Origin: Octopus sinensis
Lineage: Eukaryota
Length of the DNA stretch: 64,000 nt
NCBI RefSeq assembly: GCF_006345805.1
Contig: NC_043000.1
Location: 73,966,001-74,030,000, forward strand
Reading direction: 5' to 3'
How positions within the stretch are numbered: position 1 is the first letter of the stretch; each line of letters begins with the position of its first letter. Shown here one piece after another: positions 1 through 64,000 of this stretch. The notes beneath the pieces were generated by a model. That model worked only from the letters and a program-made list of their open reading frames with translations. It had not been told where the DNA came from and did no database searches. A program made the position numbers and the translations under genes.

Positions 1-833
1 CTTAAATACAAAGACCCTCCCGGGTGAAGAATGTATCCCTCAGCATAGGCTAATCATTAGTGACTTTAGGCTTGAGGCCAGAAGGATACCAAGAAACAGA
101 CCAATCTAGAAAAGAAGGATTTGGAAGCTAAAGAACCCTTCACATGGTCAGAGATTTAGGAACATCCTCATCAAGAAATTTGATGAGAGGGAGGAGGATC
201 TACAGACATCAAACATAGAAGGTAGCTGGAAATTCCTACGGGACAGCTTGCTGAGTGCCACAGACCAAGTCTGTGGATGGTGCAAAGTCCCTTCCAGACC
301 TAGAGTTATGTGGTGGTGGAATAGTACAGTAGACAGCCATTAGAGCAAAGAAACAGGCCTGGAGGGATGGGGGTAGCAGGGAACTGTATCAGATAGCCAA
401 AAGGGAGGCTGGGCGGCAGGTATACATAGCCAAAGATGAAGCAGAAAAGAAGTTTTCCAATGTCCAGCGACGTGAGGACCAAAGAACTGAGGTATTTCGG
501 ATTACAAGACAGTGTGTGAGAGAAAATAGTGATGTCACAGGAGAGAAATGCATCCGCATCAATGATGGTGCACTTGCTTTCAATGTTTCTGAAAAGAAAA
601 AGGCGTGGAGAATGAATGGGAGAAGGAGAGCCTGCCAAATGTTGACCCAGTAGAGGGACCAGCTATCCGAATAGACAGCTCCCTAGTAGTTAAGGCAATT
701 AAGAGTATGAAGCCAGGAAAAGCCCCCGGCCCATCAGGAATCACTGCTGAGATGCTTAAAATATCTGGTTGTGTAGGCTATGGCCTAGTCACCCGCATTG
801 TAAACCAAGTAGTTCATAATGGAGTCATACCCA
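1..833 (+). mobile_element. RTE-clade LINE fragment (end of APE endonuclease plus linker), decayed
   Basis: Collinear with the near-intact RTE at ~59330-60205 (ENEWEKESLPNVDPVEGPAIRIDS...KAPGPSGITAEMLK). Has stops and deletions, and runs into (TA)n at ~834. Confidence 0.92.
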
Positions 834-1179
834 ATATATATATATATATAAATACATGCATATGCACCCTCCAATCACACACCTACACCTGCATACATAC
901 AAATATGCATATCCATATAAATGAAGGGAACATGTGCATGAAAGTCGCACTTCTGCACCGGACACAGTCTTGCTCTCATATACATACATATACACATACA
1001 CTTATATATACATGCACACACATATACATATAAAATATAAACATACATATACATATACTCACATACGTATGCACTCATACAATTAAAAAGGAAAAAAGGG
1101 AGAAAATGAAAAAATATATAAATATAAAAAAAAAAGACATATGGGAAGTTTGTGCAGGAACATAGTAAAAATGTGGATT

Positions 1180-2600
1180 TTAGCTGTGATCTTGGGGGAG
1201 GGCCTAAAACCGTAACAGGTATTTTGTCACATATGGACATCATCCAAAATGTTCAGTTCTTGAATTTAGACATGTAGCGAGGTGCAAGGAACTTTTCCAG
1301 ATGAATCATCTTTCTATATTACAAAGACTGCATTTGCCACAACCGTTGGTATAAGGTTTACACTTGGCCAAGATATTCTAGTAAATCCTATAGTTGACAC
1401 CTTGTTCTTTTAAGAACCATATATAACTGGATAATTTGGTAGTTTTTTGTTTATTCCAGTGTCTGAAGCTTAAGATGTGATTGTTGAACCTTGCTTTGAA
1501 ATTTCTTTCTGTGAGATCCATGTACCTCTTGGATGAAACTGTGTTATTAGCGTTCATAGAATTTACGGTGGCTTCATAAATAATGGTCTCGGTCATACAG
1601 GCTCCATTTAGCAGGCAAAAGTCTTTATCCCTGCAGGAACAGTTGGCTTTGTGTTGTTGTGTTGCATTGTGTGTAATTATGTCTTTAAAGTTTGGGGTTG
1701 AACTAAAACTAATTTTTAGATTATGCCTATTGAAGAGTTTCCTATATTTATGATGTATCGGAAAATGTCTATCTATAAGTGACAAGAAATATTTTACCTT
1801 TATTAAAGGTCACTTCGGGGGAGTAAGGGCTTGTGAACAAGATAATTTTCTCGTGTCTATGTTTTCTTTTCTTTATTTCTTGCCTAAAAGTAGGCATGTA
1901 AGCTATTTCCTCTTTAAATCCTCTAGCTTTAAGAACATTGTTATATAGTGGGGCAGCATTATTAAATATGTTTATATTGGAGGAGAGGCCAGAAATTCTC
2001 CTACTAATATTTTTAACTAAATTCTTAAACACTATAATGGGGTGGTGGTGGCAGGAACCTACATTAATATAACTAAGTCTGTCATAGGTCTTCCTATTGG
2101 GTTTGTAAATATTCTTTTGTAAATCTAGAGATACGTGAAGGAAATTGACAACCGCCAGGTTGGTATCTATTGTTATGCTTAGATCGAATGTTTTCATAAG
2201 ATGGATAATATTCTGTAACTGATCTTGTGCTGGCCCATTGCTATTCTTAGCTAATGCTAGAGCATTGTCCCTATAAGTAGTGAAATACACACCAGGAAAA
2301 GCTTTTCCTAACGTGTCAAGCAGGAATAGCCCAATGAGATCGCATATGTCTACTCTATCATATGACCCCATGCTCACATCGAAAGAACCCTCTGTGTCTG
2401 CTGTCTTGACCCACTCTGTGTTCTCGTTGAAGAGTAAGGTCTTTCTAGCATGGAAGATTATATCCTTATCTCATTCACTAGTCTCTGTAAAATCACTAGA
2501 AATCTACCATATCAAATTGTGTAAATCTTGCTTTATTTTTATTATATATTGTGAGCAGAAGCGAGCTACTGCTATCTCTAGCAAATGAGGTGTCAGTACT
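1180..2600 (-). mobile_element. Penelope-like element fragment (RT plus GIY-YIG), Naiad-like
   Basis: Minus-strand ORFs 1769-2377 (MGSYDRVDICDLIGLFLL...YRDN, RT) and 1378-1785 (CSCRDKDFCLLNGAC...IIYEATV...RYMDLTERNFKARFNNH, GIY-YIG with a CxC-x5-C-x5-C knuckle). Frameshifted. Confidence 0.88.
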
Positions 2601-3281
2601 GAATAGCCATAAGTTATTTAGGATATAAAATATAAGAAATAAAAATTGGTTATAATATTTTAAAGTTTAGGTAAAGAGAAATTAGGCAATATAGTATACT
2701 AAAGTAGGAATTTAGAATGACTCACTCATAAAATGATTTGTGTTTTTACTGGTTAAGATAAATATATGGGGGAGGGTATATATGTTAAATAAAATATTAA
2801 GATACTAATTCTACATTCGATTATGGAGAGAAATTTATCATTACTTACACTAGAGAAAAGTTATTATTATCATAATCATTATTATTATTATGTAGCATTT
2901 AAATGGAGTAAGAGATACATTCTATTATGCAGAAAAACCATTAGTTTGATAATAAATTATAGTGTTCTTACTTCTATGGAGAATTTTAAAATTTGTGCAA
3001 AAAATAGGAAAAATATGAGGTAGTTTTGTAAAAAAAAATCGTTACTTATTCAGAAAAAAAATGGTCATAATCAAGAATAATGAGTTGTCTCCCTTCATCT
3101 ACCTAAGGGAATTTATGATAATTTGACAGATAAAAGAATTAGAGATAATTAGGAGATATAGAAGAAAAATATATTTGTTTTGCAAGAGAAGCATACAGAA
3201 GGTATGGGTATAGAGTATGTGGATGATATAGATATATACATGTATATACATATACACACATACATACGTACATATATATGT

Positions 3282-3680
3282 ATCATCATCATCATCGTTT
3301 AATGTCCGCTTTCCATGCTGGCATGGGTTTGATGGTGTGACTGAGGACTGACGAGTCAGATGGCTGCACCAGGCTCCAGTCTGATCTGGCAGAGTTTCTA
3401 CAGCCAACCACTCTGAGAGAGTAGTGGGTGCTTTTTACATGCCACCAACATGAGGGCCAGTCAGGTTGTACTGGTAACGGCCACGCTCAAATGGTGTTTT
3501 GTATGTGCCACCTGCACAGGAGCCAGTCCAGCGGCACTGGCAACGACCTCACTCAAATGTTGTCTTTCACGTGCCAGTACGGCGACGCTGGTAATGATCA
3601 CACTCGAATGGTGTTTTTTTTGTGCCACCAACACAGGAGCCAGTCAGTGGCCCTGGCAATGATCACACTCGGATGGTGCT
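3282..3680 (-). mobile_element. RTE 3' UTR fragment with (GAT)n tail
   Basis: Reverse complement resembles the RTE 3' UTR at 62040-62394 (repeated GTGGCACxxAAAAAGCACC motif, GGACxTTAAACGATGATGAT end). Confidence 0.8.
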
Positions 3681-3722
3681 ATGTATAAAACTTGTTTGGA
3701 AAAGGATGTGTGGCATTTAATC

Positions 3723-3725
3723 ATA

Positions 3726-3814
<89 letters not shown>

Positions 3815-3830
3815 TATATATATATGTATA

Positions 3831-3861
<31 letters not shown>

Positions 3862-3878
3862 ATATATATATATATGTA
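3723..3878. repeat. (TA)n/(TCTA)n microsatellite
   Basis: Seen directly. Confidence 0.97.
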
Positions 3879-4277
3879 TAGACGTAGGAGTGGCTGTGTG
3901 GTGAGAAGCTTGCTTCCCGACCACATGGTTCTGGGTTCAGTCCCACTGCATGGCACCTTGGACAAGTGTCTTCTGCTATAGCCTCAGGCTGACCAAAGCC
4001 TTGTGAGTGGATTTGGTAGACAAACTGAAAGAAGCCTGTCTTATATATATTTATATATATATATGTATATGTGTGTGCATCTGTGTTTGTCTCCACCTCC
4101 ATCACTTGACAACCGATGTTGGTGTGTTTACGTCCCTGAAACTTAGCAGTTCGGCAAAGAGACTGACAGAATAAGTACCAGGCTTATAAAGAACAAGTCC
4201 TGGGTTCAATTTGTTCGACTAAAGGCGGTGCTCCAGTATGGCCACAGTCAAATGACTGAAACAAGTCAAAAAAGAGA
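3879..4277 (+). mobile_element. tRNA-derived SINE, family 1 (CORE-like, CR1-type 3' tail)
   Basis: A box TGGCTGTGTGG, B box GGTTCAGTCCC, CORE-like CCTTGGACAAGTG, internal TA/TG tract, 3' GGCGGTGCTCCAGTATGGCCACAGTCAAATGACTGAAAC. Four copies in the window. Confidence 0.9.
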
Positions 4278-4436
4278 ATATACATATATTTATATATACT
4301 GAGGTTATGAGAGGTAATGGTGTCAAGAAGACCCAAAGGTGTCAGGTAATGCTGAGTAAGTGCTATGGACAGAGTATTGTTAAGCCCTAGGTTCAGTGAT
4401 TATGCGAATGGAGAGACCAATGTAGGTCATATATTA

Positions 4437-4476
<40 letters not shown>

Positions 4477-4480
<4 letters not shown>

Positions 4481-5245
4481 AAGAAACAGGCTTAGAAGGA
4501 CTGGAAGAACGAAGGTAGCAGGGAATTGTATCAGACTGCCAGAAGGGAAGCTAGCAGATAAGAAAAAGTTTGCCAATGTTCTGCACTGTAAGGACCAAAG
4601 ACTTGAGGTATTTCGTGTTGCAAGACAGTGTATGAAAGAGAATCGTGATGTTGTAGAAGAGAAATGTGTCCGCATGGATGATGGTTCTCTTGCACTAAAT
4701 GAGGCTGCAAAGAGAGGGATTTGGAGATGCCACTATGAAAGGTTGCTCAATAAAGAAAATGAATGGGAGAAAGAGAGTTTGCCGAATGTCAACCCAACAG
4801 AGGGACCAGCTATCCGAGTTGACAGTACCTTGGTAGATAAAACAATTCAGGATATGAAGACGGAAAGCCCCCGGCCAATCATGAATCGCTGAAAAGATGC
4901 TCAAAATATCTAGCAGTGTCGGTTATAGCCTAGTCACCCATATAGTTAACCAGGTGATACACAAAGGAGTCGTACCCAATGATTGGTGTAGCAGCACCAT
5001 AGACAACTGCTACAAAGATAAAGGTGATGCTTTAGATACAAATAATTACAGAGGTTTCAAGTTGTTGAATCAGGTAATGAAGGTCACAGAGAGGGTCATA
5101 GCCCAACTAATTAGGGAGAGAGTCAATTTAGATGAGATGCAGTTTGGTTTCGTGCCAGGGAAAAGCACCACTGGTGCTATATTTCTGGTAAGACAGCTGA
5201 AGGAGAAATACCTAGCCAAAGATAAACCTCTGTACCTGGCTTTCA
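4477..5245 (+). mobile_element. RTE-clade LINE fragment (linker plus RT N-terminal part)
   Basis: ORFs 4632-4892 and 4897 onward (YKDKGDALDTNNYRG...QFGFVPGKSTTGAIFLVRQL...LYLAF) match the RTE at ~59680-60470. Confidence 0.93.
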
Positions 5246-5461
5246 TTGTGGTTTGCCTGCCTTCCTACTTATTAGGACTGGTTTCACAAGAAGAAACTAA
5301 TACAATAAGTACCAGGCTTATCAACATAAAAAGCACTAGGCTGTGCCTCATTTTTGTTTGCCCACTCAGTTGTATCTATCAATTTATCTTTGTGTGTGTG
5401 TGTGTGTATATATATATACACGCACACATATATATATACATGTACGTATATGTGCATATTC

Positions 5462-7078
5462 ATATTTATTATATCAGAGTCAATGTCTTTATGTGTGTTC
5501 ATGTGTTACTTTAGACATTCGAAAACTGCTGCACCGTTCAGAATGAAATTTGGAACACAAAATCCAAGCCTAGGGAGAAGAGTAATGCTGTGTGCTTCAT
5601 ACGATATTTGAAGCATATTCAATACACAAGGGCGGGCATAATGCAATATGTTTCGTTTGAATTTCAGATGGCTTAAAGGGGGCAGAACCCCCATGAAAAT
5701 TCATAAATTTTCGATGTTGACGCACATGAAGAAGTATTCTCAATATTTCCACTTCACATGAGGATTCTCAGAGACCCTTAACTCCCAAATTTTAGTAATT
5801 TTTTTAATGATCCAAAACTAGGTCAAAAGTACTGAATGGATCTTTACAAAATTTGGAAATTATATTCTATGCATAAGGGCCATAACCTCCATGACAATTC
5901 ATATATTTTTGCTGTTGATGAAATTTTAACCATAGATATTAAACACAAATGAAGTAATATTTATAAAATTTCATCTTCTAAGAAGTTAGAAAGACCCCTT
6001 CATGGGGACTTAACACCCACAATTTTGTCATTTTATCTAAGCAAAGACGAATATAGTTGTACTCTTGGAAGCTGTAGGGTCACCCGAGCATAACAGATGA
6101 GCATTATTTGTATTTCAATGGTACAACTGTGGAAGAGTTTGCTTTGACATATACTTCGATTGTGATTTCTGCAATGTGGTACATAAATTGTCAAGTAAAT
6201 GAGAGGCATCTTTGCCTCCACTGATTCAGTTGCAAAGTGTTGAGTAAAGTTATTTGGTTGCAGACCTCCTTTCAGTCTTTTTATTATCACTGGGTCACAC
6301 ATAGTCCCCAGATGGTAACATTGATTTCAAGGCCTTCCCGGATGAGTGACTGGTTATTCAAAGACATTTATAGATTGTAAATTTATTCTGTCCAGTTACG
6401 TATCAGTATAGTGGTCATTTGTAAACTCCAGAGGTGACACTTTAATTTCTCCTTAGCCCTCACGTCACACAGTTGTTAATGTTGATTTCAGTTGGGCCAC
6501 GCCCTTCCAATTGCAATAGATTCGTAATGCATCTTATGGCTGTGCCTGTCACCTGGATGGTGAGGAATCCTACATTGGGAGTGATAATGACTAGGGTAGG
6601 GTAACTGATTGCTTATTGTGATCTTTCGTCTTTTGGTTTCCTGTAGCTTTGCTCTCTTTTACAAACCCAGTGAACATATATTTCCTATTTCAAAGAAATC
6701 CAAACAATAGATATAAGACCCAAGTTAAAAAGATTCTCAACAATTCGACTTCTCTGGTTGACATGAAGACACCCACCCCCAATAGGGGCATTAACTCTCA
6801 CATTTTTAGAGCTCCATGACCTTCATTTTTCAGGAGCAAAATCCTTTTAACAGGTTCTATAAGACTGGAATTTTGGAATATGCGCATAAAAGTCAGTAGT
6901 ATGGGATACATGTGGCATGATTACAATTTTTTAGGATGTGTAAATAGGGAAATAGCCCTCATCTGCAATTTTGATGAAATTCGAAACATAGGTACTCTAG
7001 TTCATTACAGAAAATATAACAGAAAAGTCTAATTCTTCAGTTGAATGTAACACGGGCAACACCAGGTAACTCTGCTAG
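5462..7078 (+). mobile_element. Non-autonomous Helitron-like element
   Basis: Ends in CTAG (7075-7078) followed by T, with a GC-rich degenerate hairpin (CACGGGCAACACCAGG) just upstream. The 5' part has a repeated AAAACTGCTGCACCG..AAATTTGG-type motif (5522, 5826) like invertebrate Helitron derivatives. The 5' boundary is approximate. Confidence 0.55.
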
Positions 7079-7156
7079 TATGTATAGATATATATATGTA
7101 TATATATATATATATAAATAAATATATATATATATGTATATATACACACATAAATA

Positions 7157-7210
<54 letters not shown>

Positions 7211-7348
7211 ATATATATAAGTATATATATATTTATATACACACACATAAATAAATATATATGTAAATAAATAAATATATATATATGTAAATATATATAT
7301 ATACACACACACACATAAATAAATAAATATATATATGTATATATATAT
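7079..7348. repeat. (TA)n microsatellite
   Basis: Seen directly. Confidence 0.97.
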
Positions 7349-7611
7349 AGTAGGTACTGTAAATTTAGGGTGAATAAGTGTAAGTCCCTGTATATGCCAG
7401 ATAAGGATTTCACAGTACACGTGTTTCAAGCTTTATAAAGAATCCGTTATTACAAGAAAAAGAGCAAGAGTACTGGAAGTAAAAGACAATGGAAGCAAAA
7501 GACAAGAGTAATAAAAGCAAAACTAGTGAAAAAAGTAAAAATAAGGATAATAATTTAGAACCACATATAAATAAGAATTAGTCAAGTAAGAATAAAGTAA
7601 CAAACTCTTTT

Positions 7612-8068
7612 TTTCTTATTTTTTATTGTTTTATTTTAAACTTTTAACTTTTATTTTTTCCTCTCTCTTATTTTCTATCTTATTTTCCTTCCTATCCTAT
7701 ACAAGAGAATTAAATATAAACTCATTCCAATCTATTTAACATTCACTCTATATTGACTGGTGATACAGTATGGGAAGATTTTCGAAATCCAATGAATCTT
7801 TATACATTTATACAGTTAGGAAATTTTACAAATACGCTTTTTCAAGGAGATATGATATACCTATTATAATGGGTAAGACTACATGTACTTTTTATATTTT
7901 TTATATTGTGATGTAATTCTTTGGACTAACAATGTTTGCAGCTGAAGAGAGCTTTAAACCATCTTTTATGTCAATAATACACTGATGTAATAACAGATTG
8001 TTTATAAAGCTTGAAACTTGTGTACCGCAATATCCTTTGTGTTCTGTTTTTAATTTCATTTGATATAT
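7612..8068 (+). repeat. 5' pseudo-LTR of the PLE
   Basis: Nearly identical to 15521-15977 and contains a hammerhead motif. Confidence 0.9.
7935..8030 (+). ncRNA. Type I hammerhead ribozyme motif in the 5' pLTR (partly decayed)
   Basis: TTGCAG-CTGAAGA-GAGCTTT...AAAGCTT-GAAA-CTTGTG-TA-CCGCAA. The inverted copy at 7405-7440 keeps the palindromic stem III GAAA-CACGTG-TA. Confidence 0.72.
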
Positions 8069-9992
8069 TCTCTCTCACCTCTGCCACTATACAGGTGCTT
8101 ACACTTATCAAGTATTCACCCTAAATTTACAGTACCTACTTGATCTATGTTGTCTTTTGGATTGGATTTTACATAACCACAACAACCTTTAATACTTGAT
8201 GAATAAAAAATGATACAAAGGATTAACACCAATTTCTCTCCCAAAGACATACCACTTCACACCGAAAATACATATATGATGTCTCTTATCCATAGGACTA
8301 CAGATTTCATTAGAAGGATCAGATGGGCCACTTACCATTCTGACAGTAGAGAAAAATACAGCTCAAACAGTAACCAGGACGACATGGTATATAAAAAAGT
8401 TTTTAAAAGTAGAAGAAACCTTCCACCGAATTATGCATTAGAGAATTTCGAGAAGGACATCCTCAAATTTATTAGAAAGATTAAAATTAGAAAACATAGC
8501 ACCATTATGAACAACCACTTGAGAAATTTAAAGTAGTTTATAAACTTGCTTAAAAATGAAGATAGTCTAATTGTAACTGCCGACAAAACCGGCAATTGGT
8601 ATAGATTAGACTATAATAATTATAAATCACTAATTATGAAGGAGCTACATTGAAAATATAAAGTTACATCAATAGAAAACCTGAAGGAAATTAACGGAAA
8701 AATAAAAGAAGTAATGACCAAGCTAGATCTACTAGAAAGGACGGAACCTCTCACCCCTCAGGAACTGTGGATTAACATTAAGGACCATAAAAAAGGATTC
8801 CCAGAAAACATAGGAGTAAGACTGATATGCCCAACTAAGTCAGATATAGGTAGACTTAGTAAAACTATTCTGCACTCAGTAATTCCCCGGATTAAGCCTC
8901 ACATTCCACTCAACATATGGGTTAACACTGATGATGTTCTAAATTGGTTCAACTCTATTACTGATAGGAACAATTACTCTTTTATACAATACGACATATC
9001 AAATTACTACGTGAGTATTTCCCCAATTTTATTGAATAAGGCCCTAATATATGCTCATAACCTTTCACTTATAGATTGAGAAAAAATTGATATAATACTC
9101 TTAGCTTGGAAGGCAGTAATTGAATATGAGGGTAAGCTTTGGACTAGGTCAGATACCCCTGATAACTTCAATGTGGCTATGGGCTTGAGCAATTCAGCTC
9201 AGGTGACTGACTTGGTTGGGGCCTTCTTACTTAAGAGGCTATTCTCAGAGATACCAGACCTTCAGGGAGGTCTATACAGAGATGACACACTTTTCATATA
9301 CCCCACAAATAATAAAAGCACCTTAGAAAGAATTAGAAAAAAGATTAGTCATTTCTTTAAATCATTTAATCTGAAACTAGAATTCATGACCAACACTAAG
9401 ATAGTTAATTTTTAGATGCTACATTAGACATAGATAAAGGCCTTCACTGCCCTTATAGAAAGCCAGAAGAAACCACAAGTTATATTGGCATATCATCTAA
9501 TCACCCGCCCTGTATAATTAATACCACAGTCCAAGCTGTTTCCGATAGACTATCTAAGTTATCATCAAACGAAAGTATTTTCAGTGATCATGCGCATCAC
9601 TATAATCAAGCCCTCTCTAATGCTGGGTACTCCCAGAAAATCTCTTTTGGTAAAAACTCATATGATAAACCACCTAAAACATCCATCATTAGTAAGGTTC
9701 CGTCACATAAACAAATTAAGGGTTCCAGAGCTAGTTCTTTAAATGGAGGTAGAGTAAATAGATCCAATAAAAGCACAGATACAACAAGCATAAATTCAAA
9801 TGAGGTTAAGATCAAAAAGCAAATAGAAAGAAATCACACCGATAAAAATTCAGTTAGAGAAAACCCTACCGATAGGAGTAACACAAATAATAAAGAATGC
9901 ATAAACATAAGAACTATAGATTATGTAACTATATATGGTATAACATACCATATAATGTAGCAGTTACAGGAAAATTATGCAGGAAATTATTA

Positions 9993-10388
9993 TAGGCGCA
10001 GGAGTGGCTTTGTGGTAAGTAGCTTGCTAACCAACCACATGGTTGCGGGTTCAGTCCCACTGCGTGGCATCTTGGGCAAGTGTCTTCTGCTATAGCCCCG
10101 GGCCGACCAATGCCTTGTGAGTGGATTTGGTAGACAGAAACTGAAAGAAGCCTGTCGTATATATGTATATATATATATATGTGTGTGTGTGTTTGTCCCC
10201 CTAGCATTGTTTGACAACCGATGCTGGTGTGTCTACGTCCTTGCCATTTAGCGGTTCGGCAAAAGAGACCGATAGAATAAGTACTGGGCTTACAAAGAAT
10301 AAGTTCCAGGGTCGATTTGATCGACTAATGGCGGTGCTCCAGCATGGCCGCAGTCAAATGACTGAAACAAGTAAAAGAGTAAAGAGTA
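9993..10388 (+). mobile_element. tRNA-derived SINE, family 1
   Basis: Same head, body and tail as 3879-4277, with (AAAAGAGT)n end. Inserted in the PLE linker. Confidence 0.92.
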
Positions 10389-10747
10389 ATCATATCAAAT
10401 AACTTTCCACCCACTCATAAATATAGCAGTATTCTATCCACTAAAACTATAGAATCTCATATTCAACTCTACCCAATACGAACTGCCTCATAGCTAAGCA
10501 TAATAAAACAAGAATTAAAAAAGCTAGATTAAGAGCAAACGATTATAATCACTCAAACCCTAATAATCCAAGAACTAATAATGGTAGTAACCAAATTAAT
10601 AACAATAACCAAGTTATTATTCCTACAGCTATGGTGTCTAACCACCGGGTTAACAACTTAGAGATAACTGATAGTAGTTCCCTAAATAATGACTTTAGTA
10701 TTGATAACAACAGTAGCTATATTAATAATAGTAACAGTAATTATAAT

Positions 10748-12312
10748 CATCATCATCATCATTTAACGTCCGTTTTCCATGCTGGCACGGGTTGGACGGT
10801 TCGACTGGGGTCTGGGAAGTCAAGATGCTGCACCAGGCTCCAGTCTGATCTGGCAATGTTCCTACAGCTGAATGCCCTTCCTAACGCCAACCACTCCGCG
10901 AGTGTAGTGGGTGCTTTTTACATTCCACCGGCACAGAAGCCAGTCAAGGCTGTGCTGGCATCGGCCATGTTCGGATGGTGCTTTTTACGTGCCACCAGCA
11001 CAGGTATCACAACTACTATTTCCATTTGATATTTATTTCGATGTTTATTACTTGACTCAATAGGTTTCCTCAAGCGCAGCAGGTCATGTGCCACCGGCTC
11101 AGAAGCCAGTCAAGGCAGCGCTGGCATCAGCCACTTTCGGATGGTGCTTTTTACATGCCGCCGGCACAGGTGTTGTAACTACAATTTCCATTTGATATTT
11201 ATTTTGATATTGATATTGATGTTGATGTACTTGACTCAATAGGTCTCCTCAAGCACAGCAGATCACTCTACGATCCAAGGTAAGCACAGAAGGTTGTTCT
11301 GCAATCCAAGGTACTTTGAATGGGCTGAGGCTATGTGAAACTGGTGCAGGAAGCAGCCCGGGTCTTTGCAGTCACAGCATATCTCCAGAGATCTTGGTCC
11401 TTCGTCATTGCCTCTGTGAAGCCCAATGCTTGGAGGTCATGCTTGACTACCTCATCCCATGTCTTCCTGGGTCTACCTCTCCCCCTGATACCTTCAACTG
11501 TTTGGGAGTGGCACTTCTTCACACATCTCTCCTCATCCATCCGCAGTACATGGCCATACCATCGCAAGCTTCTCTCTTGCACACCACATCTGATGCTTCT
11601 TATGTCCAGCATTTTTCTCAGGGCGCTTACACTCTGTCGTGCATTCACACTGACATTACACATCCAGCGGATCATGCTAGCTTCATTTCTTTCAAGTCTA
11701 CATATGTTCTCTGCAGTCACAGCCCATGTTTCACTGCTGTGAAGCATGGCAGTTCGCACACATGCATCATACAATCTACTTTCGCTCTGAGCGAGAGACC
11801 CTTTGTCACTAGTAGGAGTAGGAGCTTTCTAAACTTTGCCCAGGCTGTTCGTATTCTAGTGGTGACACTCTCTGAGCATCCACCTCCACTACTAACTTGG
11901 TCACCTAGGTAGCGGAAACTATCGACTACTTCTAGTTTCTTCCCCTGGAGTGTGATGGAATATGTTTTCTGAGTATCTGTGGTGTCTATTGCCCCTGTAC
12001 ATCTGCTGCACATGAAAGCTATCTTATCAGTTAATTTTCCTTTGATGTTGCTGCACCTCTTATGTGTCCATAGCTTACACTGAGTACATCTTATGGAGTT
12101 TCTACCTACACCTTTCCTACAGATCAAGCAGGGCCACCTGCCCGAGGGGGTGTGTGATGAGTTCGCCTTTCTGCTTACTATAACTTTGGTCTTTGCTACA
12201 TTTACTCTTAGGCCCTTTGATTCTAACTCTTGCTTCCACACCTGAAATTTCTTTTTTAGTTCTGGTAGTGATTCTGCTATGAGGGCCAGGTCATCAGCAT
12301 AGAGGAGCTCCC
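10748..12312 (-). mobile_element. 5'-truncated RTE LINE (RT C-terminal half, PHD-like finger, 3' UTR, (GAT)n tail)
   Basis: WELLYADDL at the right edge. ORFs 11717-12241 and 11331-11774 match 60730-61698. (CAT)n at 10748-10762. Confidence 0.95.
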
Positions 12313-39500: not shown

Positions 39501-41135
39501 TTTTAATAATACATGAATACATATATACTGGTTTGTACTTATAATATGTGTGTAACCGTAATTATTTCTTCTTATTTATTTTATCACATTTTAACTTAAG
39601 TATTTACAATATATTAATTTTTAAAAATTTCTGTGATGTTCTTATATACGATTGCATTAGTACTTCCCCATGTTGATATTATTTAATGCCTAATCTAGTA
39701 TATTATGGCATTGAATTTATTAAGTAAAAAAGAGATATATTTATAATATATAAATTAATATATATTTTATAACTTAGCGTACTTGGAATCATAACAAACT
39801 TACGGTAAATCTAATAACCGTATGTTTACTATGCAATAAACCGGGTTATAAATTTTAAGTTACCAGTGAAATAGTATCTTACATCGTAACATACTGATAT
39901 TTAAAAATATATATATATCTTTAAAATAAATATTTTATGGAAATGCATGAGTGGATCTTTTTTGTTATTTGAGGCATAGTTATAATTTTGAAAGACTAAA
40001 TGGCAGCATAGTTGCTCCCCTATTTGTTTATCTATGTGCTAGTTGTTGCTTGTGGTTATGTATGTGTATAAGTGTATGTGTGTGTGTATACATATAATTA
40101 TGTATGTATGTGCGATTGATCTGTGTGAATATGTGTGAATATTGGCGTTCCTTGACTAACTAACTGTAAAATTTCTTTTGTGATTTAAATTTCAAACTAC
40201 TAGCCAATCGAATTAATCTAAATAATCATTACCTAGTGGTCAGAATTTCTAAACTCATAGTTAGTTCGATCTTGAAAGGATGGACTTGGTGCAAACATAA
40301 CTGTATCTATTATTATTATTATTATTATAATTATTATTAATATTAATAGTAATTTTTATTGACTTTTATAGCTTTATAATTTTATGAACTGAACCATGGT
40401 TTTAATTATTATTTTTCATCTCCCTATGTGTTAGTTTTTTAAAACTATTAGCCAAATGTATAATAACTGTGCTTATTAATATTAATATATACACTGATAT
40501 ATATTGTTTTATTGTTTTGTTTACCTTGCATTATTGTACCAATGAGTATTATATTATATAAGTGTAGCATTATGAAGTTTATGCATAAGTTTTTATATTT
40601 TACATTTTTATATTTTTATATTTATATGTATATGGAAAAATAATTTTTTCAAAATTATAGCAAATTTAATTCTCTGAAGAGGCCGTGGGGCATCCTTGTT
40701 AATGCCTCATTTATACCTGCCTTCATGGCTTATAGGTTAAATGATGTATGACTGCCCTTGCTGCCGAAACAGCTGTCAGATATGATTTAATTACATATTA
40801 TATTTGAAATTTTACACTTATATCTCTTTGTCTATTTACATTTACTGTATATTTTGTATAATGCCTTTACTGATATGTAATGGTGTAATAAAGTATTGAT
40901 TGGGTATCATCTGATAGTTGATGTTTTATTGATTTAAGTTTGTTTCTCCATTTTCTAATTTTGTAGTATTAATTTACGGTAATATTATTACCTTTACCCA
41001 TATAATACAATAGATGAACTGATTGTTTGGCAATTTTAACATCTATGTATTAGTCTTGTTGGGTACCTATCTAGCAGTATATTGGATATATGTTATCCCA
41101 TGGTGGGTTGAATTTTCAACCCCTATCTCATTTTA
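36558..41135 (+). mobile_element. 5'-truncated Naiad-like Penelope element with a long 3' UTR and hammerhead
   Basis: FDITMGSPDSAEVTDLVG...GGLYRDD...NYLDV, Asn-rich linker, CVFGNQCLRKEVVYQCTV...VYIGAT (GIY-YIG). Coding region ends at ~38678. Confidence 0.88.
40668..40783 (+). ncRNA. Type I hammerhead ribozyme with an expanded stem II
   Basis: TCT-CTGAAGA-GGC...(~80 nt)...GCC-GAAA-CAGCTG-TC-AGA. Intact core, palindromic stem III, GUC triplet. Confidence 0.82.
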
Positions 41136-41354
41136 TAATATATATATATATTATATATATATATATATATTATATATATATATATTATATATATATAATA
41201 TATATATATACATATATATATATACATATATATATCTATATATACATATATATATAATATAATATATATCTACATATATATATCTATATATATACATATA
41301 TATTATACATATATATATATACATGTATATATATACATATATATATATATATAC

Positions 41355-41389
<35 letters not shown>

Positions 41390-41483
41390 ATATATATACA
41401 TATATATATATACATATATATATATACATATATACATATATATATATCCATATATATATATACATATATATATACATATATAC

Positions 41484-41560
<77 letters not shown>

Positions 41561-41635
41561 CATATATATATGTATATATACATATATATATACATATATA
41601 TATAATACATATATATATATATACATATATATATA

Positions 41636-41690
<55 letters not shown>

Positions 41691-41768
41691 TATAATATAT
41701 ATATATATATATAAAATTATATATATACATATATATATATATAAAAAATATATATATATATATATCTA

Positions 41769-41812
<44 letters not shown>

Positions 41813-41830
41813 GACATATATATATATATA

Positions 41831-41861
<31 letters not shown>

Positions 41862-41901
41862 AAAATATAATTATATATATATATATACATATAATATATA
41901 C

Positions 41902-41977
<76 letters not shown>

Positions 41978-41978
41978 C

Positions 41979-42027
<49 letters not shown>

Positions 42028-42396
42028 TATATATATATATAATATAATATATATATATATACATATATATTATATACATATATATATCTATATATATCCA
42101 TATATATATAATATAATTATATATTATCTCTATTATACATATATATATATATACAATATATATATATACGTATATATATACATATATATATATACATATA
42201 TATATATACATATATATATATATACATATATAATATATACATATATATATATATATATACATATATATAACATATATATATATACATATATATATATATA
42301 CATATATATATACATATATATATATACATATATATATATATACATATAATATATATATACATATATATATATATATACCCATATAATAATATATAC

Positions 42397-42445
<49 letters not shown>

Positions 42446-42744
42446 ATAAATTATATATATATATATATATATACGTATATATATACATATATATATATAC
42501 ATATATATATATAATATATATATATACATATATATATATACATATATATATATAATATAGATTACATATTATATAAATACATATATATAATATAATATAT
42601 ACATATATATATAGATATATACATATATATATATATATTATATACATATATATTACATATATATATATATATATATAATAATATATATACATATAACATA
42701 TATATATACATATATATATATATATACATAATATATATATATAC

Positions 42745-42775
<31 letters not shown>

Positions 42776-42848
42776 CATTATATATATATATAAAATAAAT
42801 ATATATATATTATATAATATATTATATATACATATATATAATATATAC

Positions 42849-42887
<39 letters not shown>

Positions 42888-42898
42888 ATATATATATA

Positions 42899-42953
<55 letters not shown>
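41136..42953. repeat. ~1.8-kb imperfect (TA)n/(TACA) tract
   Basis: Seen directly. Confidence 0.97.
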
Positions 42954-42954
<1 letters not shown>

Positions 42955-44305
42955 GGATTTCGACCACGTAGAAGCTGCCTAACACAGCTCCTGCAACACT
43001 ATGACTGGGTGTTGAAACAGCTACTAAATGGCTCAAATGTGGATGTAATTTATCTCGACTTTGCAAAAGCCTTTGATAAGTCGACCATTGTATGATCTGT
43101 CACACAAACTGCGTGGTCTCGGCATAGGCTGAAAACTTGGACAGTGGCTGCATAACTTCCTAAAAGCCAGAAAACAGGCAGTTGTGAGCAATGGAGCCAC
43201 TCCAGGAAACACAAATAGCAAGCGGTGTCCACAGGGTACTGTCTTGGGCCCCTGATGTTCATAGTGGCCCTTTCAGACTTGCCTTCAGTTGCTACGATGA
43301 CCACCCTTGCTAGCTATGCAGATGACACAAAAGTCTCCCACGCAATACAAAACCCTGAAAATATTGCGCATCTGCAACAGGAGTTGGACACAATGTACAG
43401 GTGGGCTGAGTACAACAACATGCAGTTTAATGTAGGTAAATTCCAGGCTCTGCGCTACTGGCACACAAAGGTAAACGACGTGCAGACTGGATACACTGGC
43501 CCAGGAAGAATTGCAATCCCTGAGTCAAAATCAGTGCGTGACCTGGGCATTGACATGAGCAATGATGCATCTTTGCAAGTGCATATTGCTAATCTGGTGA
43601 TAAAATGCAGACGGCTAGCTGGGTGGATTCTCCGAACTTTCAGAACAAGAGAGAAGGAGACACTGATGGTCCTATGGAAAACATTCGTCCTCAGCCGCTT
43701 GGACTACTGCTCCCAACTATGGTCACCACACAATATAAAACTAACAGCAGACTCGAAGCATTCAGAGAAGCTACACAAGAAATCGTCTCAATGCAAAACA
43801 TCAGCTACTGGGAAAGACTGAAGGTATTAAACCTCTTCTCCTTAGAGTGGAGGCGGGAGAGATATGCGGTGATATACATCTGGAAAATCCTGGAGGGTCT
43901 TGTCCTAAACTTTGGCATTCAAAGTTACCCCAACCGCAGAACGGGGCGCCACTGCATGGTGCCAAGGATTCCAACATCACTATCAAAATACAGGTCCAGA
44001 TACTGCAACAGCTTGGGTTTCAGAGGACCACAGCTCTTTAACATCCTCCCTAAATGCCTGAGAGACTTGCATGGTGTGGATGTGGGTTTGTTTAAAACTA
44101 AACTGGATCTCTTCTTGTCGGGAGTCCCAGATGAACCTACCTCACGGCAGGAGACGCAGATGCGGGCAGATGCGTCGAACTCCCTTGTTGATCAAGTGCC
44201 ACGTATCAGAGGTGGATTCACATATTAGTGAAGCTCATTCAGCGGTGGTGACCCAGCATGGCCGCGGCCTTCGGGCTAAAACATTTTTAAGGATTTAAGG
44301 ATTTA
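42954..44305 (+). mobile_element. 5'-truncated CR1-group LINE (RT and 3' end) with (TTTAAGGA)n tail
   Basis: GFRPRRSCLTQLLQHYDW, YLDFAKAFD, YADD, RDLG, RLDYCSQLWSP. Diverged from family A. Confidence 0.92.
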
Positions 44306-44366
44306 TATACATATATATATATATGTACACATATATATATATGTACACATCATAATATATATATGT

Positions 44367-44414
<48 letters not shown>

Positions 44415-44502
44415 CACATACATACATAATATATACACACATACATATAATATATATATATATTATATATATATAGATATATATATATATATATATATAT
44501 AT

Positions 44503-44546
<44 letters not shown>

Positions 44547-44714
44547 CTGAATGATATGATATATATGTAAAAAATGTAATATATAAATAAATATCTACAA
44601 ATATGAACCATCTGATCTGATTACCTCATTTTTCTAATTTATATATATATATCTATATATATATATATATCTAGATATATATATATAATATATATATATA
44701 TATAATATATTATT

Positions 44715-44746
<32 letters not shown>

Positions 44747-44759
44747 ATATATATAATAT

Positions 44760-46310
44760 ATGACAATTATTCGGCAGCCATGATAAAACTCCGAGTTTCG
44801 GATGTCGGGGCGGAAACCCACGCCGCCATCTCTTCAGTTACCCAGCCATTGAAAAAAATGCTATGAAAATGACCGTTAAACAAAGAAAAATTACTGTGTG
44901 ATTGACCGTTATTAAGACAAAAGAGCTATTAGGATGACTGCTAAGTGAGGGGAGGGAGTAAATGTATGGGAGTAAAAATGTTCATAGTATTCGCGTAAAC
45001 GCACATGTCCATACCTACACATGCGTGCCTGCACATCAACGTACATGCGCCTATAAGTATATACTCATCCACCCTCACTTGAAACACACACATGCTCACC
45101 CACACATTCGCCAAAAAAATATATACATACCCACATACACGCTCACGCACACACACACGTCCACAAAAAAGGTTCATGCCCACGTCTATATACGCACATG
45201 CACAAGAAAAACAGGACTAAAGTCAAAATACAGAAAAATGTGTAAAAAAAGTGTAAAAAGTAAGCAATAAGAGTAAAACTTGTCTATATACGCACAAACT
45301 CGTATGCACGCACACACATACGTCTATATACGCGCATACCCGCACACGTCTATATACGCGCACACGCGCGCGCGCAAGAGAAAAAAAAGGTACACGTCTA
45401 TATACGCAGATGCAGAAGAAAAAACAGGGCTAAAAGCAAAATATAGAAAAATGTGTAAAAGAATGTGTAAAAAATATGTGATATGAGTAAAGCACGTCTA
45501 TATACGCGCATACTCACATGCATGCACACACACACACGTCTATATATGCACATACACGCACACAAGCACACATCCACACGCGTACACAAAAGATTCCATA
45601 TACACGTCTATATACACTCAGGGAAAATGCAGGGTGGAAGGTAGAATACAGAAAAAATATATGTAAAAAATATATGAGCAATAAACCTACAAAACAATAT
45701 CTCTTATAAATATGTAAAAAATATATAAATATATATATATAATATATAAGAAATATAAGTAAAAAGTATACATCAGGAAAAGTCCAAAACCATCATTTAT
45801 GAAGCCACTGTGGACTCTATATCCACTAAGGACACGGTTTCGACGAAGAAATACGTGGGCCTTACAAAGGTTCAATAATCACACCTTGAGCTTCAGGCAC
45901 TGGGATAAAAGGTAAACGACCAAATCATCCAGTCATATATGGTCCTTGAAAGATAAAGGTGTCAATTACAACATCCATTGGGAAATCTTAGCCAACTTTA
46001 AGCCTTACACCAACGGCAGTGGAAAATGCGGTCTTTGTGATGTGGAAAGATGGCTCATCTGGAAAAGCAGCTTAGACCCCCACCACATGTCTAAATTCAA
46101 AAACTAAACTTTTCGAAAGATGTCCATGTGTGGCTAAATATTTGTTACATTTTTGGTCCCCCACAGAGATTACAGATAGGACTTGCTATCTAAATTGTGT
46201 CCACGTACAAGCTTTTTTATCTCTCTATACTTTTTACTTATATATTTTATATCTATATTTTTATATATTTTTTACATATTTATAGAGATATTACGTTTAT
46301 ATATTTGTTT
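44760..46310. mobile_element. Naiad-like PLE 3' fragment (+ strand, ~45790-46310) fused head-to-head with an inverted 3' UTR/pLTR (- strand, ~44760-45760)
   Basis: KKYVGLT..RFNNHTLSFRHW...WEIL...KPYTNGSGKCGLC, homologous to 1200-1530. Segment 45695-45755 is an inverted copy of 46235-46292. Hammerhead on the minus strand. Confidence 0.72.
44782..44842 (-). ncRNA. Type I hammerhead ribozyme motif
   Basis: Minus strand reads GGTAA-CTGAAGA-GATG...CATCC-GAAA-CTC G GAG-TT-TTATC. Confidence 0.75.
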
Positions 46311-46314
46311 TGCA

Positions 46315-46751
46315 AGATTTTTGATGTGAAATCGTGTGTTGAAACAGATATTGTTGTATTTAGGAATGGTCATTTTGCCAGTTTAGCCAATAAAAACACA
46401 TGCACTATACATTTGGTGTTACTTTGCTTCAGAGTTATTCATTTTTTACATTAATCTTAATCTTATTTCGGCCAGAGTTCTGTCGTCACACTCCTGTGAC
46501 CTCATCAGTGGTCCTTTGCTTTCTTCTTTCTTATTTGTGTCTCTCCTTACTAACGGTCAGCCATCTTGTATTTTGTATTCTTATTGTATGTGTCTTCATT
46601 TGCGCATGCATATACCTCTATGTGTGTCTATGTTTAGTTAGTATGTGTGTGGGGAGAGGGGAAGTGTCTGTAATATTTGTATCTCCTGTTTATATAAGTT
46701 CGTGTAATTTGTTTTTGTTTATTTTTATTTTGTTCACGTGTTTACATTTAC

Positions 46752-46809
<58 letters not shown>

Positions 46810-48030
46810 ATATAGTTATTTACTTCCATTTGTTTATTTATCTGTGTATTTTATTATGTTTTTAGTTTTGTTTATATTGTTACCAGTTTATAGGGATCTT
46901 CTTCTATCATATGATGTGGTGTGTGCTAGTGTTCCATTCCAGTTAACTATTCAGGCTAGGTTTATCTTCTATTATGTGTGTAGCTCCGTAATTTATCTAT
47001 TGTTGCATCTGTTCTATGTATGGACAAGATTTTAACTTTTATGTTGTTGAGTGAGCCCCCATGTTCTTGCTCGGTGTGTTGGTACAGAACCGATGAGCTC
47101 TTTTCTTCCTTAAGTTCTCTCCAATGTCCATTTACCCGCTCTCCTATGCTCCGTGCCGTTTCCCCTACGTATGTCGTTGTCTTGTTACTGCATCGTCCCT
47201 CTATACATCTTATACTATAGACTACATTTCTGGATTTACAGTTTGTTTGTGGGCTAAATCTACACACAGTACAGTTCCTATCCGTACAGGGGGTTCTACT
47301 AAAAGGGTAGGTCCTGCCGATTAGGGATTTGATAGGGTTGCCTGGCCTTTCAACAACCTTAATCCTTAGCTTAAGTTTGTCATGGGCCCTTCTAAAGCGG
47401 TACGCCAGTTCGCCTCTAGGGGTGGTGTCGACGAACATGACACTCTGGTATTTGTGGCTATCATATCAAGAGTTATCCTTCCCTATTTTCGTCTTAGTCC
47501 TTTCAATAGTATTCCATGATTTGCTCCTATAGAGTGGGAAAATCTCATTCCTATCATTACATAAGACAGTATCAAATTTCTTCATGGCTCCTTTGTATAC
47601 TCTGATCCTTTTTTATGGCTGTAACCTGAGAACTGCATGCGGTGACCGAAATGTTGTATGTGTCTCTTTAACTCTGTAGGCTCGCACATGCGGGACACGT
47701 TTCGCATTATTCTGACGAGGTTAGCCATCAAAATATTGAATTTGGCATTGTCCGCGATAGCTGAGTTCCGGTGGATCAAGTATTAGGAAGCCATAGGTTT
47801 GGCATAGTACGAATGAAGGATTCGGGTTTTATTATTCTCAGTTTCCAGCCAGAGTTATGTGTCTAGTACTGGTAGTCTATGGTTAGGGTGTTTAGTGGGG
47901 TAGTCTATCGTGACCTTAATACTCTGGTGGATTGAGTTCGCGAAATAAGATTAAGATTAATGTAAAAAATGAATAACGCTGAAGCAAAGTAACACCAAAT
48001 ATATAGTGCGTGTGTTTTTATTGGCTAAAG
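46315..48030 (-). mobile_element. Penelope-like element fragment, Nematis-like, with an inverted terminal segment
   Basis: ITIDYP...LPVLD, YAKPMAS, CTDRNCTVC...NCKSRNVVYSIRC...YVGETARSIGERVNGH (GIY-YIG). Segment 47941-48030 is an inverted copy of 46382-46470. Confidence 0.85.
46455..46514 (-). ncRNA. Partial hammerhead-like motif
   Basis: Minus strand reads CTGATGA-GGTCA...TGGCC-GAAA-TAAGATT. The core and stem II are good, but stem I pairing is not evident. Confidence 0.5.
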
Positions 48031-48079
48031 GGAATGGGTGAAGAAAAAGTTCTTTCAAAGACAGGAGAGTGCAAGAGAA

Positions 48080-48125
48080 GGAGGTATGTGTGTATGTGTG
48101 GGTATGTGCATACGCACAGGTCTGT

Positions 48126-48162
<37 letters not shown>

Positions 48163-49290
48163 TGTGTAATGATAGCACATGTGTCTGTGTGTGTGTGGTT
48201 GTGGCTGTTTATCTATAGTATCATTTAAGGTCATAGGAAGAATTTATGGTAAAAATTTTGGTAGAAGTTGTGTTTACCTACACATGTGCGTAGGGGAATG
48301 GTCAGTAGAAGGTACTAGTAGTTTGAAGTATGTATGTGAGTGTGTATGTATATGTAGTGTGTGTGTTTTATTTTCAGTGTGTGTGTGTATGCGTAGGGGT
48401 TGTGTGTGTGTGGAGTAATTGTACTTTACTTTATGTATGTGTGGAGTAACTGTACTTTACTTTGTGTATGTGTGTGTGTGCTTGTATGTGCGTATGTGTG
48501 TGTACATGTATGTATAATTGTGTGAGTGTATGTATGTGTGCTGTGTGTGTATGGGAGGTATGTATAGGTTCATTTGCCTGTGCGTGTGTATATACACGTG
48601 TGTGCGTGTGAGTGTATGTGCGTGTGTACATGTCTGAGTATGTGCATGTGTATTTTGTGTGTGTGAACGAGGGGTTGTATAGGGGATATAGGTGCGTTTT
48701 TTGTGCGTGTAGTTATGTATGCGTATGTGGGTGTATATACGTGTATGCGTGGGGTTGTGAGTGTTAGGTATGTGTGCGCATATGTGTGTACGCGTGTGTG
48801 TATGTGTCTATATATGTATGCATATGTGTGTGTGCGTGAATGCATATATTGTGTGTGTATGTATATGTATGTGTATGCGTGGGTTGTGTGGGGAGTTGTG
48901 TGTGGGCTTTGTGTAGGCATATGTGTGCGTATCTGTGTGTATGTGTGTGCTTGTGTGCGTGTGCTTACGTGCGTGTATGTGCGTGTGTGTTTGTGCTCAT
49001 GTTCGTATAATTGTGTGCATCTGTATAAGTATTGTGTGTTGGAGGTATATGTGCGAACCTGTGCTTATGTGTGCATGTACGTGTGTATATGTGTGTGCGT
49101 GTATTATGTGCATATGTATGTGCGTGTGTGCATGTGTGTATGTGCGTGCATGTGTATATGTGTGTGTGAATGTGGAGATGTGTGTCGGATTATGTGTGCA
49201 TTTTGTTGCTGTATGCGCGTGTGCTTGAGTATGTGTCTGTAGGTGGTTGTGTGTACGTTTATGTGTGTGTATAATGGTTTGTATGTTTGT
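48080..49290. repeat. (TG)n/(TGTA)n low-complexity tract
   Basis: Seen directly. Confidence 0.93.
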
Positions 49291-50056
49291 GGGGCTGGTG
49301 GGGAAGAGAAGGTGCTACAGACCAGAAGATCGCGTAGGTTCCGGGCGCGTTTAAAGGAGGACAAGGGTGGGTTGGGGAAAATGGGGCAGGTGGTGGGATC
49401 GAGCTGGAGATGACGGAAGGCCCGTAGTATCCTCCGACGAAGGGGTAGAGTAGAGAGGTGGAAAAGGAGGAAAGAGTGTTGGTGAGGGGAAGGAGAAAGG
49501 GCGGTGGTGCGATCCATTCGACGAGTGCGGGCAAGGGCGTTTTGGACAAGGGTTGAGGGGTATCCTCGATGCCTAAACAGGCGGGCCAGGTACTGGGACT
49601 GGGTCTCAAAATCCTGGTCCCGACTGCACAAGCGTTGGAGGCGGAGGAACTGGGAGTAGGAGGTGGCCCGTTTGGTGTGGGAGGGATGGGAGGAGGAGAA
49701 TTTGAGATGGAGGTGGGAATCTGTGGGTTTGAAGAAGGTGGAGGTGGTGAGAGAGTGGGAGGGGTGGTCAATGGTAAGAGAGATATGAAGGAAGTTAACA
49801 AAGGTGTCAGAGATAGTAGAAGTGAATTGGAGAGAAGGGTGGAAGTTAGAGAGGAAAGAGATGAAGTGACAGAATTGTTCACAGGAGAGGGAGATGGCAC
49901 CTATACAGTCGTCTATGTAGTGACCGTATAGCTCTGAGGTCGGCCCGGAGAATTGGGAGAATGCTTGGGCCTCAATGTGGTCAACAAAGAGGTTGGCGAA
50001 ATTGGGGCCCATTCTTGTTCCCATCGTGACCCAAACACTAGTTGAATATTATATTA

Positions 50057-50099
<43 letters not shown>

Positions 50100-50114
50100 A
50101 TATATATTATATAT

Positions 50115-50490
50115 ATAGGCGCAGGAGTGGCTGTGTGGTAAGTAGCTTGCTAACCAACCACACGGTTGCGGGTTCAGTCCCACTGCGTGACATCTTGGAC
50201 AAGTGTCTTCTGCTATAGCCCCGGGCTGACCAATGCCTTGTGAGTGGATTTGGTAGACGGAAACTGAAAGAAGCCTGTCGTATATATGTATATATATGTA
50301 TATGTGTGTGTGTTTGTGTGTCTGTGTTTGTCCCCCTAGCATTGCTTGACAACCGATGCTGGTGTGTTTAGGTCCCCGTCACTTAGCGGTTCGGCAAAAA
50401 GAGACCGATAGAATAAGTACTAAAAGGTGGTGCTCCAGCATGGCCGCAGTCAAATTACTGAAACAAGTAAAACAGTAAAAGAGTAAAGAG
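50115..50490 (+). mobile_element. tRNA-derived SINE, family 1 (internal ~40-bp deletion)
   Basis: Matches 9993-10388. Confidence 0.92.
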
Positions 50491-50510
50491 TATATATATA
50501 TATATATATA

Positions 50511-52880
50511 GTGATATGGAGGTCAGTTGAAAAAAAGTGCTATGACCCATTTTGTTGGCTTGTAGTCGGAGAGTCTGGAAAAAAAATTATTGCGCTTTGT
50601 TCTGTTATTTTCTGGAGAGATTAATGGGTTTGGAAGAGACCTCTGACCCTTTTCCGGTCAGGGAAAGTTTAAGAAACCCCCCTTTAAAATGCGACGCGCT
50701 GGGTTAGTTTGGCAGTTCTGCCTGAGACAGTGAGATGGCAACAGGGCAGTTTGGCTGTTCTGCCTGAGACAGCAAAAGGGCCGGAAGAGACAGTCAGCTG
50801 GCAAGGTGGTGATGGGAGAGGCTGGCAAGGTAGTGATGGGAGAGGCAGCAACAACGTTGAGAAAGACAGACAGTGAATGTGAGAGATGACAAGCGAGAGG
50901 TAAAGAAAGACATACACAGAGGATTGAGGAGGTGAGGGAGATTACGGCGTGATAGCATTGGCCATTGTAGTTGGAGCTCGTAACGGTATGTTTGTTTATG
51001 TAAATTGTGAACTATGTTGCAAAAAAAAAGAACATTGTGAAAAGAGTTGTTGAAGAGGAAGAAAAGAATTGTTAAAAAACAAAGAACTGTGTTAAAGAGA
51101 AAAAGAAAAGAAAGAGATTATAAAGAACATTGGGATCTTTTCCTTTTGATGGACGGAATTTTCTAGTTAACTAAAAAATTTGAAACTTCGTATACTAGTA
51201 GAATGTGTCAAAAGAAAGCATTATTGTAAACAAAATTGAATGCAAAATTGTAATTTCTAAGTTTAACGTAGTTTAATGATTCGAATTTTAACCAATGAAA
51301 TCCTACCATTTGAGCTCCAACCATTTTCTGCATCTAAAAACTCACACACACACACGTCTTATTCATCCTTCTCTCTCTTCTGTCTTCTGCATGTGCTCTG
51401 CATGTGCTAGAAATAACAGCTATATCTCTTAAATCGATGAATTTCGTCGCCCAATAAAAATATTAACGATATTTTTTTAATATTTTCTTTATTTTTTTTC
51501 ACCGAAAAGGCTTCTCCCATGGTTTTGAAGGGCCAGAAACAACAAAAACAAAACAATAATATGCCTAAAGCGGTCTAGAGTTTGCGCGTGGAGTGTGAGT
51601 CGTATTGTAAAAATTTGCGAAATATGTTTTCAGAAAAGGATGCCCCAGTTTGTCGGAAACTGTGATATAAATTGGGAAAAAAATCCTCGACACCAGTGCA
51701 TAATTGGTACTTAATTTATCGACCCCGAAACGATGAAACATTGAACCCCGCTTCTGGTTTATTTACCTTTTGTGTAAATTTGTTGTGGCAAGGGGCAAAA
51801 CACAGAGGGGGCAAAGCATGAGATACAAAAGTATTAAGTCGATTCTATCGACCCCGAAACGATGAAACATTGACCCCCCTCCTTCTGGTTTATTTACCTT
51901 TTGTGTAAATTTGTTGCGGCAAGGGGCAACTCACGAACGTGTATGTATGCTTGTGTGCGTATGTGTGTGTATGTATATGTCCGTTTGTATGTGTGTGTAC
52001 GCTTATATATTAATTACTATGTGCTTGTGCAAATGTATATGCATGTGTTTGAGAGAGAGAGAGAGAGAGTGATAGAGAGAGAGAGTGACAGAGAGAGAGA
52101 GTGACAGAGAGAGAGAGGGTGTGTGTGTGTGTGTGTGCAAGTGTACGTGTGTATGTATCTGAATATGTGTGTGTGTATGTGTGTGTGTGTATGCGGCATG
52201 AGTCTGCTATGTTTGTTTATCAATATCGATAACGCAGCAAATGACTTGAGCTCAAATGCTCGGATTTCATTGGTTAAAATTCGAAGATGCTGGGATTTCA
52301 TTGGTTAAAATTCGAATCATTAGAAATTACAATTTTGTTTACAATAATGTTTTCTTTTGACACATTCTACCAGTATACGAAGTTTCAAATTGTTTAGTTA
52401 ACTAGAAAATTCCGTCCATCAAAAGGAAAAGATCCGAACATTGTGTTAAGGAAAGAGAAAGACTTTGATTTGAACTGTTTTGCCCTGAACATTTGTTTTG
52501 ATTGCTTCGGACGTTCTGTATCGTGCATGCCTTTGATTATTTTCGAACGACGTGTTATGTTTAAATGATTTTGTTGTTTTCTTTTTAATTCTGTTGCATG
52601 TTATTTTCTTCAATGTATCTGCTATGTTTCACATTGTATTTGATGTCGTAATAGTCGTATAAACTGTTCTTAAATGCAAGTTATCGCCTTCCGCCGTGTC
52701 TCTCTTCCTCCTGTTGTTGTTGTTATCTCCGGTCGCCGGTTCGAGTTCGCTGCCATCCCCCCCCCCACTACCGTTTTCTCTCTGTGTTGCGGATTCCCGT
52801 TCGACTGAGCTGGTCAATCGTCGTCGCTCGACTTAGTAGGGTCCCGGGTTCGAGTTTGAGCGACGGCAGGTTTCGTAACA
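50511..52880. mobile_element. Possible solo-LTR-like element interrupted by a TIR transposon
   Basis: Non-coding segment between TA runs, starting GTGATA and ending TCGTAACA (LTR-like TG...CA termini, left end imperfect). No PBS or PPT seen. Confidence 0.3.
51133..52435. mobile_element. Non-autonomous TIR DNA transposon, Merlin-like
   Basis: TIRs over 100 bp (GGATCTTTTCCTTTTGATGGACGGAA... / ...TTCCGTCCATCAAAAGGAAAAGATCC) and an exact 8-bp TSD GAACATTG at 51125-51132 and 52436-52443. Confidence 0.88.
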
Positions 52881-53739
52881 ATATATTTATATTAATGTGA
52901 CCCAGACACATAAAGCAGTTGAAGGTGAGGATGAGCTCTGCCAGGTGGAGAAGGCGGGGGTGTTGGGTGTGGGGTCAGGGTGACAGTCGAGGAAGTATTG
53001 GAGGGCTAAGAGACCGTCGTTGTGGGGAATACCTGTGTATAGGAATTTGATGTCCAAGGTGAGGAGGTGTGAGGGGCCGGGAGGGAAGGAAAAGGAATTG
53101 AAGAGGCGAACGGCGTGATTAGTGTCGTGTATGTGGGATGGGGGGCAGCAACTAGAGTGAACAGGATGCGGTCAAGTTATTTGGAAATGAGTTCGGTGGG
53201 ACAATTACAGGCAGAAACGATCGGGCAGCCAGGGTTGTTGGGTTTATGTATTTTGGGAAGGAAGTAGATGGTGGAAGTACAGCGTGTTTGGACGATGAGG
53301 TTGGTGGTGGGGGGGATATCAGAAGAGGAGATGAGGTCATGGATGGTGGAGGGCACTCGCTTTTGATAGGAGGTGGGGTCGGAGGGTAGGAGGTGATAGA
53401 AGAGGGATTTTGAAGTTGGCTGAGCACTTCCTCTCTGTATAGGTCTGTGCGCCACACCAACACTGCTCTACCTTTGCCTACCAGTTTGATGATAATGTTG
53501 TTGCAGCGACGGAAGTCGCCAAGGGCAATCAATTGAGCATGGGTGAGGTTGGCTTGGAGAGATTTTTTTTAAAAATTGAATCAGTTGATCAATGCATTGC
53601 AGTCGTGCACGAACAAGTCTAGGCTACTGAACTGGCCTGGAGGCAGTGTCCAGTTGGATGGGCGGCACCCCAGCTCCCAAAAACAATCCCAATTGTGTAG
53701 ATGTGTGGAAATGTATATATATATATACATGTATGTATG

Positions 53740-53771
<32 letters not shown>

Positions 53772-54038
53772 TAGCAATTAAGGACAACTACTTAATAAGG
53801 AAAACTTAACAAGAAATTGTCAGGTAGATAGCGTAAAAACCTCATAAGAGAAAAAATTTCGAAAATAATTATTTCTTATTGAACATATTAATTTATATAT
53901 AGAGAGCATTATACATACATGCCAGGAGGCATTCTACATACACGCCATACGCTAAGAGGGACAATCAGTCATTTCTACCAAAAATATTACTAATCCCACC
54001 GAATGCAATTTTTCAAAGAAAGACATTTAAAAATATAT

Positions 54039-56005
54039 AGACCTGTATCACAGTGATTTCATACTTACGTAATCATCAGCAGCCTGAATATACTATAAAT
54101 AAACAACGACCCTGCTTCGCTTAAGCCGATCAGCTAACTGATCAACATCAACGAAGCACATGGGTGGGTTTATATACTATATCCGGATGAATGGCAAACT
54201 TTTACGAATTGCATTTCGGGAGAGGAAAAGTTTTTTCGGAATAAAAATTTAGCAATTAAGGACAACTACTTAATAAGGAAAACTTAACAAGAAATTGTCA
54301 GGTAGATAGCGTAAAAACCTCATAAGAGAAAAAATTTCGAAAATAATTATTTCTTATTGAACATATTAATTTATATATAGAGGGCATTATACATACATGC
54401 CAGGAGGCATTCTACATACACGCCATACGCTAAGAGGGACAATCAGTCATTTCTACCAAAAATATTACTAATCCCACCGAATGCAATTTTTCAAAGAAAG
54501 ACATTTAAAAATATATAGACCTGTATCACAGTGATTTCATACTAACGTAATCATCAGCAGGCCTGAATATACTATAAATAAACAACGACCCTGCTTCGCT
54601 TAAGCCGATCAGCTAACTGATCAACATCAACGAAGCACATGGGTGGGTTTATATATACTATATCCGGATGAATGGCAAACTTTTACGAATTGCATTTCGG
54701 GAGAGGAAAAGTTTTTTCGGAATAAAAATTAGCAATTAAGGACAACTACTTAATAAGGAAAACTTAACAAGAAATTGTCAGGTAGATAGCGTAAAAACCT
54801 CATAAGAGAAAAAATTTCGAAAATAATTATTTCTTATTGAACATATTAATTTATATATAGAGGGCATTATACATACATGCCAGGAGGCATTCTACATACA
54901 CGCCATACGCTAAGAGGGACAATCAGTCATTTCTACCAAAAATATTACTATCCCACCGAATGCAATTTTTCAAAGAAAGACATTTAAAAATATATAGACC
55001 TGTATCACAGTGATTTCATACTTACGTAATCATCAGCAGGCCTGAATATACTATAAATAAACAACGACCCTGCTTCGCTTAAGCCGATCAGCTAACTGAT
55101 CAACATCAACGAAGCACATGGGTGGGTTTATATATACTATATCCGGATGAATGGCAAACTTTTACGAATTGCATTTCGGGAGAGGAAAAGTTTTTTCGGA
55201 ATAAAAATTTAGCAATTAAGGACAACTACTTAATAAGGAAAACTTAACAAGAAATTGTCAGGTAGATAGCGTAAAAACCTCATAAGAGAAAAAATTTCGA
55301 AAATAATTATTTCTTATTGAACATATTAATTTATATATAGAGGGCATTATACATACATGCCAGGAGGCATTCTACATACACGCCATACGCTAAGAGGGAC
55401 AATCAGTCATTTCTACCAAAAATATTACTAATCCCACCGAATGCAATTTTTCAAAGAAAGACATTTAAAAATATATAGACCTGTATCACAGTGATTTCAT
55501 ACTTACGTAATCATCAGCAGGCCTGAATATACTATAAATAAACAACGACCCTGCTTCGCTTAAGCCGATCAGCTAACTGATCAACATCAACGAAGCACAT
55601 GGGTGGGTTTATATATACTATATCCGGATGAATGGCAAACTTTTACGAATTGCATTTCGGGAGAGGAAAAGTTTTTTCGGAATAAAAATTTAGCAATTAA
55701 GGACAACTACTTAATAAGGAAAACTTAACAAGAAATTGTCAGGTAGATAGCGTAAAAACCTCATAAGAGAAAAAATTTCGAAAATAATTATTTCTTATTG
55801 AACATATTAATTTATATATAGAGGGCATTATACATACATGCCAGGAGGCATTCTACATACACGCCATACGCTAAGAGGGACAATCAGTCATTTCTACCAA
55901 AAATATTACTAATCCCACCGAATGCAATTTTTCAAAGAAAGACATTTAAAAATATATAGACCTGTATCACAGTGATTTCATACTTACGTAATCATCAGCA
56001 GGCCT
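54039..56005 (-). ncRNA. Five hammerhead ribozyme copies (54039-54085, 54517-54564, 54996-55043, 55477-55524, 55958-56005)
   Basis: Reverse complement of the motif at 56611-56658. Copies 1 and 2 carry single-base variants. Confidence 0.85.
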
Positions 56006-56610
56006 GAATATACTATAAATAAACAACGACCCTGCTTCGCTTAAGCCGATCAGCTAACTGATCAACATCAACGAAGCACATGGGTGGGTTTATATATACT
56101 ATATCCGGATGAATGGCAAACTTTTACGAATTGCATTTCGGGAGAGGAAAAGTATGAAATCACTGTGATACAGGTCTATATATTTTTAAATGTCTTTCTT
56201 TGAAAAATTGCATTCGGTGGGATTAGTAATATTTTTGGTAGAAATGACTGATTGTCCCTCTTAGCGTATGGCGTGTATGTAGAATGCCTCCTGGCATGTA
56301 TGTATAATGCCCTCTATATATAAATTAATATGTTCAATAAGAAATAATTATTTTCGAAATTTTTTCTCTTATGAGGTTTTTACGCTATCTACCTGACAAT
56401 TTCTTGTTAAGTTTTCCTTATTAAGTAGTTGTCCTTAATTGCTAAATTTTTATTCCGAAAAAACTTTTCCTCTCCCGAAATGCAATTCGTAAAAGTTTGC
56501 CATTCATCCGGATATAGTATATATAAACCCACCCATGTGCTTCGTTGATGTTGATCAGTTAGCTGATCGGCTTAAGCGAAGCAGGGTCGTTGTTTATTTA
56601 TAGTATATTC

Positions 56611-56658
56611 AGGCCTGCTGATGATTACGTAAGTATGAAATCACTGTGATACAGGTCT
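56611..56658 (+). ncRNA. Type I hammerhead ribozyme
   Basis: AGGCCTG-CTGATGA-TTAC GTAA GTAT-GAAA-TCAC T GTGA-TA-CAGGTCT: 7-bp stem I, GNRA-capped stem II, quasi-palindromic stem III, AUA triplet. Confidence 0.88.
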
Positions 56659-57091
56659 ATATATTTTTAAATGTCTTTCTTTGAAAAATTGCATTCGGTG
56701 GGATTAGTAATATTTTTGGTAGAAATGACTGATTGTCCCTCTTAGCGTATGGCGTGTATGTAGAATGCCTCCTGGCATGTATGTATAATGCCCTCTATAT
56801 ATAAATTAATATGTTCAATAAGAAATAATTATTTTCGAAATTTTTTCTCTTATGAGGTTTTTACGCTATCTACCTGACAATTTCTTGTTAAGTTTTCCTT
56901 ATTAAGTAGTTGTCCTTAATTGCTAAATTTTTATTCCGAAAAAACTTTTCCTCTCCCGAAATGCAATTCGTAAAAGTTTGCCATTCATCCGGATATAGTA
57001 TATATAAACCCACCCATGTGCTTCGTTGATGTTGATCAGTTAGCTGATCGGCTTAAGCGAAGCAGGGTCGTTGTTTATTTATAGTATATTC

Positions 57092-57139
57092 AGGCCTGCT
57101 GATGATTACGTAAGTATGAAATCACTGTGATACAGGTCT
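57092..57139 (+). ncRNA. Type I hammerhead ribozyme
   Basis: Identical to 56611-56658. Confidence 0.88.
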
Positions 57140-57572
57140 ATATATTTTTAAATGTCTTTCTTTGAAAAATTGCATTCGGTGGGATTAGTAATATTTTTGG
57201 TAGAAATGACTGATTGTCCCTCTTAGCGTATGGCGTGTATGTAGAATGCCTCCTGGCATGTATGTATAATGCCCTCTATATATAAATTAATATGTTCAAT
57301 AAGAAATAATTATTTTCGAAATTTTTTCTCTTATGAGGTTTTTACGCTATCTACCTGACAATTTCTTGTTAAGTTTTCCTTATTAAGTAGTTGTCCTTAA
57401 TTGCTAAATTTTTATTCCGAAAAAACTTTTCCTCTCCCGAAATGCAATTCGTAAAAGTTTGCCATTCATCCGGATATAGTATATATAAACCCACCCATGT
57501 GCTTCGTTGATGTTGATCAGTTAGCTGATCGGCTTAAGCGAAGCAGGGTCGTTGTTTATTTATAGTATATTC

Positions 57573-57620
57573 AGGCCTGCTGATGATTACGTAAGTATGA
57601 AATCACTGTGATACAGGTCT
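57573..57620 (+). ncRNA. Type I hammerhead ribozyme
   Basis: Identical to 56611-56658. Confidence 0.88.
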
Positions 57621-57767
57621 ATATATTTTTAAATGTCTTTCTTTGAAAAATTGCATTCGGTGGGATTAGTAATATTTTTGGTAGAAATGACTGATTGTCC
57701 CTCTTAGCGTATGGCGTGTATGTAGAATGCCTCCTGGCATGTATGTATAATGCCCTCTATATATAAA

Positions 57768-57834
<67 letters not shown>

Positions 57835-58529
57835 TGTTTATATATATACTGTATATATTATATATATATACTTTATCGCCACGTGTTCCTTGACCTCTCT
57901 CTCTAACTAACCCTATCTCTCTCCCTGTTTCTCTATGTCACCCTCTTCCCATAACCATCATCGCCATATCTCTCTCCCTAGGTTTCTCTATGCCCCCCCC
58001 TTCCATAACCATCATCGCCATATATAAAAGAGCGATCGCATTATCGTTAACCCCACTCGCTTCAAAATATCTAAAGACGAAATACGCACAGATCATGAAT
58101 GGCTAAAGCTAAGTGAATTGTTCAACCTCGCTACGACTACCTTCTATCTTGCACTTATCTTTATTCTTTCACTATTCTTCAATTTCCATCTCATTGTATT
58201 GTTCCTCATTCTTTCAGTATTCCCTCATTACCCTGTCTAGCTCAAACATTTTTTTTTTTTTTTTTTCGTTTAGTCTTGTCTCCCGGTTCACAGCCACTCT
58301 GATTTTTCAAACCCATTTGCTAGCTCCGATTTAACAGAACCTTACTAACCTACGGTGCACCCGCCCTCCCGCCCCCACCACACATGCCGGAAGTTCCTAT
58401 TCTTTGCCATTCCGGGGTTGCTTCCCATGAAGACTGCAAATGCTCTCACCATCCCTACCCCTCCCTACCCCTAGTCTCGACCTATGTAAGGTAATGTTCA
58501 TACAGTGCAAAATATGAAAGGCTAGTGTT

Positions 58530-61500
58530 ATGCAGGTTGTACTGAAGGCTACTTTACTACTTCATTTCTTGCACATGAATTCTGCCAAATGCGAGCTTTC
58601 TTTTCAGGTACACGAAGCTACTGTCCACCGTCCCAGGGTCTCTAGAGCCCATGCCTCCCACACCCTCAGGGTTGGCACCCTCAGCGTTGGCACTCTGAAA
58701 GGTAGGTCTGGTGAGATAGTCGAGATGCTTGAACGGAGATGTGTGCATATATGTTGCATGCAAGAAATAAGGTGGAGAGGAGGATCAGCTAGGTTCCTCA
58801 CAGGCAAGGAACGCAGGTACAAGATTTTCTGGGCAGGGAACACTGACGGGGTTGGTGGCGTGGGTATACTTATCGCTGAGAAATGGGTAGATAAAGTAAT
58901 TGAGGTAATCAGAGTATGTGACAGAATACTTAAGATTAGATTAGTGCTTCATCATAGTTTAGCAACCATTATATCAGCCTATGCTCCTCAGTCGGGGCTA
59001 CCCGATGGACAGAAAGACCGATTCTATGACACTCTACTGCAGACTACCTCGTTGACGAACGACAGAGACCTTATCTTTGTGGCTGGTGACTTCAATGGTC
59101 ACGTTGGACGACATGCTGGGGGCTTCCATGGCGTACATGGAGGCTATGGCTATGGCTCCCGAAACGAGGAGGGAACCAGGCTGCTGGAGTTCTGCGATGC
59201 AAATAATCTTATGATTTGCAACACTAACTTCAGGAAACCTACCAGCCACCTAGTCACTTACCGATCGGGCCAACATACCAGCCAAATTGACTACATCCTT
59301 GCAAGGCAAAGGGAGAGATGGCTGCTTATAAATGCCAAAACCTTCCCAGGGGAAGAATGTACCCCACAACATAGACTGGTAGTTAGTGACTTTAGGATCA
59401 GGACTAGGAGGACAACCAGAAGACGACCAATATGGAGAAGAAGGATCTGGAAGCTTAAAGATCCTGCAAATGGACAGAGATTTAGAGACATATTACTTGA
59501 AGCCTCTGACGAAGTAGAAGGGGATAGAGCATCACAGGGGGTAGAAGACAGCTGGACGTTTCTAAGGGACAACCTGCTGAGAGCCACTGACCAGATCTGT
59601 GGATGGTGCAAAGTCCCCTCTCGACCTAGAATAACGTGGTGGTGGAACAATATTGTAGACAGGGCTATTAGAGAAAAGAGACAGGCTTGGAAGGTCTGGA
59701 AAAATGGGGGTAGCAGGGAATTGTATCAGACTGCCAAAAGAGAAGCTAAGAGACAGGTTTATTTAGCCAGAGGGGAAGCAGATAAGAAAAAATTTGCCAA
59801 TGTTCTGCGCCGTGAGGACCAAAGACTGGAGGTGTTTCGCGTTGCAAGACAGTGTGTGAGAGAGAATCGTGATGTGGTAGGAGAGAAGTGTGTTCGCATG
59901 GAAGATGGTTCACTTGCGCTAAATGAGGATGCAAAGAGAGAGGTTTGGCGATGCCACTATGAAAGTTTGCTGAATAAAGAAAATGAATGGGATAAAGAGA
60001 GTCTGCCGAATGTTGACCCAACAGAGGGACCAGCTATCCGAGTTGATAGTTCCGTGGTAGCTAAGGCAATTAGAAGCATGAAGAGAGGAAAAGACCCAAG
60101 CCCATCAGCAATCACTGCAGAGATGCTCAAAATGTCTGGTAGTGTCGGCTATAGCCTAGTCACCTATATAGTTAATCAGGTGGATACACAAAGGAGCCAT
60201 ACCCAATGACTGGTGTAGCAGCATAATAGTCAACTGCTACAAAGGTAAAGGTGACGCCCTAGATACAAATAACTACAGAGGTATCAAGCTGTTGGATCAG
60301 GTGATGAAGGTTACGGAGAGGGTCATAGCCCAACTAATTAGAGAGAGAGTTAGTTTAGATGAGATGCAGTTTGGGTTTGTGCCAGGGAAAAGTACTACTG
60401 ATGCTATATTCCTGGTAAGGCATCTGCAGGAGAAATACCTAGCCAAAGATAAGTCCCTGTACCTGGCTTTTGTTGACATGGAGAAAGCCTTCGACAGGGT
60501 CCCCCGATCCCTTATCTGGTGGGCAATGAGGAAACTAGGGATAGATGAATGGTTAGTGAGAGCTGTGCAGGCCATGTATAGGGACGCTGCTAGTAGGGTG
60601 AGGGTTGGAAACGAGTACAGTGAAGAATTCCGGGTAGAGGTAGGGGTCCACCAAGGCTCAGTACTCAGCCCCCTCCTATTTATCATAGTCCTCCAGGCAA
60701 TAACGGAGGAATTCAAGACAGGATGCCCTTGGGAGCTCCTCTATGCTGATGACCTTGCTCTAATTGCTGAGTCGCTATCAGAACTGGAGGAGAAGTTTCA
60801 GGTGTGGAAACAAGGATTAGAATCGAAGGGCCTCAGAGTCAATCTAGCTAAAACCAAAGTCGTAATCAGTAGGAAGGTAGACAAATCACAAACGCCTTCA
60901 GGTAGATGGCCCTGCTCGATCTGTAGAAAAGGTGTAGGTAGAAACTCTATAAGATGCACCAAGTGTAAGCTATGGACACATAAGAGGTGCAGCAATGTCA
61001 AAGGAAGGCTAACTAGGAAAATAGTTTTTGTCTGTGGCAGATGCTCAGGAACAATAAACACTGAAAATGCTCTGAGACCAACTTCCGTCACTTTCCAGGG
61101 AGAAAAACTAGAAATAGTTGATAGTTTCCGTTACCTAGGTGACCAAGTCAGCAGCGGGGGCGGGTGTGCTGAAAGTGTAACTGCTAGAGTAAGAATAGCT
61201 TGGGCAAAGTTCAGAGAGCTCTTACCTCTGCTGGTGACAAAAGGCCTCTCGCACAGAGTGAAAAGCAGACTGTATGATGCGTGTGTACGAACAGCCATGC
61301 TACATGGCAGTGAAACTTGGGCCGTGACTGCTGAGGATATGCGTAAGCTCGCAAGAAATGAAGCCAGTATGCTCCGATGGATGTGTAATGTCAGTGTTCA
61401 TAATCGACAGAGTGTAAGTACCTTGAGAGAAAAGCTGGACCTAAGAAGCATCAGTTGTGGTGTGCAAGAGAGACGATTGCGCTGGTATGGTCATGTGGCG

Positions 61501-61698
61501 AGAATGGATGAAGATAGTGGTGTGAAAAAGTCCCACACCCTAGCGGTTGAGGGAACCTGTGGAAGAGGCAGACCCAGGAAAACCTGGGACGAGGTGGTGA
61601 AGCACGACCTTCGAACTTTAGGTCTCACTGAGGAAATGACTAGAGACCGAGTCCTCTGGAAGTGTGCTGTGCGCGAGAAGACCCGGCAGGACAAGTGA
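58530..61698 (+). CDS. RTE ORF: APE endonuclease, RT and PHD-like finger, with one +1 frameshift at ~60182
   Basis: LRVGTLSVGTL, QEIRW, SAYAPQ, GDFNGH, SQIDYIL, QHRLV (APE). QFGF, FVDMEKAFD, GVHQGSVLSP, YADD, FRYLG (RT). CAGGTGGATAC versus CAGGTGATAC in the 4951 copy shows one extra G. Confidence 0.92.
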
Positions 61699-61772
61699 GT
61701 CCATAACCCGTGGCCTTCTACTTGGGATGGAACCAGCCTACGTATGCATACCTTCCCTTCTTGGGACACAAA

Positions 61773-62062
61773 ACTCTACTTGTGAAGACCTGTTGAGGCA
61801 AGTGAGGATCAGAATCGAAATCGATCAATGGAAATTGCAGATGTGTTACCAGTGCCGGTGGCATGTCGATACTCTACTTGTGAAGACCCGTTGAGGCAAG
61901 TGAGGATCAGAATGGAAATCGATCAATGGAAATTGCAGATGTGTTACCAGTGCCGGTGGCATGTCGAAACTCTACTTGTGAAGACCCGTTGAGGCAAGTG
62001 AGGATCAGAATGGAAATCGATCAATGGAAATTGCAGATGTGTTACCAGTGCCGGTGGCATGT
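61773..62062 (+). repeat. 98-bp tandem triplication in the RTE 3' UTR
   Basis: Units start at 61773, 61871 and 61969. Confidence 0.95.
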
Positions 62063-62574
62063 AAGAGAACCTTCCGTTTCGCGACCGTTGCCAGCACCGC
62101 CCCGTTTCGTGTCCGTTGCCAGCCTCGCCTGGCCTTGTGCCGGTGGCACATAAAAAGCACCATCCGTTCGTGGCCGTTTGCCAGCTCTGTCTGGCACCTG
62201 TACGGGTGGCACGTAAAAAGCACCCACTACACTCACGGAGTGGTTGGCGTTAGGAAGGGCATCCAGCCGTAGAAACACTGCCAGATTTGACTGGGCCTGA
62301 TGAAGCCTTCTGGCTTCACAGACCCCAGTAGAACCGTCCAACCCATGCTAGCATGGAAAACGGACGCTAAACGACGATGATGATGATGATGATGTTGTGT
62401 TTGGGAAGAGTAATTTTCTTTCCGTGCCTTATAATTCAACACACTCACCAGTAAAATTTCCACTTATTCCTTATTTTTATTTTCCTAAAATTTTCGTTGC
62501 GTCTTGCGACCTTTTCAATAGTCTTGATTCTGTCCGTTATTTACACTACGTTCCTTTTTGTTTGTTTGTGCACA

Positions 62575-63650
62575 TGTGAGAAATGGATGGATAAGGTTAT
62601 AGAGGTAGTCAGGATATGCAATAGAGTGCTTAAGCTCAGGCTAGTCCTGTAGCGACAATTATCTATCCCTACGCCCCAGAAGCAGACCTACCAAGCAACC
62701 AGACGGACCACTTTTATGATACCCTTCTACAAGCTACCTCAAAGACGAGTGGCAATGACCTCATCTTCATGGCTGAGGATTTTAATAGGCATGCCGGATA
62801 GCAATCTGGTATCTTCCATGGTGTTCACGGGGGCCATGGAATTGATTCCCAAAGTGAAGAGGGATTTAGGCTACTGAGGTCCTGTGATGCATGAAACCTA
62901 TTAATTTGCTCCACTAACTTCAAGAAGCCAGATAGCCACCTGATAACCTATCAATCGGGTGACTCTGCTAGGCAGATTGATTTCATCCTCACCAGACAGC
63001 AGGATACAAAGACCCTCCCTGGAGAAGAATGTACCCCCCTCCCATAGACTAGTTATTTGTGACTTTAGACTCGAGGCCAGAAGCATGGCAATCCAGAAAA
63101 GAAGGACTTGGAAGCTAAAGAACCCTTCATATGGTCAGAGAATTAGGGACATCCTCATTGAGAAATTTGATGAAAGGGAAGAGGAGCTACAGACTTCAGA
63201 CATAGAGAATAACTGGAAATTCCTATGTGACAGCTTACTGAGTGCCACAGACCAAATCTGTGGCTGGTGCAAAGTCCCTTCAAGACCTAGAGTAATGTGG
63301 TGTTGGAATAATACAGTAGACAAGGCCATTAGAGCAAAGAAACAGGTCTGGAAAGCCTGGAAGAATGGGGGTAGCAGGGAATTGTACCAGATAGCCAGAC
63401 GGGAAGCTGGGAGACAGTTATACTCAGCCAAGGGAGAAGCAGAAAAGAAGAAGTTTGCCAATGTTCAGCAATGCGAGGACCAAAGAACTGAATTATTTCG
63501 GATGGGAAGACAGTGTGTAAAAGAAAATTGTGATGTCACAGGAGAGAAATGTGTTTGCATGGATGATGGTGCACTTGCTTTTAATGATTCTGAAGAGAAA
63601 GAGGCTTGGAGAAGCCATTATGAAAGGCTGCTGAATGTGGAGAATTAATT
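62575..63650 (+). mobile_element. Older RTE fragment (APE C-terminal half plus linker)
   Basis: Homologous to 58878-59985 and to 1-610, with stops and deletions. Confidence 0.9.
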
Positions 63651-64000
63651 GGAGGATGATGTTTGTGGGCACCACAAGGAAGAAATAGTAAGCTTACACA
63701 ATATCAACAAAAGGTTAAGAGAGCTTAATGTAGAATGGAAATTTATTTTGTAGCATGTCAGAAAAGCTATTTCAGTGGTCACATCATAGCACATCAGAGT
63801 CGGGCTCATATGAATATTAGAGGCAGTTTTTGCCCAAGAAGAAAAACAGGAGTTTTAATCAGCTAGTGGATAGACAACGAACCACCAACATCGCATCTCC
63901 ATCATGGAATGGCCTCACACCAGCTTCACGCCACTAGCAGTGAATTACACCTGCCCTCAAACTCGATCACATCATGAACAGTCTCTCATTTCCATCCACG

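Follow-up and report, generated by a model that had tools for sequence, protein, structure and literature searches.

The tandem array at positions 53772-57767 of the window (i.e., the whole stretch of 64,000 nucleotides of Octopus sinensis DNA that was analysed) is probably a single two-armed insertion into (TA)n. It was likely made by a reverse transcriptase/endonuclease of a Penelope-like element (PLE), supplied in trans, which likely ran several times round one circular 481-nt RNA. The two parts of this reading differ in strength: mobilisation by PLE machinery is very likely and a circular template fairly likely. The sequence itself shows the two arms, the fixed ends, the insertion into (TA)n and, at each locus, the descent from a single haplotype. 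The family is real, young and non-LTR retrozyme-like, and its anatomy supports PLE-driven, probably circle-templated integration. Elements of this class have been described before, and one more family in another host would be ordinary; what is new, and open to testing, is the anatomy of the insertions.

The stretch is made up of a non-coding unit of 481 bp (33% GC, longest stop-free frame of 54 aa), the copies of which are 99.4-100% identical, with homopolymer indels among them. The original prediction of near-identical, non-coding units of about 480 bp inserted in (TA)n is thus borne out, both ends being flanked by (TA)n tracts (Table 1). The repeat of about 8.4 units is real as well; however, it consists of two back-to-back arms on opposite strands, not of a single head-to-tail run, and the head-to-head structure and the fixed ends had been missed. 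At each outer end, the ribozyme strand has its 3' end and passes into (TA)n. No tRNA was found in the 64-kb window, and the right flank of the array has no match among the loci compared.

Table 1. Features of the array and of its immediate surroundings (unit positions are numbered from the predicted hammerhead cut).
Feature	Position	Strand	Remarks
Left arm	53772..56153	-	4.95 units in hammerhead-sense orientation; 3' (outer) end at unit position 274 (site B)
Right arm	56150..57767	+	3.36 units; begins at unit position 461; 3' (outer) end at unit position 154-155 (site A)
Head-to-head junction	56150..56153	.	4-base overlap AAGT; 5' ends of both arms (unit 293 to unit 461)
Tail of ~120 nt (unit ~156-274)	53772..53891	-	At the left outer end, without counterpart at the other end
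Reference monomer	56652..57132	+	Predicted cut to next predicted cut, 481 nt; predicted circle
Left (TA)n target tract	53714..53773	.	
Right (TA)n target tract	57758..57870	.	
Minus-strand cores	54079, 54557, 55036, 55517, 55998	-	Sequence pattern
Plus-strand cores	56618, 57099, 57580	+	Sequence pattern
Core-less partial hammerhead	56150-56170		
Type I hammerhead motif, right arm	56611..56658	+	Predicted cut after A56651; more copies at 57092-57139 and 57573-57620
Type I hammerhead motif, left arm	55958..56005	-	Predicted cut after 55965; others after 55484, 55003, 54524 and 54046
Decayed PLE-type fragment	52910..53570	-	Neighbour, outside the element; no match to unit

Of the eight CUGAUGA...GAAA...AUA cores in the array, five belong to the minus strand and the other three to the plus strand. 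Stem I (AGGCCUG/CAGGUCU) has 7 bp in seven of them, the copy at 54079 lacking one C, and resumes beyond a 2-nt bulge. Stem II opens with a U.U mismatch, followed by three pairs and closed by a GUAA loop; the palindrome AUCAC-U-GUGAU makes up stem III, and the triplet is AUA. A complete type I hammerhead in each unit had been announced: stems I-III accompany all eight cores, but the 7-bp stem I is not universal and one partial copy has no core. The AUA triplet and the cut predicted after 56651 had been correctly placed. As a monomer, stem III would form 4 bp with a 3-nt loop, and as a dimer 5+5 bp (predicted homodimer, -10.1 kcal/mol). It is not predicted to form alone, and the predicted catalytic fold lies 2 kcal/mol above a core-occluding fold (-11.8 vs. 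-13.8). The monomer is predicted to be strongly folded (z of -7.1 when linear, -5.3 when circular); the reverse complement also folds well (z of -4.9), so folding alone cannot choose the strand.

The covariance-model check that had been suggested gave no support: Rfam reports nothing at all, hammerheads included, over the whole window at gathering score, and five weak unrelated matches but no hammerhead over 56400-56900 at E<=10. Since the Rfam models gave no score, the hammerhead call is based on the core sequence and on comparison. Depending on the family, stem I reads GGCCUG/CAGGUC, GUUCUG/CAGAAC, UUGCA/UGCAG or GAGUCA/UGGCU, all paired; four stem I sequences that keep their pairing around an invariant core argue that the motif is under selection. 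Compensatory changes preserve the hammerhead in sister families (67-97% identical), and stem pairs are lost in old solo copies (e.g., L162 and L167).

The exact 33-base core of the young subfamily occurs 1,343 times in the 2.72-Gb genome. Sister subfamilies, in which the mismatched U is replaced by A or G, account for 780 cores genome-wide. Further core matches number 1,261, mostly from a second family (335 of 502 aligned columns identical to the unit), and 89 more include an older third family. The reversed-pattern control gave 0 in each case, which sets chance aside for the 1,343 exact cores. The young subfamily would amount to about 400 loci (extrapolated from 30 clusters per 100 cores), on many contigs, with arrays of up to ~19 units (L036) and near-monomer insertions (L071, L073, L075). 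The idea of a recently amplified, dispersed family is supported. Several features of non-LTR retrozymes are recognisable in the sequence: non-coding tandem units a few hundred bp long and with less than 50% GC, a type I hammerhead in each of them, dispersal over multiple loci and a highly self-paired monomer. The unit had been called large for the class; 481 bp lies inside the range of 51-972 bp given for the consensus lengths of retrozyme families (10.64898/2026.07.22.740005). Solo hammerheads, examined in the search for a helper, belong to the older non-coding sister family or are more distant motifs, with no PLE protein match. Five loci (L144, L150, L156, L159, L162) hold remoter hammerhead families with the same stem III and otherwise no similarity to the unit; in four of the five, (TA)n lies 150-280 nt past the predicted cut.

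The layout of the array recurs across the genome. Among the 21 best-scoring young loci, which favour long arrays because they were picked by score, 20 are head-to-head. Each of these 20 has one outer end near unit position 155, i.e., at site A, and its second outer end near 274, i.e., at site B. Both arms are multimeric and of non-integer length. The inner junction is variable, with few-base overlaps or fillers; the outer ends are constant. All 21 loci have (TA)n at both ends and nothing but unit sequence between, and the check for target-site duplications found both ends within (TA)n. An unselected sample was taken from the first 100 cores listed (contig C1), which form 30 clusters by hand count, 29 of them examined: 20 are two-armed, 7 single-armed and 2 unresolved. 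In this sample 13 clusters have cores on both strands and L022 is a single arm; the 15 others, examined individually, comprise seven with a short second arm (all A+B), six with a single arm, one running into a gap and one fragment. About 70% of young-subfamily insertions are thus two-armed. Minus precedes plus in all 43 two-strand clusters counted by hand in three lists of first 100 cores. The only plus-then-minus pair (L199) reads as two neighbouring insertions. At L026 and L192, a complete two-arm insertion is found twice side by side, with (TA)n between.

The pairing of one A end with one B end is nearly strict. It holds in 20/20 of the best-scoring young loci, in 7/7 of the unselected clusters with a short second arm, in 21/22 two-arm insertions of the sister subfamilies and, at homologous sites, in 9/10 insertions of family 2, i.e., in 57 of the 59 two-arm insertions with both ends read, inside (TA)n; L070 and L134 are the exceptions. 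The sister set comprises 31 insertions in 29 loci, of which 8 are single-armed and one is out of range; it was counted by reading and includes two arrays split by later insertions and two for which an internal indel ended the alignment early. If each end chose its site independently, A+B would be expected in about half of the cases (p of 6e-13, for 50/52 insertions). Contigs of sequencing run X3, from another organism, enter (TA)n at 56806 and 56928, i.e., at the same two sites.

An inverted 5'-truncated copy, a one-ended tail between two fixed sites and a (TA)n target are thus combined in these insertions. PLEs are described with an inverted 5'-truncated copy, a tail of 30-40 bp that is often one-ended, and a bias for (TA)n (PMC8557442). 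Since back-to-back arms and two fixed ends match these marks, copying by a PLE enzyme is likely. An artefactual origin of the inversion, by misassembly or by fold-back in the library, is very improbable, and so is LINE-type twin priming. Long-read assemblies do mishandle tandem repeats, as the homopolymer indels of the array illustrate, and RTE-type LINEs are abundant in the window. LINE-type twin priming gives the same polarity. Against both stand the unequal arms with different flanks, the two fixed internal sites shared by three related families, the contig of the independent run X3 that crosses an opposite-strand joint and, for twin priming, the absence of poly(A) or any other LINE 3' end. 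The LINE at 58518-61698 (+) of the window, presumably of RTE type, encodes an endonuclease, an RT and a PHD-like finger and is split in two frames.

The involvement of PLEs had been proposed, and a decayed PLE noted beside the array. Such a fragment does lie on the left, and its frame at 53152-53568 (-), which we take to be PLE-derived on the basis of its motifs, has 70% DNA identity to a PLE copy in L065 and no Pfam match. It shares no sequence with the unit, which discards it as parent, and PLEs abound in the genome, in which two PLE queries gave 12,159 and 7,250 first-look candidates, respectively. PLE mobilisation is thus supported by the anatomy of the insertions and not by this neighbour. 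It is also very doubtful that the unit is the pLTR of an autonomous PLE and that the loci are truncated copies of it. The ends do behave as in PLEs, and Xenopus retrozymes resemble pLTRs (10.64898/2026.07.22.740005). However, a frame scan of 29 loci found no PLE frame attached to the unit, nor does any lie within ~1.5 kb in 30 more loci searched with six PLE protein probes, and the 21 young loci hold unit sequence only, from (TA)n to (TA)n. An RT plus GIY-YIG frame in cis, which would mark an autonomous PLE, is absent from the unit and from the examined loci. The search that had been proposed for copy number and for links to PLE frames yields hundreds of insertions, and at no examined locus is the unit the pLTR of an autonomous PLE. 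Two apparent pLTR pairs (L061, L062) are arrays split by later LINE-type insertions, the inner frames of which read as LINE-type.

The unit has no similarity to the two PLE families compared (a Neptune-type one and a second RT/GIY-YIG family). The young Neptune-type PLE, assigned to its clade by the CX4CXXC motif, occurs at L123-L132 (e.g., L124:3511-5856 +) and at 33771-34600 of the window, with a 782-aa RT/GIY-YIG frame. This autonomous element follows the layout of the 481-bp insertions: it has (TA)n ends, inverted second arms and an AC-rich tail of ~48 nt, with one end of each kind in 3/4 two-arm loci (L132 breaks the pairing). No standard hammerhead core was found by pattern in its 3' UTR. 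This family is a candidate helper. The second PLE family (window 46965-47465 (-) and 46508 (-); L170-L183) has an RT with a C-terminal GIY-YIG, (TA)n ends and a CUGAUGA...GAAA motif ~370-450 nt past the stop. At 44837 (-) of the window lies a minimal hammerhead-like motif, the stem III of which is palindromic; it probably marks a further PLE end. More decayed PLE-like fragments, mutually related, are found at 1378-2470, 8654-9960 and 36791-38421; by their motifs we take them to be Hydra-like.

The nature of the template can be approached through the variants of the units. Within the 21 young loci, divergence per site is 0.0014 between units of one locus vs. 0.0067 between loci. Twelve variants are private to one locus and present in >=80% of its units (e.g., T428C in 13/13 units, A19T in 18/18), "private" being relative to 21 of roughly 400 loci. 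Private variants are found on both arms in 11/11 testable cases of the young subfamily, 18/18 of the sister subfamilies and 6/7 of family 2. Since they occupy units of both arms, each insertion goes back to the haplotype of one unit, an argument for a single monomer template copied by rolling circle. The predicted cut is crossed scar-free in 257 of 263 junctions; a ligation scar, looked for at this position, was not found. Single haplotype and scar-free junctions are most simply explained by a circle.

One locus does not fit. L022:3249-9641 is a single-armed array of 13 units, with two haplotypes in a repeated 5-unit block, a pattern that one monomer circle cannot give; it fits a multimeric template, a template switch, local duplication or misassembly. 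This locus is among the arguments for a linear template, i.e., PLE machinery that copies an uncut linear multimer, or jumps between templates on a linear monomer, with a dispensable hammerhead and no circle. We consider this rather unlikely. It would suit the ordered mix of two haplotypes in L022, the weak predicted ribozyme fold and the insertion of a PLE in vitro without hammerhead activity (PMC11167929). Linear multimer copying alone, however, does not bring a new variant into all units of the two arms, and jumps over a cut end should scar the junctions, yet 257/263 are clean; arrays of ~19 units (L036) and the conservation of core and stems across families also speak against it. A linear multimer keeps some probability because "private" rests on a small sample and PLE insertion in vitro needed no ribozyme activity.

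Growth in place by unequal crossover, after a PLE-type insertion of a monomer or pLTR (as proposed in 10.64898/2026.07.22.740005), is improbable here. The 5-unit block of L022, the near-monomer insertions and the duplicates of whole insertions at L026 and L192, which indicate that local duplication occurs, agree with it. It is opposed by private variants on both inverted arms, by multimeric, non-integer arms with variable inner junctions and fixed outer ends, and by young loci that already reach 19 units. Rolling-circle copying thus stays the preferred reading; the points against it are the null result of Rfam, the weak predicted catalytic fold, L022, the exceptions L070, L134 and L132, the lack of shared sequence with the two PLE families compared as helpers, the normal insertion of hammerhead mutants and the like start sites of both strands with a PLE protein (PMC11167929), and the Xenopus dimers that did not cleave (10.64898/2026.07.22.740005).

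The private variants have a bias of their own: in the 21 young loci, 9/12 locus-private fixed variants are A>G or T>C vs. 11/81 single-unit differences (p of 3e-5). The excess is weaker in older subfamilies (10/25 and 3/7). It may reflect polymerase errors or editing carried into DNA; the singletons include assembly errors.

Contigs of four sequencing runs, putatively of RNA, were also aligned to one unit. A>G or T>C accounts for 33/40 variant places in run X2 and 24/26 in run X3 (two studies of one organism), vs. 13/37 genomic variant sites (Fisher p of 3e-5 and 5e-6, respectively). Thirty-one of the 34 A>G/T>C sites listed are found in less than 3% of ~270 genomic units, and four of six other contig changes are common genomic variants. 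This pattern is absent from runs X6 and X14. An opposite-strand joint is crossed by one X3 contig, which has 21 differences. Joints stepping back by 481 are found in three of the four runs, and a circle or a tandem gives the same signal. The A>G/T>C pattern could correspond to A-to-I hyper-editing of read-through hairpins from two-arm loci. The contigs hint at transcription through the arrays and are neutral with respect to a circle.

These data would fit the following scheme: (i) arrays would be transcribed as multimers; (ii) the hammerhead would cut the multimers to monomers, probably aided by the pairing of two palindromic stems III; (iii) monomers would be ligated into circles; (iv) a PLE protein would nick both (TA)n strands and prime from each 3' end, at unit ~155 on one and ~274 on the other; (v) each cDNA would travel round the circle over a variable length, and the two would be joined at a short overlap, giving a head-to-head array with a one-end tail. 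As a side effect, long double-stranded RNA would form wherever a two-arm locus is read through, i.e., at most loci. Still more specifically, and tentatively, the loci might record a dimeric PLE enzyme that primes both (TA)n strands on one ribozyme-made RNA circle, from start sites ~120 nt apart. If true, retrozyme arrays arise full-length by rolling-circle reverse transcription, the inverted copy plus tail of PLEs results from asymmetric priming on the two strands, and the majority of insertions start as long hairpins, the transcripts of which are A-to-I hyper-edited.

Copying of such repeats from a circular RNA by PLE enzymes has long been proposed. Until now, however, arguments on the identity of the retrozyme helper and on the use of circles as templates have relied on co-occurrence and on likeness of sequence, and according to a 2020 review retrozyme repeats show no motif indicating a helper (PMC7761336). 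Here, the PLE end signature and a single founding haplotype are borne by the insertions, which also name two start positions testable in the existing in vitro PLE assay. Among the papers listed by searches of openly available full texts, none deals with cephalopod retrozymes or with inverted, tailed retrozyme insertions, and a word search of the main texts of PMC7229834, PMC7761336 and 10.64898/2026.07.22.740005 found no description of such insertions.

The 481-bp family resembles the metazoan non-LTR retrozymes of coral, mussel and axolotl (PMC7229834) in its tandem, low-GC, non-coding units with one type I hammerhead each, its well-folded monomer and its many dispersed loci; axolotl HHR_Amex2 likewise has a U.U mismatch where helix II begins. 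It differs in that circles and cleavage were demonstrated for those, whereas they are predicted for the 481-bp family, and in its head-to-head arms and fixed paired ends, which have no description in the text consulted (the word "inverted" is absent from the main text). With the retrozymes regarded as non-autonomous PLE derivatives (10.64898/2026.07.22.740005) it shares the proposed helper class and a length within range. That work, in its available text, argues from co-occurrence and pLTR homology and proposes local expansion by unequal crossover, without the words "tail", "junction" or "orientation"; the present argument comes from insertion anatomy, the unit having no pLTR homologue in the two PLE families compared. 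The same work reports that 8/9 predicted Xenopus retrozyme dimers did not cleave. The palindromic helix III suits a double hammerhead, as in the dimeric newt satellite 2-type hammerheads, although it is longer than theirs (PMC4209133, PMC7229834).

The closest likeness in anatomy is with the EN+ PLEs (Neptune, Naiad, Poseidon; PMC8557442, PMC11167929), which also have an inverted 5'-truncated copy, a one-end tail, a (TA)n target and ends downstream of the hammerhead. However, the 481-bp unit has no RT/GIY-YIG frame and its tail is of ~120 nt vs. 30-40 nt. In vitro, a purified PLE protein introduces nicks in both strands and extends them, and its synthesis begins at two sites within the RNA, which delimit the tail; hammerhead mutants inserted normally, and no RNA-seq ends were reported at the cut (PMC11167929). 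With this protein, from Anolis, the two strands are alike in start site in vitro, unlike the near-strict one-of-each ends of the 481-bp family. The origin of PLE inverted copies and tails is listed as unexplained (PMC8557442), and the near-strict pairing of ends described here bears on how both are formed.

Follow-up and report, generated by a model that had tools for sequence, protein, structure and literature searches.

A 3996-bp element at positions 53772-57767 of the window (the whole 64,000-nt stretch of DNA analysed) consists of two tandem arrays of one 481-bp unit, joined head-to-head at a 4-nt microhomology and bordered by (TA)n on either side. A single young insertion into a (TA)n microsatellite is the likely source of the locus. 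Its repeat unit resembles a non-LTR retrozyme with a type I hammerhead and a dimer-type stem III. The inversion probably arose during integration of the Penelope-like element (PLE) type, a statement that covers both double priming and fold-back of a single cDNA. There is about an even chance that the element is a PLE-mobilised, non-autonomous, hammerhead-carrying Penelope derivative for which both cut strands primed reverse transcription and the cDNA ends were joined at AAGT.

Organisation of the element and its junction

According to the analysis in the Tandem Repeats Finder program, two arrays with a period of 481 are located at 53772-56153 (5.0 copies) and 56150-57775 (3.4 copies), each with a 99% match. 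The arrays are reverse complements of one another and overlap by exactly the AAGT of the junction; one base beyond AAGT on either side, the two orientations differ. The coordinates of the features are given in Table 1.

Table 1. Features of the inverted array and its surroundings (positions in the window)
Feature	Position	Strand	Remarks
Left (TA)n microsatellite	53714..53773	.	30 TA copies; likely target site
Left arm	53772..56153	-	4.95 tandem 481-bp copies; ribozyme-sense on minus strand
Other left-arm hammerheads	core starts 55517, 55036, 54557, 54079	-	core and stems read
Hammerhead of innermost left unit	55958..56005	-	core and stems read
Spacer between innermost arms	55986..56149	.	164 bp; contains the long hairpin of the unit
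Unused 6-bp fold-back partner of the last six bases of the left arm	56120..56125	+	22-nt loop
Inversion junction	56150..56153	.	4-nt microhomology AAGT fitting both orientations
Right arm	56150..57767	+	3.36 copies; ribozyme-sense on plus strand
Type I hammerhead motif	56611..56658	+	predicted cut after 56651
Identical hammerhead copies	57092-57139, 57573-57620	+	same as 56611..56658
Right outer end	57758..57767	+	the unit's own TATATATA (r145-152) plus AA
Right (TA)n microsatellite	57758..57870	.	followed by sequence matchless elsewhere in the window

Positions in the unit are numbered on the RNA, r1 being the first base 3' of the predicted hammerhead cut. The left arm (2382 bp) has its outer end at r274 and its inner end at r293-297; the right arm (1618 bp) starts at r461-465, inside loop II / stem II of the hammerhead, and finishes at r154. 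The hammerhead-sense strands are directed outward from the centre, i.e., the arrangement is head-to-head: each array runs out into (TA)n with an RNA-sense 3' end, and two 5'-truncated ends meet at the centre. The outer ends are 120 nt apart in the unit (r274 versus r154). The TATATATA sequence is the tied longest TA run of the unit, and the right boundary with the (TA)n flank is ambiguous by ~10 nt. No target-site duplication is readable inside (TA)n. Comparison with the 64-kb window yielded self-matches only for the flanks (57871-58500 and 52900-53713), and no match for the unit elsewhere except short AT-rich stretches.

The original prediction had included a strand switch at AAGT, a spacer of 164 bp and an outward ribozyme sense, all of which are seen in the sequence. 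Its 1.6-kb palindrome, with arms at 54370-55985 and 56150-57767, is right for the innermost register, which is one of several; the left array continues for another ~600 bp to 53772. The innermost arms, starting at 55985 and 56150, are 100% complementary for 1036 nt, after which the first 1-nt indel occurs. The switch had also been placed inside the ribozyme, in stem II just before GAAA. This holds for the right arm, which enters at loop II / the 3' strand of stem II directly before GAAA, but the end of the left arm lies outside the motif. With two breakpoints placed at random, the 48-nt motif would be hit by one or both in 19% of cases, and a special role for a junction inside the ribozyme was rejected; among seven other junctions of the family none breaks in the ribozyme, where detection is limited.

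For this unit, a microhomology of at least 4 nt has a probability of 0.024 per random breakpoint pair and 0.006 per distinct junction. As single-stranded DNA, the region 55975-56165, which includes 11 bp of the arms, folds compactly (z = -5.35). In a 179-nt context, the best terminal-register pairing probability (0.056) belongs to the unused 6-bp partner, the value for the used AAGT register being 0.032; in 254- and 454-nt contexts the latter is ~0.

Of the nine complete or partial copies of the unit, six (L4, L5, and R1-R4) have the same sequence, apart from a few terminal bases at the right outer end. The six internal differences are all found in the three left-most units (P ~0.002), and four of them are deletions in short runs. 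Because the differences are clustered on the left and are mostly short-run deletions, they suggest that consensus quality is uneven across the locus. In particular, the right arm carries neither the substitution at ~54544 nor two 1-nt deletions found in the matching part of the left arm. The six differences may be consensus errors and were not used for the assessment of the mechanism. Minority alleles of the family occur in all units of both arms at positions 56036, 56197, and 56087, where the allele of the window accounts for 2-32%, 21-34%, and at most 0.7-14% of depth, respectively; therefore, both arms derive from one sequence variant.

The 481-bp unit and its predicted hammerhead

The unit has a GC content of 0.33, and no stop-free frame of at least 60 aa lies wholly within the array. 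The minimum free energy of the circular monomer is -124.2 kcal/mol versus -91.1 +/- 5.3 for 60 shuffled sequences (z = -6.2). When 11 listed family variants were placed on this fold, six were unpaired, three changed A-U to G.U and kept the pair, two were pair-breaking, and none was compensatory; covariation backing for the fold is weak.

The motif at 56611..56658 comprises a 7-bp stem I, CUGAUGA, a 3-bp stem II, GAAA, and a palindromic stem III with a 1-nt loop. The core elements CUGANGA, GAAA, and NUH together with stems I-III are present in each unit. In agreement with the original prediction, complete motifs were found on both strands, eight in total (three on the plus strand and five on the minus strand), those of each strand lying only downstream of its antisense arm. 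Two of the five minus-strand motifs have a 1-nt change, namely a loop II change in the copy at 54557 and a 1-nt stem I deletion in the copy at 54079. A read-through transcript would fold into a hairpin of at least 1.6 kb, in which most ribozymes would likely be masked by the antisense arm, which is made first; long dsRNA as a substrate for siRNA formation or A-to-I editing is a possibility put forward in the original prediction.

The motif is likely a hammerhead according to the reading of its core and stems, without Rfam support (no hits at gathering; 10 unrelated weak hits, E 1.5-6.7), and self-cutting is predicted. Exact hammerhead patterns gave no matches in metagenome and viral contigs. 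The 10.1-11.1 pair closing stem II is U.U in every copy of the window versus G10.1-C11.1 in the conserved form. Because U.U replaces this conserved pair, the copies of the window, whose activity is a prediction only, may be weak cutters; G at 10.1 (a G.U pair) was found in four contigs of run X14 (see below). For a single hammerhead copy, the minimum free energy fold (-10.3) differs from the active one (-8.3). Two hammerhead copies co-fold via stem III at -28.3 kcal/mol, with both cores left open. A dimer mode with stem III is described for metazoan hammerheads in PMC4209133, and bioRxiv 10.64898/2026.07.22.740005 reports cleavage of one of nine Xenopus retrozyme dimers.

The unit resembles non-LTR retrozymes in being a non-coding, strongly folded tandem monomer with one type I hammerhead and a GC content of ~33%, present as several units per locus in a dispersed high-copy family. 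Metazoan units of this class measure ~170-400 nt according to PMC7229834 and 51-972 bp according to bioRxiv 10.64898/2026.07.22.740005; the 481-nt unit exceeds the former range and lies inside the latter. It differs from the known retrozymes in that the array is inverted mid-way. Expression as linear and circular monomer RNA is another mark of the class. In the available text of PMC7229834, inverted arrays are not mentioned (the word "inverted" occurs 0 times), and in that of bioRxiv 10.64898/2026.07.22.740005 "inverted" occurs in a reference title only and "inversion" 0 times. In Schistosoma mansoni, opposite-strand hammerheads 100-700 bp apart are described in PLE-related repeats (PMC4209133); these share the opposite-strand arrangement but are pairs of minimal motifs, not multimeric retrozyme arms. 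The available part of a paper on Octopus vulgaris repeats does not mention ribozymes or retrozymes, and 10.1101/2024.12.14.628481 and PMC8490949 have little bearing on the question. An inverted multimeric array of retrozymes was described neither in the two main retrozyme papers, judged by word counts, nor in the literature listings searched, which include few subscription papers.

PLE-like fragments are located near the element in the window. No link between them and the unit was found, and Pfam gave no match for any of the four fragments.

Junctions and ends of the family in public sequencing runs

The stretch 55986-56462, which contains every base of the unit once with the inversion built in, was used as a probe. 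In 20 of the 24 listed runs (11 studies, 8 organism labels), 50% or more of the 44 words sampled from it are present. Among the runs listed, none is on record as RNA, and six presumed to be RNA contain 0.55-0.80 of the words. The best runs contain 0.93 of the words, and ~2.6 words are expected across the junction; therefore, the source animal is perhaps absent from the listed runs. None of the 32 contig pieces shown of 7222 bridges 56150-56153, a gap that is uninformative and neither supports nor contradicts the junction.

Contigs from 4 of the 24 listed runs (X1, X6, X12, and X14) were compared with the probe. The left part of the probe followed by the right part on one strand of a contig corresponds to a head-to-head junction, and the reverse order to a tail-to-tail one. 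Among 10 joint rows, seven were head-to-head, three were ordinary continuation of the array, and none was tail-to-tail (two-sided P = 0.016); the head-to-head junctions belonged to X1 (three), X6 (three), and X14 (one), with none in X12. A survey of the family for inversions, proposed together with the original prediction, thus yields seven further junctions of one polarity; in addition, an X14 loose end at 56345 represents an eighth head-to-head junction. The depths of the head-to-head junctions are 27-73 and alike within a run, and the summed family depth is mostly 10^4-10^6. We infer that these junctions are single germline loci in a family of thousands, depth not being copy number.

Inserted letters (2-10) are present at five of the seven junctions and 1-2 shared letters at the other two. 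One X1 junction terminates at a 5-bp hairpin with a 4-nt loop. In all seven, one breakpoint falls in each part of the probe, versus 45% expected of detectable junctions (P = 0.004), which indicates either that short-spacer inversions of the fold-back type are under-listed or that breakpoints cluster. Juxtaposition of breakpoint pairs in the folded unit is unsupported, their mean graph distance being 90-94 versus a null median of 70-72.

Loose ends running into (TA)n were four among the 24 rows shown of 141. A 3' end followed by (TA)n at 56444 (r274) was found in eight X1 contigs and is the exact left outer end of the element. Two X12 contigs run into (TA)n from a 3' end at r283, 9 nt from r274, and two others from X12 have a 3' end at r161 (56331), followed by an A-run/(TA)n and located 7 nt from the right end of the element at r154. 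The fourth is one 5' end (X1).

Origin of the inversion and its significance

The original prediction overlooked that this layout is the standard insertion signature of PLEs and that it recurs in the family. The traits described for PLEs include a bias toward (TA)n, an inverted copy with a truncated 5' end, and a tail on one side (PMC8557442; PMC8969392), which measures 30-40 nt (PMC8557442). Head-to-head is the commonest PLE arrangement and was ascribed to self-priming (PMC3846280). Purified PLE protein nicks AT-rich DNA and cuts and extends both strands (PMC11167929); therefore, priming from both strands is plausible. The same protein starts inside RNA without homology, and a dimer is predicted by a model (PMC11167929). 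With endonuclease-bearing PLEs (Penelope/Poseidon, Neptune, and Naiad), the element shares the combination of a tandem and a head-to-head inverted 5'-truncated copy, the (TA)n target, unequal outer ends, and a type I hammerhead with a palindromic stem III. It differs from them in having no ORF, an inverted part made up of 3.4 tandem units instead of a single truncated pLTR, a 120-nt asymmetry of the ends rather than 30-40 nt, and a 164-nt spacer with no palindrome at the junction.

Double priming would proceed as follows. A PLE RT/GIY-YIG protein acting in trans would nick both (TA)n strands; the left nick would prime cDNA synthesis at the internal start usual for the family (r274), and ~5 units would be copied from a circular or multimeric RNA. 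The right nick would prime in or just past the UA-rich r145-161, giving ~3.4 units of the same sequence variant, and the two cDNA 3' ends would anneal at the microhomology, followed by fill-in. The overall process would correspond to L1-style twin priming in a PLE setting, with a head-to-head inversion and one outer end 120 nt longer as the result; this longer end may be compared with the PLE "tail". Under twin priming, the outer end of the inverted segment is expected to show homology, and the inversion junction a short homology (PMC2912911). The element shares with 5'-inverted L1 copies (PMC2912911) two outer ends that would be target-primed and an inner join with short microhomology, but it lacks poly(A) as well as a target-site duplication that can be read, its segments do not abut on the RNA, and its arms overlap in sequence, the last because the template is repeated. 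No paper linking twin priming with Penelope was found by title and abstract.

Double priming is supported by the polarity of the family junctions (7 versus 0), by the coincidence of the left outer end with the recurrent family 3' end before (TA)n, and by the minority alleles in every unit, which point to one template. On the other hand, no autonomous PLE with this unit or hammerhead was found in the 64-kb window, and twin priming on a single RNA predicts adjoining ends, whereas r293-297 and r154 are ~140 nt apart modulo the unit. Moreover, the right end is only loosely recurrent (r161 in two contigs) and is equally well accounted for by end-joining onto (TA)n after fold-back, the 120-nt asymmetry exceeds the length of the PLE tail, and no target-site duplication is readable in (TA)n. 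The split of all seven junctions between the probe parts also counts against double priming. The closest alternative is an unlikely variant of the same PLE insertion, in which a single left-primed cDNA stalled after ~5 units, was self-primed by fold-back at AAGT/ACTT, served as its own template for 1.6 kb, and then became linked to the right (TA)n through the TATATATA of the unit. It is consistent with a right arm shorter than the left one, a microhomology above chance, the compact spacer, which makes fold-back physically possible, the small hairpin at the end of the X1 junction, and the self-priming put forward for PLE inversions (PMC3846280). Double priming is preferred to fold-back in cis in that the nearer 6-bp partner was bypassed for a register with a pairing probability of about 0.03 or less, and the family breakpoints are not juxtaposed in the fold, with insertions in 5/7 junctions. 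The left-arm substitution at ~54544 and the two 1-nt deletions missing from the right arm also speak against fold-back, with the reservation that they may be consensus errors. The tests of fold-back are unfavourable, not decisive. As for the original prediction of reverse transcription of multimeric or circular RNA, it agrees with the identical units, the common minority alleles, and the recurrent 3' end; the self-priming that it proposed is possible but not favoured. The data fit a circular and a linear multimeric template alike.

Three further explanations place the origin of the inversion outside a single PLE-type integration. An assembly artefact is improbable, whether it came from a long read that was chimeric or folded back or from the misjoining of two loci of a high-copy repeat. 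The confinement of the six differences to the three left-most units, with four short-run deletions, would suit it, but a fold-back read should mirror the entire left arm with its flank, whereas the right arm stops elsewhere in the unit and enters unique sequence. In addition, a 4-nt overlap is too short to seed an overlap misjoin, both ends of the element lie within (TA)n as expected of one target, and the same type of junction was seen at single-locus depth in three of the four runs. More improbable still is a tandem array that was inverted later at the DNA level (by template switching or break repair) or whose arms grew by unequal crossing-over. Polymerase-theta-type repair leaves short insertions and microhomology, and those of the family junctions fit it; local amplification of retrozyme arrays was also proposed (bioRxiv 10.64898/2026.07.22.740005). 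Such events should produce both polarities or paired junctions, whereas the count is 7:0 for head-to-head and the locus has a single junction; the two outer RNA-sense 3' ends at (TA)n and the near identity of the units likewise argue against them. Least probable, and hardly to be expected, are two independent insertions of the family placed back to back in one microsatellite: the family is abundant and adjoins (TA)n, but no remnant of (TA)n or flank is left at the junction, and the minority alleles are common to both arms.

Thus, double priming by a PLE-type enzyme is the preferred explanation, and the palindrome is an expected by-product of PLE biology. An extension of double priming, possible but doubtful, is that a PLE RT dimer rolls round retrozyme circles from both cut strands, so that the family would regularly yield head-to-head multimers. 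The literature already covers retrozymes, the PLE origin proposed for them, and the inversions of PLEs; their combination was not found in the retrozyme papers checked. The available literature leaves open which enzyme mobilises animal retrozymes and whether complete arrays are inserted or the units multiply at the site (PMC7229834; bioRxiv 10.64898/2026.07.22.740005), as well as how the tandem and inverted structures of PLEs originate (PMC8557442). A retrozyme family with the PLE inversion signature and with variants that mark the template bears on both questions and can be counted genome-wide. If true, rolling from both strands would prove directly from genomic sequence that retrozymes are mobilised by PLE enzymes in the form of ready-made multimers, and it would give a countable test of twin priming as the source of the long-unexplained PLE inversions. 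The locus offers a way into the mobilisation of retrozymes and the mechanism of PLE inversion.

A second inversion junction near the same unit position

Contigs of a public sequencing run were found to contain the joint 56153 -> 56284 relative to window positions 55986-56462 (one unit with the inversion built in). The joint represents a different locus from the retrozyme, the head-to-head array of a 481-bp unit, and its antisense arm stops at r291-293, at most 2 nt from the left arm's inner end in the retrozyme (r-numbers are RNA positions in the unit, r1 being the first base after the predicted hammerhead cut). After the antisense arm, this locus contains a 10-nt piece that is antisense of r127-136, followed by a switch at a 5-bp hairpin. 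Among 7-8 junctions, a chance agreement of this kind would not be improbable; stalling near r293 is nevertheless possible.

Features surrounding the retrozyme

The features annotated in the window are listed in the table below.

Features in the window outside the retrozyme
Feature	Position	Strand	Remarks
(TA)n array, very long	30684-32261		~800 copies
Scaffold gap	34650-34749		100 N
(TA)n array, very long	41134-42953		~940 copies
Type I hammerhead-like motif	44760-44850	minus	core start 44837; palindromic stem III, 1-nt loop
Minimal-hammerhead-like core	about 46460-46510	minus	stem II long; stem I not evident
RT-like reading frame, broken	49107-50048 + 52887-53568	minus	two pieces
Inverted repeat, MITE-like	51130-51238 + 52330-52438		109 nt, 96%; 1091 nt between copies
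LINE	58518-61698	plus	endonuclease + RT domains, two frames
98-bp tandem repeat	61771-62062		three copies, downstream of LINE

The type I motif shows no similarity to the 481-bp unit and is unrelated to the retrozyme's hammerhead; it probably represents a monomer or solo pLTR belonging to a different Penelope-like element (PLE)-type family. A long (TA)n lies ~20 nt beyond its end.

The two RT-like pieces gave no Pfam matches. Comparison of the frame with HTH_animal clusters in the ESM Atlas yielded a score of 0.97, with RVT_1 in 19% of the members of one cluster, and in its motifs the frame resembles a PLE. The ~2.86 kb separating them is bordered by a direct repeat with 12/13 identical positions (50026-50038, 52897-52909), which is likely a target-site duplication. 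The MITE-like inverted repeat is located within this insertion. The retrozyme's left end lies ~200 bp from the nearer RT-like piece.

Spread of the family

Among the runs listed, those under eight organism labels contained 0.55-0.93 of the sampled words of the family (relatives of the 481-bp unit), and the holders include runs with just 5-6 million letters of contigs. These values suggest that the family has a very high copy number and is conserved across related species.
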